In this document: piece after piece, positions 1 through 64,000 of the stretch
Position numbering within the stretch: the stretch's first letter is position 1
Layout: each line of letters opens with the position of its first letter
From: Deinococcales bacterium
GTDB taxonomy: Bacteria > Deinococcota > Deinococci > Deinococcales > JAAFIG01
Direction of reading: 5' to 3'
Length of the DNA stretch: 64,000 nucleotides
Assembly (NCBI GenBank): GCA_031414595.1
Contig: JANNVX010000064.1
Span: 9,283-73,282, forward strand
Made by a program: the position numbers and the translations under genes
The notes under the pieces: generated by a model
Database searches by the model: none
Seen by the model: the letters and a program-made list of their open reading frames with translations, nothing else
Told to the model about the DNA's origin: nothing

Positions 1-297
1 AGCACAACAACGACTCCAAGCACAACGACAACTCCAAGCACAACGACAACTCCAAGCACAACAACAACAACAACAACCCCAACAACCCCAAGCACGACAA
101 CAACCCCAACAACTCCAAGTACGACAACAACTCCAAGTACGACAACAACTCCAAGTACGACAACAACTCCAAGTACGACAACAACTCCAAGCACAACAAC
201 GACTCCAACTACAACAACAACCCCAAGCACAACAACGACTCCAACTACAACAACAACCCCAAGCACAACAACGACTCCAAGTACGGCGACAGCCCCT
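1..297 (+). repeat. Coding tandem repeat encoding PSTTTT units
   Basis: 18-nt unit ccaagtacgacaacaact occurs 4 times perfectly at 115-186, with degenerate copies on both sides. Confidence 0.9.
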
Positions 298-576
298 GAC
301 CCAACCATCACAGCGCCAATCATTCCAGTTGCACCTACCGCCGAGTTAATAGAATTGCGTCGCCTTGTCCAAGAAGATTTACGTCTCGAGTATGCTGGTT
401 TTTCAATTGGCACAGTTAAAAAAGCCTTCTTTCAATCCAGTCGTGGTCTGCTATCAATTGCAGAAGGCGATCCCCTCATTCGTGATTCCAGTGTTATTCT
501 GAAATCGGTAAGCCCCACAGAAGTGGTTTTGGCACTCGGCAATGAACTCTTAACTCTACCTTTGGTGAAACGGTGA
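1..576 (+). CDS. 5'-truncated type IV pilus assembly protein (PilW/PilP-like) with long Thr/Pro/Ser stalk
   Basis: Frame 1 is open from base 1 (STTTTPSTTTTP...) and continues into the tracked 355..576 ORF. It ends in a ~65 aa beta-rich domain (LEYAGFSIG...SVSPTEVVLALG) and lies upstream of pilQ. Confidence 0.75.
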   Translation, partial: STTTTPSTTTTPSTTTTPSTTTTTTTPTTPSTTTTPTTPSTTTTPSTTTTPSTTTTPSTTTTPSTTTTPTTTTTPSTTTTPTTTTTPSTTTTPSTATAPDPTITAPIIPVAPTAELIELRRLVQEDLRLEYAGFSIGTVKKAFFQSSRGLLSIAEGDPLIRDSSVILKSVSPTEVVLALGNELLTLPLVKR

Positions 577-584
577 GGTCGCAC

Positions 585-1508
585 ATGAAGATTCAAATTT
601 CGTTACTCGCAATGGTACTCTGGATAGGGGCAAGCGTCGGTTTAGCGCAACAACCCTATGATGATCGCTTGCCCAAAGAAGCCCGTTTTGATCAACGCGT
701 GACGGTCAATTTGCCATCTGGTATTGACCTCAACACCTATATCAAAGAACTTGCTGGCACAATTGGATTACAACCAATTCTCGAGAACGTCCCGCAATTA
801 GCCGTGAACTACCCTCTGAACGATGTGAAATTCCGTGATGCTTGGAATGTCACAATGGCACTTGGTAATTTTGATTATGAATTACTGGGTAATGTGATGG
901 TTGTTTCTGATAAAGCATCTATTGAACGCTTGCGGGTTCTTAATGCCAGTCCAGCCTCACTTCCAACCAGCACTCCAAACGCCTTGTTGGCTCTAAATTT
1001 TACAGCCGGTAAAACCCTTGAAGGGGCCGTGCGTGATGTCGTGGCATTGGCAAAATTACAAGTCATTCCGGTCAACATCCCAAACCGCAACATTGATTAC
1101 AACCTAAGAGGCTTGCCCCTGCGTTTGGCTTGGAACGTATTGCTTGCATTGGGCGCACTTGATTATTACATCGTTTCAAACGACATCGTGACCGTTGGTG
1201 CAAGTGCCGCCATTGACCTACTGCGTCCTAAACCAGCCGTGGTTGTGCCTGTGGTGATTGCACCTCCTGTAGCCGTTCGCCCAGAACTCGAGGTCTTTGT
1301 AGATACGCAAAAAGTTGAATTTGTTGGCTTTGTGCTTTCTTCAGAAGTACGCAAGGCGGTGTTTCGCACTGCCCAAGGAATCAAAGTGGTGGCGGTTGGC
1401 GGTTCGCTGGTCAAAGACAGCAAAGTAGTCTTACGTTCATTCTCAGAAACAGAAGCGGTTCTCGCATTGGGCGATCAAACCATTACACTCAAGTTACAAA
1501 AACCATAA
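585..1508 (+). CDS. Secreted pilus-associated protein: two secretin-N0-like domains plus C-terminal PilP/PilW-like domain
   Basis: Signal peptide; ATG at 585 follows GAGGT. The N-terminus (DDRLPKEARFDQRVTV...DYELLGNVMVV) aligns by eye to the PilQ N-terminus, and the C-terminus aligns to the C-terminus of the upstream gene. Confidence 0.75.
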   Translation: MKIQISLLAMVLWIGASVGLAQQPYDDRLPKEARFDQRVTVNLPSGIDLNTYIKELAGTIGLQPILENVPQLAVNYPLNDVKFRDAWNVTMALGNFDYELLGNVMVVSDKASIERLRVLNASPASLPTSTPNALLALNFTAGKTLEGAVRDVVALAKLQVIPVNIPNRNIDYNLRGLPLRLAWNVLLALGALDYYIVSNDIVTVGASAAIDLLRPKPAVVVPVVIAPPVAVRPELEVFVDTQKVEFVGFVLSSEVRKAVFRTAQGIKVVAVGGSLVKDSKVVLRSFSETEAVLALGDQTITLKLQKP

Positions 1509-1524
1509 TTCTCGAGGTATAGTG

Positions 1525-3075
1525 ATGAACATGACAAAACTCAGAAACGTACTTCTGGTCGCTTTTTTCGCCCTCTCGAGTTTATGCGCCCCAGCCTTGG
1601 GACAACGAATCACCAATGATCGCTTCCCCAATGACGCACGATTTGACCAATTGGTAACGGTAGACATTCCTAGCAGTGGGATGGAATTATCACAGTACCT
1701 ACGTGAACTTGCCAGCCTAGTTAAACTCCAAGCCACCACTGAAGGTATTGCTGCTAAGAATGTGTCGTATAACTTCAAAGCCATTCCATTTCGTCAGGTG
1801 TGGAGCATGGTAGTTTCTTTGAACAACCTTGATTACGAACTCCTGCCTAATGATGTGGTGGTGGTTGGTCCTCCAGAAGTGGTGCAGAAATTCCGTCCAC
1901 CCGCCCCTGTTCAAACCGTAACCCCAACCAATACCACGCCAGCCGCAGTTTTGGTGGTTAAAACTTACGAAATTAAGTCCAACGCCGAAAATATCGCTAA
2001 GGCACTCAGCGCCCAATTTACCGATGTAAAAATTGTGCCTGTGGTCGGAACAAACAAATTGGTGATTACTGCCACACAAAGTCAGCACACTGATATTGCC
2101 GCGTTATTGGTACAAATTGATATTGCCAACACAGCACCCGTCGTGACCGATAGCTCAAGAATTGTACAGGAATTGTATGCGGTATCTTTTGGTAAGGCTT
2201 CTCGTTTAGCCGATATTCTAAAGCAATTGGTGGCAGGACCCACCACCACAGGCAATACAACCACTGGAACAGCCGCACCAAACGCTGTCGCAGTCCAAGC
2301 AGTTCCTAATATCAGCATTGTTGCCGATGACACCTCAAACACACTGATTATTCGCGGACCTGAAGCCTCGATAGCTGGATTAATTGCCTTGGTGCAAAAA
2401 CTTGATAAACCACAGCAATTGGTCAACATTGGGATTCGGATTCAAGAAAATAACGATTCTGCAACCCGTTCATTAGGTGTTGATTGGAAAAGCATCGGGC
2501 TTGGTAACTTCTCTGGTTCGATTATCGGCGGAGCGCTAAACTTTGTGGCAGACGCAACCAATAGCTTGGCTGGGTTAAATGTGACGGCTGCTTTGAACGC
2601 CCTCGAGACCCAAGGCTTATCGCGCCGAATTAACGACACAACCCTGACCGTTCTTAACAATGGAACTGGCTCTGTTCGTTCTGGTGGTCGAATCGAATTA
2701 AGTATTCCTGGAACAGCCACAAACATCAACAAAACCCTGACATTTGGTGTGAAAATTGATGCTTCGCCAACCATTGCCGCCGATGGCAGCATTACTCTGG
2801 ATCTGAATGCTGAAGTGAGTTCGGTTCAAAATGCAGCCAATCCAAACCCAAACCGTATTGATTTTGTGGATAACACCGCTAAGTCCATTGTTCGCTTGAA
2901 GTCTGGACAAACACTCTTACTGGCAAGTTTACTCGCCACAACCCAAGACACAACCACCTCGGGAGTGCCAATTCTGAGTGCAATACCTCTGATTGGTGAT
3001 TTGTTCAAGACCACCAAAACTCAAGATGACCAAAAGCAACTTCTGGTTGTGATTACAGCCGACATCATCAAATAA
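1525..3075 (+). CDS. pilQ: Type IV pilus/competence secretin
   Basis: Signal peptide, N domains with (G/A)KASRLADIL and VADDTSNTLIIRG, and a secretin C domain (LGVDW, ALETQG, GVPILSAIPLIGDLFK). Confidence 0.9.
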   Translation: MNMTKLRNVLLVAFFALSSLCAPALGQRITNDRFPNDARFDQLVTVDIPSSGMELSQYLRELASLVKLQATTEGIAAKNVSYNFKAIPFRQVWSMVVSLNNLDYELLPNDVVVVGPPEVVQKFRPPAPVQTVTPTNTTPAAVLVVKTYEIKSNAENIAKALSAQFTDVKIVPVVGTNKLVITATQSQHTDIAALLVQIDIANTAPVVTDSSRIVQELYAVSFGKASRLADILKQLVAGPTTTGNTTTGTAAPNAVAVQAVPNISIVADDTSNTLIIRGPEASIAGLIALVQKLDKPQQLVNIGIRIQENNDSATRSLGVDWKSIGLGNFSGSIIGGALNFVADATNSLAGLNVTAALNALETQGLSRRINDTTLTVLNNGTGSVRSGGRIELSIPGTATNINKTLTFGVKIDASPTIAADGSITLDLNAEVSSVQNAANPNPNRIDFVDNTAKSIVRLKSGQTLLLASLLATTQDTTTSGVPILSAIPLIGDLFKTTKTQDDQKQLLVVITADIIK

Positions 3076-3088
3076 ACCAAGCACCAAC

Positions 3089-3116
3089 AAAATGCCCCCA
3101 AGTTTGGGGGCATTTT
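3089..3116. terminator. Bidirectional intrinsic terminator
   Basis: aaaatgccccca-agtt-tgggggcatttt lies between convergent pilQ and the DUF790 gene. Confidence 0.9.
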
Positions 3117-4357
3117 TATATTGGGTGAACCAAGGAATTCGGCAAGCGTTCGGCGAGTTTCAGCACATTTTTAGGCTCGAGAACTCCTTTGAACCAAATA
3201 ATTTGATTGTTGTAGCGCTCGAGTTTTAGGGCGGTTTCTTTGCCTAAATTCAGGCGTTGTGAAACTGCCAAAATCAAATCTGGGCGCTCGGAGGCTTGAA
3301 TTTTTCGCAGTTTGCGTTCTAAATACTCGGCTCGCCAGTAGCCGATAATCTCAAGTAAAAGGCTGCGCCCGTCTGGGTGAACCAGCCTAAAATCTGGAAT
3401 CATGACTGTGCCGCCTAGGTCTACAATGTCTACTTCACGCTCGAGTTGCCAATCGGTTTGGGTAAGTGCAAAACGACTGGCAAAAGATTGCTCGAGCAAA
3501 CTGTCAAACATTTTTCCAGCGCTGTAATGTGATTTTAAGGTTGTGCTGTCGTTCAAAACGTATTCGGCTTCGTCCCTAGAACCATCGTAATGGCGCACTT
3601 GGATTTTACTTTGTAATGTCCATTTGGAAACATGCAGCAGGGCGGGTAAAAACTTGGCAAAAGCGATGCCATACCGTGTGCTGGGTTGAAATAAACTCGA
3701 AGGACCATCGAGCATAATGGTGTAGCCTGCATCTGGATCGCCGTTAATACGGTGCATTAAACCAAAGAGTTTTAGGTATTTGAACAACAGCTTGTACTGC
3801 CCGGGGTTGTTGCGGTGGGCTGTCACAAGCAATTCTGAGGCACGGTACAAGATACCTTGGGCTTGTGCAAGGTTATAGCGCGTCAGCAGCCATTCTGGAG
3901 TCGGGGCAGTAAAGGCAATAATTTGGGCTTCGCGCAAGTCGGCGTACAGGCTTTGTTCTAGGTTGACTCGAGTAATGGGTCTGGGTAAACCTGCGCTGAG
4001 TGTTGTTGCTACCATCTCGAGGGTTTGAGCGGCAGTGGCTAGGCTTGGGCGGTGCTTGGCTGCCATGGCAAAGACTTCGGCTCGAGCTACTGCGGGTTCA
4101 ATACTGCTTTGGGCGCTAAATTCACAACTTTCGGAGTACAACAAATGGGCTAACCCTCGGCGAACTCGGTAATCGGTGCTGTCGGCTGTATCCGCCTCGA
4201 GTGCTTCGTCTAGATCACGTCTTGAACGCCCATGATGCACTTCAAATAACAAAATAATGCCTCGAGCCAATTCGAGGTTATCGGCACTTAGCTCGAGGGC
4301 GTGGGGGGTAATAATGCCACCACGAAAAACATTGATTAAAAATTCGGTAGGTAGCAC
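3116..4357 (-). CDS. DUF790 family (Bax1-like) PD-(D/E)XK endonuclease
   Basis: YNLAQAQGILY, LDGPSSLF...RYG..FAKFLPALL and IPDF...LEIIGYW motifs. GTG start has CATAAT 6 nt upstream. Confidence 0.85.
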   Translation of the reverse strand: MLPTEFLINVFRGGIITPHALELSADNLELARGIILLFEVHHGRSRRDLDEALEADTADSTDYRVRRGLAHLLYSESCEFSAQSSIEPAVARAEVFAMAAKHRPSLATAAQTLEMVATTLSAGLPRPITRVNLEQSLYADLREAQIIAFTAPTPEWLLTRYNLAQAQGILYRASELLVTAHRNNPGQYKLLFKYLKLFGLMHRINGDPDAGYTIMLDGPSSLFQPSTRYGIAFAKFLPALLHVSKWTLQSKIQVRHYDGSRDEAEYVLNDSTTLKSHYSAGKMFDSLLEQSFASRFALTQTDWQLEREVDIVDLGGTVMIPDFRLVHPDGRSLLLEIIGYWRAEYLERKLRKIQASERPDLILAVSQRLNLGKETALKLERYNNQIIWFKGVLEPKNVLKLAERLPNSLVHPI

Positions 4358-4426
4358 AGGGCTATTATGCCAGAGAAACGAGGTTTTGATTTTAAGGGCG
4401 TTCTGTGTCTCGAGTCCGACAGCGCT

Positions 4427-4969
4427 CTATGTTTCGAGTCCAATGGCAAAAATTTCCGAGTCTCGAGTCAAAAGCTGTACCCTTGGCAATGGAAGTAACG
4501 CAGGACCAGAGACACTTTTGCCTGCCATTTCAGGGTCAAAAGCACTAAAATGACAAGCACACCCAAGCACTGGATGCTCAAATTCTGGACGGTACTTGTA
4601 TGCCATGGCAGTAATTTCTGGGTTTTTGATGTACTCAACGTTACAACGCAAATGCGTGCAATTTCTGGATAGGGCGATAAAGTGCTTGCCTGAAATACTA
4701 ATCCCACCAATTTGTGGTTTTTGTACCCGTACCAAAATAGCTGGAGTTGAACCGATTTTGAACTGCACCGCATCCCAGATTTTAGGTAAATCGGAGACTC
4801 GAGCCACTCGGACTTTAGGGGCTGCCACAAATTTGGGGGTGCTGCTTGGGGCAGGTTTACCGACTAAAATATTCCATGACCGAATGCCCAGCCAAGTAAA
4901 AAAACTCGCCACACCTGCAACAGGTGCGACCCACCAATACTCGAGGATTTTACGACGGGAAAGGGGCAT
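4427..4969 (-). CDS. Tat-exported Rieske 2Fe-2S protein
   Basis: SRRKIL twin-arginine motif; CTHLRC and CACHFS iron-sulfur boxes. ATG placed at 4969. Confidence 0.85.
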   Translation of the reverse strand: MPLSRRKILEYWWVAPVAGVASFFTWLGIRSWNILVGKPAPSSTPKFVAAPKVRVARVSDLPKIWDAVQFKIGSTPAILVRVQKPQIGGISISGKHFIALSRNCTHLRCNVEYIKNPEITAMAYKYRPEFEHPVLGCACHFSAFDPEMAGKSVSGPALLPLPRVQLLTRDSEIFAIGLET

Positions 4970-5014
4970 AGAGGCAAAAGGCGACAAGGCAAGGGCGAAG
5001 GGCAAAGGTAGAAG
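4970..5014. repeat. Intergenic heptamer tandem repeat (GGGCRAA-like)
   Basis: aggcaaa aggcgac aaggcaa gggcgaa gggcaaa ggtagaa. Confidence 0.65.
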
Positions 5015-5017
5015 TAT

Positions 5018-6160
5018 TCATGGTTTTAGACCAGTCACGAATTTGATGATATTTTCTAGGTCTTTTCCTTGGATGTTTTTGAAGGCTGGCATTTCTTGGT
5101 TGCTCGAGCCGTTGGCTAGTTGCTTTTTGAGGAAGTCTGGGCTTCTGGCTTTTGAGGAAGTTTTTAAGTTTGGTCCAACCAGTCCTTGGGCTTCTGCGCC
5201 GTGGCAGCCAGCGCAGCTTTGGGCAAACAGTTTTGCACCGGGGTCAGCTTCACGTAAACGTGTTTTAGCGGCGGCAATTAAGTCTGGAATTCGTGCGCCA
5301 AAGGCTTTATCCTTATTGACTTTTAGAAATTGTTCCCATGCAGCAATTGCCCCTTTAGGGTCGTTTTTAGCGCTAAAACGAATGTTGCCAATCGTTAGCC
5401 ACGCTTCGGCATTACCGAGTTTTGCGGCGGTCTCGAGTAAGGTCAGGGCTTGGTCGTAATCGCCATTAAAAAAAAGAATCTGTCCGTAACGTGATAAAGC
5501 ATGGATATTTTCTTGGCTCGGTTTGGTTGGTTGGTTCTTTTTGGCTGTGTCGGTGAATTGTCTTAAAGCTGCTCCGTAGCCTTTGGCTGCATCTTCAAAA
5601 CGGTCTAACTCCCATGCCACATCGCCGTATTTCATCAGGGTCTCGAGTGAAAATTCTAAGCGCCTAGCTTCGGGTAGGGTTTCGTTTTTCTTAGAGGTCT
5701 GGTTCAGTTCTGCCGCCAGTTTAAGGAGTTCTTTTTGATTGGCGTAAAGCTCACGTTCGACTGGTCTAAGGGCTAAATTCTCGAGGGCTGGAACTGCGAA
5801 GGCACTTAAACCCCCGAGTAGTACAGCCGTTAAGGTAAATAATAAGATGCCACCACGTAAACTGGCTCGAGATGGATTTTTAACTGGTGTTTCTGCTGTG
5901 GCTTCGATGACTTGCAAAATTTTAGCGGCTCGAGTTTCGTCACGCAAGCGAAAACGTTCATAATCTTGGGTGTTGATTTCGCTCTGCTCTTGTTGTCGTT
6001 CAAGTTCTCGAATCTGGGCGTACACAGCGTTTAATTCTTCCTCGAGTTCATCTTTTTTGGTTTTTACACGAATCTGTGCCGAATTACCGCGCAAAGGCAG
6101 TAGTGCAAAAACAGCCAGTAAAACAGCCACCAAGCCGAGCAAAACAAACCACGGAATCAT
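5018..6160 (-). CDS. ccmI: CcmI/CycH-like TPR protein fused to a C-terminal c-type cytochrome
   Basis: N-terminal TM helix and coiled coil, second TM helix, TPR helices, C-terminal CAGCH heme motif and EMPAF distal Met. Confidence 0.75.
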   Translation of the reverse strand: MIPWFVLLGLVAVLLAVFALLPLRGNSAQIRVKTKKDELEEELNAVYAQIRELERQQEQSEINTQDYERFRLRDETRAAKILQVIEATAETPVKNPSRASLRGGILLFTLTAVLLGGLSAFAVPALENLALRPVERELYANQKELLKLAAELNQTSKKNETLPEARRLEFSLETLMKYGDVAWELDRFEDAAKGYGAALRQFTDTAKKNQPTKPSQENIHALSRYGQILFFNGDYDQALTLLETAAKLGNAEAWLTIGNIRFSAKNDPKGAIAAWEQFLKVNKDKAFGARIPDLIAAAKTRLREADPGAKLFAQSCAGCHGAEAQGLVGPNLKTSSKARSPDFLKKQLANGSSNQEMPAFKNIQGKDLENIIKFVTGLKP

Positions 6161-6645
6161 AGGTGGGTACTTGCCCCGCTTCCTGCCACATGCCCCGCAC
6201 TATCATGGCTGCGGTCACGTTGCGCCTCGAGTTGCCTACGCACTTGCTCGAGTGCGGCGGGGTTGACTTCTTCGGGGTTTTGATGGCTTGAGCGCTTTAA
6301 GTAATTCCACAACACAGCCCCACCAATCAACAAGACCAAAACTGGCAAAATCCATACCAACATATTCACCCCTTGAAACGGTGGTTTAAGCAGCACCGTA
6401 CTGCCATACTTCCCTGAAAAATAGGCTTTGATTTCGCTTTCAGATTTTCCTGCTTTGACCTGAGATTTGACTTCGGCAAGCATACTGCGGGCAAAATCTG
6501 ATGGACTTTCGGTGATGGCAGAGCCACCACAGACAGGGCAACGCAATTCATTGCCGATTAAACGTGCTTTATTCTCGAGTTCTAAATCGGTTTGTGCCAA
6601 GGAAATCGAGAGGAAAGAGAAAAGTAGAAAAAAAAGAAATTTCAT
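6157..6645 (-). CDS. ccmH: Cytochrome c biogenesis protein CcmH
   Basis: LRCPVC, YG..VLLKPP and W.LP motifs. Confidence 0.92.
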   Translation of the reverse strand: MKFLFFLLFSFLSISLAQTDLELENKARLIGNELRCPVCGGSAITESPSDFARSMLAEVKSQVKAGKSESEIKAYFSGKYGSTVLLKPPFQGVNMLVWILPVLVLLIGGAVLWNYLKRSSHQNPEEVNPAALEQVRRQLEAQRDRSHDSAGHVAGSGASTHL

Positions 6646-7184
6646 TCGACCCCCAGCAGTTTTAAGCCAGCCTCGAGTTCAGCGCGTTCGATTGGCTTAG
6701 GGTAATGTTTTTTTACCACACCATTGGAGTCAATAAAAAAGGTTTCTGGAACACCAAAAAGCGCATATTTGACACTGGTACGCCCAGCATCGCTCGAGTC
6801 ATCCATCATAATAGGAAAACCAAGGTCAAACTGATTGGCAAATTCACGGGCTTTGTCTTCTTTGTCATTATAAGCAATACCCAAGAAAATTACGCCTTTT
6901 TTGCTGTATTCAATTGCTGCCCTCGAGAACATTGGAGCTTCGTCTTTACACGGCACACACCAAGAAGCAAAGAAATTTAAGACCACGGGTTTACCCTTAA
7001 ACTGCTCGAGTTGAATGCGCCCACCGTTAATCAAGGTCAGGTCAAAACTTGGTGCGGGTTTTCCCTCGAGCGCGGCAGTGCTTTTGTTACCCGGCTGCGT
7101 CGGTGTGAGCAAACCACCAAGCAGCACTGCCAAAACAGCGACAATCACTGCGCCAATAATAATGTTCCGAACGGCTGTGTTCAC
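6642..7184 (-). CDS. ccmG: Thiol-disulfide oxidoreductase CcmG/TlpA
   Basis: FFASWCVPC and GVPETFFID; N-terminal TM helix; located in the ccm cluster. Confidence 0.88.
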   Translation of the reverse strand: MNTAVRNIIIGAVIVAVLAVLLGGLLTPTQPGNKSTAALEGKPAPSFDLTLINGGRIQLEQFKGKPVVLNFFASWCVPCKDEAPMFSRAAIEYSKKGVIFLGIAYNDKEDKAREFANQFDLGFPIMMDDSSDAGRTSVKYALFGVPETFFIDSNGVVKKHYPKPIERAELEAGLKLLGVE

Positions 7185-7196
7185 ATTTTCTCCTAC

Positions 7197-9158
7197 TTAA
7201 TCAGCAGCGACCATTTCGCTTTGTTTCCTCAAAGTTTGCACCTGTACGGCTGGGATTAGGGTTAAACCCGCACCAATCACAATAATTAAGCCACCGAACC
7301 AAATCCAAGAGACCAAAGGGCTGTTAATAAATTTTAGGGCAACTTGGCTGCCTTTTTCGTCAGCCGATAAGAAAATCACATAGAAATCGCCTAGGAAGTT
7401 GTACTGCACGGCGGGCGTAGCCACGTTCATCTGTTGGGTTTTGTACTGGTTTTGGGCTGGAAAAAAACTCTGACCATCCAAGAGAATTTCGGCAGCATTG
7501 ACAAAGCGGTCTGGCTGTTCTTCGCCAGCCAATCGCAAATAGGTGATGTCATGCCCAAGGACGGTCTTGTTCTCGCCGATTTTGAAGCTGACTTCTTGTT
7601 CGGTTTTGTACGCACCACTAAAAGCAATACCAAGCGCAATCACGACCACACCAAGATGAGCAATGTACGCGCCGTAACGACGCGGAAAGGCGTTCACAAG
7701 GTCGCCAATCGCGGCTAACCACGATTGCCCAATGGCTTTTTGGCGGCTGCGAATGGCTTTGTCGGTCAGGCGCACCATCACAAAAATGTTAAAGAACGCC
7801 AAACCAACGGTTAGCACCACCGACCACTCTCGAGCGCCCAGAATAAACGCAATCACTGCCATAAAAAGCGCCAGAATTGCGGGGATGGTCAGACTTTCGC
7901 GTAGGCTTTCGCCAGTGGCGCGTCGCCAACCTAGGGCGGGTCCAACGGCTTGGAGTGCCAAAATACCCAGTCCGAGCGGCACACCAACCGCATTAAAAAA
8001 CGGTGGTCCAACCGAAGATTTTGCACCTGTGAAGGCTTCAACAAAGACTGGAAATAATGTACCGATTAAAACCATCGCGGCGTAACTCGAGAAAAGTAAA
8101 TTCCCAAATAAAAACGCCCCTTCTCGAGACACGGGACTGTCCAATTGGTGTTCATCACGGATTAAATGCAGTTTTTGATAGCCAATGCCAAGCGTTAAAA
8201 CCAGCACAATCACCAAGAACCCAAAGAACACTGGTCCGATTGCTCCAGCCGCGAACGCATGAACACTCTGGACAATACCGCTACGGGTTAAAAATGTTCC
8301 AAGCAGCGTGCTGGTGAATGCCGCCACAATCAAACCCATATTCCAGCCAACCAGCATTCGGCGGCGTTCTTGAATTTGCAGGCTATGAATAAAGGCTGTG
8401 GCAAAAAACCACGGAATGACGCTGGCGTTCTCCACAGGATCCCATGCCCAGTAGCCACCCCAGCCTAGCACTTCGTAACTCCACCAACCACCAGAGATAA
8501 TCGCAGCGCTTAAAAATATCCATGCGGTGGTTGTCCAACGCCGTGTTTGCACCAACCACGCCTCACCGACCCGACCTGTTAAAAGGGCAGCCATGGCGTA
8601 AGCAAACGGTACGGTCAAACCAACAAAACCAATGTACATCAGAACCGGATGCACCGCCATCATCCAATGGTTTTGCAGCAGTGCATTTGGACCGCGACCA
8701 TCTTGCGGTGGAATTGGCACTTCAATAAATGGGCTGCCGACACTGGCATTGACCCCCAGAAAAAACGCCAGCACAAAAAACATGATTGCCAAGGCATATG
8801 GACGAAGCGCATCAGGTTTTGCGACCCATGCCAGCACCGCCGTAAAGACCGCTAGAATCCACGCCCAAAGCAGTAAACTGCCCTCGAGCGCTCCCCATAA
8901 GCTGACAATTTTGACCCACAATGGACTGGTACTGACACTGTGGTTTGCCACATAACGCACCGAAGTATCGTTGGTTAAAAGCGCCACCCACAAAATCGCC
9001 AAGCCAGCACTCGAGAATAAAAGGGTAATCCCCGCCGTGCGCCGTGCTGTTAGCTCGAGACGTGCATCTAAGGTTGTGGCTGCTCGCCACGCAGTAATTA
9101 ACCCAAAAACACAGAAGACAAGGGCAGTTAAAACCGTAATTTCACCAATCCAACTCAT
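7197..9158 (-). CDS. ccmF: Heme lyase CcmF
   Basis: WGALEGSLLLW, LLQNHWMMAVHP and WSYEVLGWGGYWAWDPVEN (WWD domain). Confidence 0.97.
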   Translation of the reverse strand: MSWIGEITVLTALVFCVFGLITAWRAATTLDARLELTARRTAGITLLFSSAGLAILWVALLTNDTSVRYVANHSVSTSPLWVKIVSLWGALEGSLLLWAWILAVFTAVLAWVAKPDALRPYALAIMFFVLAFFLGVNASVGSPFIEVPIPPQDGRGPNALLQNHWMMAVHPVLMYIGFVGLTVPFAYAMAALLTGRVGEAWLVQTRRWTTTAWIFLSAAIISGGWWSYEVLGWGGYWAWDPVENASVIPWFFATAFIHSLQIQERRRMLVGWNMGLIVAAFTSTLLGTFLTRSGIVQSVHAFAAGAIGPVFFGFLVIVLVLTLGIGYQKLHLIRDEHQLDSPVSREGAFLFGNLLFSSYAAMVLIGTLFPVFVEAFTGAKSSVGPPFFNAVGVPLGLGILALQAVGPALGWRRATGESLRESLTIPAILALFMAVIAFILGAREWSVVLTVGLAFFNIFVMVRLTDKAIRSRQKAIGQSWLAAIGDLVNAFPRRYGAYIAHLGVVVIALGIAFSGAYKTEQEVSFKIGENKTVLGHDITYLRLAGEEQPDRFVNAAEILLDGQSFFPAQNQYKTQQMNVATPAVQYNFLGDFYVIFLSADEKGSQVALKFINSPLVSWIWFGGLIIVIGAGLTLIPAVQVQTLRKQSEMVAAD

Positions 9159-9167
9159 GCAAACCTC

Positions 9168-9425
9168 TTATTCATAATGAAACCGACATGACGCAATAAA
9201 TAATTGCTCTCCTCGGACTTGATAAATAATTCTGTGTTCATCTGTTATCCGCCTTGACCAAAAACCTGCGTAATCGTACTTGAGTGGTTCGGGTTTTCCT
9301 GTTCCTGTAAAAGGGGTTCTTTTAATTTCCCCAATGAGTTGATTGATTTTTTTAATTAGCTTTGGTTCATTTTGTTGAAACCACAAATAATCTTCCTAAG
9401 CAATTTGCGAAAACTCGAGATTCAT
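9168..9425 (-). pseudogene. yoeB: Txe/YoeB toxin with in-frame amber stop at codon 10
   Basis: ATG at 9425 overlaps the antitoxin stop and reads MNLEFSQIA*EDYLWF...PFTGTGKPEPLKYDYAGFWSRRITDEHRIIY...CRFHYE. TAG at 9396-9398 is where YoeB normally has Trp. Confidence 0.85.
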
Positions 9426-9661
9426 AAATCTGCAAGATTTTTCTGAATTGTCTGTCCAGCTTTTATCTGCCTAATTCCCTCGAGAACCCGCGCTGCATTA
9501 ACAGGATTACTCTTAAGATACAGTGTTTCTTGCAAAGAATCCCATTCTTTTTTGGACATCACCACAAATTCTTCGCCCACCGAATTGACCAACAATGCCG
9601 AGCTTTCAACCTGACTTAAGACACTATCAAAACTTGGTTGTTCAACATGAATCGTAATCAT
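9422..9661 (-). CDS. yefM: Phd/YefM antitoxin
   Basis: VVMSKKEWDSLQETLYLKSNPVNAARVLEGI is a typical YefM segment; ATGA-coupled to yoeB. Confidence 0.85.
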   Translation of the reverse strand: MITIHVEQPSFDSVLSQVESSALLVNSVGEEFVVMSKKEWDSLQETLYLKSNPVNAARVLEGIRQIKAGQTIQKNLADL

Positions 9662-9668
9662 AACCCTC

Positions 9669-10238
9669 CTAAACCCACCAACGAACTAAAAAATCTGAAA
9701 ACTCGAGTGGGGCAACCATCTGACCAACGTGGTATTTCTGTACATCCTGATATGTTTTGCCATTTGAGGAGCGGTAAACCTCGAGCCAGCCCGCATTTAG
9801 ATTATAAATCCAGTATTCTGGCACAAAATTCCGCGCATATGCCTCGAGCTTTTCGCTTTGGTCACGATTTAAGGTGCTGTCTGAAATTTCGATAACCAAG
9901 TAAGCATCAGTGTTGTTTACGTCACGCTGCGCGTATTGTTCTTTGGGTAAACGGAGCAAGGCTAAGTCTGGTTCAATGAAATCTGGTGGGGGACTAAACA
10001 AAACCAGTGGGCATTGGCTCGAGACATAGGCTTGGGATTGCAAACCAAGCACAAACTGCTCATTCAAATCACGTACTGCTTGGGCATGACGAAAACCTTG
10101 TTGACCTTTCACAAATAACTCTCCATTCAAAAGTTCAACATGTTTATCGCCAAAAAAACTTTGCTCAGACAGCCATTCAAAGTCCGACAAGGTAAATTTT
10201 AGCTTGCCTTCCTTTGGTGACTCGAGTAACTGAGTCAT
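9669..10238 (-). CDS. Uma2 family endonuclease-fold protein
   Basis: VELLNGEL, EPDLALL, LVIEISDSTL..D...K...YA...VPEYWI motifs. Confidence 0.92.
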   Translation of the reverse strand: MTQLLESPKEGKLKFTLSDFEWLSEQSFFGDKHVELLNGELFVKGQQGFRHAQAVRDLNEQFVLGLQSQAYVSSQCPLVLFSPPPDFIEPDLALLRLPKEQYAQRDVNNTDAYLVIEISDSTLNRDQSEKLEAYARNFVPEYWIYNLNAGWLEVYRSSNGKTYQDVQKYHVGQMVAPLEFSDFLVRWWV

Positions 10239-10675
10239 TGGCTGTCCTTGATGGCATCTATGATTCGGCGGTAATCGAGTTTTTCACCCGGTTTCGGCGC
10301 ACGGTATTCCTCTGAGTGCCGCACCAATAATTCATCGGACTTAAAGGCATTGTTCTCGAGTTTGCCTTGCACCGTCACACCCATACCTTCACGGAATAAA
10401 TCTGGGGGTGTCCCACGGTGCGAGATTGGTAACACAGTTGTGCCATCAGAGATTCTAAAAGTGACTTCTAAAGTATCGCGGTTAAATTTGACACTGCCCG
10501 GTTCGACCACACCACCCAAGCGAATCGTGCGATTGGCATACTTGCTTTGCTCACGGCTAAATTCAGACGGGGTAATAAAAAACACCAAGTTATTTTGCAA
10601 ACTCGAGGTCAGGATAATGCCAATGCCAATTAAAACCACAACCGCGCCAATTAAGTATTTGGTATTGCCTTTCAT
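10235..10675 (-). CDS. ccmE: Heme chaperone CcmE
   Basis: FFITPSE, RLGGVV, PPDLFREG.GV.VQG and HSEEY heme-binding motif. Confidence 0.95.
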   Translation of the reverse strand: MKGNTKYLIGAVVVLIGIGIILTSSLQNNLVFFITPSEFSREQSKYANRTIRLGGVVEPGSVKFNRDTLEVTFRISDGTTVLPISHRGTPPDLFREGMGVTVQGKLENNAFKSDELLVRHSEEYRAPKPGEKLDYRRIIDAIKDSQ

Positions 10676-10824
10676 GATTTCACCTCGAGGTCGCGCTCTT
10701 GTTCTTTTAAGCGTTTATTCATCCGCACCAAGTACCAAGTGTAGCCGCCAAGCAGCAAAATCGTCATGCCATAACCCCAGTAAACAAAAACATCCCATTG
10801 ATTCGGACTACCAAGTTCAGTCAT
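10672..10824 (-). CDS. ccmD: Heme exporter protein CcmD (50 aa, absent from the ORF track)
   Basis: Manual translation MTELGSPNQWDVFVYWGYGMTILLLGGYTWYLVRMNKRLKEQERDLEVKS. Single TM helix with charged tail; overlaps the ccmC stop and the ccmE start. Confidence 0.85.
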   Translation of the reverse strand: MTELGSPNQWDVFVYWGYGMTILLLGGYTWYLVRMNKRLKEQERDLEVKS

Positions 10825-11539
10825 GGGCTAACACCCCTTTAAGCTCGAGATTAAGCTCATGTTCCTCGAGACGGGCTTGTTGGGCTGCCAATTGTCCACG
10901 TAAGCGCAGTAAATAGGCATAGAGGATTGTAAAACCAAGCAGTGCCAGTAAAAAGCCAATCAAAATACCATCATTTTGTAAAGCACTACGCCGTTCAGCG
11001 ATTGAAACCGTTGGGGTTTGATGCAGTGTACTCCACCAGTAAACACTCATGTAATTGATCGGCACACCAACACTGGCAACAATCCCAATCACGGCACTGA
11101 CTCGAGCGCGACGACCGCTATCTTCAATCATACCGCGAACCATCAGCATTCCGATGTAAACCATCAGCATCAGCGCCGTGGTGGTCAGACGGGCATCGCC
11201 CCAAGTCCAATACGCGCCCCAAGTCGGACGACCCCACAATGCCCCCGTAAAAAGCGACAAAATAATAAACACCACACCGATTTCGGTACTTGCTAAGGAC
11301 AAGCGATCCCAATGGTGGTTACGGGTAATCAAATACGCCAAACCAAACGCTGCCGCTAAACCAAACGACAAGTACGCCAACCAACTCGAGCCAACATGAA
11401 TTGGTAGAATCCGCGTCAAATACCCTTGCAGCACATCTGGCGGGGCAGTAAAGGTAAAAAACAAGGCAATCAGAATAATCCCAACACTCGAGTACCCAAG
11501 TGTAGGGGTCAGCCAAGGCGCAAGCGCGAGTTTCTTCAT
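10817..11539 (-). CDS. ccmC: Heme exporter CcmC
   Basis: GALWGRPTWGAYWTWGDARLT WWD motif, IHV and LHQ histidines. TACAAT lies 6 nt before the ATG. Confidence 0.95.
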   Translation of the reverse strand: MKKLALAPWLTPTLGYSSVGIILIALFFTFTAPPDVLQGYLTRILPIHVGSSWLAYLSFGLAAAFGLAYLITRNHHWDRLSLASTEIGVVFIILSLFTGALWGRPTWGAYWTWGDARLTTTALMLMVYIGMLMVRGMIEDSGRRARVSAVIGIVASVGVPINYMSVYWWSTLHQTPTVSIAERRSALQNDGILIGFLLALLGFTILYAYLLRLRGQLAAQQARLEEHELNLELKGVLAHD

Positions 11540-11605
11540 ATTCTAATTGTACGCAACAAAGGTGAAACTTGGTTGAACTTAAGTCCCTCCCCATGATAGG
11601 GGTCG

Positions 11606-12280
11606 TTACTCGACTGCATATGGAAATGCGAGTGTACAAACCACAAGGTAGACCGCGTTAAACCCAGCCAGTAAACGAATCCAACCCCAAACATCCTCGC
11701 CTGAATCTGGCAAGGTCAAACCCACCGTGGCTTTCACACAAGCAATCACGACGGGTACAACAATTGGGAAAATTAGCACGGGTAGTAAACTCTCCCTCGA
11801 GCGCAAGTTGATGGTTAAGGCACTTTGGAAACTCGAGATGATACTAAACCCCATCACACCAAGAAAAACCGTTAAAGCAAAGGGGAGTTCACGCCCTGAA
11901 ATACTCACGCCATACAAAAGCAATGTAAACGGCGCAGTGACCAGTGCTAAAATAAGCATCAAACCCAGATTACCCAGTAACTTGCCAAGGTAAATCAGTT
12001 CATGCGGCACAGGATAAAGCAGCAAGGTCTCGAGCGCCCCATCTTCGGATTCGGAAGCAAAAGCCCGAGAAGCCGCCAAAATACTGGCAAAAGCAATGGC
12101 GACCCACAAAATCCCTGGCGCGGCTTCTCGGAGTTTACGGGTTTCAGGACCAAAGGCAAATGCCAGAATTGTAATCACCAGCACCGCAAAAAAAAGTGTT
12201 GCTGCCAGCACATCTCGGGCGCGACCCTCAACCCGCCAGTCTTTTAAGGCAATGGTTAGGATAATCTGCCATGAATTCAT
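11606..12280 (-). CDS. ccmB: Heme exporter permease CcmB
   Basis: APGILWVA, F.SESEDGALETLLL and LLPVLIFP..VPVVI. Confidence 0.93.
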   Translation of the reverse strand: MNSWQIILTIALKDWRVEGRARDVLAATLFFAVLVITILAFAFGPETRKLREAAPGILWVAIAFASILAASRAFASESEDGALETLLLYPVPHELIYLGKLLGNLGLMLILALVTAPFTLLLYGVSISGRELPFALTVFLGVMGFSIISSFQSALTINLRSRESLLPVLIFPIVVPVVIACVKATVGLTLPDSGEDVWGWIRLLAGFNAVYLVVCTLAFPYAVE

Positions 12281-12329
12281 GGGTTCACCGTAACTGAAAA
12301 ATTCTCAGGACATTCAGAATCACACGGGA

Positions 12330-12560
12330 GAAGCCCCTCGCCCCGGTTCGCGCTTCGCTTGAACGCCCCTCCCCCAACCGCTTCGCGGGGGAGGGGTAAG
12401 CTAAGAGCTAAAAGCAATAGACCTAACCTCCTCTTTTTCGAGCGCCCAAAGCCCGAAGCGCCCAAAGCCCAAAGGTGCTGTTTCAGGGGCAAGACAGGTG
12501 TTGTTTCAGGGGTAAGAGAGGGGGTCGCCGAAGCGCGAACAGCCCGCAAGGTGCTGTCTT
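12330..12560. repeat. Composite palindromic non-coding element between ccmA and ccmB
   Basis: Inverted repeat gttcgcgcttcg (12346-12357) / cgaagcgcgaac (12529-12540); hairpin cccctccccc...gggggagggg (12366-12396); heptamers at 12443-12473; 23-bp tandem pair at 12473-12518. Confidence 0.75.
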
Positions 12561-12602
12561 GTGAGCAAGAAGGCGGGGGGAGTCCATAAGAGGTTACGTT
12601 TT

Positions 12603-13247
12603 TCATTCATTTCCCTTTGGGTCTCGAGGCTCAGAAATAACACCATTCTCGAGCATGACCGATAAGGTCGCAATTTTATCGGTGCGTTCTGGTTCATGTG
12701 AAGCAATAATCAAGGTCGCCCCGCGTTGTTGTTGCTCGAGCATCAGGGCTTCGACCAAGTTTTTACCCTCTGGGTCTAGGGCAGCAAAGGGTTCATCGAG
12801 TAAAATCAGTTCTGGCTCAAGCAGCAGCATTTTAGCCAGCGCGAGGCGTTTTCGCATCCCACTCGAGTAACCACGCACCCGATTTTGGCTGTGCAGTCCA
12901 ACTTTCTCGAGGGCGGCAGGAATACTGGCGGTTTTTTGGTGCATTTTTAGGGCAAATTCAAGGTTTTCTGCGCCAGTTAAGTCTGGATAAAACCCTAAGC
13001 TATGCGAAACAATCAGGATTTTACCTCGGTACTCGAGACGGTTCCGCAGGTCTGACCCTAGGATTTTACCCGTGCCACGAGTTGGTACGAGGCTCGAGGC
13101 AATGATTTTTAGGAGCGTGGTTTTACCCGCGCCATTTGCCCCGTATAAAGCCAGAATTTGATTCGTTGGCAGGACTAAACTTGTGCCACGCAGCACATAG
13201 GAACGTTGGTAGCGATGCACCAAGCCGATAAGTTCTACTGCGTTCAC
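12603..13247 (-). CDS. ccmA: Heme ABC exporter ATPase CcmA
   Basis: GANGAGKTT, YSSGMRKR and LLDEPF. TAAACT lies 6 nt before the GTG. Confidence 0.92.
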   Translation of the reverse strand: MNAVELIGLVHRYQRSYVLRGTSLVLPTNQILALYGANGAGKTTLLKIIASSLVPTRGTGKILGSDLRNRLEYRGKILIVSHSLGFYPDLTGAENLEFALKMHQKTASIPAALEKVGLHSQNRVRGYSSGMRKRLALAKMLLLEPELILLDEPFAALDPEGKNLVEALMLEQQQRGATLIIASHEPERTDKIATLSVMLENGVISEPRDPKGNE

Positions 13248-13277
13248 GATATTAGTTTAACTCGAGTAGCGTGGGAC

Positions 13278-14120
13278 TCAGACCCCACAACCCGAGACAA
13301 GACGTTGCACAAATTTCTTGCCATCCCATTGCACTGCAAAAGTAGCCGAGTCTTCGTAAATGGCTTCAAAGTACAACACCTCGAGTTTGCCATCGCCGTT
13401 TAAGTCTAGGACATTGACCAAATCCCAAACATCGGGGTTGTTTTGCATTCCAGCCTCAATATCGGCATCAGTCGTGGTTTTTAAGTGGATTTCCTGACCC
13501 AAAGAAATAGTTTGGACTTTGCCAGCCACGATTTTACGCACCAACAGCAGACTGTAATCGCCTTTTTCGCCTCGAGCGCTTGGGAATAAACCACTGCGGT
13601 AGCCTCGAGTCGCCGCAATAATAATTTCATCTTGTTTGTCGTTGTCAAGGTCAGTTTTAATCAGGCTGGTAATCTTCACTTCGGGGTTCTTAAGTCCTAA
13701 TTTCTCGAGGTATTGGGAAACCACGGCTCGGTATGTGCCATTATCGTTAGACAATACGGTCACGGCTCGAGGACGAAGATTCCAAGTGGCGTTGGTGGCA
13801 ATCACCCAGTTCTTTGCGGCGGGAACAGGATTTAATTTTACGCCGTAAGTTTCTTCGCACGGCACACCGTAGGATTCTTTGGCTGTGCCAACACTGGCGC
13901 TAGTGATTTTACCGCCCATTGTCCAAAGCGAATTGTATTTCATGCCAGCCGGAGCAACGGCTTTTTTACCGTCTAACCAAGTTGAACCCGACACGCCGCC
14001 TAAGACTTCAAAAACATTTTCTGAAGTTATCGGCGGATAACCAACTAAAAAAGTGGCGCTATTTGGTGCAGCCGCCACACCCAAGGACAAAACAGCCAGT
14101 AATGGTAAGAGTTTTTTCAT
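13278..14120 (-). CDS. Secreted hypothetical protein with Ca-binding DxDxDG-like loops
   Basis: Signal peptide MKKLLPLLAVLSLGVAAA; DLDNDKQDE and DLNGDGKLE loops. TATGCT lies 6 nt before ATG 14120. Confidence 0.75.
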   Translation of the reverse strand: MKKLLPLLAVLSLGVAAAPNSATFLVGYPPITSENVFEVLGGVSGSTWLDGKKAVAPAGMKYNSLWTMGGKITSASVGTAKESYGVPCEETYGVKLNPVPAAKNWVIATNATWNLRPRAVTVLSNDNGTYRAVVSQYLEKLGLKNPEVKITSLIKTDLDNDKQDEIIIAATRGYRSGLFPSARGEKGDYSLLLVRKIVAGKVQTISLGQEIHLKTTTDADIEAGMQNNPDVWDLVNVLDLNGDGKLEVLYFEAIYEDSATFAVQWDGKKFVQRLVSGCGV

Positions 14121-14141
14121 TACTTCAGCATACACGATTTT

Positions 14142-15743
14142 TTAATTCTGCTCGAGAATTATTTTGTCCTGTACCAAAATTCGGCGTGTGGCAATCGTCT
14201 CAAGTAAGCGCCTGTCATGCGAAGCCAGTAACAATGTACCCGTATACTCGAGTAATAATTTCTCGAGAGCAGCAATTGCATCAGTATCCAGATTATTGGT
14301 GGGTTCATCCAAAATCAGCAATGAAGCTCGAGTGACCGATAACCGCGCTAAGGTTAAACGGGTGCGTTGCCCACCAGATAAAGTAGCAATGACTCGGGAT
14401 GGTTCTTTGGGCAACCTTAAACTCGCCAGCAACGCATAGATTTCCTTGGTTTGCAAATGCGGATTAGCAGACAGCAGCGCCTCTTCAAGGGTGATGAATT
14501 CGTTGATTTCCTCAGTGTTCTGGGCTGCCCAGTAGACAGTCACATTCTGCCCGAAAGTCACATTGCCCGTAAACCCGAGTTGCCCTAGAATGGCTTTGAT
14601 TAAGCTGCTCTTACCACCACCATTTGCTCCGACCAACGCAACTTTTTCACCACGTCCAATAAATAAATTAACCTTCTCGAGAATTATTTTTTCATCACGC
14701 TGCACCGTCACACCCTCGAGCTTAAGAACTTCAAACGCACCGACTGGCACAGCATCCAACTGAATTTTGGTCAAAAAACCATCTTCAAAAGGCTTCTCGA
14801 GTTCGCCCATGTGTTCAATGCGTTTCTCGAGTGCCAGCGCACGTTTGCCTTGCTTATGCGACGCTCGGTTCATCAAATGAAAGGCAGTGGTGGCATCACG
14901 GCTTCCCACTCGGTGCTTATTTTCGCTTCTCGAGGCTTGGGCAATGGCGGCTTGGCGCTCAAGGGCTAATTGTTTGATTTTACGTTCATGATTTTCAAAC
15001 GCCAGCAATTGGTTTTCTCGAATGGCTTTTTTAAGCGCCATTGCTTGGCTAAAATTCCCTTCGTACAAGCTGACTTTTTGCCGCTCGAGTTCATAACAAC
15101 GCGTCACTGTCGCATCTAAAAAAGCCCTGTCGTGCGAAACAATCATAAAACCCGCGTCAGAAGCTAAAATCCAATGCTCAAGCCAAGTTAAACTGTCTAA
15201 ATCCAAGTGATTGGTTGGTTCATCCAACAAGTAAAAATCGGCTGGCTGAATCAGTAACCGAGCCAGTAATGCGCGGCGTTCCTGCCCACCAGAAAGCGCG
15301 ATACTCGAGCCTGAGCCTTCTAAACCCAGTCCAGCCAAGATTTCCTCAGCCCGAATTTCAAGGTCGTAGCCACCCGCAATTCTAAATTCTTCTTCTAGCA
15401 GTGCGTACTCGGTAAGATGCTCAGGGCTTGGATTCTCGAGGGCGACTTGGGCTGCCTCGAGTTTATGTTTCAAATCTTTAAGCGCATCGGGCAACACCAC
15501 ATCACGCAGCGCACCTGTCTCGAGGGTCGTGCGTTGTGCGAGATACGCCACTCGCCCAGTCAATGTCACTGTGCCAGTATCAGGTGGCTCAAAACCAGCC
15601 AGAATTTTGAGCAGCGTGGTTTTACCACTGCCATTACGACCCAGCAGCGCAACCCGTTCGCCCATCTGTAACTCGAGGGCGACATCATCAAAAATTAAAT
15701 TGTCTGCAAAGCGCTTTTGCGCTCCACGCATGATTAAGCTCAC
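14142..15743 (-). CDS. ABC-F family ribosome-binding ATPase, probably of the antibiotic-resistance type
   Basis: Two ABC domains (GRNGSGKTT/LSGGQERR/LLDEPTNHLD and GANGGGKSS/LSGGQRTR/ILDEPTNNLD), no TM segments, long linker. GTG at 15743 follows GGAGG. Confidence 0.9.
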   Translation of the reverse strand: MSLIMRGAQKRFADNLIFDDVALELQMGERVALLGRNGSGKTTLLKILAGFEPPDTGTVTLTGRVAYLAQRTTLETGALRDVVLPDALKDLKHKLEAAQVALENPSPEHLTEYALLEEEFRIAGGYDLEIRAEEILAGLGLEGSGSSIALSGGQERRALLARLLIQPADFYLLDEPTNHLDLDSLTWLEHWILASDAGFMIVSHDRAFLDATVTRCYELERQKVSLYEGNFSQAMALKKAIRENQLLAFENHERKIKQLALERQAAIAQASRSENKHRVGSRDATTAFHLMNRASHKQGKRALALEKRIEHMGELEKPFEDGFLTKIQLDAVPVGAFEVLKLEGVTVQRDEKIILEKVNLFIGRGEKVALVGANGGGKSSLIKAILGQLGFTGNVTFGQNVTVYWAAQNTEEINEFITLEEALLSANPHLQTKEIYALLASLRLPKEPSRVIATLSGGQRTRLTLARLSVTRASLLILDEPTNNLDTDAIAALEKLLLEYTGTLLLASHDRRLLETIATRRILVQDKIILEQN

Positions 15744-15788
15744 GTGAACCTCCAAGAAAAAAGGGTGAAGACCTCTTGCCTATGGTGA

Positions 15789-15806
15789 TTAACGCAAACG
15801 TGTCAT
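15789..15806 (-). promoter_or_regulatory. Leader uORF MTRLR upstream of the ABC-F gene
   Basis: AAAGGA-7 nt-ATG ACA CGT TTG CGT TAA, 45 nt before the ABC-F start. Confidence 0.7.
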
Positions 15807-15946
15807 GCAGTAGTCCTTTGAAATAATTAAAGCCGTTGACTCGAGCCAATTCTCGAGGGAGTGGTTTAGATTAACCCAAAATGTGCAGTAAAATCATTAC
15901 GAAAAATGGCGTATCTCTCACCCGGATTTTTGTTAGCATACGCGGC

Positions 15947-16441
15947 GTGAATCCGCTTGTTGGCATTATCATGGGCAGCCAATCCGACTTAGAAACTATG
16001 CAGCACACGGCGAATACCTTGCGTGACCTCGAGATACCTTTTGAAATGCGAATTGTTAGCGCTCATCGCACCCCAGATTTACTTTTTGAATACGCCAAAA
16101 GCGCCGAGGCTCGAGGGCTTGAAGTGATTATCGCGGGGGCAGGCGGCGCAGCACATTTACCCGGAATGGCAGCCAGTCAAACCGTACTGCCCGTACTTGG
16201 CGTACCCGTACAAAGTAAAGCCCTAAACGGCTTAGATAGCTTACTGAGCATTGTGCAAATGCCGGCTGGAATTCCAGTGGCAACGCTGGCGATTGGCAAC
16301 GCTGGTGCTGTCAATGCGGCACTTTTAGCTGCCGCCATCCTAGGCAATAAATACCCAGAAACTCGAGAGAAGCTGCGTTCTTGGCGTGAAAAACAAACAA
16401 AAACAGTTCTCGAGAACAGCCAACTCGAGGGCAATTCATGA
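15947..16441 (+). CDS. purE: N5-CAIR mutase
   Basis: [17 protein letters not shown] and [18 protein letters not shown] lies 7 nt before GTG 15947. Confidence 0.97.
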
Positions 16442-17538
16442 TTCCGCCCGGAAGCACGATTGGCATTTTGGGTGGTGGGCAACTGGCGCGAATGCTGGCG
16501 CTGGCAGCCAGACCAATGGGATATAACGTCGTGGTACTCGACCCAGACCCAGACTGCCCAGCTTCTGGTGTGGTGGACGAAGTGATTGTTGGTGCATTTG
16601 ACAGCCCGAATGCCTATGCACAACTGGCTCAGGTCTGTGATGTGGTGACTTTAGAGTTTGAGAATATCCCATCAGAACACCTCAAAGCCCTCGAGCAAAC
16701 CGTACCGTTGCGCCCAAACCGCAAAGTTCTTGAACGCAGCCGAGACCGACTGCTCGAGAAGAGCTTTATTACCAAAGCCGGTGTGCGTTGCGCTCCATTC
16801 CAAGCAATTTATGCCAGCAGCGACCTAGTAGCAGCCAGATACCCCGCAATTCTCAAAACTGCCACGTTAGGTTATGACGGCAAAGGACAAGCTAAGGTCT
16901 ACACCCAACTCGAGGCAGTCAAGGCTTTTGAGCGCTTTGGCAGTGTGCCATGTGTTTTAGAAGGTATTATAGATTTTTTTCTCGAGATTAGCGTGATTGT
17001 GGCACGCTCAAGTACCCAAACCAAATGTTTTCCAGTCTTTGAAAACCAGCATCAGAACGGAATTTTGGACATCACCCTAGTGCCGGCTCGGATTCCAGAA
17101 GAAACCGCCGAAAAAGCCAAAGAAATTGCTATTAAACTTGCCAATGCCCTCGAGTTACATGGATTGCTCTGCGTTGAAATGTTTGTCACCAACAACCAAC
17201 AAATTCTGGTCAATGAGATTGCACCAAGACCACACAACTCTGGGCATGTGACAATCGAAGCCTGTCAAACCAGTCAATTTGAACAAGCCGTGCGTGCCGT
17301 CTGCGATTTACCACTTGGCAGCACCGAATTACACTCGAGTGGCGCAATGGCGAACTTACTTGGTGAACACATCTCCCCAACTGCCAACTTTGGTGCAGCG
17401 CTCGAGACTGGGGCAAAACTGCACTTGTACCAAAAGCGCGAAGCTCGAGCAGGGCGCAAGATGGGGCATTTAACCGCGCTTGGTGAAGATGCTTTTGAAA
17501 AAGTTAAAGCGGCTCGAGCAGTGCTTAAAGAAACATAA
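16438..17538 (+). CDS. purK: N5-CAIR synthase
   Basis: [30 protein letters not shown] and GRKMGH; coupled to purE. Confidence 0.97.
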
Positions 17539-17541
17539 ACC

Positions 17542-17625
17542 ATGCTTGAAGAACGTGCTAAGCGGGGTTCTCGAGAAAAGTTCTTAACTGCCTCGCAAGC
17601 CATGCCAAATGTTGCCCAAACCCAG
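17542..17625 (+). pseudogene. C-terminal remnant of a HicB-like/RHH antitoxin
   Basis: LEERAKRGSREKFLTASQAMPNV resembles the C-terminal half of a widespread small antitoxin family; the N-terminal DNA-binding half is absent. Confidence 0.5.
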
Positions 17626-17654
17626 AAGATATGTAATTGCTGTACAATTGAGCC

Positions 17655-17897
17655 ATGAACTTAGACCTACCCAGCAAAACAGCCAAAACCCTCGAGCAAC
17701 TGAGGCGTTCGCTTGGCACGACCAGAGAGGAAGCCATTGACCGCGCCTTGAATTCTTATCTGGACGACATCAAAATGGAACGGGTTTTGACTGTCCCAAA
17801 TCCTCGGACTAAAGACATGACCGAAGATGATGTTTATGAAGTTGCCAATGCTGCCATAAAACGCGCTCGAGCCGAAAAGCGTGAGAAGAAACGGTGA
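17655..17897 (+). CDS. CopG/RHH-type antitoxin
   Basis: 80 aa with an RHH-like N-terminus (LDLP...LEQL...TREEAIDRAL); coupled to the PIN gene. TACAAT lies 6 nt before the ATG. Confidence 0.75.
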   Translation: MNLDLPSKTAKTLEQLRRSLGTTREEAIDRALNSYLDDIKMERVLTVPNPRTKDMTEDDVYEVANAAIKRARAEKREKKR

Positions 17898-18322
17898 GGG
17901 TGGTTTTAGACACCAATATCTGGGTGGCTGGGGCAGCTAGACCCGAAGGCGTAACAGGCGCAATTCTATTTGCTTGGTTCAAAGAAAGGCGTTTTACACT
18001 ACTCACTTCTAAAAGCCAACTCGAGGAATTCAAGACCGTTACCAAGTATGCCCAAGTCAAAAAGATTCTTGGTAAGAACGAAGCTGGGGCATTGGTTAAT
18101 CGAGTTAAGAAATTAGCTGAGTTTGTATCAGTCCGAGGCATTAAGAAAATTAGTCCAGACCCTGACGATGACTTTATTATTGCCATTGCCACCCAAGGCA
18201 AAGCCAATCATCTGGTCTCGAGAAACAAAATAGATTTACTCGACTTGGGTGTGATTGAGAATGTCCGAATGGTTACGCCCGAGCAGTTCCTACGATTTCT
18301 GCGGCGTGGTCGCTTGAACTGA
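17894..18322 (+). CDS. PIN-domain toxin
   Basis: MRVVLDTNIWV, DPDDDFII and LVSRNKIDLL. Confidence 0.9.
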   Translation: MRVVLDTNIWVAGAARPEGVTGAILFAWFKERRFTLLTSKSQLEEFKTVTKYAQVKKILGKNEAGALVNRVKKLAEFVSVRGIKKISPDPDDDFIIAIATQGKANHLVSRNKIDLLDLGVIENVRMVTPEQFLRFLRRGRLN

Positions 18323-18366
18323 GTCCATAAACCGTAAATCTTTTTCGGGTTGGTCACTACGCCAAA

Positions 18367-18410
18367 CTGATTTCTCTAGGTGCAGTGACCTAGAGAAATC
18401 AGCTGTTTTT
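18367..18410 (+). terminator. Intrinsic terminator after the PIN TA operon
   Basis: 15-bp perfect stem ctgatttctctaggt/acctagagaaatcag followed by ctgttttt. Confidence 0.8.
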
Positions 18411-18580
18411 GCAAAAGTACAAAATCTGGCTGACCATCTGACGAGGTAATAAAAATGCGCCACTTCTGGGCGCTGATAAAAACAAGCATACAGCAATATG
18501 CACAAACTGTCAAATTTATGCACTCGAGTCGTTGTAAACGGTACATATATCAACTCGAGTCGTTGTGAATTCCTTTCGAC

Positions 18581-18624
18581 TTGACAAAATGAGAGACCTA
18601 GGATTACGATGTCGCTATCCTAGG
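18581..18624 (+). promoter_or_regulatory. Sigma70-type promoter and putative PadR operator
   Basis: TTGACA (18581)-18 nt-TACGAT (18605); inverted repeat CCTAGGAT-N12-ATCCTAGG (18597-18624) straddles the -10. Confidence 0.65.
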
Positions 18625-18675
18625 ACAAACTCGAGAAGCGCCAAACGCAGCCACTCGAGAAACGAGGTACAACCC

Positions 18676-19002
18676 ATGAATCCAAACCTCTTAAAAGGCA
18701 ACCTCGACCTGATTTTATTAGCGATTATTGAACCAGAACCGATTTACGGTGGAGAAATCACCCGCGAGGCTTCTGAACGCACCAATGGCTACTTTGACTT
18801 TAAGGAAGGCACACTCTACCCAGCCCTGCACCGACTCGAGAAAAGCGGTTTTATAAGCGGCTCATTCCAATACCTTCCACGCGGTGGAAGCCCCGTAAAA
18901 TTCTACGAACTGACCGAAAGCGGCAAAAAAGAACTCAGCCAAAAACGCCGCGAGCAGCAAGCCTTCGACCAAGCCCTGGATGCACTACTGGGAAAACCAT
19001 GA
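18676..19002 (+). CDS. PadR family transcriptional regulator
   Basis: LLKGNLDLILLAII, YGGEI, EGTLYPALHRLEK and YELTESGK. ATG 18676 follows GAGGT. Confidence 0.93.
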   Translation: MNPNLLKGNLDLILLAIIEPEPIYGGEITREASERTNGYFDFKEGTLYPALHRLEKSGFISGSFQYLPRGGSPVKFYELTESGKKELSQKRREQQAFDQALDALLGKP

Positions 19003-20198
19003 AGCCCCTCGAGCAGTACCTTTCTCGAGCCACACGCGGGCTTTACGGCGCTAAAAAACTCGAGATACAAGCCGAACTTCGCGGCAGTATTGAAGCGCGA
19101 ATCTGGCAACTCGAGAGACAAGGTAACGCCAACGCCCTCGAGACGGCGCTTAGTGAAATGGGTGAAGCCAAAACAATCAATGCTGGTCTTTTTAAGGAGC
19201 ATCTCATGCCAATTATTTCCAAAGCAGTATTTGTAATTATTGCCGCTACAGCCCTGACCATCACCACACTCTCGAGTAGCCAAGCCCAAGTTGGATGGGC
19301 AACAGCGCAAGATGAATACCTCAAAAATTCTGGTTTTCACGATATTTTTGTCAACATCAGCGACTTAAAATCCTCCTTTGAAAAAGCAGGGGCAGTTGTG
19401 ACTGAAAATATGGCTGAGCCAAAAAAATACACCTATAGCGGCTTAATGTTCTCCATATCACCAAGACTCAATTGGGATGAAACATTGCCAGTCCGAACAT
19501 TAGATATTCAGTTGCCAAATTCTGAGCAAAAAATTCAACTTCAAGCCCTCGCTAAATTCAGTTTGAACTCCGAAGAAAAAATTGCCACCACACCAGAGGA
19601 AGCCGCCTTTATTTCTTACAATTACATGATTGACCAATTCAAAGCCACAAAATTGCCTGTTCGTTTTGAAGGTTGGCAAACACCAAAAATTCAAGTTGGT
19701 GATTTTTCTTTCACTTTAGAAAAAACAGGTAGCTCGCCTCGACCCGAAATGCAATACCTTCAAATTTTTTTCAAATGGTGGCTTTTGGATGGTGATAGAC
19801 CAGGCATACGCAACCGACTGAATGCCAGACTTTCTACTTCTGGTTTATCAAGCGACGCTTACCGCCATGCCATACGCACTAATGACCCAGCCAATACAGT
19901 CTATACCATTGTCAGCAGCGAAGGCGGATTTCGCTCGGCGGCTGGTGTAACCGAAGCACAAACCACCCTCACCTTGGCTCGAACCAATGCCCAAGGGATT
20001 CTCGAGTTCACTGCACCATACAGAATTCTACAATTCGGAAAGAATCCTTTGCTCGAGAAAAATGTACCAAGCGTTGCAGGTACAGAAAAAAATCCCGCCC
20101 AAGCACTTTTGCTTAAGTTCACAGGGCGTTTAGATGCTGCTGCAAAACCCGTAGAAATTGTCTTGCCCAGCAAAACAAAAATTGCTGCCCTCAAATAA
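18999..20198 (+). CDS. PadR-associated membrane protein (permease-prefix/HAAS-like N-terminus, one TM helix, external domain)
   Basis: LEQYLSRATRGL...EIQAELRGSIE...ALSEMG N-terminus; coupled to padR. Confidence 0.75.
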   Translation: MKPLEQYLSRATRGLYGAKKLEIQAELRGSIEARIWQLERQGNANALETALSEMGEAKTINAGLFKEHLMPIISKAVFVIIAATALTITTLSSSQAQVGWATAQDEYLKNSGFHDIFVNISDLKSSFEKAGAVVTENMAEPKKYTYSGLMFSISPRLNWDETLPVRTLDIQLPNSEQKIQLQALAKFSLNSEEKIATTPEEAAFISYNYMIDQFKATKLPVRFEGWQTPKIQVGDFSFTLEKTGSSPRPEMQYLQIFFKWWLLDGDRPGIRNRLNARLSTSGLSSDAYRHAIRTNDPANTVYTIVSSEGGFRSAAGVTEAQTTLTLARTNAQGILEFTAPYRILQFGKNPLLEKNVPSVAGTEKNPAQALLLKFTGRLDAAAKPVEIVLPSKTKIAALK

Positions 20199-20225
20199 AC
20201 CTTGGCTCGAGTTTAATCGCTCGAG
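20178..20225 (+). repeat. 48-bp direct repeat, left copy
   Basis: aaaattgctgccctcaaataaaccttggctcgagtttaatcgctcgag; 47/48 identical to 20944-20991. Confidence 0.92.
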
Positions 20226-20317
20226 TCACACGCGATTTGTGTGGTGCTAAAAACTTGAAGTACAAGCCAATCTCGAGTTTGGCACGCAGATACAGAATTC
20301 TCGAGTTTGGTCAGGAT

Positions 20318-20593
20318 TCAAGCGGCTTTTCGCCTTTTGTATGATTTTTTCCCGTAGGCATCGCCACGCTTTTCGATTAAATAAACATCAATCACCGAAT
20401 CTGACATCGTGAACTCAGCACGATAACCACCAACCCGAAGCCGATAACAACCACGCGAACCCGAGATGGGTTTAACATCACCACTTCCAGTTTCAGATAA
20501 AATTGCAAAAGCCAGTAAAATCGCTTCGTTGAATCGAGCATCCAAAGAGCGCATGTCTTTAATTGCGGAAGCACGAAACTCGAGTTTTTTCAC
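20318..20593 (-). CDS. relE: RelE/ParE family toxin
   Basis: LEFRASAIKDM, GDVKPISG and YRLRVGGYR. Confidence 0.88.
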   Translation of the reverse strand: MKKLEFRASAIKDMRSLDARFNEAILLAFAILSETGSGDVKPISGSRGCYRLRVGGYRAEFTMSDSVIDVYLIEKRGDAYGKKSYKRRKAA

Positions 20594-20847
20594 ACTAAAC
20601 CTAGGGCTTTACGGGTTTGTGCCAAACTATAACGTTTATCCGACTGAGAAGACTTTAGACGCGCCTTAGAACGACGTAAAGCAGTGGGGGACAAAACTTC
20701 GGCATCGGTTTTCAAAGCAGTTACTTTCTTTTTATCAACAACTTTTTGCAATGCTAAATCTAGGGCACCGCGTAAAGTAATTTGGTGTTCACGACGAAGC
20801 AGTTCAAGGGTTTCAAATTGGGCATTGGTTACTTCAATGGTTTTCAT
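20590..20847 (-). CDS. Cognate antitoxin of the RelE toxin
   Basis: 85 aa from ATG 20847 (TACACT 6 nt upstream); ends RYSLAQTRKALGLV, overlapping the relE start. Confidence 0.75.
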   Translation of the reverse strand: MKTIEVTNAQFETLELLRREHQITLRGALDLALQKVVDKKKVTALKTDAEVLSPTALRRSKARLKSSQSDKRYSLAQTRKALGLV

Positions 20848-20943
20848 GTCTCGAGTGTACAGATATGAAGTGTTTATTTCAACTTTGCCACCCGTTGGCA
20901 CACACCCACGCTGAGCAACCCGTTTTTTGGTCTTTGTCTTACC

Positions 20944-21003
20944 AAAATTGCAGCCCTCAAATAAACCTTGGCTCGAGTTTAATCGCTCGAGCCAAGGTTT
21001 ATT
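20944..21003. terminator. Right copy of the direct repeat, completing an 18-bp perfect hairpin
   Basis: aataaaccttggctcgag-tttaatcg-ctcgagccaaggtttatt (20960-21003). Confidence 0.85.
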
Positions 21004-21121
21004 AATGCCGGTTCGCACCATTGCCTGACTTCAAGGCTAATCGGCAATCACAGCAAAAGAATTTTTCACACCCGTAGTTTGCCTCGAGTACCGCAAAAAG
21101 TCTTTGACCTAGGTCAAAATC

Positions 21122-23161
21122 CTAAGCCAAGACTTCCCGAGCCACGGGTAACTCGAGAATAAAGGTACTGCCTTGCCCAACAACACTGGTGGCTCTGACC
21201 TGCCCATTCATGCGCTGCATCAGTTCTCGCACCACCGCTAAACCCAATCCAGCCCCGCCAGTGGCTCTGGCTCGAGCTGGGTCGGAGCGGTAAAAAGGTT
21301 CAAAAATTCGCGCCAAATCTTCGGGTTCGATGCCCATGCCCGTGTCCTCGATAGTTAATTCAACAAAATCCACTCTGGCTCGGGCGGCAATTCGCACAAT
21401 GCCCCATTCAGGGGTGTAGCGAATCGCATTGACCATTAAATTGCGTAGCACCTGCTCGAGTCGTTCGCGGTCGGCTTGAATCGGCAAGATTCGTTCTGGA
21501 ACATCGTTAAGTAAGGTTAAATTACTGACCTTCGCGAGAGGTGCAAAACTCTCGAAGAGTTGCGAAACCAATTCTGGTAATGCCACCACCGTGGGTTGAA
21601 ACTCGAGTTGTTCAAGGTCGGCTCGAGACAAAGCAAATAAATCTTCGACCAGACGCTCTAAACGTTGAACTTCGCTTAAAAGTGCTTGGGGGGCAATCGT
21701 TTCGCCACGCAATTCGGCACTCTCGAGCCGCGCCCGCAGCACCGCAATTGGGGTACGAAGTTCATGCGAAGCATTGGCAGTTAAGCCTTTTTTGGCTTCC
21801 AAAACACTTTCGACATTTTGTTTCTCGCGGCGAAGCGCCAGCACATTGCCCTCGAGCCGCGTTGCCATTTTATTAAAAGTTTGCGATAAACGCGCCACTT
21901 CATCCTCGCCGTCTATGTGAACCCGAGCCTCGAGTTGACCACCTTCTAGGGCTTGCACCCCTTTGAGCAATTGCTCGAGCGGACGGGTCAGACGCAAACT
22001 AACGGCGTAACCCAAAAACCCCAATCCCAGAAAAAAAGCCAAAAAAGATTGCGAAAGCGTATCTAAGGCATTGCTAAAATCCGAACTGATTTGGGCTGCA
22101 ATATCGCCCGGTGGACTAGAATTTTGGGTGCTTTGTACCACGCCAAGCACCACATTGGAGACTTTAGGGTCTTGAGAAATGGCTGGACAACCGGCAATCA
22201 CTTCTAAACCAATCACCAACGCCCGACAACGCCCATTTGCAGTGGTGACTAAAATTTCTTTCCACGGCGCAAGTTCTGGGGTTTCAAAACCATCCCCTTC
22301 CGAAAAACGATCAACTCGGTTAGACCCTAAGACTTTACCTGTCGAATCAATTAAAAGTGCAATCCGCCGAGCATCATTAGAAGGTTCGTTGTCCTCGAGT
22401 AGACTGGATTTACGGGTATCAACACCACCCTCTAAAACAGTAAACAAACGTTTTAACTGCTTTTCGTCAGACCCACTGCTCAGCGCCCCTTGAAAGGCTT
22501 TGGCAAGCTCAGTCGCATCGCGCAGCGCATCGCTGGTTAAACGAGCGCTAGGGTCGCGCACCAAAGTAAGCACACCGGGTAAAATTGCCACCACGCTGGC
22601 GGCAAAAACCCCACCAAACAGCGCCAAGGCGGTTAAACGCCAACGCAAATTGCGCCGTCCTTCAAGCCAAACTTCTCTAATTGCAAAAACAAAGGCAAAA
22701 CGCAAAAAGGTAATCACCATCAAGGCTTCAAACGGCACACGGGCAGGTTCAGGGGCAATAATCGCTTGCAGTGCAAAAAAAGTTCGGGTGGGGGCTAAAA
22801 AATTAACCAGAATCACATTGGCGATACAAAACCCAAAACCCAAAAACAAGCCAAAAAAAGCCACCCGTACAACCCGCCACCACCACATTGTCTCCTCGAG
22901 CCGAGAAAGCCGCAGCACCGCCCAGAACCATAAAATATGTTCACTCAGTAACGCCCAGAGTTCTGCCCAAGGCGCAGCCACACCGACCCGAGTCAGCACC
23001 ACCGCCAACCCACGAAAAAATAAGGCAAGCCACAACGCCTCAAGCAGAGCTACCCAAAAAGACCTCGAGTAAACCATCCAATACGAAACACGGCGTTCCT
23101 CGGCATCCACCCGAGGCGAGCCAATAAAAACCCGCCAGCGTTCATCCCTTGAGTAATCCAT
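21122..23161 (-). CDS. Membrane sensor histidine kinase (HAMP, BaeS-like)
   Basis: HAMP domain, ASHELRTP H-box, NLMVNAIRY N-box, DTGMGI and GGAGLGLAV. Confidence 0.93.
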   Translation of the reverse strand: MDYSRDERWRVFIGSPRVDAEERRVSYWMVYSRSFWVALLEALWLALFFRGLAVVLTRVGVAAPWAELWALLSEHILWFWAVLRLSRLEETMWWWRVVRVAFFGLFLGFGFCIANVILVNFLAPTRTFFALQAIIAPEPARVPFEALMVITFLRFAFVFAIREVWLEGRRNLRWRLTALALFGGVFAASVVAILPGVLTLVRDPSARLTSDALRDATELAKAFQGALSSGSDEKQLKRLFTVLEGGVDTRKSSLLEDNEPSNDARRIALLIDSTGKVLGSNRVDRFSEGDGFETPELAPWKEILVTTANGRCRALVIGLEVIAGCPAISQDPKVSNVVLGVVQSTQNSSPPGDIAAQISSDFSNALDTLSQSFLAFFLGLGFLGYAVSLRLTRPLEQLLKGVQALEGGQLEARVHIDGEDEVARLSQTFNKMATRLEGNVLALRREKQNVESVLEAKKGLTANASHELRTPIAVLRARLESAELRGETIAPQALLSEVQRLERLVEDLFALSRADLEQLEFQPTVVALPELVSQLFESFAPLAKVSNLTLLNDVPERILPIQADRERLEQVLRNLMVNAIRYTPEWGIVRIAARARVDFVELTIEDTGMGIEPEDLARIFEPFYRSDPARARATGGAGLGLAVVRELMQRMNGQVRATSVVGQGSTFILELPVAREVLA

Positions 23162-23172
23162 AGGGCATTATA

Positions 23173-23221
23173 GGCGAAGGGCAAAAGGCAAAGGGCGAAG
23201 GTTTTACTTTTGCCCTTCGCC
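23173..23221. repeat. Heptamer-built inverted repeat between the response regulator and kinase genes
   Basis: ggcgaagggcaaaag (23173-23187) / cttttgcccttcgcc (23207-23221). Confidence 0.75.
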
Positions 23222-23226
23222 CTTTT

Positions 23227-23919
23227 TTAAGCTGCATCAAAACGGTAGCCAACACCCCAGACGCTAATCACCCGTTCGCCCTCAATGCCTAATTTGCGTC
23301 TTAAGCGCACCACAGTCGTGTCCACAACTCGGTCAGAACCGTCGTATTCTGCGCCCCAAATTCGCTCGAGCAGATAATCGCGGGTAAAAGTACGTCCGGG
23401 ATGACGCGCCAGCATCAGCAGCAATTCGTATTCCCTTGGGGTTAAATCGGTTAGTTTTTCGCCGATTCGCACCGCCCGAGCATTGTTATCGAGCTCGAAC
23501 CGCCCAAAACGTAGCACCGCCACACGGCTTTCTTCTTCGATAATTTTGGCGCGGCGCAACATCGCCCGCACCCGAGCTAAGAATTCACGCAACGAAAAGG
23601 GCTTGACAATATAATCATCTGCCCCAACTTCAAAACCAAGCACCCGATCTGTTTCTTCGGCTCGAGCCGTCAGCATTAAAATCGGTACAGTTGCAGTGGT
23701 TGCTCCACTGGAACGCCGTAAGCGCCGCGCCACCTCGAGACCATCTAAGCCGGGTAACATCAAATCCAGAATCAGTAAATCAAACGCCTCTAAACCGGCT
23801 CGCTCGAGGGCTTTAGAGCCATTACTTTCCAGAACGACCAAATGACCCTCGCTCCGCAGATGTTCAGCAATGATATTTGCTAATTCTGATTCGTCTTCAA
23901 CAACCAAAATTTTCGCCAC
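23227..23919 (-). CDS. OmpR-family response regulator
   Basis: ILVVEDE, DLLILDLMLPGLDG, GADDYIVKPF and SVWGVGYRF. Confidence 0.96.
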   Translation of the reverse strand: MAKILVVEDESELANIIAEHLRSEGHLVVLESNGSKALERAGLEAFDLLILDLMLPGLDGLEVARRLRRSSGATTATVPILMLTARAEETDRVLGFEVGADDYIVKPFSLREFLARVRAMLRRAKIIEEESRVAVLRFGRFELDNNARAVRIGEKLTDLTPREYELLLMLARHPGRTFTRDYLLERIWGAEYDGSDRVVDTTVVRLRRKLGIEGERVISVWGVGYRFDAA

Positions 23920-23988
23920 GATAACAGCAGTTTACTCTAAAAGAACCTGAAAAGTACGCCAAAAGTGTGCTAAACTCTGCAACGCCAT

Positions 23989-24065
23989 GCGCCCGTAGCT
24001 CAGTCGGATAGAGCAAAGCACTCCTAACGCTTAGGTCATCCGTTCAATTCGGATCGGGCGCACCA
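23989..24065 (+). tRNA. tRNA-Arg(CCT)
   Basis: GCGCCCG/CGGGCGC acceptor stem, GCTC/GAGC D stem, anticodon loop CT-CCT-AA, T-loop TTCAATT, encoded CCA; 77 nt. Confidence 0.95.
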
Positions 24066-24172
24066 CTATTTTACTCGAATCTAAAGAATGAACGGTAGAT
24101 TTTGTAAGCTGATGCTCGAGAACTTCTTGCCATGTCATAAGCACCTCTTTAGGTTTATTGTGCGTTGAATTT

Positions 24173-24220
24173 TTCGGGGATGCCAGCAAAATACTGGCTG
24201 TCGTTAATCCAGACCTTTTG
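24173..24220 (-). pseudogene. Remnant copy of the R-M enzyme C-terminal region
   Basis: 42/48 nt identical to 26228-26275; encodes QKVWINDSQYFAGIPE versus QKVWINDTQYFAGIPE. Confidence 0.85.
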
Positions 24221-24371
24221 GGTACAAATTTTAACTGCTTAAGTTTAGTCAACCAAACCGCATAACGCAAATGGTAACGTAAAGAGTAACGCAATCCGGT
24301 TTAGTGCATATAGCGCAACAGACATATTAAACCGACTTGAGTAACGTAAAAGTAGCGCAAAAGTAACGTAA

Positions 24372-26057
24372 TTATTTCTGGACTGTTCGGTAGATTGCCT
24401 TATTGCGTATCCCCACCATTTCGAGTTTACCTTGTTTGACTAAACGCCTCAGTAAATAAGAGGCTTGGTCTTCAGAAAGCGTCGTGAAGAGTCGCATAAC
24501 ATCAGCTCTGGTAATTTCCGATTTGGCTTTCAGTAAACTAGAGACCATGATTTCCTGTTCGGTGGCAACCAATCCACGTTGTCGAACATAGGCTTCTGGC
24601 TTACCCAATTGCTCATAAACAGCAGCACTTAAATGATAGGTTTTGGGGCGCTTAAAGCCCCGAGCCTCGAGCAACCCAAGCTCGAGAAGCCGATTCAGTA
24701 GCATTGTAGCATGAGTCACATTATTTTCTAAGAGTTGAGTGGCTTGGTTTGTATTGATGTCACCCTCGAGAGCAACTTGATGCAAAATCAGGAGAGTAGC
24801 CCAGTCCAAGGGTTTACCAAGACGGTTTTGGACTTCGAGCCAGATATAAACCAATTTAAGGTCAGCTTCACCGCCAGAAAAAGAGAGCTTGACTGTTTGC
24901 CGATTTGTGCCAAAGTAACTTGGGGCAGCCCTGCCTGTACGAAGAATACTCTCAAAAATTCGCTCTACCCCTCGGGCGGTGCGTTCAACTAAACCAAGGC
25001 GCTTAAAAATATCTGCCAGCATTGGATTACGAGGACGTGGCTCGGTACTGATGATATTTTCTAAAGTTACGCCTTCGACAAAACCGCCCGGACTCGAAAT
25101 ACTTAGGGCATCATTCTCGAGGATGCGAACATAAACCGCTTGCCGTAGACTGTAATCCCTGTGAACAAGTGCATTGGCAAGGCTTTCGCGCACGGCTTCT
25201 TTGGGGTAAAGCGGTATGCCAATGCGTTGTAAGCCCCAATCGAGTTCTTGTTCACGGTTACGCACCAAAATATACTGCTCGAGGCTTTGCAAGAGTTTAA
25301 GCAGAGGTTCACGAAAAAACTGATTGACTTCAACAGCCTGTTCCGCGCCTAAGACCTGAAAAGCTGCCTCATGACTTGGAACGAATTCTTGCAAGGCTCT
25401 TTGTTTGCCCACAAGTAATAAACCCGCCAAAGTTGGGCGCACCACACCATCAACTGTTTTTACTAAACCCAAGGCTTTGGCTTGTTCAAGATGCCCTAAA
25501 TCACGCAAACTAGGGTCGCTATTGGGGTTATCTTGCAATAACTGATTTAGGCGTTCAAATTCGAGTGGGTCAAGTTCGTCCCAAGTGGTATTCGACAGAA
25601 TTTCTGCACTGTGGTCATATTGGGTCAGTTGTGACAAACGGCTTGGCATTTGGTCTGGATAGAACGGAATACACTCTGGGCGATTATGGACATCCAGACT
25701 ACGGCGCATGGTTTTCCCATCGGTTGTGCTGATCACCCGTTTGGCTTGTGGCACATCAATCACATCCACAAAAACATTGCCAACAGCAACTCGAGTTGCT
25801 CTAACGCCAGCACTTGGGCGGGTACGATTATTGATACTTGCCTCGAGCCTTGGCGAAGTCATCTCGAGATGTTTTTGATGAACACCCGTTATCTGACCGT
25901 TATCTTCAACTCCAACCAGCAAAGTACCACCATCTGCATTGGCTAAACACACCACAGCTTCAAATAAATCGTTAGCTGAAATAGGCGCATCGCGCTTAAA
26001 CTCGAGGGTCATGGATTCGCCGTGGGCTATCAATTTAAGCAATTCTGATTCGGTCAT
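24372..26057 (-). CDS. Schlafen/AlbA_2 + HATPase_c_4 + winged-helix protein
   Basis: GESMTLEFK, AVVCLANADGGTLLVGVED, AVRESLANALVHRDY, ISSPGG and GLVERTARGV. ATG 26057 overlaps the R-M stop (ATGA). Confidence 0.88.
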   Translation of the reverse strand: MTESELLKLIAHGESMTLEFKRDAPISANDLFEAVVCLANADGGTLLVGVEDNGQITGVHQKHLEMTSPRLEASINNRTRPSAGVRATRVAVGNVFVDVIDVPQAKRVISTTDGKTMRRSLDVHNRPECIPFYPDQMPSRLSQLTQYDHSAEILSNTTWDELDPLEFERLNQLLQDNPNSDPSLRDLGHLEQAKALGLVKTVDGVVRPTLAGLLLVGKQRALQEFVPSHEAAFQVLGAEQAVEVNQFFREPLLKLLQSLEQYILVRNREQELDWGLQRIGIPLYPKEAVRESLANALVHRDYSLRQAVYVRILENDALSISSPGGFVEGVTLENIISTEPRPRNPMLADIFKRLGLVERTARGVERIFESILRTGRAAPSYFGTNRQTVKLSFSGGEADLKLVYIWLEVQNRLGKPLDWATLLILHQVALEGDINTNQATQLLENNVTHATMLLNRLLELGLLEARGFKRPKTYHLSAAVYEQLGKPEAYVRQRGLVATEQEIMVSSLLKAKSEITRADVMRLFTTLSEDQASYLLRRLVKQGKLEMVGIRNKAIYRTVQK

Positions 26058-29000
26058 GCCGCCCCCAGCACCAAATCTATACCTTCCATTAGCCCTTGTG
26101 TTTGCTCGAGGGCAGCCGCCACTTGGCAATAATGGTTTATATCATCAAAGCTCAGTTCGCGTCCTTTGCGGTCTTTAAGCCACTTCTCGAGAACTTGATA
26201 GCCACCAATTCGGGTTTGCCAAAGCTGTTCGGGGATGCCAGCAAAATACTGAGTATCGTTTATCCAAACTTTTTGAGCAGCGTACCGTGGTTTATCCACC
26301 ACATTTAAGCCAGCTTGTGGAAAAGTTACACTGGTCTCGAGTTCGGTGGTCATTAAATGAAGCCCTGATAATTCACGTCCCAAACGCACCAGAGCAACAA
26401 AGGCACTTAAATCTGTGGGCAGTGGAATACGAGGGAAATCTATTTTTAAGAATTCGGCATAACGGCTACGGTATTTGGGGCTGTGCAGAACCGCATAGAT
26501 ATAATGCAGCACATCTTCGGGAGCAAAATTCTGGATTAAATCGCCTAAGCCATCGGGCAGCCACTCGAGACCAAGAATTTGTCCAAGCGCCGCAATAAAT
26601 TTGGGCGAAAGATTGGCTTTGCGCCTCTCTGCCTCGAGTGCCAAGCCTTCGGTATTTGGGTAGAGATAAAGCGGAAAAATTTGTACACCACCACGCATAA
26701 AAACATTTTGGTCTATCGGACTTTTCGAGATTTGAACAAGCGACCAAACAGGGTCATTGACAGCCATTCCTTGGCGACCAATACCAAGACAAAGATTATC
26801 TTGATGAACTACATGTTGTAAAAGTTCACGCCTTGGGCGATCCATCAAAAGATTACTGAAATAACACCACCGTGTATCAAATGGGCGATAGTGGCATTTA
26901 ACAATCGGGGACTGCCAATTTTCATCTTTTCTCAAGGCTGCTCGAGTTGCCTGTAACGTCCAATTACCGCCATTCTTAATCTCATATTGTTGACGCAAAA
27001 CATCATCGCTTTGACTCGAGTCTCGTAAATTCTCAATTCGTTCTTCTATTTCGGATTTATCAAAAGCAATCGCAAAGTTATCACGGTGCGTCTTAAAACC
27101 ATTGGCACTGATTGAAAAAATATCTGGGATACCCCAAAATTCTTGATATTCGACTTGTGCATTTATATCTTGAGGAGAGAACAAATAAAATGGGCTGGCG
27201 GGAAAAATTTCTGTCCATTGGGTGCTTTGTAGGTCGTTTTCCTCGAGCCAAAAGTATTTACCGCCTGTCAATTTGGCATTCTCAGCTTTTCCCTCAAAAA
27301 TCTCGCGTAGACCCCATAAATTGGCATGGTAAACCCGTTTTCCTAGCTCGAGTGGCGGTTTTTTGTTGGGTGGCAATTTGATAAAAAAACCAATTGCCAC
27401 ACCCTGCATAATGTCAAACACATTTTCGTCTTTGCTACCATCTGGGGATGTTTCTTTTTTACGGCTGTTGCCGTGTAAATCCAGAAAATACAATTCGTCA
27501 AAACTGTTTAACAGCGCTTGGCGCATTCCTCTAAAGGTTGGGTTGTCCAAATACCCGTGGTTGGTCACAAATGCCAAAATTCCCGCACCAGTTTTGTCTA
27601 TGCGCCACTGCGAAAAGCGAATAAATTTCACGTAATCATCGTTTAAGTATTTTGAGTTGGCTTCGCCTAGTGGCATTCCATCTATTTCAAAATAATTCGT
27701 GCCAGTCTGGTTATTTAGCGTATCCAAGCCATGCAGCAAGTTGTGAATCCAGTCGCCAGTATTGGCGCTGTGTCCACTGTACGGCGGGTTGCCAAGTACG
27801 ACCATCACGGGGGTATCGCGCTTGATGCTGCTGGCAGCCAAAGATTCTTGTTGTAGCGCGGCGGCAAAAGGCTGGAAGGCTTGGTCCACGCCTCGCGGTT
27901 GCTCGAGCGTGTTGGTCAAAAAAATTCGTACCCGTTCGTCTTTTTGTAGCTTATAACCAGTTCTCGAGAGTAAAAAATCGAGTTTTAAGTGTGCCAAGGT
28001 GTACGGTGCAATTAAGAATTCAAAACCATGCACTCGAGGCAGAATATGGTCTTTGACGTAGCCATTCCACATGCCTTGGTTGTTGCTAAAACCCGCGTAA
28101 ATATGGTTAATCACCCGATGCAAAAAAGTGCCAGTGCCAGTGGCGGGGTCTAGCACTTGGACTTTATGCACGCCGTCTGCGGTTTTACTGGGGTCGGCAA
28201 GCCCGCGCTTTAGGTCAAAACGGGTTTTCAGGATGTTATCTACACTCCGCACGATGTAGCCCACCACGGGTTCTGGGGTGTAATAAACACCGCGTTTTTC
28301 TCGCATGGCTTTGTCGTAAGCCGCTAAAAAAGTTTCGTAAAAATGCAGTACCGGGTCGCCTGCGCCAGTGGTTTTGCCAAGTTCGGTTTTGATGCTTTCC
28401 ATATTGGCACTGTCCAAAACCATTGCGGCTTCCTCGAGCGCCCAAACAAAATCTGGGTGGGCTTCTGCCCCGCCAAAGTAACTAAAAATCTGGGTCAGAA
28501 CCGCATTGCCTCGAATGCCAAGCAAAGGTGTGGCACGGCTAAAGGTGCGCTCCTTAAAATCTGGGGCAAACTGACTAAGTTCACCTAAACTGGTATCGGG
28601 TTCGTCTTGTTGGATTCGGGTCGCAAATAAGCCGTAGGTAAGGGTTTGGGCGTACAAGTCGGCAAATTCTTCTCGGGTTAGTTCGGCAACCAAAATGGTT
28701 TTGACACTTAAAAATTGTTCGGTCAGGGGTTTTTTTAGGAGTTTTAATTCTTCACGCAGCACCCGCCGAATCACCACACGGATTTGCTGAGCGTAATAGG
28801 CTAAACGCATAGCCAGTTCTCTGGCGCTGCCGGCGGCTGGGGTTGGATTCTGGACAAAGGCTTGCAGCAAACTGCTTAGTTCTTCTTCGGCATTGGCTCT
28901 TGGGGTAATGGTTTTCTCAACTAAATCGGCAAGCCGTACAGTGCGGCGCAACTTGCCACGCACATACCACCTGAACTCGAGGTAATCGGATAAAATCAGG

Positions 29001-29284
29001 TTGCCAAGGGCATTGGTGTAACGCTGCCACTGGTCGGTTTTTAAGACCTTATCGAGGTTTACAGCAAGGTCTTTAACCTCGAGATGCCCGACATCCAAGC
29101 TGCCTTTGGAAATAATAAAATCAGGTGCGCCGTAAACTTTTCGTTTGGCTTCGTTGGTGGCTTTATAGCCAGTTAATACCGCCTCGAGTAAATCTTGTAA
29201 GTACGGGCGGTAGGTGTGTTCGGTGGCATCGGCTCGAGCGTAGGCTCGTTTAATCTGGCTTAGGTACTCTGCGATTTCGGACAT
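26054..29284 (-). CDS. Single-chain type IIG/ISP-like restriction-modification enzyme (nuclease, N6-adenine MTase, Type_ISP_C-like TRD)
   Basis: ATEHTYR, PDF...HLEVK nuclease motif, LDPATGTGTF (motif I), GNPPY (motif IV), YRPFD, DFPRIP and IGGYQVLEKWLKDRK. TAGACT lies 5 nt before ATG 29284. Confidence 0.9.
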   Translation of the reverse strand: MSEIAEYLSQIKRAYARADATEHTYRPYLQDLLEAVLTGYKATNEAKRKVYGAPDFIISKGSLDVGHLEVKDLAVNLDKVLKTDQWQRYTNALGNLILSDYLEFRWYVRGKLRRTVRLADLVEKTITPRANAEEELSSLLQAFVQNPTPAAGSARELAMRLAYYAQQIRVVIRRVLREELKLLKKPLTEQFLSVKTILVAELTREEFADLYAQTLTYGLFATRIQQDEPDTSLGELSQFAPDFKERTFSRATPLLGIRGNAVLTQIFSYFGGAEAHPDFVWALEEAAMVLDSANMESIKTELGKTTGAGDPVLHFYETFLAAYDKAMREKRGVYYTPEPVVGYIVRSVDNILKTRFDLKRGLADPSKTADGVHKVQVLDPATGTGTFLHRVINHIYAGFSNNQGMWNGYVKDHILPRVHGFEFLIAPYTLAHLKLDFLLSRTGYKLQKDERVRIFLTNTLEQPRGVDQAFQPFAAALQQESLAASSIKRDTPVMVVLGNPPYSGHSANTGDWIHNLLHGLDTLNNQTGTNYFEIDGMPLGEANSKYLNDDYVKFIRFSQWRIDKTGAGILAFVTNHGYLDNPTFRGMRQALLNSFDELYFLDLHGNSRKKETSPDGSKDENVFDIMQGVAIGFFIKLPPNKKPPLELGKRVYHANLWGLREIFEGKAENAKLTGGKYFWLEENDLQSTQWTEIFPASPFYLFSPQDINAQVEYQEFWGIPDIFSISANGFKTHRDNFAIAFDKSEIEERIENLRDSSQSDDVLRQQYEIKNGGNWTLQATRAALRKDENWQSPIVKCHYRPFDTRWCYFSNLLMDRPRRELLQHVVHQDNLCLGIGRQGMAVNDPVWSLVQISKSPIDQNVFMRGGVQIFPLYLYPNTEGLALEAERRKANLSPKFIAALGQILGLEWLPDGLGDLIQNFAPEDVLHYIYAVLHSPKYRSRYAEFLKIDFPRIPLPTDLSAFVALVRLGRELSGLHLMTTELETSVTFPQAGLNVVDKPRYAAQKVWINDTQYFAGIPEQLWQTRIGGYQVLEKWLKDRKGRELSFDDINHYCQVAAALEQTQGLMEGIDLVLGAA

Positions 29285-29432
29285 AGAGCAGTCTACCAAA
29301 AGCACTTGGGGCTTTGGCTTCTTCCTTTTATATTGCTGCGTATTCTCTGGGCTGCCGAGGCTCGAGCCGATAAAACCCAAGAACCCTTGTAGCCCACAAA
29401 TACGGTGCTGTGACGCTTCATGGGTATCTGAC

Positions 29433-30185
29433 CTAAAAACTGGCGATGCGGGCTTTGTATTGCCCTTCGTCGTCTATTAACATCTCGAGGTACTGGCGCT
29501 TCTCGAGGGCATCAATCATCGCAAAACCACTTTCTAAATCAAGCACAATCCCGTCTTTCATGACCGTATGCCCGTAGACCCCAAAGGCATGACCCGCGTC
29601 TTTGACATAAAATGGTTTTTCGTGCCACCAATGTTTAGAATCACGGTCATTGTAAAAAAAGTCATCAAAGTACATCATCCCCGGCAGTGGTCCTGCGTGG
29701 GAAAAATGGACACCTTCGATGCGAATATAACGCTGGAAACTTTTTATCCATTCTTGTAAATCTTCTGGGAGCGGTGTACCGCCCTTGCTTGGGTCAAATT
29801 CGGCATGGATGACACCCATTGCATTGCCCAGTAAGAACTTATGCTCGAGCGCGGCATCGTCGTGATTACCCAGAATAATTTCGACGTTGCCACCAGATTT
29901 TTCGACAAATTCTTTAATCTTATAAAGTTCTCGAGTTTGCGCCCTAGAAGCACTTTTTAAGTGGTCGGGGTTGCGAAAATCATACCCTTCACGCCCGGTC
30001 AGTTCTTCATAGCGAACTGTGGTTTTAGGATGAACCAAGTCACCCATTAAAATCACGCGGTAGCGTCCGTCGAGGACTGGTGGGGTGGGGTTGCCGTGAG
30101 CATCCATTGCAAACGAGGCTTTGAGCGCTCCGTAAAGCAAGCCCCAATCTGTGTGGACATCTCCGATGGCGATAACTTTGACCAT
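29433..30185 (-). CDS. Calcineurin-like metallophosphoesterase
   Basis: GDVH, GDLVH, GNHD, HAG and GHT motifs. Confidence 0.85.
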   Translation of the reverse strand: MVKVIAIGDVHTDWGLLYGALKASFAMDAHGNPTPPVLDGRYRVILMGDLVHPKTTVRYEELTGREGYDFRNPDHLKSASRAQTRELYKIKEFVEKSGGNVEIILGNHDDAALEHKFLLGNAMGVIHAEFDPSKGGTPLPEDLQEWIKSFQRYIRIEGVHFSHAGPLPGMMYFDDFFYNDRDSKHWWHEKPFYVKDAGHAFGVYGHTVMKDGIVLDLESGFAMIDALEKRQYLEMLIDDEGQYKARIASF

Positions 30186-30344
30186 GTTCTACCATTCTAC
30201 TCATACTGGGGGGTATATCGCAAAGACCCTTGAGTGGGGGACGAAAATACGCCCGGTATGAAAAACTTCACATTCAAACAAAATTACAGTGCATTTTTTG
30301 AACTGTGTTATCAGCCTATATCTTGGAGTATGATGCCAAGCCAC

Positions 30345-31337
30345 ATGAACTCGAGTTTTGTTGGTTTGACCGCACTTGGCACATATGTCCCCGAGGAAAT
30401 CGTCACCAACGATGATTTAAGAAAGCGCGGCGTAGAAACGTCCGATGAGTGGATTCAATCTCGGACTGGAATAAAAGAACGGCGTTTTGCTCGAGAAGAC
30501 GAATTTACCAGCCATCTGTGTATTGGTGCAGTCGAGAATCTTGTGGCGCGGTACGGAGCAAAGGTACTCGAGGGCGTGGATATGGTGATTGTCGCAACCA
30601 GTACCCCAGATGCGCTTTTTCCACAAACCGCCGCACTGGTTCAAAATCATTTTAAGTTAAATGCTGGAGCATTTGATTTACTGGCAGCTTGCCCGGGCTG
30701 GATATACGCCTTGTCGGTGGCGGCTGCCTATACCAAAAGTGGGATTCGTAAAAAAGTCTTGGCAATTGGGGCAGAGGCTTTAACCAAAATCCTTGATTGG
30801 TCTGACCGCACGACACTGGTGCTGTTTGGCGACGGGGCATGTGCTGGGATTGTCGAGGTCGTGCCAGAAGGTTACGGCTTTAAGAGCTTTGTACTGGGCG
30901 CAGATGGCGAAGGCGGCAAACACTTAAATATGCGTTGTATCAATAAAACCTTACCAGACGGTAATCCGTTGTCTGAATTTGTGTCCATGAACGGACGCGA
31001 AGTCTTTAAGTTTGCCGTGCGAGTGATGCACACCGCCACCAAACAAGCGGTTAGTGAAGCTGGCTTAGAACTAAAAGACATTGCCCAGTTTATTCCGCAC
31101 CAAGCCAATTACCGAATTATAGATGCCGCCCGTGAATACCTCGAGTTACCCGAAGACCGCGTGGTCGCCAACGTAGACCGTTACGGCAACACCAGTGCTG
31201 CCAGTATTGGTTTGGCGCTGCGTGAAGCCATAGATGACGGTCGAATCAAAGACGGGCATCACCTTTTACTGGTGACGTTTGGAGCGGGTTTAACCTGGGC
31301 TGCCAGCGTGATTACATGGCATGAAAAGACGTTTTAG
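30345..31337 (+). CDS. fabH: 3-oxoacyl-ACP synthase III
   Basis: AACPG (Cys), PHQAN and GNTSAAS catalytic triad; start position uncertain. Confidence 0.95.
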   Translation: MNSSFVGLTALGTYVPEEIVTNDDLRKRGVETSDEWIQSRTGIKERRFAREDEFTSHLCIGAVENLVARYGAKVLEGVDMVIVATSTPDALFPQTAALVQNHFKLNAGAFDLLAACPGWIYALSVAAAYTKSGIRKKVLAIGAEALTKILDWSDRTTLVLFGDGACAGIVEVVPEGYGFKSFVLGADGEGGKHLNMRCINKTLPDGNPLSEFVSMNGREVFKFAVRVMHTATKQAVSEAGLELKDIAQFIPHQANYRIIDAAREYLELPEDRVVANVDRYGNTSAASIGLALREAIDDGRIKDGHHLLLVTFGAGLTWAASVITWHEKTF

Positions 31338-32074
31338 TGCAGTTTAGTTTACTCGAGTGGGTCTTGTTGGGGCTTGGTGCATTGATTGCCGGTTCGAGCA
31401 AAGGCGGATTACCGGGGATTAACACCTTAGCCGTGGTTTTTTTTATACAGGTGCTACCCGCCAAAATTGCGACGGGCGCACTCCTACCGCTTTTAATTGC
31501 GGCTGATGTGGTGGCAGTGCTGCTTTTTCGCAATTCTGCCAATTGGCGTGAACTGTGGCGAATTTTTCCAAGTACCGCCGTCGGTGTGGTCTTGGGGGCG
31601 TTATTGCTTGGGCAAATAGATGATGCTGTAGTCAAGCCTCTGGTTGGCATTATTGTCTTGATTTTATGTGCTTTGCAATTCTGGCGTTCAAAAAACGCTG
31701 GCGCGGGCTTAGACTTGGTGCAACACCCTGTTACGGCTGCCTCGGCGGGTATCATTGCAGGGTTTACGACCCTGATTGCCAATGCTGCGGGTCCAATCAT
31801 GACGCTTTATTTACTGGCAATGCGTTTACCAAAAAACGAATTTGTTGGCACGACCGCCTGGTTTTTCTTTGTGGTCAATTTATTCAAGTTGCCTTTTATG
31901 CTTGGGCTTGGACTTATCAATGTCCAAAGTTTAGAACTGAACTTATATTTAATTCCTGTTGTGATACTGGGTGTTTTTATTGGCAGATTCGCCATGCAAA
32001 AACTCGAGCAGAAAACCTTTAATAACCTTGCGCTGATACTGGCTTTTCTGGGTGGATTACGGCTGCTTTTTTAA
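31337..32074 (+). CDS. TauE/SafE family membrane exporter
   Basis: Repeated G..AG.SKGG / AGFTT.IANAAGP motifs and about 8 TM helices. Confidence 0.85.
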   Translation: MQFSLLEWVLLGLGALIAGSSKGGLPGINTLAVVFFIQVLPAKIATGALLPLLIAADVVAVLLFRNSANWRELWRIFPSTAVGVVLGALLLGQIDDAVVKPLVGIIVLILCALQFWRSKNAGAGLDLVQHPVTAASAGIIAGFTTLIANAAGPIMTLYLLAMRLPKNEFVGTTAWFFFVVNLFKLPFMLGLGLINVQSLELNLYLIPVVILGVFIGRFAMQKLEQKTFNNLALILAFLGGLRLLF

Positions 32075-33199
32075 CCACTCGAGAATCTCGGTGCGGTGTT
32101 CGTCTAACCTCGGTGGGGCTTTTGTAATCGGTAAAGAAGCACCATTAAATTCAAAAGGAGGTTTGGTCAAACGAACCTGACCTAATTCTGGATGCTGGAC
32201 ACACTGCACCACACCTCGAGAAACCGCCCAGTCTGACTCGAGAACCTGACCGACACTCCAAACCGCGCCACAAGGCACACCTGAGCCTTGCAGAAGTTCA
32301 ATTGCTGCCTCGCTCGAGAAACGAACCAAATGCGCTTCTAAATGTTGTGTTAGCTCGAGACGATGGATTAAACGCTGTTCGTTTGTAGCAAATTGTGGCT
32401 CGAGTAAATCTGAGGCGTTCAGGGCAGCACAAAGTTTTTGGTACAAGACATCATTGCCACAAGCGATATTCACAAAACCATCCATTGTTTTATACGTTCC
32501 ATACGGCACAATACTGCGGTGTTCATTGCCGAGGCGTTCAGCATCTTCACCAGCATTTAAGTAGCGACTATTCTGATACGTGCCGAGCGCCACCATACTC
32601 TCGAGCAGATTGATTTCAATCTGTTTGCCCAAGCCGGTGCGCTCACGCTCATACAGCGCTGCCAGAATCGCTTGGGTGGCAAGCGAACCCGCAAAAATAT
32701 CGGCGATGGCTACCCCAGCCTTTTGTGGCAGACCGTTTGGTTCGCCAGTGTAACTCATAAAACCACTCATGCCTTGGGCGATTAAGTCATAACCCGCCCA
32801 ATCTTTTAACGTGCCACTCGAGCCAAAACCAGAAATACTACACCTAATCAAACGCGGATTTTTGGTTTGAATCCCTAGTTTCTCGAGGGTTTTCGGACGG
32901 TAATTCTCCACCAGCACATCGGCAGCATCAACAATTTGTTGGGCAATCTCGAGGTCAGACGGGTTTTTCAAGTCCAAGGCAATACTGCGTTTATTGCGAT
33001 TTGCTGACAAAAAATAGGTGGCTTCTCTTATCCCATTGTTCTCGAGCCAAGGCGCACCCCACGCCCTTGTGTCATCGCCGTTTGGAGGTTCGATTTTAAT
33101 GACATCCGCGCCCAAATCGCCTAGGGTTTGGGTGCAGTAAGGACCCGTTAAAACCCGGGTAAAATCGGCAACCACAATGCCAGATAAAGGAAGATTCAT
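32057..33199 (-). CDS. CaiB/BaiF family III CoA-transferase
   Basis: DFTRVLTGPY, LGADVIKIEPP, NRNKRS and GYD. Confidence 0.93.
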   Translation of the reverse strand: MNLPLSGIVVADFTRVLTGPYCTQTLGDLGADVIKIEPPNGDDTRAWGAPWLENNGIREATYFLSANRNKRSIALDLKNPSDLEIAQQIVDAADVLVENYRPKTLEKLGIQTKNPRLIRCSISGFGSSGTLKDWAGYDLIAQGMSGFMSYTGEPNGLPQKAGVAIADIFAGSLATQAILAALYERERTGLGKQIEINLLESMVALGTYQNSRYLNAGEDAERLGNEHRSIVPYGTYKTMDGFVNIACGNDVLYQKLCAALNASDLLEPQFATNEQRLIHRLELTQHLEAHLVRFSSEAAIELLQGSGVPCGAVWSVGQVLESDWAVSRGVVQCVQHPELGQVRLTKPPFEFNGASLPITKAPPRLDEHRTEILEWLKKQP

Positions 33200-34164
33200 A
33201 TGTCCAGCGCCATAAAAGCCGTTTCGAGTTCGGCAGGGGACGCACCCCTCGCCAGCAGCACCAACAACAGAATTCGGGCTTTATGGGCATTCAAAAACGA
33301 AGCTGGAATCGCCCCAAGTTGACGCAGTTGCTTCCCTCCGCCCTCGTAGCCATAAATCGGTAGAATCGCGCCCGTGTGGGTGCGGGTGGCAATCACAATC
33401 GGTTTGGTGGCGTGGCGAATAATCGGCACAACATCGGGTGGAACATTGCCTGTGCCGAGCGCCGCAATCACCACCCCCGAAGCTCGAGAGAGCGCAGCTT
33501 CTAAGCCCTCACCGCCCCAACCCGCATAGGCATAGACAATTTCGACTCTGGCATCCACATGCTCTATAACTTGTGGGACTCGAGGCTCTGGACGGGCAAA
33601 ATAGGAAATCATGGCTTGAGCCGACAAAAAATCCACTCGCCCAATCGGACCAGGATAACCTCCAAACGCCTCGAGCCGCGTCGTATCGGTTTTGGTGACG
33701 GTACGGGCATCAAAAATATCACCCGCAAAAACCACCAACGCCCCACGGCTTTTGGAACGCGGCTCGAGTGCCACATGTGCGGCTGCCAGAACATTACCGG
33801 GTCCATCCCAAGAGGCTTCTTCGGCATGACGCATACTGCCAGTTAGAACCACAGGCACAGTCGTATTAAGTGTTAGATGCAAGAAAAAAGCAGTCTCCTC
33901 GAGTGTATCCGTGCCATGTGTGACCACAATTCCATCATGATTTTGTGCCACTGCCTGAATTAAATCGCGAAGCTCGAGCATGTGCTTTGGGGTGACATGC
34001 GGACTGGGCAAATTGAATGGTTGAAACACCGAAATCTTAAACTGCTCGAGTTGTGGTAAAGCAAGAAGTAAATCCTGCACGGCATTGGCGGGGATTAAAG
34101 AACCGCTCGAGTCGGTGCGACTGGCGATTGTGCCACCTGTTTGAATGATTGCAAGGCGTTTCAT
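33196..34164 (-). CDS. L-asparaginase/glutaminase family
   Basis: TGGTIAS and HGTDTLEE signature motifs. Confidence 0.92.
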   Translation of the reverse strand: MKRLAIIQTGGTIASRTDSSGSLIPANAVQDLLLALPQLEQFKISVFQPFNLPSPHVTPKHMLELRDLIQAVAQNHDGIVVTHGTDTLEETAFFLHLTLNTTVPVVLTGSMRHAEEASWDGPGNVLAAAHVALEPRSKSRGALVVFAGDIFDARTVTKTDTTRLEAFGGYPGPIGRVDFLSAQAMISYFARPEPRVPQVIEHVDARVEIVYAYAGWGGEGLEAALSRASGVVIAALGTGNVPPDVVPIIRHATKPIVIATRTHTGAILPIYGYEGGGKQLRQLGAIPASFLNAHKARILLLVLLARGASPAELETAFMALDI

Positions 34165-34195
34165 GATGCGATTAGCATACGGTACAGTAACCCCA

Positions 34196-35515
34196 ATGCG
34201 GCAACTTCCGACTGGTTTTCTAAAACGAATGCAGAGCCTTTTAGGGACTGAATTTACAGCTTTTCAAAGCGAATTAGGCACAAGTGAACGGCAGTACGCG
34301 ATTCGTGCCAATGCCCTTAAAATCTCTCGAGAAACCTTAGCCTTTAAGTTGGGCTTAACCGAAAATGTGCCTTGGTCAGATACAGGTTTGTACGCCACTC
34401 GAGAAGCGCGACTTGGCGCTCACCCACTGCACCACGCTGGGGCATATTACGTCCAAGAACCCAGCGCTCAAGCGGTCGCCTTGGCGCTGGATGTTCAGCC
34501 AAATTTGCGGGTCTTAGATTTGTGTGCTGCCCCAGGCGGTAAAAGCACCCACTTAGCTGCTTTGATGCAAAACCAAGGGGTGTTGGTTTGCAATGAAATC
34601 AGTGCCACGAGAGCTAGAGCCTTAAGCGAAAATCTCGAGCGCTTGGGCTGCATCGGGATTGTGACCAACGAAGAACCCGCCAGACTTGCCCAAAAATGGG
34701 GCGCAACCTTTGACCGTGTACTTGTAGACGCGCCATGTAGCGGCGAAGGGATGTTTCGTAAGCATAATGCCGCCATAGAAAGCTGGTCAGAAGCGCATGT
34801 GGTGACTTGTGCGGTGCGCCAAAACTTAATTCTCGAGAATGCGGCGGCACTGCTCAACAATGATGGGATACTGGTCTACAGCACCTGTACTTTTGCAGTT
34901 GAGGAAAACGAAGATGTCATCACGGCATTTCTCGAGCAACACCCAGAATTTAGTCTCGAGCCAATACAGGGATTTAAGGCTGGAATCGGTGGTATTGGCT
35001 CGAGATTGTATCCACATTTGCTTCGTGGCGAAGGGCATTTTCTGGCACGGCTTCGTAAAAATGGGCTTGCTGAGGTGAGCGAGGCATACTATCTTGACCC
35101 TACAGTTAAGGACAAAAAACCATTTGCCGAATTTGCTCGAGAATTTGCAATTCCAGACGGCATTGCTCTCGAGTTTCGTCAAGAGATTCATATGGCACAC
35201 CCAAACAGCCCGAGTCTCGAGGGAATACGGGCGTTGCGGGCTGGGATTCCAGTAGCGCACCTCGAGAAAAACCGTCTTGAACCACATCATGCCTTGTCTC
35301 GAGTGACAAAAAATTATACCAATACAGTAGAACTCGAGGATTCAGAAATCATTGCGTACTTACGCGGCGAAACGATAACTCGAGACGGAAAAGCTGGTTG
35401 GGTTTTACTCGAGACTGGCGGTTTAGCCCTCAGTTGGGGTAAACAGGTTGGCAGTGTTATTAAAAATCATTATCCGAAGCATTTACGTGGCAATGCGTTA
35501 CTACTCGAGGATTGA
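34196..35515 (+). CDS. rsmF: 16S rRNA m5C methyltransferase RsmF-like
   Basis: YYVQEPSA, DLCAAPGGKS, DAPCSGEG, YSTCT and C-terminal KNHYPK. TACAGT lies 7 nt before ATG 34196. Confidence 0.88.
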   Translation: MRQLPTGFLKRMQSLLGTEFTAFQSELGTSERQYAIRANALKISRETLAFKLGLTENVPWSDTGLYATREARLGAHPLHHAGAYYVQEPSAQAVALALDVQPNLRVLDLCAAPGGKSTHLAALMQNQGVLVCNEISATRARALSENLERLGCIGIVTNEEPARLAQKWGATFDRVLVDAPCSGEGMFRKHNAAIESWSEAHVVTCAVRQNLILENAAALLNNDGILVYSTCTFAVEENEDVITAFLEQHPEFSLEPIQGFKAGIGGIGSRLYPHLLRGEGHFLARLRKNGLAEVSEAYYLDPTVKDKKPFAEFAREFAIPDGIALEFRQEIHMAHPNSPSLEGIRALRAGIPVAHLEKNRLEPHHALSRVTKNYTNTVELEDSEIIAYLRGETITRDGKAGWVLLETGGLALSWGKQVGSVIKNHYPKHLRGNALLLED

Positions 35516-35546
35516 ACTCAGTCCACTCGAGGATTGAACTCAGTCC
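35503..35546 (+). repeat. 22-bp perfect tandem duplication spanning the rsmF stop
   Basis: actcgaggattgaactcagtcc twice, followed by a partial aggattga. Confidence 0.9.
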
Positions 35547-35621
35547 AAGGATTGAGAAGATAAAACCACCACCTCAAAAATAGCGTAGACTAGCCTTCGA
35601 TTCACAAATAAGGAGAGGTGT

Positions 35622-37190
35622 ATGCGAAAACGAATAGGCGCGGTTGCATTACTTGGCATTGGCTTACTAGCAGTCAGCATGGCTCAGAATTCTCGCTCGA
35701 GTACCTTGGTGTATGGCGGAGATTTCTCTGACCTGATTTCGCTTGACCCCGGAATCAGTTACGAATTTAGCGGTGGTTTAATCACCGACAATTTGTACGA
35801 AACCTTGGTCAAATTTGAAGGCGAAGATTTAAGCACCTTAAAACCCGGCATTGCGGCTCGTTGGGTAGTTAAAGACGCGGGCAGCACTTGGAAAGTCACC
35901 TTTAATCTTGCCAACAAAAAATTCGCTTCGGGTAATCCAGTCACGGCTGCCGATGTGGTCTACACTTTTGACCGAGCAATAGCCTTAAAAGGTAACGGTT
36001 CGTTTTTGTTTGACGAAGTTGCCAATATGAAAATCGGTAGCACCAAAGCCCTCGGTCGGTCTACTGTCGAAGTAACTTTGCCAAAAACCGCCAGTCCAGC
36101 CGCTTTTTTGAATTTGCTTACCTTTAACATTGGCGGCATTGTAGACAGCGTTTTGGTCAAATCCAAAGCGGTCGGTAACGATTACGGTTCAGAATGGTTA
36201 AAACGCAACTCGGCGGGCTCGGGCGCGTTTGTCTTAAATCGTTGGGACCAGAATCAGCAAGTGGTCTTGGATGCCAACCCCAACTCGAGCTTAAAAGCCA
36301 AATTGAGCCGCGTTATCTTGCGCGAAATGAAAGAAGCTAACACCCAAAAAATTGCCCTCGAGAGCGGTGAAATTGACATTGCTGAGAATCTAACCCCAGA
36401 TATGGTCAAAGCCAAAGCCACAGACGCTAAATTTAATGTCTACAAAGCCGATAGCTTGCGTTTGCAGTACCTCGGCATGAATACTGGGGCTGGCAGCCAA
36501 TTTGAGGATGCAAGGGTGCGCCAAGCGGTGCGTTGGGCGCTTGACCAAGACAGCATGGTTAATGTATTGGCTGGTGGCAACGCCCGTAAAGTCCAAACGA
36601 TTATTCCTGCCGGTTTATTTGGCTTTAATGCCAGCAACCCCTACAGTGTTAATGTCGAAAAAGCCAAGGGGTTACTAGCCGCCGCAGGCAAGCCCAATGG
36701 TTTTGAATTTGAAATGCTCGTCCCACAAGGCTCTTGTGCAGCAGGTGTACCGTGCGCTGATTTAGCCGCCAAAATTCAATCTGACCTTGGAAAAATTGGC
36801 TTAAAAGCCAATATCAAACAAATTGTGCAATCCGAGTTACTTGGTATTTACCGCGCTCAGAAAGCCCAAATGGTCTTAGTTGGTTGGTCTCCGGATTTTC
36901 CGGATCCGGACGGCAACGCTACACCAATGTCGGATTACGGCGCAAAAAGCCTTGCATGGCGCAATGCTTGGAATAATGCCACCGCCAGCAAACTCGCCCA
37001 ACAAGCCGCCCTCGAGCCGAACCCAGCCAAACGCGCTGCGCTCTATAAGCAACTGACCGAACTGCATCTCGAGGAAGGTCCGTTTGCGATTTTGTACCAA
37101 CCAAAAGTACCCGTTACGTTATCCACCAGCGTCAAAGGCTATTTACGCAATGCCCAAGGTCAAGTTCGTTTCGAGAAAATTTCTAAGTAA
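35622..37190 (+). CDS. Peptide/nickel ABC substrate-binding protein (SBP family 5)
   Basis: SLDP, LYETLV, TAADVVYTF, GSGAFVL and W.PDFPDP. Confidence 0.93.
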   Translation: MRKRIGAVALLGIGLLAVSMAQNSRSSTLVYGGDFSDLISLDPGISYEFSGGLITDNLYETLVKFEGEDLSTLKPGIAARWVVKDAGSTWKVTFNLANKKFASGNPVTAADVVYTFDRAIALKGNGSFLFDEVANMKIGSTKALGRSTVEVTLPKTASPAAFLNLLTFNIGGIVDSVLVKSKAVGNDYGSEWLKRNSAGSGAFVLNRWDQNQQVVLDANPNSSLKAKLSRVILREMKEANTQKIALESGEIDIAENLTPDMVKAKATDAKFNVYKADSLRLQYLGMNTGAGSQFEDARVRQAVRWALDQDSMVNVLAGGNARKVQTIIPAGLFGFNASNPYSVNVEKAKGLLAAAGKPNGFEFEMLVPQGSCAAGVPCADLAAKIQSDLGKIGLKANIKQIVQSELLGIYRAQKAQMVLVGWSPDFPDPDGNATPMSDYGAKSLAWRNAWNNATASKLAQQAALEPNPAKRAALYKQLTELHLEEGPFAILYQPKVPVTLSTSVKGYLRNAQGQVRFEKISK

Positions 37191-37200
37191 AGCAAAAAAC

Positions 37201-37229
37201 TCGAGGAGCGTATTTAATGCGCTCCTCGA
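37201..37229 (+). terminator. Hairpin after the SBP gene
   Basis: tcgaggagcg-tatttaatg-cgctcctcga. Confidence 0.6.
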
Positions 37230-37274
37230 TTCGTAGGATTTAAGGCGATAAGTCAAGGTCAGCGATGCGCTAAA

Positions 37275-37323
37275 ACTCAAAGCTCATAGCCCATAGCCCA
37301 TAGCCCATAGCCCAAAGCTCAAA
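37275..37323. repeat. Heptamer tandem repeat GCCCATA
   Basis: actcaaa gctcata gcccata gcccata gcccata gcccaaa gctcaaa. Confidence 0.85.
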
Positions 37324-37336
37324 AAGAGACCCTAAA

Positions 37337-38344
37337 ATGCTTAATTACACCATCAGAAGATTATTTTTTGTCCTATTCGTGGTTTGGGGCGTTTCCTTAG
37401 CCACCTTTTTTATCTCCCAAGTCGTCCCCGGCGACCCCGCACTGGTTGCGCTTGGCGATAAAGCCACCGATGAAATGATTGCCAATTTTAGAACCAAAAA
37501 TGGCTTAGACCAACCCGTTGTAACACAGTATTTTACTTATGTTGGGCGTTTATTAAAAGGCGACCTCGGCACAAGCCTGCGAACTGGCAGACCAATCCTA
37601 GATGATTTACGCGATTTTTTCCCCGGTACACTCGAGTTATCCGCTACAGCCCTGTTTATTGCAGCGCTGATTGGTATTCCAGCCGGAGTGTTGGCGGCGC
37701 TCACCCAAAATAAAGCCCCAGACATTATTGTGCGCTTATTAGCACTACTGGGCGGGGCAACCCCGATTTACTGGTTGGCGATTTTACTGCTCGAGTTTCT
37801 GCACAATAAACTGCGCTTACTGCCCGGACCCGGACGTTTAGATGCTTACTTAATCGCTCCGCCTCGAGTGACTGGTTTTGTCGGCATAGACGCACTGATT
37901 GCTAGAGATTGGGAAGTGTTTTCTGACAGTATTGCCCATTTAATCTTACCCGCTTTTGTGCTGGGCGCGTTTAGCTCGGCGCTGCTGGCACGCATGACCA
38001 GAGCCGCCATGCTTGAAACCATGAGCCAAGATTATATTCGCACCGCCAAAGCCAAAGGCATTGCCCAGTCTCGAGTGGTGATAAAACACGCCCTGAGAAA
38101 TGCTTTTTTGCCTGTCCTGACGGTGCTTGGTGGGGTGCTTGGCGGTTTATTGTCTGGGGCAGTGCTGACCGAAACCATTTTTAGCTGGCCCGGAGTTGGA
38201 CGCTACACCACCGATGCCGCCATCAGCCTTGATTTTCCAGCCGTGATGGGTGTGACTTTACTGGCTGGCATGGCATATTCACTGATTAACTTAGTCACTG
38301 ATTTACTGTACGCGCTGTTTGACCCAAGGATAACCTATGCTTAG
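37337..38344 (+). CDS. Peptide ABC permease (DppB-like)
   Basis: VPGDPA, GDLGTS and EAA loop DYIRTAKAKG. Confidence 0.93.
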   Translation: MLNYTIRRLFFVLFVVWGVSLATFFISQVVPGDPALVALGDKATDEMIANFRTKNGLDQPVVTQYFTYVGRLLKGDLGTSLRTGRPILDDLRDFFPGTLELSATALFIAALIGIPAGVLAALTQNKAPDIIVRLLALLGGATPIYWLAILLLEFLHNKLRLLPGPGRLDAYLIAPPRVTGFVGIDALIARDWEVFSDSIAHLILPAFVLGAFSSALLARMTRAAMLETMSQDYIRTAKAKGIAQSRVVIKHALRNAFLPVLTVLGGVLGGLLSGAVLTETIFSWPGVGRYTTDAAISLDFPAVMGVTLLAGMAYSLINLVTDLLYALFDPRITYA

Positions 38345-39197
38345 TGCTGTCGAAGCCCCTAAAAAACAAGCCTCCAAAGCCTCTAAACGCTTTTGGCGCA
38401 ACCCTGCTTCGATTATCGGGGTGGTGCTGTTGGGTTTACTATTGCTGATTGCTGTGCTGGCAACCGTTATTTCCCCAGACCCGATTGTTCAAGACTTAGG
38501 ACAGCGCTTACTCCCGCCCTCGAGCCAACATTTACTTGGCACAGACCAACTTGGGCGCAGCGTTTGGGGACGGGTGGCACACGGGGCATCGTTGTCCTTA
38601 CAAGTCGGTGTGGTTGTGACCCTGATTTCTGTGACAGTTGGTGTGCTTGTTGGCTTGTTGGCTGGAACATTTGGTGGCGTTTGGGACAATGTTTTGATGC
38701 GTATCACCGATATTTTCTTTGCTTTCCCCAGTTTAATCCTAGCGATGGCAATTGCGGCAGCCCTCGGACCAAGTTTAACCAACACGATTATCGCTGTCGC
38801 CATTGTTAGCTGGCCCAGTTACGCCCGACTGGTACGCGCCCAAGCCATGGCACTGCGCGAACGCGAATTTGTCGAAGCGGCAAGGGCTATCGGCACATCA
38901 CAAATCAGCATTGCTTTACGCCATGTTTTTCCAAATACCTTGACCCCCGTTTTAATCCAAGCCAGTTTTGATGTCGGACAAGCGATTTTAACTGCCGCAG
39001 GGTTATCTTTTATCGGCTTTGGGGCGCAACCACCAACCCCAGAATGGGGGGCGATGGTCTCGGAAACCCGCAACTTTATTTCCGAAGCACCTTGGGCAAG
39101 CTCTGCCCCTGCAATCGCCATACTACTGGCGGTACTGGCATTTAATTTGGTTGGTGATGGTCTACGCGACGCACTAGACCCACGCAACACCCGCTAG
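38337..39197 (+). CDS. Peptide ABC permease (DppC-like)
   Basis: LLGTDQLGRS, EFVEAARAIG and AFNLVGDGLRDALDP. Confidence 0.93.
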   Translation: MLSAVEAPKKQASKASKRFWRNPASIIGVVLLGLLLLIAVLATVISPDPIVQDLGQRLLPPSSQHLLGTDQLGRSVWGRVAHGASLSLQVGVVVTLISVTVGVLVGLLAGTFGGVWDNVLMRITDIFFAFPSLILAMAIAAALGPSLTNTIIAVAIVSWPSYARLVRAQAMALREREFVEAARAIGTSQISIALRHVFPNTLTPVLIQASFDVGQAILTAAGLSFIGFGAQPPTPEWGAMVSETRNFISEAPWASSAPAIAILLAVLAFNLVGDGLRDALDPRNTR

Positions 39198-39589
39198 GGC
39201 AGTACCGCAATCACTTCGACCTCGAGCCGAACTTCTGGGCTACCGAGGCTGGCGACAATCAAACCCGTGTGCGGTGGGCGATGCAAACCAAAAAACTCGA
39301 GCCGAACTTCGGTCACGGCTTTAGAATCTGCACCGTCCACAAGGTACGTTGTGACTTTAACCACGCTGTCTCGAGGAAACCCAGCCGCCTCGAGAACCAC
39401 ACCAAGATTCTGATACACCTGTTTGGCTTGAGCCGCCGCGTCAAAAGGCGCAACTAACGCCCCGTTTACATCTCGAGCCACTTGCCCAGCCACATAGAGG
39501 GTGTTGCCCGCCCGCATTGCATGGTTGTAGGTGGCAGGTTGGTAAATGCCTTCTGGTTGGATGAGTTGGTAGAAATCTGATTGAGACAT
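39194..39589 (-). CDS. RidA/YjgF family enamine/imine deaminase-like protein
   Basis: YNHA.RAGNTLYVAGQV and L.SPEVRLEVEVIA. Confidence 0.88.
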   Translation of the reverse strand: MSQSDFYQLIQPEGIYQPATYNHAMRAGNTLYVAGQVARDVNGALVAPFDAAAQAKQVYQNLGVVLEAAGFPRDSVVKVTTYLVDGADSKAVTEVRLEFFGLHRPPHTGLIVASLGSPEVRLEVEVIAVLP

Positions 39590-39598
39590 GATTGAGTC

Positions 39599-40378
39599 CT
39601 AATTTTCTTGTGAGTCTTGACTGATTATTAAATTCAAGCTGTGTAGCCAATGAACAAATTCATTTATTTTTGTGGCAAGGTTTGTGTCAAAATGAATATT
39701 CACATCCAATCGCCCATTGCCCCAATCGGATAATCCTATAAAACCCTCAATAGCTCGAACATAGACAACAAAATACCCCTCTTTGTGCAAGAAACGCGTC
39801 TCAGATATGTTATTCCAATGTTGATGAATTTGTTGAGCCAGCCAAGTTAAATCCACTGTATGCTCGAGAACAAGTCTTCTGTTTTGGTTATTGCCATATG
39901 GGTAAAAAGTCAAAAGTGCTGCAACTTGGGATTCATCAAAAGGTTCTTGACGATAGCGCCATCGGTGCAAAGAAAAAAAACTGCCTTCAACCCAAAAGAC
40001 TTTTTCCGAATGTCTCGGCAGTATGTACAATTGATGCACTGTGTTTGGTGCGTAAACGATGTAGTCACTATCTATGGTATCAGCAAGAACCACCGAATTA
40101 AGTGCGTCTTCCGTAGAAAGAATATCTTGCTGTCCTTCCCAGAAACGCTCGTAGTAGCCATCAATAATACTTTCGCGGAAATCAAGTTGGGCTTTTGGAA
40201 GTTGTTCAGGTGAATAAATGCGAAAGTAATGACAGTATTCACCGACCCCAAGCTGGGACATAAATTCTCTATACCCAAGTGGCAATGGGTGTTTTAACCA
40301 AGCCTCGAGTTCATCCAAACGTGACTGTTCAACGGTTTGAAGTTCTTGTGAAACAAGGTAGACATTCTTGAAATCCAT
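39599..40378 (-). CDS. SMI1/KNR4-like (immunity-type) protein
   Basis: LDELEAWL...LPLGYREFM...G.GE motif; visibly more AT-rich than its neighbours. Confidence 0.65.
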   Translation of the reverse strand: MDFKNVYLVSQELQTVEQSRLDELEAWLKHPLPLGYREFMSQLGVGEYCHYFRIYSPEQLPKAQLDFRESIIDGYYERFWEGQQDILSTEDALNSVVLADTIDSDYIVYAPNTVHQLYILPRHSEKVFWVEGSFFSLHRWRYRQEPFDESQVAALLTFYPYGNNQNRRLVLEHTVDLTWLAQQIHQHWNNISETRFLHKEGYFVVYVRAIEGFIGLSDWGNGRLDVNIHFDTNLATKINEFVHWLHSLNLIISQDSQEN

Positions 40379-40381
40379 AGG

Positions 40382-41791
40382 CTATAGAATACCCAATTTT
40401 CTTAAAGCCTTCGCGCCGCCCTCGAGACTGCTGTGGTTCATCCCCGCATAATTCGGACTGTAGACAATCCCCTTTGCGCCATTGCTGTACGACGCAAGCA
40501 CGCTCTGCTCGACAATTTCTGGGGTGCAAATGGCTTGGCTTGCGCTGGTGCGCGGCGCGTCCACGCCAATGCCCATGTAGACTGGTATTTTGTCTTGCAG
40601 GTCTCGCACCGTGTCTCGAGCTTGCCCACCGACATAGGTCTCTGGGTTCATGCCTGTCTCGAGCAAGCTATCCCACGGAGCTTCTTGTAAACCAAGCAAT
40701 TTGTACATAATTGGGGTCAGTTCTTGCGGTGTAAAATCTCGCAAAATACTTTGATGCCATTCAGTCATTTCTTTTTTGTAAATCCCACCCGACTGATGCT
40801 GGTAAGTAATCGGTTTGACCCAATCGGCGTACATGGTTTGTTCATCCCAAGACCATTGGGCTTTACGAAGCGGATTAAAATGATTGCGATTCCAGACATT
40901 TAGCCCAAAACTTAGGGCAGGCTTGCACCACTTAACAATGCCGTACAACTCGCGGTCAAGGTCTTTGTTGCGCTCGAGCCAGAAACGCTCCCAAATTAAA
41001 ATCTCGGGATTTCGCAGCAGCATCCGCAAAAAGCCAATGAAAAAACCATCGGAGCAACCGCGCCCGGCTCGAGCCTCTTGGAAAAATGTATAGGCTTCAC
41101 GGAACGCCAGCAAAACCCGCTCGACATCTATACCGCGTTCAATCGCTTCGCGTCTGGCGGCTGGACTAAAATCATTGGCGGCGTTCCCTGCAATTAAATT
41201 ATCCAATGGGCTGCGGCGTTCGTTGCACCACATGATGCCGTCAATATCGTAATTTCTGGCGTAATCCTCGAGAACACTGTGCAACCAAGTGCGGTAATGC
41301 GGATTGGAGGTGCTGGGTTCAGAACCAATCCGCCCAAACTGGTCTATCTCGAGGTACTGCGGTAGATTTGGAATCTGCACCGTGTTGCTGCTGCCGTGGT
41401 CGGCGTACTTAAAAAGGGGTTCCATGACTTCGGGCATGACTTTCATGCCACGTTTGTGTGCCGCCTCTATCACCATCTCGAGGATGTCCATGCCAGCCAT
41501 GCCGGGGTCGTTGTTGGCAAAATTAGTGATGCTGGTATTGCGGTAAAATTCTGGATGATGTTTGATGTACGAGCCGCCACGCATTTGGTCGGGTTCTTGG
41601 ACACCGTGGTCTGGGAAGCCCTCGAGTTTATGCGAGATTCGCCGCCCGACTTTTAAGCCAAGCCAAGAGAGTGTGCCGATTAAAAGCACATTGATTCCGA
41701 AACGTTCTTGGAGGGTCTCGAGAAGTGGCTCTACACCTTCGTCTAAGAAGCTAATGGGGCTGATTTGAATGCCAACGAATTTATCGGTCAT
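40382..41791 (-). CDS. Uncharacterised protein, probable glycoside-hydrolase-like TIM barrel
   Basis: EAAHKRGMKV and YDIDGIMWCNE resemble GH-like (beta/alpha)8 segments; family assignment is tentative. Confidence 0.55.
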   Translation of the reverse strand: MTDKFVGIQISPISFLDEGVEPLLETLQERFGINVLLIGTLSWLGLKVGRRISHKLEGFPDHGVQEPDQMRGGSYIKHHPEFYRNTSITNFANNDPGMAGMDILEMVIEAAHKRGMKVMPEVMEPLFKYADHGSSNTVQIPNLPQYLEIDQFGRIGSEPSTSNPHYRTWLHSVLEDYARNYDIDGIMWCNERRSPLDNLIAGNAANDFSPAARREAIERGIDVERVLLAFREAYTFFQEARAGRGCSDGFFIGFLRMLLRNPEILIWERFWLERNKDLDRELYGIVKWCKPALSFGLNVWNRNHFNPLRKAQWSWDEQTMYADWVKPITYQHQSGGIYKKEMTEWHQSILRDFTPQELTPIMYKLLGLQEAPWDSLLETGMNPETYVGGQARDTVRDLQDKIPVYMGIGVDAPRTSASQAICTPEIVEQSVLASYSNGAKGIVYSPNYAGMNHSSLEGGAKALRKLGIL

Positions 41792-41816
41792 GGATTCCCC
41801 TTGGGGTCTGTGCAAA

Positions 41817-41839
41817 GGCGAGGCATGCCTCGCCCCTAC
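41817..41839 (-). repeat. GTAG-type REP
   Basis: Minus strand GTAG-GGGCGAGG-CATG-CCTCGCC. Confidence 0.8.
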
Positions 41840-41842
41840 GGA

Positions 41843-43036
41843 TTATAAAAATTGTTTCCAGAATTGCTCGAGTTTGTCTAGGGCAGCATCCATTGTTGGG
41901 CGTGGACACATCAGGCTTAGACGCACAAAGCCTTCTGCACCACTGCCAAAGACCACACCGGGTCCAACCCGAACCGCGTGTTGTTCGATTAAACTCGAGG
42001 CGAATTCCATTGAACCCATCTTGGATGCACGAATGTCTGCCATGATGTAATAACTTCCACTGGTGCGGATAAACGGTAGACCCATACCCTCGAGTCTCGA
42101 GATTAAATAGCTTCGGCGTTCGGCATAGGTTTGTAGGCGTTCCTGCCATGCACTTTGGTCGCCAGTCAGGGCAGCCAGTGCTGCCAGTTGGGTTGGGGTG
42201 CTGGTGCTGATTGAGTGCATATGGCGGGTTTCGGTGGCGACTTGTTTTAACCACATTGGCACAGCCAAATAGCCAACCCGCAAACCAGTCATGCCGTAGG
42301 TTTTGGAAAAACCATTAACCGTGATGGTGCGCTCGAACATATTGGGTAATCGGGCAAAAGAAAATTGTTCCGCGCCATCGTAAATGTATTTTTCGTAAAG
42401 TTCGTCGGACACGACCAAGAAATTGTGCTTCTCGGCAAGGGCTGCAATCCCCATCATTGTTTCTCGAGTGACCACTGCGCCCGTTGGATTGTCTGGGCTG
42501 ACCACAATCACCAGTTTGGTGCGTGGCGTAATGGCTGCCTCGAGCGCGGCTAAGTCCCAAGACCAGCCTGTTTCTGGTTTGACTGGCACAGTCACGGCTT
42601 TGCCACCACACAGCGCCACGATGTTGTTATAGGCACTGTAGTACGGGTTGGTCAAAATCACTTCGTCATTTGGGTTTAAGAGCGCAGCGCACATCACATA
42701 AATCGCTTCTTGCGCCCCTGCCGTGACGATGATGTTATCTGCCACGTACTCGAGATGATTTTCCGAGCGTAACTTGGCAGCAATCGCTTCACGCAAAGGC
42801 ACAATGCCATCATAAGGCGTGTACTGCAAAATGCCGTTTCGTAAGCCCTCACGCATCGCATCCAACACAAAATCTGGGGTCGGCAAATCTGGTGTGCCAG
42901 AGCCGAGATTGACTAAGCCCTTGGCGTTCTGCACGGCGGCAACCATACGCGGGTTAATCGGGTTGCCAATGGAATGCTCTAAGTTATCCACTGCAACTCG
43001 AGACAAGAATTTTGAAAAATTAACCGTCTGTGTCAT
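41843..43036 (-). CDS. PLP-dependent class I/II aminotransferase
   Basis: NLGSGTPD, SPDNPTG, SDELYE and NGFSKTYGMTG.R.GY. Confidence 0.95.
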   Translation of the reverse strand: MTQTVNFSKFLSRVAVDNLEHSIGNPINPRMVAAVQNAKGLVNLGSGTPDLPTPDFVLDAMREGLRNGILQYTPYDGIVPLREAIAAKLRSENHLEYVADNIIVTAGAQEAIYVMCAALLNPNDEVILTNPYYSAYNNIVALCGGKAVTVPVKPETGWSWDLAALEAAITPRTKLVIVVSPDNPTGAVVTRETMMGIAALAEKHNFLVVSDELYEKYIYDGAEQFSFARLPNMFERTITVNGFSKTYGMTGLRVGYLAVPMWLKQVATETRHMHSISTSTPTQLAALAALTGDQSAWQERLQTYAERRSYLISRLEGMGLPFIRTSGSYYIMADIRASKMGSMEFASSLIEQHAVRVGPGVVFGSGAEGFVRLSLMCPRPTMDAALDKLEQFWKQFL

Positions 43037-43049
43037 TTATACCTCCAAT

Positions 43050-44084
43050 TCATGCCAATCCTATTGCTTCTGCATACTCAAGTAAGTCCAAAGTCTGTCC
43101 GTGCTTCGAGCTTTCGGCGCAAGCCAGTGTTAAAGCCATCGTCATTAAGTGGTCACGCCCACTCGGGTAGGTGCTGGGTTCATCACGCACTGCACACAAG
43201 AAATCTTCGAGCAACCCGCGTGTGTCGTCTACAAAATCTTCTTGAGGCTCGAGCATAATTTCTTCGGGGGTGGTTGCCCCAGCCTGCCAATACTCGAGAC
43301 CCGCAAAAATATCGCGCTGGAAGAGCATTCCAGAACTGCCATCGGTGCGCCACTGAAATTCGTTTTTAGAGTTTGTCCCCATCCACGTCCCGAAATACTG
43401 CAACTCCACGCCATTTTCAAACTCGAGCCACGCCGCAACTGTGGCATCCGAAGCGTACATGCTCCACGGTGGATTGGTGGTGCGCCCCCAAACGCGCTTG
43501 ACTTCGGAATTGTAAATAAATCTGGCTAAATCAAGGTGATGAATGCTCTGCTCGAGCAGCATCGGTTGCTCCATCGTCAGTGGGTATTTATTCAGCAAAG
43601 GGCGTTTTCCGTCGCGGTAACGCCAATAGTTGATACGCCCAAAACCGACCTGACCGAGCTTGCCGCCCACAATATATTCACGGCTTTTTTTGGTCGTCTC
43701 GAGATAGCGAAAATTCATACCGACACACAGATGAATCCCCGCCTGTTCTGCCATATCTACACAGGCTCGAGCGGTAATGGCATCCAGCGCCAAAGGCTTT
43801 TCGCACAGCACGGGAATACCGCGCTTGGCACAAGCCGTAATCTGCTCGAGATGGACACTTGGTGGGGTGGAAAGCACCACTGCATCGGGTTTGAATTGCT
43901 CTAAGGCGGTTTCTAAATCAGTCAGGTGTGGAAACTCGAGGTTCAGCAGTTTTTCTTGCAATGTTTGCATCGCCTCCGCGCTCGGATCAACCCCAGCCAC
44001 CAAACTCGAGCCAGCATTTTCGGCAATCACCCGCGCCCAGTGCCGCCCGCGAGTGCCAAGTCCAACAAGTAATGTGCGTATCAC
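43050..44084 (-). CDS. Gfo/Idh/MocA family oxidoreductase
   Basis: GLGTRG, VLCEKPLA and EQSIHHLD. Confidence 0.92.
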   Translation of the reverse strand: MIRTLLVGLGTRGRHWARVIAENAGSSLVAGVDPSAEAMQTLQEKLLNLEFPHLTDLETALEQFKPDAVVLSTPPSVHLEQITACAKRGIPVLCEKPLALDAITARACVDMAEQAGIHLCVGMNFRYLETTKKSREYIVGGKLGQVGFGRINYWRYRDGKRPLLNKYPLTMEQPMLLEQSIHHLDLARFIYNSEVKRVWGRTTNPPWSMYASDATVAAWLEFENGVELQYFGTWMGTNSKNEFQWRTDGSSGMLFQRDIFAGLEYWQAGATTPEEIMLEPQEDFVDDTRGLLEDFLCAVRDEPSTYPSGRDHLMTMALTLACAESSKHGQTLDLLEYAEAIGLA

Positions 44085-44095
44085 ATGAAACTCCT

Positions 44096-44974
44096 TTAAG
44101 GTTTTGGTGGGTAGTCAAGTAAACCTTGCTCGAGGAGAATTTTAGGTTTGAACCTGAGTTCTTGCTTGATTTTGCTCGAGTCAATCGCACCGTGACGGGG
44201 TGGCATATAGGCATTCCAAACTGAGGCTTTGTTGAGGTCGCCATAAACAATTTGGTAGGTATTGAGAATCCACGAAGCACTAATGGCTATACCGCCAACA
44301 TTGTACAGATGCGTTTTTTTATCGCCTCGGCGTTTAGCGATGATTTGGATTAAACGGGCTAAATCGGTAGTGTGCAGAAAATTGTATTCGTCAAAGTTTT
44401 TATGCGGCAAAACTATGTTTTTCGGACCAAGAAACTGTTCTGCCATTTGCCCAATTACAGACACCCCTACTCGAGTTCCAGAAGCCTGTTCGTTCGGTCC
44501 GTAAATCGCCGCCAGACGCAAAATCCATAGGGTCATGCCTTCGGGCTTGCCAAGTTCGCAACTCTGTTCGGCAAGGGTTTTGGAGAGGCTGTAGGCTTTG
44601 TCATTACGAAGTATTCCGTCTTCGCCAATCGGTGTGGCTTGTTCTGGTGCATAGACCCCAGCCGAACTGAGTAGAATAAAGTGTTTGACTTTTGCTTCTC
44701 GAGCCGCGAACATTGCATTGATTGTGCCTTGGACATTAACTTCGATTAAATCAAGTTCGTCGTCTCGAGTGGCAGTGGTGCGAGCCGCCGCATGAACCAA
44801 AACTGTAGGCTGATGCTCGAGTGCCAGCGCGGTTAGATGGTCGCAGTCAAGCACATTGAGTCTGTATCGGGTACTATGAACATCACCGTCCAGCACTTCA
44901 AAACCAAGCTGCTCGAGTGACTGAGTTAATGCCTGTCCAACAAATCCACCTGCTCCTGTGAGTAGTATTTTCAT
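44096..44974 (-). CDS. NAD-dependent epimerase/dehydratase (extended SDR)
   Basis: TGAGGFVG, SSAGVY and YSLSK. Confidence 0.9.
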   Translation of the reverse strand: MKILLTGAGGFVGQALTQSLEQLGFEVLDGDVHSTRYRLNVLDCDHLTALALEHQPTVLVHAAARTTATRDDELDLIEVNVQGTINAMFAAREAKVKHFILLSSAGVYAPEQATPIGEDGILRNDKAYSLSKTLAEQSCELGKPEGMTLWILRLAAIYGPNEQASGTRVGVSVIGQMAEQFLGPKNIVLPHKNFDEYNFLHTTDLARLIQIIAKRRGDKKTHLYNVGGIAISASWILNTYQIVYGDLNKASVWNAYMPPRHGAIDSSKIKQELRFKPKILLEQGLLDYPPKP

Positions 44975-46344
44975 GGGCGTACAAACCTCCCGTCCCCCGC
45001 TACACCAATCACTGCACCATCAAGAAAAACTGTTTTTCCATGCACAATCGTGCGCTTGACTTGCCCTTGAAAGATTTTGCCATCAAAAAAGTAATCGTTG
45101 GCTCGAGCTTGACTAAATTCTTTATTTTTGTCCACGACAGTTTGGGCGTTTAAGTCCACCAAGATTAAATCTGCGTCGGCACTGGGTTGCACCGCCCCTT
45201 TTTGTGGGTAAATCCCAAAACGTTTTGCGCCAGCGCTGGACATCAGTTCAACCGCTTTCTCGAGACTGATTTTTTGGTTTCCTACGGCATCCAGCAACAT
45301 TGGTACAAGTTGTTCTACCCCTGGTGCGCCGGGTGGAGCAAGCCAAATATCGGTTTTGGCGCGTTCTTTTTCTTCAACCGTAAATGGCGAGTGGTCGGTA
45401 GTCACACTTTGCAGTGTGCCGTCCTGAATACCTTCCCAGAGCGCAGCATTATCCTCGAGTGTCCGCAAGGGCGGGTTAATTTTGGCGTAACTGCCGTACT
45501 GCTTAAGCTCTGCCTCGGTAAAAAGCAAATACTGTGGACAGGTCTCGCCACTGATGTCTTGTCCAGCTTTTTGCCATTTTCGTAACGTCTCGAGGGCATG
45601 TTTTGAAGTCACATGGGCAATATGAAGTTTTGCGCCAATCAAGTCGTTCATCGTGGCAATTTTGGCAATGGCTAACGCCTCCACCAAGGCTGGACGAGAT
45701 TCACCGTGAGTGGCTGCATCGTTGCGTCCTGTGCTTCTGACTTTGGCGCTGTAATACTCGAGGAGTGGGTTACTTTCGGCATGAACCACAAGGGTTAGTC
45801 CAGTATGGCGCACCAATTCTAAGCACTCGAGTTGCTGCCATTCTTCGGGGATACACAGCCCATCAAATTCATCTTCGCGCCCTAGAACGGCTGCTGTGGT
45901 AAAAATCTTAAAGCCAATTGCACCCGCCTCCACCATCCCTTGAACAAATTCGGGTTTGAGCATTCCGGGTGCGCCGTACAGCGCAAAATTGACCACGGCT
46001 TCGCGTTCGGCTTGGATTCGTCTCGAGGTCAGGATTTCTGGTGTAGCACAACACGGCTTGGAAATCGGCATTTCAAAAACCGTGGTTACTCCACCCGCCG
46101 CAGCCGCTCGGGTTTCCGTAGTCCATGTGCCACGTTCTGGGTAGGCTGGAGCGCGAACATGAAAATGAATATCTACCGCGCCGGGCAGTAAATGTAAGCC
46201 AGTCGCATCTATAATTTCTTTGGCTTCGGCAGTCGTGTTCGGCTCGAGCAGTGCCGCAATTTTACCGTTCTCGAGGGCAACATCTAGGCGTTTGGTGGCT
46301 TGGGGTGTAACAACTACTGCACCGCGAATGAGGGTATCAAACAT
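44971..46344 (-). CDS. Dihydroorotase/allantoinase-like cyclic amidohydrolase
   Basis: PGAVDIHFH, AAAGGVTT, VHAE, AHVT, KINPPLR and TDHSP. Confidence 0.9.
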   Translation of the reverse strand: MFDTLIRGAVVVTPQATKRLDVALENGKIAALLEPNTTAEAKEIIDATGLHLLPGAVDIHFHVRAPAYPERGTWTTETRAAAAGGVTTVFEMPISKPCCATPEILTSRRIQAEREAVVNFALYGAPGMLKPEFVQGMVEAGAIGFKIFTTAAVLGREDEFDGLCIPEEWQQLECLELVRHTGLTLVVHAESNPLLEYYSAKVRSTGRNDAATHGESRPALVEALAIAKIATMNDLIGAKLHIAHVTSKHALETLRKWQKAGQDISGETCPQYLLFTEAELKQYGSYAKINPPLRTLEDNAALWEGIQDGTLQSVTTDHSPFTVEEKERAKTDIWLAPPGAPGVEQLVPMLLDAVGNQKISLEKAVELMSSAGAKRFGIYPQKGAVQPSADADLILVDLNAQTVVDKNKEFSQARANDYFFDGKIFQGQVKRTIVHGKTVFLDGAVIGVAGDGRFVRP

Positions 46345-47500
46345 GGTCTTCCCCACTTAAATGCTGTTTTAGAAAACCGTTCAGGACTGCAAAACACTGC
46401 TCGAGTTGACTGATTTCGACATATTCATCAAATGAATGTGCCACTTCATAACTGCCGGGTCCAAAAATCACCATATCGCCCCGAACCAAGTTCATTAAGT
46501 GTTTGGCATCAGAACCGGGCAAGTAGCCAATTGGCTCGAGCGGTGTTTGGGTGGCTTGGCTCGAATACTGTAAAAAGGCTTTGCCCAAAGGGGTTTCCAA
46601 CCGCGATTCAAACCAACTTGAGTATTGAAATTCACTGATTTTAGCCGTGGCTGGCGAAAGGTCGGTCATTGCCACGACTTGCTCGAGTTCGTGTTGGACA
46701 GTCTTGGGGTTTTCACCCGGAATCATGCGTCGGTCTAGCCGTATCAGACATTGGTCTGCCACCGCGTTGGCGGTGCTGCCACCCTGAATCACCCCGATGT
46801 TGCAAGTCGGAACGCCAACCAAAGGATGCAAATGTTCGGTCAAACGATAATGGTACGCCTCAAGTGCCAAGACAAGCCTTGCCATGGCGTTAATCGCGTT
46901 AATCCCACGACTTGGGTTGGTGGCATGGACGCTATGCCCCTGTGTAGTGATGGTGGCACGCATTACGCCCTTGTGAGCCGTCGCAACACGGTTGGCGGTT
47001 TGTTCACCGACCACAATCAAATCGCAAATTGGTAAATGCCCAGATTCGGCTAACCAGCGCGTCCCCATTTGTCCACCCATCTCTTCGTCGGCTGCCGCCA
47101 CCAAAACCAGTGTACCAAGGGGTTTTCCTCGAGATGCTTGGTGTTTCATGGTCAACATCATCGCCGCAAGCGGGGCTTTATCGTCCACACTGCCTTTACC
47201 ATAAATTCGTCCATTTTGCTCGAGTGCAACAAAAGGGTCAGACGACCATCGTTCGCCTTCGGTTTCTGCCACGGGTACAGTATCCGAATGGGCATGGAGC
47301 ATCACCACTGGCTCACCTTGTCCGATGGTTGCCACGACACTCTGTATTTGCGGATGCTCGATTGGCGCAAGCACCTGCACTGTTGCCCCAATCTGCTCGA
47401 GCCAAGCGGCAATAAAACCCGAGATGGCGCTGTTATCGCCAGGAGGATTGACCGAAGGAATGGCAATCAGGTTTTTAAGTAAATCAACCAATTCATGCAC
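46337..47500 (-). CDS. M20 family (ArgE/DapE-like) amidohydrolase
   Basis: HAHSDTVP, GKGSVDDK, ADEE and GPG...AHSFDEY. Confidence 0.9.
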   Translation of the reverse strand: MHELVDLLKNLIAIPSVNPPGDNSAISGFIAAWLEQIGATVQVLAPIEHPQIQSVVATIGQGEPVVMLHAHSDTVPVAETEGERWSSDPFVALEQNGRIYGKGSVDDKAPLAAMMLTMKHQASRGKPLGTLVLVAAADEEMGGQMGTRWLAESGHLPICDLIVVGEQTANRVATAHKGVMRATITTQGHSVHATNPSRGINAINAMARLVLALEAYHYRLTEHLHPLVGVPTCNIGVIQGGSTANAVADQCLIRLDRRMIPGENPKTVQHELEQVVAMTDLSPATAKISEFQYSSWFESRLETPLGKAFLQYSSQATQTPLEPIGYLPGSDAKHLMNLVRGDMVIFGPGSYEVAHSFDEYVEISQLEQCFAVLNGFLKQHLSGEDHV

Positions 47501-47534
47501 CGTGTCTCACCACCTTGTCTCGAGTTTGGCTTCT

Positions 47535-48515
47535 TCACGTCAATATCCCTTGAACCTCGGCAAAGAAACAACACCAATCGCCGACGGTTACATTGGGTAA
47601 GGCTCGTAAACCAAAAATTCTGCCATCGGCTGGGGCGGTTAAAGTCTCTTGTAAATCGCCGTAAACATCGTAAATTCGGGCAATCACATCGCCTTTTTTC
47701 ATCGTTTTTTTGAATTCGGCTGACTCATCGGCTAGAAATAAACCACTGCATGGTGCAAGCAGCGCATGTTGCACACCTGTATAACGTGGCTCGGCGTATC
47801 TGGCTTGCCCGTCCAGCATCTTGTAATGACGCATCACGTTCAGGGCAGCATCCGCCAAGACCCGTCCAACTCGAGCAAAATCTTTTGGGCTGGTGGCACT
47901 TCGCCCACCGAGTTCAACTGTAATTCCCGTCTTACCGACCTCGAGCATCGAAGCCATTGGATTACCTTTGGGCAAAAAGGCTTTCAGGGCTAAGTCCCAA
48001 CCCTCACCCATTGCCTTGGCGAGTTCCTGAGATTTTGCGTCCTCGGTGGCAAAAATTGTCTCAGACAAATACGAATGCGCTCCGCCCGAATGGATGCTCA
48101 GTTCTAAATCCGCTACCTTGATCATCCACAGGCTATGTTCATAACAAATCCGTTCCGAAAAATACCCGTTCGGCTTACCAGGGTAAATTCGGTTCATGTC
48201 GTAGCTGAACGTATCGAGCGGATTACCTCGAGAGGCGGCTTCAAAGGCTGGCACATTGATGACTGGCACAAGCACCAACGACCCGTGCAACTCGGCGGGA
48301 TTGACTTCACGGCGCAGGATATGGCACATCAAAGGACCTTCGGGTTCATCGCCATGAATTGCGCCATCTACCCACAAGCAAGGACCATCATGTGCGCCGT
48401 TAATCACCACCACGGGAATCTCGAGTGGTGTCCCACCCGCCAGTTTAGAGACGGGGATTGCACCAAGTGCCACGCTATTTGGCTCGGCTTTGGCTGTTCC
48501 AACTGTAATTGTCAT
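47535..48515 (-). CDS. AstE/aspartoacylase family (M14-like) deacylase
   Basis: GAIHGDE, DMNR.YPG, SIHSGG and C-terminal biotinyl-like domain. Confidence 0.88.
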   Translation of the reverse strand: MTITVGTAKAEPNSVALGAIPVSKLAGGTPLEIPVVVINGAHDGPCLWVDGAIHGDEPEGPLMCHILRREVNPAELHGSLVLVPVINVPAFEAASRGNPLDTFSYDMNRIYPGKPNGYFSERICYEHSLWMIKVADLELSIHSGGAHSYLSETIFATEDAKSQELAKAMGEGWDLALKAFLPKGNPMASMLEVGKTGITVELGGRSATSPKDFARVGRVLADAALNVMRHYKMLDGQARYAEPRYTGVQHALLAPCSGLFLADESAEFKKTMKKGDVIARIYDVYGDLQETLTAPADGRIFGLRALPNVTVGDWCCFFAEVQGILT

Positions 48516-48560
48516 GGTTCTCCTCAAATGAAATAGACTTGAAAACAGATTGCTCGAGGT

Positions 48561-48584
48561 GGGCGAGGCATACCTCGCCCCTAC
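48561..48584 (-). repeat. GTAG-type REP
   Basis: Minus strand GTAG-GGGCGAGG-TATG-CCTCGCCC; same family as 41817. Confidence 0.8.
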
Positions 48585-48613
48585 GGTGGATGACTCATTT
48601 TTTTGCTGTCCTT

Positions 48614-48648
48614 CTAAAAGCTAGAAGCTAGTGACTAGCAGCTAGAAG
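48614..48648. repeat. Heptamer tandem repeat CTAGAAG-like
   Basis: ctaaaag ctagaag ctagtga ctagcag ctagaag. Confidence 0.7.
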
Positions 48649-48653
48649 CCAAA

Positions 48654-49127
48654 TCAAATCCCTTGTACTTTTTGGTACTGCTCGAGTTCTTCTGGGGTAT
48701 AAACCTGCATAAATTCGATTTCGATACCACCCGCGTCGTTGTCTAAAAATGCGACGTAACCTTCTGGGTGCGGGTGCGAACCATACACATCACACGCTTT
48801 ACAAATGCGTAAACTTGCGCCGTGGGCTTGAGCATGTTCGAGAGCAGCTTTTATATCGCTGACTTCATAGCAAATATGATGCAGTCCTTCGGCGTTCCGT
48901 TCGGCAATCCAGGCTGCGAAACGTCCGTCGGCATCCATGCTTTCGCAAAGTTGATACTCGATGTTACCAAGGTTAAACAGCGCCACGCGATTGCGTGATT
49001 TTTGGTACTCGAGAATTGGCGTGTCGGCTGGCACATCCAAGAATCTCGAGTAGGTCTCGAGGGCTTTTTTGGCATCACGCACTGCAAACGCCATGTGCTT
49101 AATAGATTTAACTTCTGGGTTTGTCAT
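48654..49127 (-). CDS. VOC family protein (methylmalonyl-CoA epimerase-like)
   Basis: HMAFAV, EGLHHICYEV and IEIEF metal-ligand pattern. Confidence 0.85.
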   Translation of the reverse strand: MTNPEVKSIKHMAFAVRDAKKALETYSRFLDVPADTPILEYQKSRNRVALFNLGNIEYQLCESMDADGRFAAWIAERNAEGLHHICYEVSDIKAALEHAQAHGASLRICKACDVYGSHPHPEGYVAFLDNDAGGIEIEFMQVYTPEELEQYQKVQGI

Positions 49128-50302
49128 GCTTCCCCTTTTAACTTTGGTAGGGCTTTAGCAATTCGTTCCGCCGCTTCTTCTAATTTTTGAATTGGTTGCA
49201 ATAATGAAATACGAATAAAATCATCGCTGTGGTCGCCAAATAACGAACCGGGGAAAATCATCACTTTGGCTTCCTCGAGTAAGCGCACACAAAAATTTCC
49301 AGCCCCTAAACCTGTGCTGCTGATATTGGTGTACAAATAAAATGCACCTTGAGGTTGTCCATAAGTCAGCCCTAAATTATCCAGTACCTTGCGAAAATAA
49401 GTGCGTCTCGAGGCAAAAATTTGGCGGTACTCGAGAACACAATCTTGCGAACCCCGCAACGCCGCCAATGCTGCATGTTGCGAAACCGCAGGGGCGCAAA
49501 TTGTTAAACCATGATGAATTTCATTCATTGGAATCACCAATTCTCGAGGGGCAGCAAAATAACCAATGCGCCAACCCGTCATGGCGTAGGCTTTAGAAAA
49601 ACCATTAACGGTGATGGTGCGTTCCTTCATGTTTGGTAGGCTGGCAAAACTGGTCACGGATGAACCGTCATAAACGAGGCGTTCGTAAATTTCATCGGAA
49701 ATGACAATTAAGTTAAATTCGATAGCTAAAGCCGCCAGTTTCTCAATTTCTGTTCTTGGCGTGACTGCTCCAGTCGGATTACTTGGGTTCATCAAACACA
49801 AAATTCTCGAGCGAGGCGTGATTTTTGCCCGAACCGCTTCGGCAGTCAATGCAAAATTATCTTTTTGGAAGGTTGGCACAGTCACAACCACGCCCCCCGC
49901 CAATTCAACCGCTTGATTGTAAGAAGTGTAACCCGGAGAAGTCAGCAGTACCTCGTCACCAGCATTTAGAAGCGCCAGCATACTGACATAAATACCTTCT
50001 TGCGCTCCTGCCGTGACCACAATTTCATCTGCGGTATAGTGCAAAGAATTTTCTGTCTCGAGCTTATGGCAAATGGCTTGACGCAACTCGAGCAAGCCTT
50101 GCGGTGCAGTGTAATGGGTTGCCCCAGCCGCCAATGCCTTCTGTCCCGCCTCGATGATATGAATTGGCGTAGGCAAATCTGGGTCGCCACGCCCAAGCGC
50201 AATCACACCGTCCAGCTTAGCGGCAATGCCCAGCATCTTGGTGCGAATAGATTCATCTTGATGAATAATCCGGTCCGCAATTTGGTAACGCATGGTACTC
50301 AC
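49124..50302 (-). CDS. PLP-dependent class I/II aminotransferase (paralog of 41843..43036)
   Basis: GRGDPD, NPSNPTG, SDEIYE and NGFSKAYAMTGWRIGY. GTG 50302 follows AAGGAG. Confidence 0.95.
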   Translation of the reverse strand: MSTMRYQIADRIIHQDESIRTKMLGIAAKLDGVIALGRGDPDLPTPIHIIEAGQKALAAGATHYTAPQGLLELRQAICHKLETENSLHYTADEIVVTAGAQEGIYVSMLALLNAGDEVLLTSPGYTSYNQAVELAGGVVVTVPTFQKDNFALTAEAVRAKITPRSRILCLMNPSNPTGAVTPRTEIEKLAALAIEFNLIVISDEIYERLVYDGSSVTSFASLPNMKERTITVNGFSKAYAMTGWRIGYFAAPRELVIPMNEIHHGLTICAPAVSQHAALAALRGSQDCVLEYRQIFASRRTYFRKVLDNLGLTYGQPQGAFYLYTNISSTGLGAGNFCVRLLEEAKVMIFPGSLFGDHSDDFIRISLLQPIQKLEEAAERIAKALPKLKGEA

Positions 50303-50348
50303 AAAATCTCCTTTGGTTGACTGCTGCACACAAGAACGTGAATTCCGA

Positions 50349-50463
50349 CGAACTCCCCCTCGCTTCGCTCGACCCCTCCATGAGGGGTGCTAAGGTCAAG
50401 GTCTGGCACTTTGCCCCCCTCATGGAGGGGGAAACTCGAGCGAAGCGCGAGTGGGGGAGTTCG
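50349..50463. repeat. 115-bp nested palindromic element
   Basis: Nested pairs cgaactccccc/gggggagttcg, cgcttcgctcga/tcgagcgaagcg and cccctccatgagggg/cccctcatggagggg. Confidence 0.88.
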
Positions 50464-50538
50464 TGACCAATTGCGTTTTGCCAAGATACTTTGAGGCTGT
50501 TTTGTCTCGAGTTTTTATCTCGAGACACGGCGTTTGAT

Positions 50539-52371
50539 TTAGCGCTTTACATAAGCTGTGTCTAAGAAATTAAAGAGTTCGCCAATGTAACCGTTGGCGG
50601 TGCTTTGGAATGCGCCCATTGGGTCTTTGAGTTGGTCTTGGGTGTTGCCAACGCGGTTTTTATAGGCAACATGTAAGCCTCGAGTGTACAAGTAGACCAA
50701 AGGTAGGTTCTCGGCAGCCACTTTTTGAAATTGGTCGTAGATTTGTTTGCGAGCAGCCGTGTCCAGTGTCGAAAGCCCTTGGGTAACCAGTTTATCCAAG
50801 AGGATTTCAAAGGATTCTGGTTTTTCGGGTTTGCTCTGCCCAGCACGGTTTAAGTTCCAGATATGCGCCACACCGTTTAAGTTGTACAAGTTACGGCGGG
50901 TCGGTGGGTCAGAAACACCACCAAAATCGGTGAACGACAAATCAAAGTTGCGAGTGCCATCTGGGTTAAAGTTGCGAAGCGCTGGGTTAATCACACTGCC
51001 ATTGTCTGCCACGGTAAAACTGGCATCAATACCAACTTTTTTCATGTCTTCGATGATGATTGGCGCAGCCACTTTTTGTAGGGCTTCGGTCGAGACCACC
51101 AAGGCGTTCATTTTGATGGCTTCGCCTTTGCTGTTGACCAAAAAGCCACTCGAGTTTTTGCGGGTAAAACCAAGTTCACGCAGCAAGGTAGCAGCTCGAG
51201 TCGGGTTGTAACTAAATTTGCTGCTGCCTTCGACAAATAAACTGTCGTTGTACCATTTGGTGTTACCGCTCGAGATAGGTCCGTACAATGGTTTGCCCAG
51301 TCCGCCCAATCCGACTTTGACAATTGTTTCACGGTCTACAAGGTGCGATAAGGCACGGCGGAATTTTGCATTGCGGCAGAGGGTGGCTTTGAACGGGTCT
51401 TTGTTTTGGAAGTTGCAAAAAATCGTCGAGGTCACAGCCGTTTGGGTGATGTTGATTTTCAGTTCGCCATCCAAACGTCCACTGCTGATGGCTTGGCGGA
51501 CTCCTTGCACCTCGTCTATGGTCAGTGGTTGGAAAACATCTTGTTGCCCAGCAATAAAACCAGCCAGACGTGCGTTGGTATCGGCAAAGTTCTTAGCGAT
51601 AATGCGGTCTAAGTACGGTAATTTATTGCCTTTTTCGTCTACGCCCCAATAATCGGGGTTGCGGCGCAAGGTCATTTCTTCACCCGGTTTATAGGACTCA
51701 ACCAAGAAAGGTCCTGCCCCAACGATGTTTTTAGGGTCGGTGCTGACATTGTACGCGCCTTGGACAGCCGCTTCGCCGCGTTCGGCAAGGGGTTGCCAAA
51801 TGTGCTTAGGCACAATAGACCAGTCAGCTAAGTCAAGGAAGGCTGCATCGGTGATGTTTAAGGTCATGCGAACCGTGTCTGCATCTACTTTCGTCCATTT
51901 AATTTCTTTGCCCGCTTGGGTAAAATCTGAGCGCTGTCTCGAGTTGATTTTGACGTTGCTGTGCAACTCGGCGCTGTAAATGATGTCATCGGCGGTCAGC
52001 GCTCTGCCATCTGACCATTTGATGCCTGTGCGGATATTAAAGTTTACATCCAAACCGCGCTGCGTTACACTGGTACAAACATAGCATTCGTTCTGACCTG
52101 TGGCAGCATTAAACTGTACCAACTGCGGAAACCAGAGGTACTGAATAAAGGTGTCCGAAAGCGACTGCACCGTAAACGGATTAAAAGTTGGTGGCAAACC
52201 AACCAAGCCGTAAGTCAGTGTTCCGCCTTTAACGGCTGTACCATCACCGCCAAAACGTGCTGTGCGAACCAAAGCCTGCGAGGACTGTTGGGCTTGTCCC
52301 TGAATCGAAACCACTGCTGCTGCAACCACCAGCGCAGCCCCGAGCCAACTGAGTTTTGAGCGAACGTTCAT
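50539..52371 (-). CDS. Peptide ABC substrate-binding protein (SBP family 5)
   Basis: GGTLTY, TFNP, WSDGRALTADDIIYS, GAGPF and RNPDYW. ATG 52371 follows GGAGGA. Confidence 0.92.
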   Translation of the reverse strand: MNVRSKLSWLGAALVVAAAVVSIQGQAQQSSQALVRTARFGGDGTAVKGGTLTYGLVGLPPTFNPFTVQSLSDTFIQYLWFPQLVQFNAATGQNECYVCTSVTQRGLDVNFNIRTGIKWSDGRALTADDIIYSAELHSNVKINSRQRSDFTQAGKEIKWTKVDADTVRMTLNITDAAFLDLADWSIVPKHIWQPLAERGEAAVQGAYNVSTDPKNIVGAGPFLVESYKPGEEMTLRRNPDYWGVDEKGNKLPYLDRIIAKNFADTNARLAGFIAGQQDVFQPLTIDEVQGVRQAISSGRLDGELKINITQTAVTSTIFCNFQNKDPFKATLCRNAKFRRALSHLVDRETIVKVGLGGLGKPLYGPISSGNTKWYNDSLFVEGSSKFSYNPTRAATLLRELGFTRKNSSGFLVNSKGEAIKMNALVVSTEALQKVAAPIIIEDMKKVGIDASFTVADNGSVINPALRNFNPDGTRNFDLSFTDFGGVSDPPTRRNLYNLNGVAHIWNLNRAGQSKPEKPESFEILLDKLVTQGLSTLDTAARKQIYDQFQKVAAENLPLVYLYTRGLHVAYKNRVGNTQDQLKDPMGAFQSTANGYIGELFNFLDTAYVKR

Positions 52372-52443
52372 ACTTCCTCCTTTGAAACCAAGCACCTTGT
52401 CTTCTCGAGCCGCTAATTTAAGTTAGAAATCGTTTCAAATAGA

Positions 52444-53613
52444 TCACCGCCTTGCCTTGGGGTCAAGTGCATCACGTAAACCGTCCCCCACAAAATTAAA
52501 AGCCAGTACCGCCACGAAAATAAAGAAGCCCGGAAGTAACATCCACGGTCTCGAGGTAAAAGTCTGCATTCCGCCTTCTTGTGCCACCGCCAGCATCAAA
52601 CCCCAACTCGAGTTTGGGTCACTTATCCCAAGCCCAAGAAAACTCAGTCCAGATTCGGTCAAGATAAACCCCGGAATCAGCAGGCTAAACGAGACAATCG
52701 CAAAACTGGCAGTGGCGGGCAGAACATGCCTAAAAATAATTCGAGCATCCGCCGCCCCAAGCCCGCGAGCCGCCATCACAAAGTCTTCTTCGCGTAAGCT
52801 CAGCACCTGACCACGCACTGCTCGAGCCACAGGACCCCAACGGATTAAACCAAGAATCATCACCACCACAAAATAAACCACCCCAGACTTGGCATCCAAA
52901 GGAAATAGCGCCCGCAGTGCCAGCAGCAAAAATAAACCGGGAATGGTCGCCAATATCTCGACGATACGCATAATAAAATCATCCAACCAACCGCCATAAA
53001 AACCAGAAATTGCGCCCATCACTACACCGACAATTAGGGATAGGGTGGCAGCCATAATCCCGATGGTCAGTGTCACCCTTGCGCCAAACAGAATCCGGCT
53101 AAAGACATCGCGCCCAAGTTTATCTGCCCCCCAAACAAAAAGCGTGGCGGGTTTGTCTACCCCAAAAAGCCGTAAGGAAATTTGTGGGTCAAAACCCGAA
53201 GCATTGCGCCATGAAACTGGAATCAGGTTAATTGGAAACGGGGTGTACGGCTGCCCACTGGTCAAGAGTTTAATCGGAAAACGCTGCGTAATGTCTTCTT
53301 TGTACTCGAGTTCCAAGGTGTCCAGATTTAGGCTGCTCGAGACATTATAAACAAAGGGTAAGGTTAAGCTCTTGGTCTCGGGGTCAATCCAATGCACCTT
53401 GGTTGGCGGGGCGTAACTGCGGTCAATTGCGCCTCGAAAAAAAGATTCAGATTCGCCGTAAGGGGAAATAAAATCAGCCATTGCTGCCAGAGCATAGAAA
53501 AACCCCAGTACCCATAAACTCAGCACTGCCAAACCGTGCTTGGCAAATTGAGTCCGCACCACTTGCCCTCGAGACAAGGCTTTGACGGGCGTGTTTTCGG
53601 TTAATAAGCTCAT
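52444..53613 (-). CDS. Peptide ABC permease (OppC-like)
   Basis: WGADKLGRD, DFVMAARGLG and FNFVGDGLRDALDP. Confidence 0.92.
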   Translation of the reverse strand: MSLLTENTPVKALSRGQVVRTQFAKHGLAVLSLWVLGFFYALAAMADFISPYGESESFFRGAIDRSYAPPTKVHWIDPETKSLTLPFVYNVSSSLNLDTLELEYKEDITQRFPIKLLTSGQPYTPFPINLIPVSWRNASGFDPQISLRLFGVDKPATLFVWGADKLGRDVFSRILFGARVTLTIGIMAATLSLIVGVVMGAISGFYGGWLDDFIMRIVEILATIPGLFLLLALRALFPLDAKSGVVYFVVVMILGLIRWGPVARAVRGQVLSLREEDFVMAARGLGAADARIIFRHVLPATASFAIVSFSLLIPGFILTESGLSFLGLGISDPNSSWGLMLAVAQEGGMQTFTSRPWMLLPGFFIFVAVLAFNFVGDGLRDALDPKARR

Positions 53614-54665
53614 GCGTAGCGAATCCTAGGGTCAACAAGGGCGAGTAACAAATCCGAAAATAAATTGCCAATCATCAGTAAAATTGCCGATAAGACCAAT
53701 AAACCCATGACCACATACAAATCTTGTTGTTGAATCGCAATCACAAAACCGGGCGTGATTCCGGGCCAACGGTAGACAAACTCGACCAAACCCGCACCAG
53801 TAACCAACTCGGGCAGAATCGTGCCAAGCCCAGACACGACCGGACCAATGGCATTACGCAGCACATGCTTATAAGTCACAACCCGCTCAGATAAACCCTT
53901 GGCTCTGGCGGTGCGTACAAAATCGGCTTTTAGGAACTCGAGCATCTGACTGCGAACTACTCGCACTAGACTGGATAAACCCGAGGTGGTGACCACAATG
54001 GTTGGTAAAATCAGATGCCAAGCGCGGTCAATCATCTGCTGCCACCACGGTAAATTGTCGTAAATCTCGGTGGTTCGCATCCCGCCGACTGGGAAAATCA
54101 AACCGTTTTTGAGGTCATAGGTCAAAAACTCGAGTATCGGCTTGTACCACGCCTCCCCCTTTGCTACCTGACGCAAATCGGCTTGAAAGGCGAGGACACC
54201 GACAATCAAAAGCAGAATAAAAAAGAAATTTGGCAGTGCCAGACCCATGATGCTTAAAAAACTCACGACTTTATCGCCATTGCTGTACTGTTTTGCCGCC
54301 TGATAAATGCCAATCGGAATGGCTAAAACATAGGTCAGCACCAAAGAAATAACCACCAGACTGAGGCTATTCCAAATTAAAGGCACAATAATATCTGATA
54401 CTGGCGAGCGGTAAGTAAACGACTCCCCCAAATACCCAAGGGTCAGGATTCCCCAAATCCAACGAAAATACTGAACAATAATTGGTTGATCCAAGCCAAA
54501 ATTCTGACGCAGCCGCTCGAGTTGCCCCGCATCAGCATTTGGGTCAAGCGCAAAACGGTCGGTGAAATCACCGGGGGTCAGTTGAATAATCATAAACGCC
54601 AGAAGTGTCGCCCCGATAAAGGTCGGCACAATTTGAAGTAAACGTTTTGCCACGTATTGAATCAC
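53610..54665 (-). CDS. Peptide ABC permease (OppB-like)
   Basis: GYLGESF, DFVRTARAKG and DPRIRY. Confidence 0.92.
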   Translation of the reverse strand: MIQYVAKRLLQIVPTFIGATLLAFMIIQLTPGDFTDRFALDPNADAGQLERLRQNFGLDQPIIVQYFRWIWGILTLGYLGESFTYRSPVSDIIVPLIWNSLSLVVISLVLTYVLAIPIGIYQAAKQYSNGDKVVSFLSIMGLALPNFFFILLLIVGVLAFQADLRQVAKGEAWYKPILEFLTYDLKNGLIFPVGGMRTTEIYDNLPWWQQMIDRAWHLILPTIVVTTSGLSSLVRVVRSQMLEFLKADFVRTARAKGLSERVVTYKHVLRNAIGPVVSGLGTILPELVTGAGLVEFVYRWPGITPGFVIAIQQQDLYVVMGLLVLSAILLMIGNLFSDLLLALVDPRIRYA

Positions 54666-54678
54666 GAGTCAGAACCTC

Positions 54679-54706
54679 GGAGGAAGGAGGAAGGAGGAAG
54701 GAGGAA
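54679..54706. repeat. Heptamer tandem repeat GGAGGAA x4
   Basis: ggaggaa repeated four times in the intergenic region. Confidence 0.88.
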
Positions 54707-54777
54707 AAAAAACGAGTTGCGCTGTGCGGATGTCTCGAGGGCAGATGGGATGTGTTGAGAAATGAAAAGACTGTGAA

Positions 54778-56166
54778 TCACGAAGAACCACCCGTCTCGA
54801 GGGCATACTCATGAAAAATAGCTGCCGCGTACTTGATGCCTTGAATAAAACGTTCAACTGGCATGTTTTCGTTCGGTCCATGCAGATTATTTTCTGGCGC
54901 ACCAAAGCCAGACAGCACTGCCGGATGGGGAATGGCTAACATGATAATCCCTTGAATACTGACCCCATGCACCACTGGTTGTACCCCAAAAACCCGTTCG
55001 GCTGCTTTGAAAGTGGCTTGAGAAATGGCTTCGCGGCTCGAGACTTTATAGGGGTTTTTACGGGCATTGACCAAGACAAGCTCGACATCATCAAAACCAT
55101 GTTTGATCATGTGCATCTCGAGTTTTTTGAATTGCTCTGATGGCTCGAGATCGGGTGGGCAACGAAAATCCATTTTGACCACACCTTCGGCGGGAACAAT
55201 TGTTTTAGAACCCTCGCCAGCGTAACCAGAACTAAAACCACAGATGTTGGCACTTGCGCCGTAATGGGCGCGTTTGAGGATTTCAAAATCATCTTCGCTG
55301 GATAAATGCTTTGCGCCCATTTGTCGCATAAACTCGGTACGGTCAAAGTATTGTTGTTCGTCGCGCAAAAACTCGAGGTCGTACTGGTCTGGGGGAATCA
55401 GGGTGTCATACCAGCCATCCACTTTAATCACACCCGTGGCAGGGTCGGCGATGCTTGATAAACATTCGATTAAACGCCATGCTGGATTTCGCAGCATTTG
55501 CGCCCGCCCAGACCAAGTGTCTTGTTTGAGGGTTTTGCAACGCAACTCGACATACAAAATCGCCTTAATCCCAAGATGCACTTCTGGGCGCAAACTGGTG
55601 CGGTTGACCCCGCCATCTAAGCCAATGCTGGCATCGCACGCCAAACGCTCTTTGTGCTTGTAGACAAAATCCTCGAGATGCGGGCTGCCGATTTCTTCTT
55701 CGCCCTCGAACAGATATTGCAAGTTTACGGGTGTACCGCCAGTGATGGCGCGGTAGGCTTTGGCAGCTTCAACAAAGGCGAGGCAGCCGCTTTTGTTGTC
55801 GGTTGCACCACGGGCATAAATGATGCCATCGCGTATATCTGCGCCCCACGGGTCGGAATGCCACAACTCGAGCGGCTCGGGTGGCTGGACGTCGTAATGC
55901 CCGTAACAAAGTAACGTTTTGGCGTTGGGGTGGCTCGAGGATTCTGTGCCGAGCAGCACTTCGGGTCCACCATCGGTTGGCAGAATTTCAACATCTTTTA
56001 CGCCGTCTTCAAGCATCAGGTCACGCAACAATTGGGCGCATGGTTCGAGACCGATGTTTTGGGCGCTGACCGATGGCTGGCGCAGAAACGTCCGCAAATC
56101 CTCGACGGCTTGTTCGGCGTGGTCATCTATGTATTTGAAGACTTGCTCGAGGGTGGCTTCAGACAT
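54778..56166 (-). CDS. M20 dipeptidase-like metallopeptidase
   Basis: YGHYDVQP, ARGATDNKS, EGEEEIGS and HGPNE. Confidence 0.92.
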   Translation of the reverse strand: MSEATLEQVFKYIDDHAEQAVEDLRTFLRQPSVSAQNIGLEPCAQLLRDLMLEDGVKDVEILPTDGGPEVLLGTESSSHPNAKTLLCYGHYDVQPPEPLELWHSDPWGADIRDGIIYARGATDNKSGCLAFVEAAKAYRAITGGTPVNLQYLFEGEEEIGSPHLEDFVYKHKERLACDASIGLDGGVNRTSLRPEVHLGIKAILYVELRCKTLKQDTWSGRAQMLRNPAWRLIECLSSIADPATGVIKVDGWYDTLIPPDQYDLEFLRDEQQYFDRTEFMRQMGAKHLSSEDDFEILKRAHYGASANICGFSSGYAGEGSKTIVPAEGVVKMDFRCPPDLEPSEQFKKLEMHMIKHGFDDVELVLVNARKNPYKVSSREAISQATFKAAERVFGVQPVVHGVSIQGIIMLAIPHPAVLSGFGAPENNLHGPNENMPVERFIQGIKYAAAIFHEYALETGGSS

Positions 56167-57862
56167 CAAGATTCACCTCAGCTTGTTGCACGCCACCCTT
56201 CTGGCTCGAGACAACAATGTTGATTTTCGCGTCTGGCTTGGCTTTGACCAACCATTCCACAGGTCGGGCGGTGCGCCCCCATTTTTCGCCCCACGGCGAC
56301 CATTGGTATTTGCGTCCGTTGCGTCCCGCTAAATGCCCAACATCGGCGGTGCTATCACCCATCAGCAATTCGGCATTCTCGAGGTGAAGCGTGGCTTTGA
56401 CCGTTTCGGCTACCTTTTTCTCGATGGCACGGTCAGTCAGGTGGCTTGGTAAATACCCGTCGTTGCCGATGACCGCATGAATTTTGTACAAACTCGAGCC
56501 GTCTGGGGCTGTACCAAGTTTCTCGAGTTTGCTCGAGCGCACCCGAATGCGTGGACTAGCTGCCGCATGTTCGAGGCAAAAAAGCGTGTTGGTATGACAA
56601 ATTTCCTCAAGCAGATGTCCGGGTGGGTTTCGCAGTACCCAAATTTCGGCGAGTCCGCCAATTTCAACTGCCCCGAGTTGTGGATGGTCAAACGCTGTCC
56701 ATTCGCGCCAACCTTTTTCGCCGTGGTTTTCCCAGACCCACTGCACCATTTTAATCAGGGTTTCATCGTCTCGAGGGCGAAGGTTGTAAAAAGCAACTTT
56801 TTCGATACCAGCCGCTTTTTCGATGTCCCAGAGTTCGGTGGCAAATATCGGTACGCCAGTTTCTTCAAACATCCAATCTTTTAATGAACCGCGCCGCGCC
56901 TTGGTTTTGTCGGGTGTGAAGCCCTCATAGGTGCTGATGGTTGGATAGCCCGTGATGCTCGTGCCAACCGCGCCCAAATCCTTGAACAGCGTCAAATCCC
57001 TTGGACTCATTTCCGAGTCGTACTTGGTGGTACTTGGGCGCAAATGTACCCCGCCGTGGGTGTGGAACGAATTCATACCGCAAATGTTTGGGTGATTCAA
57101 AATAAAATCAATCATCGCCTTGGATTCTGGTTCGGAGCCGGGGTACAGACCAGCACCGTACTGCTCAGTTTCTTGCGCCCAGTTTGCGGGGAATTGACGG
57201 TTGAGGTTGCCGTCTCGGGTGGCTTCAATCTCTGGTTCTACACCATCATAATCTGGAATTAAACCTTCGGGGTAAAGGCGGTAATAGTTGCCGCCAAATT
57301 CACCAGGTTGACGTTGTACCATCACCCTCGAGTCTTTGCTTGAAATTTTCCATTCGCCAGCTTGGTCTGGCACACGCATTTGCACAATGTAACCGTCGTT
57401 ATTGAGGTCAGTTTGGTACAAGCCGTGTCCGCGTTCGTCCTCTGAACTCGGCACAAAACGCCCATTGCCACACCACCTGAACGGATGCGACAGCGAATAC
57501 TCTGCGCCGTCTGGATTGAGGCGTGGCAGGATATAAAAAGTTTGTTCGTTGAGGAGCATCGTCACTTTTTGGTCATGCCCAAACTGCTCGAGTAAGTACG
57601 AAGCGGCGTACAACGCCGTGGCGCTGGTGGTGTGTTCCTCGGCGTGAATGTGTGCGTCTATGTAGTAGGCGGGTTTCTCGAGGTCAGAACCCGTACTTTT
57701 ATTGGTAATCGTCATCAGCCAAATTTCACGCCCCAGAAAGGTTTTGCCAATGCTCGAGAGCGTGGCGGTTTCGGGGAATGCTGCGGCAAGCTGTTGCAAT
57801 AAAGCCGTCAGTTCTTCGTAGTTGTAAAAGCGGTTATGGGCAATAGATACACGGGGATTCAC
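56159..57862 (-). CDS. M14 zinc carboxypeptidase-like protein
   Basis: HIHAEE, LNPDG, NLNRQF, GSEPE and SFHTHGG. Confidence 0.9.
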   Translation of the reverse strand: MNPRVSIAHNRFYNYEELTALLQQLAAAFPETATLSSIGKTFLGREIWLMTITNKSTGSDLEKPAYYIDAHIHAEEHTTSATALYAASYLLEQFGHDQKVTMLLNEQTFYILPRLNPDGAEYSLSHPFRWCGNGRFVPSSEDERGHGLYQTDLNNDGYIVQMRVPDQAGEWKISSKDSRVMVQRQPGEFGGNYYRLYPEGLIPDYDGVEPEIEATRDGNLNRQFPANWAQETEQYGAGLYPGSEPESKAMIDFILNHPNICGMNSFHTHGGVHLRPSTTKYDSEMSPRDLTLFKDLGAVGTSITGYPTISTYEGFTPDKTKARRGSLKDWMFEETGVPIFATELWDIEKAAGIEKVAFYNLRPRDDETLIKMVQWVWENHGEKGWREWTAFDHPQLGAVEIGGLAEIWVLRNPPGHLLEEICHTNTLFCLEHAAASPRIRVRSSKLEKLGTAPDGSSLYKIHAVIGNDGYLPSHLTDRAIEKKVAETVKATLHLENAELLMGDSTADVGHLAGRNGRKYQWSPWGEKWGRTARPVEWLVKAKPDAKINIVVSSQKGGVQQAEVNLDV

Positions 57863-59106
57863 AAATGACCTCCACTGGCTCGAGAGACCTCGAGACCGTT
57901 CTGAAAAACACGCAAGTTCTTTTTATCTTGTAAAACACGAATATCTTCTAGCGGATTACCATTCACCAGCACCAAATCTGCAATTTTGCCAGTCTCGAGT
58001 GTGCCAATGTCGGGCATGTCCAAGAGTTCGGCTGCCGTTTGGGTTGCTGCCCTAATTGCCTCGAGTGCGCTTAAACCACCACGCATCAAGAGTTCCATTT
58101 CATGATGGTTAGAAAGTCCATGTGGCAGCATAAAACCCGCATCCGTACCAGTCACGATTTTTACGCCAGCTTTTTTGGCTCGAGTCAAGCTGTCCCACAT
58201 TGCTTCGCGCCCAAGCTCGAGCCACTTGATGCTGTTGGCATTGGCATTTTGGGCTTCCCATGAATGCTCAAAGTGATTCTCTTGCACCCGCAGCGTCGGC
58301 ACATAGTAACAATTCTTTTCTGCCATTAGGTCTAAGCACTCGTCATCTAGCCAGCGCCCATGTTCAACACTGTCCAGCCCAGCTTTGACCGCCATATTGA
58401 CGGTTGGACCACCGCTTGTGTGCGCTGCCACCTGTTTCTCGAGACGGTGCGCTTCGGTGATGGCTGCGATTATTTCGGACTCATCCATTTCTTGTTTGTA
58501 AGGGTGTTGCCAATCACGGAAAGAACCGCCACACAAGTTAATTTTAATCACATCCGCGCCGCGTTTGACTTGGGTTCGCACCCCTGCTTGCCACTCGAGC
58601 GCCCCATCGCAAGGGTAGGTCATGTCGTGCAGTGCCACATGGTCGCCCCAACCGCCTTTGTCCATGTGTCCACTTGTCACCGAAAGCCCCAAACCGCACG
58701 CCCGAACTCGAGGACCCGCCACATATCCCGCGTTGATGGCATCGCGTAAGTCAATAATCACGCCGCCGGGTGCATTCAGGTCACGCACCGCCGTCACACC
58801 CCACTCGAGGGTTTCACGGGCGTAACGGGCGGCTCTGAGCGCCAATTTTGGGTACGACATCTCAGAGGCTTCGGCACGAAAAGCCCGAGCTTCGATAGCA
58901 CCACTGTAGGCAAGGTGAACATGGGCATCAATCATGCCGGGCAGTAAAGTCTCACCAAGTATAATGTTCGCACGTTCTGGCAAACTGACATCGGCGGTTC
59001 GAGAAACACCAGAGATACGTCCGTTTTGAACATGCAGCACCGCGTTATCGAGGACTGAGCCATTACCAATAATCAGACGCTTGGCAACAAAGAAAGTCTC
59101 GTTCAT
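57859..59106 (-). CDS. Metal-dependent amidohydrolase (prolidase/ochratoxinase-like group)
   Basis: PGMIDAHVH, SVTSGHMD, AAHT, SVEHG, GTDAG and ADLVLV.GNP. Confidence 0.9.
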   Translation of the reverse strand: MNETFFVAKRLIIGNGSVLDNAVLHVQNGRISGVSRTADVSLPERANIILGETLLPGMIDAHVHLAYSGAIEARAFRAEASEMSYPKLALRAARYARETLEWGVTAVRDLNAPGGVIIDLRDAINAGYVAGPRVRACGLGLSVTSGHMDKGGWGDHVALHDMTYPCDGALEWQAGVRTQVKRGADVIKINLCGGSFRDWQHPYKQEMDESEIIAAITEAHRLEKQVAAHTSGGPTVNMAVKAGLDSVEHGRWLDDECLDLMAEKNCYYVPTLRVQENHFEHSWEAQNANANSIKWLELGREAMWDSLTRAKKAGVKIVTGTDAGFMLPHGLSNHHEMELLMRGGLSALEAIRAATQTAAELLDMPDIGTLETGKIADLVLVNGNPLEDIRVLQDKKNLRVFQNGLEVSRASGGHL

Positions 59107-60326
59107 GCCCATACCTCGAGTCCATCTTTGAAGACGCGGAAATTATTTTTATCCTGTAGCACTTTTATATCTTCTAATGGATTACCGTTCACCAAAAGTA
59201 AATCTGCGATTTTGCCAGTTTTGATTGAACCCAAATTGGACATTTGCATCAGTTCGGCGGCTGTCTGTGTTCCCGCCTTGATTGCCTCGAGCGCCGTTAA
59301 ACCACCGTGCATCAAAAGCTCCAATTCTCGAGCGTTCATGCTGCCATGCGGTAACGTAAAACCTGCATCTGTGCCAAGCGCGATTTTCACGCCAGCCTTA
59401 TGCACAATTTCTAAAGAAACCCATTTGTCCTCGCGGGACTTCTCGAGCCAAAGCCGTGTAGCAGCACTCAGATGCTCGAGTGAAAAGTCAAAATTGCGTT
59501 CATTGACAAGTAACGTTGGCACATAATACGCGCCGCGTTCCGCCATTAAATCTGCTGTTTCTTCATCTATCCAATGTCCATGTTCGACCGTGTTTAAGCC
59601 CAGTGAAACAGCTTTTTTGACACTTTCACCACCGCTCGTGTGGGCTGCCACAAATTTCTCGAGGTGGGCTGCTTCCTGCATTACTGCCGCGATTTCTTCG
59701 TCGGTCATTTCTTGGCGGTACGGGGTGTGTTCAACATCTACCCTCGAGCCAACACACAAATTGATTTTAATAAAATCTGCACCACGTTTAACTTGACTTC
59801 GCGCTCCGCGAACAAAACCCACTGCGCCATCGCAGGGCAGGGTCATATCTGTAAACCTCACATGGTCGCCCCAACCGCCAGCATCCATGTGTCCACCTGT
59901 GACCGATAAGCCCAGACCACAGGCTTTGACTCGAGAACCCTGCACATGACCCGCGTTAATCGCATCGCGTAAGTCGAGTATCACCCCGCCGGGCGCATTC
60001 ATATCCCGCACCGAAGTAAAACCCCACTCGAGGGTGTCTTTAGCATGTTTGGCTGCCCGAAGCGCCAAAAGCGGATAGGAAGTCTCGCTGGCTTCGGCAC
60101 GGAAAGCCCCTTTTTCGGGTTTGCCTGTGTACGCCAAATGCACATGGGTATCTATCAAACCGGGCATCAGGGTTTGGGTACGAATAATGGTTGCATGGTC
60201 TGGGATGCTGATGTCAGCCGCTCGAGCCACGGTTTTTATAAGCCCGTTTTCCTCGAGCAGTACCGCATTCTCGAGGAGTGGCTTGCCTGTGCCATCTATC
60301 AGGCGTTCACACAAAAAGGCGTTCAT
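59103..60326 (-). CDS. Metal-dependent amidohydrolase (tandem paralog of 57859..59106)
   Basis: PGLIDTHVH, SVTGGHMD, TVEHG and GTDAG; ATGA-coupled at both ends. Confidence 0.9.
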   Translation of the reverse strand: MNAFLCERLIDGTGKPLLENAVLLEENGLIKTVARAADISIPDHATIIRTQTLMPGLIDTHVHLAYTGKPEKGAFRAEASETSYPLLALRAAKHAKDTLEWGFTSVRDMNAPGGVILDLRDAINAGHVQGSRVKACGLGLSVTGGHMDAGGWGDHVRFTDMTLPCDGAVGFVRGARSQVKRGADFIKINLCVGSRVDVEHTPYRQEMTDEEIAAVMQEAAHLEKFVAAHTSGGESVKKAVSLGLNTVEHGHWIDEETADLMAERGAYYVPTLLVNERNFDFSLEHLSAATRLWLEKSREDKWVSLEIVHKAGVKIALGTDAGFTLPHGSMNARELELLMHGGLTALEAIKAGTQTAAELMQMSNLGSIKTGKIADLLLVNGNPLEDIKVLQDKNNFRVFKDGLEVWA

Positions 60327-61066
60327 GCGTTCCACCCCATTTGGCGCAATTCTTCGGAGCGTTGCCACGCATTGACATACTGGTCATGAATCCCACTTGA
60401 GTTTTGCAAGGCAAGTTCAACAAAAGCTGGCGTGATTAAAAACGGATCTTTCCAGATTTTCTTGGTTTCCTCGGAATACGTCTGCATACTCATGCTGGTC
60501 TGGGTTGGTGTACCGGGCGTGATAGTGTTGACCGCAATGCCATCTTCGCCCAAATCAGCAGCGATGGCTCGAGACAAGCCCTCTAAACCAAATTTCGAGG
60601 CACAGTAGGCGATTTCATGGGCAAAACCCATCACTCCTGCTCGAGACGAAACGTTGATAATCGAGCCGTTTTTTGCTTGCTGCATGGTGGGTGCAAAAGC
60701 GCGGCACATCAAAAAAACACCGCGTAAGTTAATCCCTAGAATCGTGTCCCAGTCATCGAATGTAGTGTCTATCAGGTGCTTCTCGATAATCACACCAGCA
60801 ACATTAGCAAGAATATCTATGTGGTTTTGTTGCTCTAGAACTGTTTGGGCTAGGTTCTCGACACTGCTTGGCTCGAGTAAATCCAGTGGCATAGCATGGG
60901 CTTGTAGTCCAGCCTCACGCAAGTTTTTCATTTCAGTCTCGAGTTCTTGGATTTCGCGGTCTGCGCCGTAGACAATTGCACCCTCGAGCGCAAAAGCCTT
61001 TGCCACGGCTCGCCCAATGCCTCTGGCTGCTCCTGTGACGACCGCAACTTTGCCGAGGAGTCTCAT
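60323..61066 (-). CDS. SDR family oxidoreductase
   Basis: TGAARGIG, NVAG and YCASK. Confidence 0.92.
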   Translation of the reverse strand: MRLLGKVAVVTGAARGIGRAVAKAFALEGAIVYGADREIQELETEMKNLREAGLQAHAMPLDLLEPSSVENLAQTVLEQQNHIDILANVAGVIIEKHLIDTTFDDWDTILGINLRGVFLMCRAFAPTMQQAKNGSIINVSSRAGVMGFAHEIAYCASKFGLEGLSRAIAADLGEDGIAVNTITPGTPTQTSMSMQTYSEETKKIWKDPFLITPAFVELALQNSSGIHDQYVNAWQRSEELRQMGWNA

Positions 61067-61830
61067 GTGGCGACCCGCCCTCCGTCTATTAAAAGTCCGA
61101 TGCCCGTGGTGAATGAACTCATGTCCGAGGCGAGGTACAGCACGGTTCTAGCAATCTCGAGCGGTGTTCCCATGCGCCCAATCGGGGTGTTTTCCATCCA
61201 CATTTTTCGGGTGGCTTCTTGGTTTTGTGCCAAATTCAAATTGCGTTGGTTCATTGGCGTGTCTATCACGCCCGGGCAGATGGCATTAACGCGAATGTTT
61301 TGTCTCGAGTATTCGATGGCTAGAATTCTGGTCATGCTCATGATTGCGCCTTTACTCGAGCCATACGAGATGTTCCCGCCAACATTGGCAAAAGCCGAAA
61401 CCGATGAATTATTGACAATCGTGCCACCACCCGACTCGAGCAGCAAGGGAATGGCGTGCTTGCAGCAAAAGAATGTGCCTTTAAGGTTGACACCAATTAC
61501 GCGGTCAAACAGTTCTTCGGTCACATCCACACTTGGGGTTTTTGGTTGCTCGATTCCAGCATTGTTAAAAATCGTGTGCAGACCACCAAATTCTGTTTTG
61601 GCAACCGCCACCATGTTTTGAACATCGGTTTCTTTGGAAACATCGCAACGCACAAACACAGCTTTTCCGCCGTGTGAACGAATTTCTTCTACCGCACTTT
61701 TGCTACCAATTTCGTCTATATCGGCAAGTACCACGCTCGCGCCTTCTTCGGCAAAAAGCAGGGCTGTGGCGCGTCCCATACCGTTACCTGCACCGGTCAC
61801 GATTGCTATTTTGTTCTCGAGCCACTTCAT
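61063..61830 (-). CDS. SDR family oxidoreductase
   Basis: [17 protein letters not shown] and VNAICPG. Confidence 0.93.
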
Positions 61831-62558
61831 AGGCTTCTCGCAGTGATGCTTGGTGTAGCACCTAAGATAGGTGGTTCTTCGCGCAGTTCTAAACTCATGT
61901 CGGCAAGCTCCAAGTGCTTAATCACCATTTGAATGTGCTGCCGTGCGGCATGTTCTGCCGCGATAGGGTCTTTACTGGCAATCGCTTCAAAAATGGCTTG
62001 GTGTTCGGCACGAACATCATCCCTCGAGCGACTTGTGCCACTTTGCGGGTCGGACATCCGACGAATCGTGTTGCGGCGGTAGACGGCTGCTAGTTCGGCG
62101 GTGATTTCGCTAAAGCGAATCAAATGCCGATTGTCTGAAACCTCATAGATATGATGATGAAATTTGAGGTCGCTGACCCATAACGCACTTAAATCCGATT
62201 CTTGGACAGGTGTTTCCCATGCTTTAAGGTAAGTTTCTAAGGTCTTTAATTCTGGTTTAGTGATTTTTGACGCGGCTAAAAAAGCTGCCACACCATCTAA
62301 GCCCATCCGACACCAGTACAGATTGACGACATCCTCGAGTTTGAGGACACTGACTTCCATCCGTCCACCAGAATCATAAATCAATCCACGTTCACGCAGC
62401 ATCACCAGTGCATTGCTGACAGGAGTGCGGCTGACATTCAATTGGGCAGCCAGTTCGACTTCGACCAAACTGTCGCCGGGGTGAAGTTCGCCGCTAATGA
62501 TACGGTCACGGATGTTCTCGTAGACCTGATCGCGCAATGCCTTTCCTCTCAAAATCAT
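61827..62558 (-). CDS. GntR/FCD family transcriptional regulator
   Basis: [22 protein letters not shown] and an FCD domain ([15 protein letters not shown]). Confidence 0.93.
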
Positions 62559-62590
62559 TGGGGTGTCCTTTCAAAACCTTGGGATGCGGG

Positions 62591-62617
62591 ATGCTGCATG
62601 CAGCATTCATGTAGAAT
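62591..62617. promoter_or_regulatory. Putative GntR operator and -10 box in the divergent intergenic region
   Basis: Perfect 16-bp palindrome ATGCTGCATGCAGCAT (62591-62606); TAGAAT at 62612. Confidence 0.6.
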
Positions 62618-62714
62618 GTGGTACAGATTAGGTGACTGGAATCAGAAAGTCAAGCCGCCCTCTTTTAACCATCCGATTGTCGCCCTCACTCAAAACCTCA
62701 GAAAGGATAAAATT

Positions 62715-63941
62715 ATGCCTGAAGCCCCCGCTTGGAAATTCGAGAAAATCATTAAGCCGATGTTTGACACACCAAAATCAGCCGTTCTGCTGCGTGGCAG
62801 GGTGGTTAGTGGCACAGACTCCCCAACTTTAGAAGATGGAATTGTAGAACTCGAGAATGGCAGTATCAAAGCTGTTGGACACGCCACAGAATTTGGCTCG
62901 AGGAGCGAAGAATCGGTGCAGGTACTTGGCACAATCTTGCCCGGCTTAATCAACTCCCACGCCCACCTTGCATGGGATGGGATTCATGACTTGGCGCATC
63001 AAAGTATTTACGATTCCAAGCCAATCAATGCCTATAAAAGCGCTGGCAATATGCTGCTCAGTTTGCAGGCTGGCATCACCACGGTGCGTGACCTTGGAAT
63101 GCACGACAGCAACTTATTTGCCAAACAAGCCGTCGAGCAAGGCATTTTCCCGGGTCCACGAATACTGGCGTGTGGGGCAGCGATTGTCCAAACTGGCGGA
63201 CACACCTACTGGGCGTGTAAAGAAGCCAGTGGCGCAGACGAAATGCGTCGAGCTGTCCGTGAACAAGTCCGTGCTGGGGCAGACCTCATTAAAATCATGG
63301 CAAGCCACGACCTCAACGAATTCACCGATGCCGAACTCGAGGCAGTGGTGGACGAAGCCCACCGTAACGGCTTACCGATTACTGCCCATGCCACGTTTAA
63401 CAGCGTGATTTACCGTGTCGCCCAAGCTGGAGTGGATTGTATCGAACATGGCGGCGACATGACTGATGAAACCATTGCGCTAATTTTAGAAAAAAACATT
63501 CCGATTGTTACGACCTTTGCTCCGTTAGTGATGCAGTCCCAAGCCGAAGTCGCAAGGGCATACAACATCCCCGAATGGAAAATTCTCGAGCGTCAAAAAG
63601 CCGTCCAAAGTGGAACGCGCTTTGCAGGACTGGTCAAAGCTGCCGAAGCTGGTATCACCATTGCTTTTGGCACAGATGCCGGAAGCCCCGTTGTGCCGCA
63701 CACCGTGGTTGCCCCAGAACTCGAGTTTATGATTAAACTCGGTGTTAAGAAAAATGCCTTGGATGCGATTCACTGCGCCACCAGTGTGGCTGCTAAAGTC
63801 AACCGCTTGGAGGGTAAAATCGGTACGCTCGAGACTGGCAAAATCGCTGATGTAATTGTCACCGAAGGGCAACCAGACCAAAACATCAGCGACATCTCGA
63901 GAGTCAAAATGGTTTTTGTTGGCGGGATTCGGCGCGTTTAA
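62715..63941 (+). CDS. Metal-dependent amidohydrolase (prolidase-like group)
   Basis: PGLINSHAH, TGGH, TAHA, CIEHG and GTDAG. ATG 62715 follows AAGGA. Confidence 0.9.
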   Translation: MPEAPAWKFEKIIKPMFDTPKSAVLLRGRVVSGTDSPTLEDGIVELENGSIKAVGHATEFGSRSEESVQVLGTILPGLINSHAHLAWDGIHDLAHQSIYDSKPINAYKSAGNMLLSLQAGITTVRDLGMHDSNLFAKQAVEQGIFPGPRILACGAAIVQTGGHTYWACKEASGADEMRRAVREQVRAGADLIKIMASHDLNEFTDAELEAVVDEAHRNGLPITAHATFNSVIYRVAQAGVDCIEHGGDMTDETIALILEKNIPIVTTFAPLVMQSQAEVARAYNIPEWKILERQKAVQSGTRFAGLVKAAEAGITIAFGTDAGSPVVPHTVVAPELEFMIKLGVKKNALDAIHCATSVAAKVNRLEGKIGTLETGKIADVIVTEGQPDQNISDISRVKMVFVGGIRRV

Positions 63942-63960
63942 CCGTAAAACACAATCCATT

Positions 63961-63986
63961 GTAGGGACAGACCCCCGTGTCTGTCC
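63961..63986 (+). repeat. GTAG-type REP-like hairpin
   Basis: GTAG-GGACAGAC-ccccgt-GTCTGTCC. Confidence 0.65.
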
Positions 63987-64000
63987 TGCCAAACAACGAA

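Follow-up and report, generated by a model that had tools for sequence, protein, structure and literature searches.

The closest described counterpart of the locus reported here is the class named 'insertion with long target duplication' (Nobusato et al., 2000, cited in Furuta, Abe & Kobayashi, 2010, PMC2853133). According to the latter paper, the class occurs mainly in bacteria with natural competence, Thermus thermophilus (47/47 bp) among them, and no mechanism is known for it (PMC2853133). Descriptively, our locus, which lies in a window of 64,000 nucleotides (the whole stretch of Deinococcales DNA that was analysed), belongs to this recombinase-free class: direct repeats of more than 30 bp (here 48-54 nt) enclose a small gene unit, the repeat extends over the 3' end of a gene beside it and is single-copy in relatives that have no insert (here contig C165 of genome G001, L026 and L028), mobility genes are absent and the insert, below 20 kb in the class, measures 0.72 kb. 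It departs from the class in its cargo, a predicted ParE/RelE-type toxin-antitoxin (TA) pair instead of restriction-modification genes, in having a 5' relic of the flanking gene behind one repeat, and in the tendency of junctions to fall at the hyper-abundant palindrome of this genome, CTCGAG. In this regard, the relic past the repeat suggests that the 'target duplication' is the remnant of a far longer duplication with a microhomology joint.

In homology-facilitated illegitimate recombination, one homologous anchor is combined with a GC-rich microhomology join of 3-10 nt, and DNA is gained without any recombinase gene. The process was reportedly described in natural transformation by de Vries and Wackernagel and by Prudhomme and co-workers, both in 2002; the term itself is used in PMC6382021. 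Our locus has the same kind of short, GC-rich microhomology joint common to both parents, and the process would give exactly the order found here, namely an intact gene, half a terminator and a truncated resident copy. It differs in that the anchor crossover is not locatable here and host competence is putative, and unequal exchange gives the same product.

Like HIP1 (GCGATCGC) of cyanobacteria, CTCGAG is a hyper-abundant short palindrome spread over coding and non-coding DNA. [quoted passage not shown] The present case differs in its 6-mer word, in its phylum (Deinococcales MAGs) and in the event, which is read from sequence and consists of duplication plus insertion, not deletion.

Displacement produces the orphan gene-tail arrays of Rhs, CDI and T6SS effector-immunity loci, in which the ends of old copies pile up 3' of the active copy, and in the minimal mobile elements of Neisseria different cassettes occupy one spot between conserved genes and are swapped via flanking homology. 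The former recall the present locus with its leftover gene end, and the latter the C67 site of genome G000, which holds different cassettes when compared with G005 and G001. At our locus, unlike in the Rhs, CDI and T6SS arrays, the gene concerned encodes a PadR-linked membrane protein instead of a polymorphic toxin, and the relic is tiny and harbours an unrelated TA operon. Integron cassettes with attC sites differ as well, since no IntI-type recombinase lies on the contig and the repeats are not attC-like with conserved cores, and so do integrative elements of tyrosine recombinases, no integrase being found between or beside the repeats, unlike at islands C58 and C88.

Repeats, hairpin and relics of a second gene copy

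The operon opens with a PadR-family regulator gene (18565..19002, plus strand; Pfam PF03551, E = 5.5e-21), followed by an intact partner gene of 399 aa, copy 1 (18999..20198, plus strand), with CTCGAG at codons 9-10 (19024-19029) and a faint perm_prefix_1 match at the N-terminus of its product. Orthologues at 70-84% amino acid identity always lie 3' of PadR, and in L029 three partner genes stand in a row, with CTCGAG directly past the stops of the first two.

Several features listed in the initial annotation are borne out by our alignments. The core repeats, 20178-20225 and 20944-20991, are identical at 47 of 48 positions (the sole difference is T/A at 20186/20952), and each comprises the final 21 nt of the partner gene, stop included, plus 27 nt 3' of the gene that belong to a terminator. 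Extended to 20175..20228 and 20941..20994 (both on the plus strand), they match at 51 of 54 positions, the left copy consisting of gene tail, stop and the terminator's first 27 nt, the right one of an orphan gene tail and the terminator. Identity stops exactly past the second CTCGAG (20220-20225, the end of the left copy, and 20986-20991), and the inverted repeat at 20960..21003, with perfect 18-bp arms (20960-20977 and 20986-21003) that carry CTCGAG on both sides of an 8-nt loop, is complete in the right copy only. Its fold reaches -33.5 kcal/mol on one strand and -34.2 kcal/mol on the other (z about -8); the left copy has only a shorter stem, part of a -24 kcal/mol fold. The annotation was also right on mobility genes: tyrosine recombinases (PF00589; 6 matches genome-wide, 5 above cut-off) are absent from the locus contig C64, and the ORF list holds no transposase-like ORF within 3 kb of the locus.

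The complete hairpin is likely a two-way terminator between the locus and a convergent histidine kinase gene (21122..23161, minus strand; Pfam HATPase_c, HAMP and HisKA). In relatives a NUDIX gene sits 3' of the hairpin, and a relic of its 3' end (21004..21045, minus strand) aligns here with the post-hairpin sequence of G001, L026, L028 and L029; similarity to the NUDIX gene stops within this relic, and from 21041 on the window matches another G001 contig.

The empty site anticipated by the annotation is present in the same-genus genome G001 and in the metagenome relatives L026 and L028, where a single hairpin and then the same right flank come directly after the gene stop and there is no TA pair. 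Misassembly, which the annotation had allowed for, is excluded: three further assemblies have the same repeat-flanked structure, scaffold L066 from another metagenome covers both repeats and everything between them with a single 1-nt homopolymer difference, and two overlapping G005 contigs agree with the structure. Between G000 and G005, identical tracts alternate in a mosaic with tracts of about 87% identity; compared with G001, PadR and the partner gene are 82% identical and the flanks 89-93%. A truncated homologue, P0008, was considered as an intermediate state and proved to be merely cut by a contig end.

The CTCGAG closing the left repeat is at the same time the start of a second-copy relic of partner codons 9-25 (20220..20268, plus strand). 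This segment is identical to the 5' end of the G001 orthologue at 42 of 50 positions (score 63, where 3000 random genomic segments reach at most 28; BLAST E = 9.5e-6), and it scores 38 against the window's own partner gene (random maximum 34 of 1000). A further stretch, 20263..20317 (plus strand), is probably a relic of the gene's 3' third (codons ~332-350): with an internal 28-nt duplication it aligns with 19992-20029 at a score of 33, of marginal significance and weaker than the N-terminal relic (random maximum 31 in 1000; p = 0.006 against G003).

The microhomology at the relic start measures 6-9 nt, CTCGAG(C/T)CA, a word found both in the terminator and, in all orthologues, at codons 9-11, and the join falls exactly on it. 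In the form CTCGAGCCA it occurs in all orthologue 5' ends and in the terminators of the window, G001 and L028; the L026 terminator reads CTCGAGTCA. Since 20220-20268 is a relic of the partner gene's 5' part, the partner of the hairpin CTCGAG is the CTCGAG at codons 9-10 and not a cassette end, and the joining of the left repeat to the gene's own 5' part points to tandem duplication or homology-facilitated illegitimate recombination.

The relic shares CTTGAAGTA with the G001 allele, whereas copy 1, G003 and G006 have CTCGAGATA (and G007 CTCGAGGTT), which indicates that it is not a fresh duplicate of copy 1. Moreover, the N-terminal relic is 76% identical to copy 1 and the 48-nt tail 98%, so that the donor must have come from another lineage or the tail must have been homogenised; as the gene tail is near-invariant between species, its identity dates nothing.

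The predicted toxin-antitoxin pair and its viral relatives

Between the relics and the right repeat lies a two-gene operon on the minus strand. The putative antitoxin gene comes first (20590..20847, 85 aa; faint RelB/ParD match, E = 0.027) and overlaps by GTGA, at its stop and the toxin start, with a putative toxin gene of the ParE/RelE superfamily (20318..20593, 91 aa), which matches Pfam ParE_toxin with E = 0.0036 at 18.3 bits, below the cut-off of 23; a G001 homologue, 90% identical, matches the PHROG 'RelE-like toxin' with E = 1.3e-11. The antitoxin has five homologous clusters, and those beyond this lineage always have a toxin alongside.

The pair is 81% identical in nucleotides to a G001 virus contig, a similarity confined to the two ORFs. 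The viral pair lies between small ORFs and the packaging ATPase, followed by the VP16/VP17 capsid genes, and this arrangement recurs in eight different contigs, which come from several metagenomes and include C690 of G001. Judged from this gene order, close relatives of the TA pair hold a fixed position in P23-77-like viruses of these bacteria. The pair is also found at another chromosomal site (L063) that has none of these repeats; this copy has kept a relic of the start of the viral packaging ATPase and adjoins a tRNA-like sequence. A toxin search of the viral contig collection gave no match, nor did scans of metagenome contigs with the partner protein and with the gene-tail pattern.

Regarding its edges, the left junction of the pair (20317/20318) is not at CTCGAG. 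On the start side, viral similarity ends at the antitoxin start (20847), 2 nt from a CTCGAG at 20850-20855, within a segment of unassigned origin and strand (20848..20940) that is presumably the TA promoter and operator and whose outer edge (20940/20941) has no CTCGAG. As a decayed copy of partner positions 20040-20177, 20848-20943 scores below the random mean, and such an origin was rejected. Nor are relics of the genes beside the viral pair in G001 supported: 20226-20317 scores 12, below the random mean, and 20851-20945 scores 21 (p = 0.02). As 20848-20940 is not tied to the partner gene, the picture of a TA pair inside a second copy rests mainly on the two outer relics.

CTCGAG and repeat boundaries across the genome

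CTCGAG occurs 383 times in the window, against 8.3 expected, and 23,235 times (5.2 per kb) in the 4.49-Mb genome, where it is the commonest hexamer, three times as frequent as the next. Being far above compositional expectation both in genes and between them, it is a highly iterated palindrome (HIP). Sites are spaced one per 170-190 nt and reach 6-7.5 per kb near gene ends, on both sides of stop codons; the 44-nt hairpin holds two. Among all identical hexamer pairs within 2 kb, 6.3% are CTCGAG, and at a single junction a 6-nt microhomology would already be this word by chance in 6.3% of cases.

The initial annotation had raised the question of an association between CTCGAG and repeat boundaries elsewhere, and among two-copy, bracket-type local direct repeats such an association is indeed found: in 7 of 19 the word lies 0-6 nt from a boundary, against 1.35-2.0 expected (p = 2e-4 to 2.5e-3), a small count with an offset window picked after the data were seen. 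Counted by boundary, 9 of 38 are within 6 nt, against 1.4-2 expected, and conserved CTCGAG at the edges of decayed duplications could have drawn alignment ends towards the word. About 12 of the 19 repeats have no CTCGAG at their ends, and nor does the window's second repeat pair (24173/26228). A boundary histogram of all repeats is uninformative because repeat families and tandem repeat genes dominate it. A causal role of CTCGAG is supported but not proven.

At least five other TA pairs of this genome (MazF, PIN+RHH, HEPN+MNT, ParE and HigB-like+HTH) are bracketed by local repeats of 27-81 nt, and the repeat boundary of the other cassettes lies 0, 0, 1, 3, 3 or 6 nt past CTCGAG. Their repeats vary in sequence and length and have only CTCGAG in common, the opposite repeat end is usually free of the word, and the long hairpin is found at the present locus only. 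The variable offsets and unlike repeats fit short-homology recombination and not a site-specific hairpin docking site. In C30, three TA pairs form an array set apart by three copies of one CTCGAG-containing motif, and similarity of G004 to the right flank of C102 begins exactly at CTCGAG. The word is absent from the repeat ends of the integrase-bearing islands C58 and C88 (repeats of 46 and 107 nt) and of cassettes C88, C18 and C25, and at the C67 site, where G005 and G001 hold another cassette, there is only a duplication of about 10 nt whose end is not at CTCGAG. BLAST of cassette interiors against flanks is too insensitive for 50-nt relics and misses even the established one.

As a separate observation, the C102 cassette is 99% identical in G001, which may reflect recent transfer or a mixed bin; contigs break at its repeat.

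A model for the origin of the locus

The locus consists of an intact partner gene with half a terminator, followed by a promoterless, 5'-truncated copy with the full terminator. This second copy is a wreck that has lost about 0.9 kb internally, and the two-ORF, putative ParE/RelE-type TA operon lies in its remnant. We propose, with a probability of roughly 55%, that the PadR-partner gene was duplicated, with a short-homology join at CTCGAG and later erosion around the TA pair, and that the ends of this duplication survive as the 48-nt repeats, which would not be attachment sites of a TA cassette. In an illegitimate join, CTCGAG(C/T)CA in the right arm of the terminator would have been connected to its other occurrence, at codons 9-11 of the gene. 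Two routes are conceivable: unequal exchange between genome copies, giving a tandem duplication, or homology-facilitated illegitimate recombination of transformed DNA, with a homologous crossover upstream and the microhomology join downstream, which would place an imported intact allele before the resident copy. The order of duplication and TA insertion is one that we infer. The putative addictive property of the TA pair and the use of the terminator by the convergent kinase gene may then protect the remnant against loss through recombination between the repeats. CTCGAG would have been involved because no other shared word is nearly as common, and it may in addition be a preferred point of breakage or pairing. 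By extension, we put forward tentatively, as a possibility with the odds against it, that CTCGAG is a preferred joint for recombinase-free gene gain in this Deinococcales clade, where incoming or sister DNA would be spliced at CTCGAG microhomologies, perhaps where the word gives rise to breaks or pairing points, yielding long target duplications round TA and defence cassettes.

The initial annotation supposed that the TA unit was moved by recombination at the CTCGAG hairpin. That the junction is CTCGAG and that an empty allele exists agrees with this; the unit is not a discrete cassette, given the partner relics at both 20220-20268 and, probably, 20263-20317. The wider idea, an integron-like or site-specific system in which small cassettes dock at CTCGAG hairpins or are excised from them, and by which the 0.72-kb unit entered and can leave, would account for the empty sites in the three relatives, the six small cassettes of one genome with boundaries 0-6 nt from CTCGAG, the C30 array and the start of G004 similarity at the C102 flank, but it is distinctly unlikely. 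The DNA between the repeats opens with the neighbouring gene's own 5' relic, the offsets vary, the word is usually missing at the other repeat end, the left TA junction does not lie on it, the repeats of different loci share neither sequence nor structure, no recombinase gene lies nearby, and these repeats are absent where the same pair is found in viruses and at a second chromosomal site. We also rejected the idea of a fragment that was cut at XhoI-type sites and ligated: the insert has five internal CTCGAG sites, and a search of eight genomes of the genus, itself without positive control, found no PF04555 nuclease.

Very improbable, in our view, is an origin from an integrated virus or island with the repeats as its attL and attR and with the TA pair and an integrase among its genes, everything save the addictive TA having since been deleted. 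The carriage of TA relatives by P23-77-like viruses, the ATPase relic beside a tRNA-like sequence in L063 and the two true integrase islands of the genome speak for such an origin; however, in the window the TA pair has no flanking viral relic, its toxin-side flank is a relic of the host partner gene, viral similarity stops at the ORF ends and the contig has no integrase. Another reading accepts ordinary illegitimate recombination or replication slippage and attributes the breakpoint on CTCGAG merely to the density of the word. That density, overall and near gene ends, the dozen or so repeats and the second window pair without CTCGAG ends, and the C67 site in G005 and G001 are all in line with it, yet the excess among the 38 boundaries exceeds what it predicts, and both parents carry CTCGAG at the join, where a microhomology of 6-9 nt would arise by random joining about once in 4,000; we hold this reading to be rather unlikely.

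Ever since 2000, long target duplication has served as a description to which no mechanism was attached, and the junction at this locus shows how one such duplication arose: read from its sequence, a terminator was probably joined to the gene's own 5' end by a microhomology of 6-9 nt, and the redundant copy would then have eroded round an addictive, virus-derived TA pair. Because the join uses a hyper-iterated palindrome and other boundaries lean to CTCGAG, the role of such palindromes in recombination, a long-standing question, becomes testable. Should the link to CTCGAG be a coincidence, the locus would remain a well-documented example, with a TA pair, of a known type of insertion. If CTCGAG is a preferred joint, it would provide a mechanism for an unexplained class of insertions together with a first functional consequence of a highly iterated palindrome outside cyanobacteria.

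Repeats, terminator hairpin and empty sites

On recomparison, the two 48-nt direct repeats that enclose the toxin–antitoxin (TA) pair at the end of the PadR-partner gene (399 aa, 18999-20198, plus strand) are identical at 47 of 48 positions (20178-20225 against 20944-20991), and an extended pair (20175-20228 and 20941-20994) matches at 51 of 54. Each copy consists of the final 21 nt of 18999-20198, stop codon included, followed by ACCTTGG-CTCGAG-TTTAATCG-CTCGAG, and, as the initial annotation had described, identity stops directly past the second CTCGAG. Likewise, only the right copy continues into CCAAGGTTTATT, which completes a perfect hairpin with 18-bp arms and an 8-nt loop (-33.5 kcal/mol, z = -8); on folding, the left copy keeps just a shorter stem. 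In the partner-gene terminator hairpin of every relative examined, CTCGAG flanks the loop on both sides.

An assembly artefact is excluded: L066, a scaffold of a different metagenome, runs through both repeats and all of the DNA they enclose, and departs by one 1-nt homopolymer difference from the locus of the uncultured Deinococcales host. The same repeat structure is present on two overlapping contigs of a second metagenome-assembled genome, G005. This different species representative is near-identical to the window over the compared 15400-17990 and 18565-22727 (contigs C476 and C663), except for a tract of ~370 nt at about 17005-17370 with ~87% identity and adjoining stretches of 93-96%, a pattern suggestive of recombination mosaicism or of a mixed bin.

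The empty site that an insertion predicts was found in the same-genus genome G001 and in the metagenome loci L026 and L028. The G001 orthologue ends in ...AAAATTGCTGCCCTCAAATAA, followed by a single hairpin, CTCGAGTTTAATCGCTCGAGCCAAG, and by the window-like right flank AATGCCAGTTCGCACCATTG..., which in G001 forms the 3' end of a NUDIX gene; L026 and L028 share this arrangement of one hairpin and the same right flank. The NUDIX gene is whole in these three and in L029, and in the window ~42 nt of its 3' tail are left after the hairpin (21004-21045). Past 21045 the similarity shifts to a kinase/response-regulator operon whose G001 counterpart is on a separate contig. This remnant and the switch to the kinase operon point to more than one rearrangement at this spot.

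A partner-gene relic and a virus-derived TA module

The proposal of a discrete TA cassette is borne out as regards the empty allele, but the cassette is not clean, because a relic of the partner gene borders the left copy. Directly 3' of that copy, 20220-20268 aligns with partner-gene codons 9-25. Against the intact window gene (copy 1) the score is 38 (random genomic maximum 34 in 1000), and against the G001 orthologue, with 42 of 50 positions identical, it reaches 63 (maximum 28 in 3000); a genome search recovered the match independently (E = 9.5e-6). The alignment begins on the same CTCGAG that closes the left repeat, so that the junction leads from the terminator to the 5' end of the gene. 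Codons 9-13 read CTCGAGCCACACG in all partner-gene orthologues, the terminator reads CTCGAGCCAAGG and that of L026 CTCGAGTCAAG, which gives 6-9 nt common to both parents at the join. Such a junction is the signature of a duplication running from codon 9 through half of the terminator.

Further into the insert, 20263-20317 resembles codons ~332-350 with weaker support (p about 0.001-0.006), having a 12-mer in common with copy 1 and CTCGAGTTTGG in common with G003. On comparison, neither the partner gene nor viral DNA accounted for the 93-nt stretch upstream of the antitoxin (20848-20940). CTTGAAGTA is common to the relic and the G001 allele; copy 1, G003 and G006 have CTCGAGATA there. The relic differs from G001 at 8 positions and from copy 1 at 12. 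Being nearer to the G001 allele, it was not copied recently from copy 1. At 19059-19064 copy 1 has CTCGAG, and the relic (20254-20259) and the G001 allele have CTTGAA, a difference that would fit gain or loss of the palindrome through point substitution.

Between the repeats, a predicted antitoxin of 85 aa and a predicted toxin of 91 aa (ParE/RelE superfamily) lie on the minus strand and overlap by GTGA. Their homologue on contig C690 of G001 (L014, 2252-2781) shows 81% nucleotide identity, with 90% aa identity for the toxin, and stands in the order M23 peptidase, small ORFs, antitoxin, toxin, packaging ATPase, and VP16-like and VP17-like capsid genes; C690 is a P23-77-like virus or provirus. 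The arrangement occurs on 8 distinct contigs from several metagenomes (C690 plus 7 others; examples are L057, L059 and L065). Nucleotide similarity between window and C690 is confined to the two ORFs, from antitoxin ATG to toxin stop. A further chromosomal copy (L063, 1825-2700; antitoxin 80% aa identity) is followed by a relic of a viral packaging-ATPase start (ATGGCTGGCGGACAAACCAAA) and a tRNA-like sequence, and resembles a provirus reduced to its final remnants. The viral homologues and the L063 copy mark the TA pair as a module of viral origin, which has entered chromosomes on more than one occasion. The toxin-side junction (20317/20318) carries no CTCGAG; one at 20850-20855 sits 2 nt from the antitoxin start. 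Just upstream of the PadR operon lies a second TA pair (RHH antitoxin and PIN toxin, 17655-18322), for which a short-word search found no flanking direct repeat.

CTCGAG at repeat boundaries across the genome

The window contains 383 CTCGAG against 8.3 expected, and the genome 23,235 in 4.49 Mb (5.2 per kb, 3x the next hexamer), with a slightly higher density near stop codons (6-7.5 per kb). At such density a breakpoint flush with CTCGAG is not very rare by chance, and the density itself has to serve as the yardstick. CTCGAG also makes up 6.3% of all pairs of identical hexamers that lie no more than 2 kb apart in this genome.

Genome self-comparison, restricted to local direct repeats that occur in two copies and show neither collinear neighbours nor homology in their flanks, yielded 19 bracket-type pairs. 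Six of them (C64, C67, C30, C102, C75 and C29) are spaced 581-837 nt, and each of these holds a small cassette. Besides the studied ParE/RelE-type locus on C64 (48-nt repeats), TA pairs bracketed by 27-81-nt repeats are PemK/MazF with antitoxin (C67, 66112-66916; 52 nt), PIN with RHH (C30, 3461-4270; 42 nt), HEPN with MNT nucleotidyltransferase (C102, 31006-31788; 27 nt), ParE (C75, 42487-43105; 38 nt) and HigB-like with HTH (C98, 183596-184610; 81 nt), most with CTCGAG at or near one end. The set also includes a 202-aa ORF of no known type (C29; 59 nt), two PIN pairs (C88), ATPase-based two-gene units (C18, C25) and two true integrase islands (C58, C88).

On C30, at 1860-4300, three copies of GGGTACGC(A/G)ACGGC(G/A)TAAGCTCGAGC separate three TA pairs, HigB-like, BrnT-like and VapC-like by translation, with a Pfam check for the VapC-like pair only (PIN+RHH); the middle motif copy is cut 3 nt past CTCGAG. 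On C102, the similarity of 31762-31800 to L072 (G004 C173, ~175-200), which lies upstream of the gene right of the cassette, starts exactly at a CTCGAG, and the sequences left of that CTCGAG are unrelated.

The suspected association of repeat ends with CTCGAG is borne out genome-wide: in 7 of the 19 pairs CTCGAG lies 0-6 nt inside a boundary (1.35-2.0 repeats expected; binomial p = 2e-4 at genome-wide density, 2.5e-3 at gene-end density), which amounts to 9 of 38 boundaries. A role of the hairpin as a specific docking site is nevertheless weakened. Offsets vary (0, 0, 1, 3, 3, 6 nt), the opposite repeat end usually lacks CTCGAG, and it is absent from both boundaries of the window pair 24173-24220/26228-26275 (42/48) and from the repeat ends of both integrase islands. 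Moreover, several repeats are the well-kept central parts of duplications that were once longer and have decayed (their flanks, aligned in register, are identical at 22-23 of 45 positions at C67, C30 and C49), so that a conserved CTCGAG could draw alignment ends to itself. At the C67 site, where the window's genome has the MazEF pair, G005 (L048, C171) and G001 (L049/L050) carry a different 1.7-kb ATPase cassette, whose duplication is only ~10 nt (CTATTAGA(A/G)A) over the overlapping stops of two convergent genes; selection for intact gene ends is accordingly a sufficient reason why these duplications are seen.

Proposed history and relation to known systems

We propose that an illegitimate join at CTCGAG(C/T)CA would have linked the right arm of the terminator to partner-gene codons 9-11. 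Unequal exchange between genome copies could have produced a tandem duplication, one copy later being free to decay and take in the TA pair. Tandem copies do arise in this clade, as L029 (1664-5363) carries three partner-gene paralogues in a series, which match the window protein at aa identities of 56%, 70% and 33%, both inter-copy junctions reading TAA-CTCGAG-GA(G/T)GCATC-ATG. Homology-facilitated illegitimate recombination would yield an identical product: an imported PadR-partner allele would have crossed over homologously upstream, its terminator joining codon 9 of the resident allele by microhomology, and the TA pair may by then have interrupted the resident allele. Import is consistent with, rather than proven by, the relic's closeness to the allele of G001, an identity to G001 that is lower in PadR and partner gene (82%) than in the flanks (89-93%), and the way in which fully identical tracts alternate with ~87% identical ones between the window's genome and G005. 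The repeats, relics, empty sites and viral relatives are observations; how the events followed one another, by which route, and the stabilising part played by the TA pair and the shared terminator are what we infer.

Insertions with long target duplication are defined by repeats of >30 bp that have a single counterpart in the genome of a relative, by an insert of <20 kb and by the absence of mobility genes. They have been described with restriction-modification genes as cargo, chiefly from naturally competent species, and one example, from Thermus thermophilus, has repeats of 47 bp (PMC2853133). The window locus has this architecture, but its cargo is a TA pair instead of restriction-modification genes. 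When tested as an integron cassette and as an integrase-borne island, it qualified as neither. The role proposed for CTCGAG would parallel those reported for cyanobacterial HIP1, which is described in references cited in PMC5861425 as promoting excision, and homologous sites of which improve transformation (preprint 10.1101/2024.09.10.611283).

Together, our findings confirm what the initial annotation observed, partly support its interpretation, and place the locus, with its TA cargo, in a known class of recombinase-free insertions. CTCGAG may cause such joins or may merely be the most available short homology. What is new is that the junction microhomology is the genome's hyper-iterated palindrome, that repeat boundaries lean to CTCGAG genome-wide, and that the preserved junction shows the 'target duplication' to be the probable remnant of a larger, microhomology-joined duplication.

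Follow-up and report, generated by a model that had tools for sequence, protein, structure and literature searches.

The 64-kb stretch of DNA analysed here (the window) carries two tandem genes on its minus strand. Gene A encodes a restriction-modification (R-M) enzyme, and gene B a Schlafen-ATPase-winged-helix protein. The pair and its surroundings comprise the following features:

29290..29298, minus strand: TGGTAGACT, an extended -10-like motif read from the sequence, ending 5 nt before the gene A ATG
29284..26054, minus strand: gene A, 1,076 aa; PD-ExK nuclease, gamma-class N6-adenine methyltransferase (MTase) and Type_ISP_C specificity domain
26228..26275, minus strand: functional copy of a 48-nt direct repeat, within gene A; partner of 24173–24220
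26054..26057, minus strand: ATGA overlap of the gene A stop and the gene B start, read from the sequence; candidate site of translational coupling
26057..24372, minus strand: gene B, 561 aa; SLFN_AlbA_2, GHKL ATPase and two tandem winged helices
24262..24371, minus strand: seven TTRCGYTAY units in the same orientation, forming an array whose first base directly follows the gene B stop
24167..24280, minus strand: decayed duplicate of gene A codons about 987–1021 (QKVWINDSQYFAGIPE..., interrupted by stop codons), containing as its core the 48-nt repeat 24173–24220
23989..24065, plus strand: tRNA-Arg(CCT), convergent with gene B, whose stop lies 306 nt away; marks a variable slot

The first-pass annotation had described a nuclease-MTase-specificity gene overlapping a Schlafen gene by ATGA, the two converging on a tRNA gene; all of this holds, and the coordinates are exact throughout.

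The specificity (target-recognition) domain of gene A lies in the same chain as the MTase. No S or M subunit gene stands apart from it: gene A is flanked by a metallophosphoesterase-like gene and by gene B. Pfam assigns N6_Mtase and Type_ISP_C (721–1067, E = 1e-88), and PADLOC calls REase_MTase_IIG (881 bits). Motifs are intact: in the nuclease PD-(D/E)xK (P54-D55 ... E69-V-K71), D55, E69 and K71 are invariant among 26 relatives, as are the conserved positions of MTase motif I DPAxGTG (D379-P-A-T-G-T-G, 379–384) and motif IV NPPY (N499-P-P-Y502). The nearest solved structures are the MTase–specificity part of LlaBIII/LlaGI, and DrdV (7LO5). DrdV and the MmeI-like enzymes, which are single-chain R-M enzymes of type IIL/IIG, likewise unite in one polypeptide a PD-ExK nuclease at the N-terminus, a gamma-class N6-adenine MTase with NPPY and a specificity domain at the C-terminus, and DrdV matches gene A in sequence across the MTase region (E = 5e-43); enzymes of this type are also alike in size (about 1,000–1,100 aa). 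Gene A departs from DrdV and the MmeI-like enzymes in its specificity domain, which is of the Type_ISP_C family and best matches LlaBIII and LlaGI.

The MTase and Type_ISP_C module is homologous to that of the type ISP enzymes LlaBIII (4XQK) and LlaGI (5FFJ), with gene A residues 308–980 aligning to LlaBIII 841–1460 (E = 4e-44). Type ISP enzymes, however, carry an Mrr-type nuclease and, between nuclease and MTase, an SF2 helicase-like ATPase motor, and run to 1,578 aa; gene A has neither part and is shorter, and is therefore not type ISP. A Pfam search of gene A gives no helicase family match, and the alignment begins at LlaBIII residue 841. Gene A is an intact single-chain type IIG/IIL R-M enzyme, predicted to be autonomous: it would methylate its own recognition site and cut unmethylated DNA with no partner required. 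Inspection of the upstream sequence reveals no Shine-Dalgarno before the gene A ATG, and TGGTAGACT is a plausible candidate promoter for a leaderless A–B transcript.

Gene B has the AlbA_2/HATPase_c_4/winged-helix make-up first proposed for it, with Pfam identifying the first two parts (SLFN_AlbA_2 at 14–119; HATPase_c_4, PF13749, at 315–384, E = 2.7e-15) and an AlphaFold model (pLDDT 89) the third, as tandem winged helices at 400–476 and 478–558. Pfam makes no winged-helix call in gene B itself; its orthologues give HTH_24/MarR_2 matches, and a fold search of the model matches the winged helices to MarR-type regulators. Further fold matches are 7PPJ, 5YD0 and 7ZEP, with a full-length match to 3LMM. 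The Schlafen catalytic motif Ex4(E/D)xK reads E14-SMTL-E19-F-K21 (E14, E19 and K21 invariant in 33 orthologues), and aligns with SESASIEFK of SLFN13 and TESTHVEFK of SLFN14. In the following GVEDNG, E51 is conserved at 90% or more and D52 aligns with the aspartate of the SLFN GVDD; the Ex4ExK motif and the E51–D52 pair together align with the SLFN13/SLFN14 catalytic stretch. The GHKL N-box is equally constrained (E291 and N295 invariant in 33 orthologues).

Gene B is a member of a published class, called Schlatpase-HTH or pSlfn HisKinase-HTH: the HisKinase-HTH pSlfn proteins (PMC13056530) and the Schlatpases with a C-terminal HTH (bioRxiv 10.64898/2026.05.29.728809) share its three-part architecture, its Ex4ExK and PF13749, and the architecture is common to COG2865 and DIP2311 (PDB 3LMM). 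As with gene B, members occur in R-M loci, in BREX and in defence islands, 'Cluster 7' among them (PMC13462974); the association of such Schlafens with R-M loci, and the presence of the class inside restriction, BREX and similar operons, are already published (PMC13462974; bioRxiv 10.64898/2026.05.29.728809). The characterised Schlafens among its kin are only the Argonaute-fused, Csx15-fused, Ig-like and DUF262 versions, and these characterised relatives are RNases (PMC13056530; bioRxiv 10.64898/2026.05.29.728809). By analogy with them, the product of gene B would most likely be a nuclease for tRNA or other RNA, held latent until the GHKL domain releases it through ATP-driven oligomerisation; the first-pass annotation had likewise pointed out that Schlafen domains include tRNA/RNA endonucleases. 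Both genes belong to defence-type families, as also proposed there, and each probably acts against phage in an already familiar way. For the gene B architecture a defence role is putative, since two HisKinase-type Schlafen genes conferred no resistance to phage when tried in E. coli (PMC13056530).

The A/B junction reads ...GCG GCA TGA, the gene B ATG consisting of the last A of GCA plus TG. Gene overlaps of 4 nt usually signal functional coupling, which counts against reading A and B as independent modules. No promoter of its own was found for gene B, which is therefore probably co-transcribed and translationally coupled with gene A. The overlap and the probable co-transcription are arguments for a dedicated two-gene system, in which a specific A–B complex would form and A would mask B, or B would control the expression or activity of A; the identical arrangement is also present in an independent assembly of the same sample. 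The lack of co-occurrence speaks against it. A sister genome (G005; flanks ~95–96% identical) has gene A beside the same tRNA and lacks gene B. Gene B is likewise missing at the gene A orthologue of G003 (85%), which adjoins tRNA-Lys and then a PemK/MazF pair, and at that of G016 (74%), which is followed by a convergent dehydrogenase. Censuses are empty both ways: no A-like gene occurs in any of 80 loci fetched for gene B orthologues, 76 of which have B called as a gene, and none of 53 gene A relatives with enough flank has gene B downstream, their downstream neighbours being heterogeneous. The specific two-gene reading is therefore largely refuted, on the lack of co-occurrence elsewhere that the first-pass annotation had itself named among its grounds for refutation. 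A and B are probably chance neighbours; as a 'two-gene defence system' the pair is neither new nor a conserved unit. Gene A also has all the motifs of an autonomous enzyme, and a dedicated system is scarcely credible to us.

Tight coupling to any upstream gene is a habit of the gene B family. Co-oriented upstream neighbours lie within 20 nt at 25 of 51 loci, and 9 of the 51 show a 4-nt overlap. The upstream genes (of 62) include type I MTases (6–8), SNF2 helicases of Hma/DISARM type (6), BrxC/DUF6079 (4), HsdS (3), Eco57I-type enzymes (2) and GmrSD (2). The closest homologue (61%) stands behind a type II R-M unit plus a fragment from the tail of a different type IIG enzyme, with TTTACGATAAG x3 after its stop; a paralogue in the same genome splits a type III mod-res pair, has a 4-nt overlap and carries its own TTTCCGTCTC x3 array. 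Members of the class seem to insert downstream of numerous methyltransferase-bearing defence genes. Their strong enrichment beside modification-based systems means that they may depend functionally on such systems in general, which again counts against fully independent modules.

One form of such dependence is a generic guard, with B as a second-line abortive tRNase that monitors R-M activity generally and backs A without needing it. Candidate cues are DNA ends from cleavage, phage anti-restriction proteins and loss of methylation. The enrichment of orthologues directly behind methyltransferase-bearing defence genes, the frequent tight coupling and the intact Ex4ExK fit this picture, and published speculation already holds that such Schlafen homologues may sense structures arising from DNA cleavage (PMC13462974). 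Yet about half of the upstream neighbours are no recognisable defence gene (for example alaS in G016, or ribosomal protein L31 and aldehyde dehydrogenase upstream of two paralogues in this genome), the partner systems are mechanistically unrelated, and the HisKinase-type Schlafens tried so far showed no defence (PMC13056530). We regard a generic guard as possible, if unlikely.

The likeness to PrrC invoked in the first-pass annotation is a fair analogy at family level, where a latent RNase sits in a restriction locus, but does not extend to conserved co-occurrence with one cognate system. PrrC and RloC of type I R-M loci are, like B, latent tRNA-directed nucleases encoded inside or beside a restriction locus, and serve as a second line of defence once restriction is neutralised. 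The PrrC fold (an ABC-ATPase plus its own ACNase domain) is unrelated to that of B. Where PrrC has a single cognate enzyme (EcoprrI), B-type genes stand behind many unrelated systems, with no masking or trigger known for B.

Directly behind the gene B stop, the TTRCGYTAY units form a phased array: three with period 11 (24341–24371), a single unit (24310–24318) and three with period 12 (24262–24294). Seven of the nine copies of the motif in the 64 kb fall here, and 0 of 100 shuffles reach nine. The paired pattern has one match elsewhere in the 4.49-Mb genome, in the D-arm of a tRNA-Gln gene, which we take as coincidence. Repeats after the stop are a family trait, present at 54 of 76 gene B orthologues versus 48 of 360 control genes, and we found no description of them in the Schlafen papers searched. 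The array has no terminator-like hairpin, the array and the gene B–tRNA region show no RNA structure (fold z = 0.32), and between gene B and the tRNA Rfam finds no structured RNA or riboswitch, matching the tRNA only. An integron attC-like site was considered and rejected, as the units do not match the GTTRRRY/RYYYAAC cores. The array is likely a docking site for gene B, whose two winged helices would bind the TTRCGYTAY units adjoining their own gene. Similarity of arrays follows similarity of proteins weakly (Spearman 0.21 for the C-terminus, 0.14 for the N-terminus) and is confounded by shared descent; we do not treat this correlation as proving docking.

Docking of this kind could also mean that B acts chiefly as a regulator that binds DNA, or as a selfish hitch-hiker, its Schlafen and GHKL parts acting as a sensor and its winged helices on the array controlling read-through into downstream genes such as type III res. 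In operon-embedded copies the array does lie between the B-type gene and the next start codon, and in the type III paralogue ~20 nt separate the end of the repeats from the res ATG. The two winged helices are also similar to MarR-type repressors, and no terminator is seen 3' of gene B. In this window, however, nothing co-oriented lies downstream, so that the cassette would be stranded with nothing to regulate. The invariant Ex4ExK and N-box residues point to selection on enzymatic activity, and RNase activity is what characterises the relatives studied (PMC13056530; bioRxiv 10.64898/2026.05.29.728809). We consider this role improbable. The narrower suggestion of the first-pass annotation, that B might regulate A, finds no footing: no copy of TTRCGYTAY lies in the upstream region of gene A, at its promoter, which argues against control through the A promoter and also against a dedicated A–B system.

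We favour, with a probability of roughly 0.65, the reading of A and B as independent defence-type modules that are physically fused, B being a self-contained cassette whose link to A is generic and involves no specific partnership. On this reading of independent modules, the cassette (ORF plus post-stop array) would have recombined in at the gene A stop codon, and the duplicate of the gene A tail behind gene B would be the insertion scar.

The two copies of the 48-nt repeat are 88% identical and bracket the A tail, gene B and the array. The distal segment 24066–24172 was considered as part of the old type IIG remnant and rejected, the protein-level match ending at ~24167, and a 21-nt 'match' past that point holds the genome's hyper-abundant CTCGAG word and is not counted. 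In G005, 58 nt replace the 1.9 kb that carry gene B, array and tail duplicate. The arrangement recalls insertion with long target duplication (Furuta, Abe & Kobayashi 2010, PMC2853133), where an insert likewise lies between direct repeats copying the neighbouring gene; also similar are the lack of a recombinase gene and a close relative without the insert. It differs in that the repeats have diverged and that 58 nt of unrelated sequence and a changed end of gene A mark the 'empty' site of G005, so that the event is not a clean insertion or excision. Gene A ends ...IDLVLGAA* here (G000), ...IDVVLGV* in G003 and ...IDDV* in G005. Because the tail here is closer to that of G003 than the G005 tail is, gene B may have been lost in G005 instead of gained here, and the A–B pair may be older than it appears.

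A bolder proposal, which we hold to be distinctly unlikely in its full form, makes Schlatpase-HTH genes recombinase-free 'plug-in' cassettes with their own DNA docking site. The double winged helix on the phased post-stop array would tether the RNase in a silent state at the defence locus, and its displacement, whether by cleavage products of the neighbouring restriction enzyme, a phage nuclease or DNA mimic, or a change in array methylation, would lead to ATP-driven oligomerisation and tRNA cleavage. Such cassettes would spread by insertion where methyltransferase-bearing defence genes have their stop codons, and would carry pieces of the gene tails with them.

The locus is a clean natural case of the Schlafen-ATPase-HTH protein, the most common yet uncharacterised bacterial Schlafen architecture, wired into a restriction locus. 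It combines a presence/absence pair of sister genomes, an exact stop-codon junction and a probable insertion scar. Gene A, gene B and the 110-bp array make up a compact construct for testing how stand-alone Schlafen-ATPase-HTH proteins are activated, and one equally suited to asking if the repeats accompanying such a gene are bound by the DNA-binding tail of its product.

The first-pass annotation had noted that tRNA 3' ends are integration hotspots. An island integrated at the tRNA is rejected here: none of the ORFs encodes an integrase, and the 21-nt 3' end of the tRNA recurs nowhere else in the 64-kb window, even at 3 mismatches. The part that stands is the variability of the slot beside tRNA-Arg(CCT), whose content differs among genomes of the genus.

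Two long minus-strand ORFs occupy positions 24372–29284 of the window, facing a tRNA gene:

29284 (ATG) to 26056–26054 (TGA), minus strand: gene A, type IIG/IIL restriction-modification enzyme, 1076 aa
26057–26055 (ATG) to 24372, minus strand: gene B, Schlafen–ATPase–winged-helix protein, 561 aa
23989–24065, plus strand: tRNA-Arg(CCT), called by ARAGORN and Rfam, convergent with gene B

The junction reads GCG GCA TGA ACC..., with three bases common to B's ATG and A's TGA, and is a true ATGA overlap. A first-pass annotation had proposed the pair as a two-gene defence system; its observation and coordinates are correct, since ORF ends, junction and the convergent tRNA call were all reproduced. 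Domain and motif evidence further confirms that both genes are intact, real and from defence-type families.

Gene A combines an N6_Mtase domain with a full-length Type_ISP_C specificity domain (Pfam, E 1e-88) and scores 881 bits with the PADLOC type IIG model PDLC03610. Aligned with 25 relatives (41–85% identical), its nuclease residues D55, E69 and K71 (PD...ExK), motif I (D379-P-A-x-G-T) and motif IV (N499-P-P-Y502) are invariant. The nearest solved structures are the MTase–specificity parts of type ISP LlaBIII and LlaGI, plus type IIL DrdV. A lacks a helicase motor and is therefore not a type ISP enzyme. All functions of a type IIG/IIL enzyme are present in its single chain, which works alone and needs no partner. 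The element TGGTAGACT lies upstream, ending 5 nt from the ATG, and no Shine-Dalgarno sequence precedes this start codon; a leaderless transcript is a plausible candidate. Against the orthologue in the sister genome, G005, A is mosaic (27819–29310, the 5′ nuclease and MTase portion, ~91% identical; 26075–27379, the 3′ specificity portion, ~96%; flanks 95–98%), which hints at recombination inside the gene.

Gene B carries SLFN_AlbA_2 (14–119) and HATPase_c_4 (315–384) domains (Pfam). Across 33 orthologues there is no variation at E14, E19, F20 and K21 or at the ATPase N-box residues E291 and N295, and the GESxTxEFK and GGxLLxGVEDxG stretches of the orthologue profile align with the catalytic stretch of SLFN13/SLFN14. 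AlphaFold models the protein with confidence (pLDDT 89), and the model matches DIP2311 (3LMM) over its full length; its N-domain matches human and rat Schlafens, and two tandem C-terminal domains match MarR-type winged helices. These domains, conserved residues and structural matches place B in the class named pSlfn 'HisKinase-HTH' by Taboada et al. (19.2% of prokaryotic Schlafens; PMC13056530), the same combination that Kuzmenko et al. describe as a 'Schlatpase' (Schlafen plus GHKL ATPase) supradomain with C-terminal HTH (60,692 proteins; bioRxiv 10.64898/2026.05.29.728809).

The two genes part company in relatives of the present genome (G000). In G005, whose flanks are about 95–96% identical, A adjoins the same tRNA-Arg, and 58 unrelated nt stand in place of the 1.9 kb (24173–26074) that hold B, a repeat array past its stop codon and a duplicate of A's tail. 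An 85% A orthologue in G003 adjoins tRNA-Lys(CTT) and then a PemK/MazF pair; in G016 a convergent dehydrogenase comes after a 74% A orthologue, and a 46% B orthologue follows alaS on a different contig. G024 has a 47% B orthologue within a helicase/DUF1156-methylase/DUF499 (Hma-like) system. We surveyed 80 B-orthologue loci (76 with a called B gene) on 80 contigs from different organisms of many phyla, and found an A-like gene in none. The reciprocal census drew on metagenomes and covered 80 loci that encode A relatives at full length: a B-like gene lies downstream in 0 of the 53 with at least 1.7 kb of downstream sequence, and one locus has a distant Schlatpase upstream. Lack of co-occurrence elsewhere had been named beforehand among the grounds for refutation, and neither the relatives nor the censuses show the pair; the two-gene claim therefore fails for this specific pair. 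A specific A–B partnership, for which the intact overlapping pair is the starting observation, is thus highly improbable, given A without B in relatives and no co-occurrence in either census.

Downstream neighbours of A relatives are mixed (AAA_21, GmrSD, NACHT, ORF6N, housekeeping genes), and the slot behind the type IIG enzyme is a general cargo site. A gene of varied kind (AAA_21, GmrSD, NACHT, ORF6N, DUF2971 or RhuM) often follows there directly, on the same strand and at close spacing (L132–L211).

B orthologues keep varied company. Their upstream neighbours (n = 62) include type I methyltransferases (6–8), SNF2 helicases of HmaA/DrmD type (6), BrxC/DUF6079 (4), HsdS (3), Eco57I-type (2) and GmrSD (2), and are otherwise diverse. 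Both an upstream gene and an assigned start codon are available for 61 loci; the upstream gene is co-oriented in 51, with a gap of ≤20 nt in 25 and an exact 4-nt overlap in 9; from these spacings, the ATGA overlap is a habit of the B family whatever gene is upstream. G000 itself has three paralogues of B, one adjoining an aldehyde dehydrogenase and two in the following loci:

L228 (G000:C48:1-11046), minus strand: type III R-M operon, mod 7204–9156, Schlafen 5807–7207, res 3202–5751
L227 (G000:C101:12000-27000), minus strand: HEC-02-side paralogue, genes 6879–8537, 5841–6869 and 5273–5854

The type III operon is split, mod (N6_N4_Mtase) being followed by a 4-nt overlap, the Schlafen gene, three copies of TTTCCGTCTC and res (ResIII). 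In L227, 9 nt separate the paralogue from a PADLOC HEC-02-type pair (AAA_15/AAA_21 ATPase and small partner). The closest B homologue anywhere (61%, same sample; L212) has a type II unit (Dam-type MTase, C protein and REase) ahead of it, and its locus likewise faces a tRNA gene. The gene directly upstream (L212 2930–3400) encodes a 156-aa piece of the C-terminus of a different type IIG/DrmMI-type methyltransferase (PADLOC E 6e-26), which suggests that B-type cassettes, when they move, take with them the tails of genes that once hosted them.

The general link is already published: Schlafens that combine an ATPase with DNA binding are associated with restriction, BREX and CRISPR loci (PMC13462974, clusters 1, 2 and 7; bioRxiv 10.64898/2026.05.29.728809, Fig. 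1f). B may act as a generic guard of restriction systems, though we consider this unlikely. Both stand-alone HisKinase-type Schlafen genes tested in E. coli gave no phage protection (PMC13056530). We favour B as a portable Schlatpase-HTH cassette that would have been joined to A's stop codon and is probably expressed from A's transcript.

A 48-nt direct repeat (24173–24220 and 26228–26275, 88% identical) surrounds the final 57 codons of A together with B and its array. The downstream copy belongs to the remains of a reading frame, interrupted by stop codons (...QKVWINDSQYFAGIPE...), that match A residues 987–1021. This bracketing resembles what has been termed 'insertion with long target duplication' (PMC2853133). 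In G000 the tail of A (IDLVLGAA*) resembles that in G003 (IDVVLGV*) while that in G005 (IDDV*) looks derived, so B may have been lost from G005 rather than gained in G000. Integration at the tRNA is not borne out: we found neither an integrase gene among the ORFs nor a repeated tRNA end. The slot after tRNA-Arg varies in content between species of the genus. Two copies of tRNA-Arg(CCT), 240–350 nt apart, are present in G003:C79 (L031) and G004:C136 (L039), and may be scars of past events at the slot. The window holds a second long duplication, a 54-nt direct repeat (20175–20228 and 20941–20994, 94% identical) around small ORFs at 20318–21021 (a toxin–antitoxin pair), and CTCGAG recurs in many repeat matches within 23900–29500.

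From the first base past B's stop, seven co-oriented TTRCGYTAY units (24262–24371) are arranged as three at period 11, one alone and three at period 12. The rest of the 64-kb window contains only two more, and 0/100 shuffles reached nine. Elsewhere in the genome (4.49 Mb) the paired pattern has a single match, within the D-arm of a tRNA-Gln gene, which we treat as coincidence; the array region gives no RNA fold signal. Comparable repeats follow the stop of the 61% homologue (TTTACGATAAG x3, L212 5108–5140) and of the type III paralogue (the three TTTCCGTCTC copies, just below L228 5807); none is visible at the L227 paralogue. Most of the 76 orthologues have two or three copies of a 10–12-bp repeat or 18–20-bp palindrome of their own, no farther than ~30 nt from the stop. 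In 54/76 orthologues the first 70 nt past the stop contain an 8-mer that recurs exactly, in direct or inverted orientation, versus 48/360 control genes (other genes of ≥200 aa from the same loci); the Fisher p-value overstates this contrast because the orthologues are related. The motif differs between orthologues, its similarity tracking protein similarity weakly and confounded by descent. Our literature search found no published description of such an array.

The array is best read as a putative docking site for B's winged helices. Regulation of A by B was another early suggestion; no TTRCGYTAY unit lies upstream of A, so control of A's transcription through this motif is unlikely. In characterized relatives the Schlafen domain cleaves tRNA, and by analogy the most likely role of B is that of a latent tRNase under the control of ATP and DNA binding. 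Outside the window, G000:C56:1498-4518 (L214) carries 20 tRNA genes within 3 kb, all on one strand, the tRNA-Leu genes being unusually short (76–78 nt). The cluster resembles the tRNA array of a phage or mobile element, or a 'tRNA array unit', and might be relevant given the four Schlafen-type genes of this genome.
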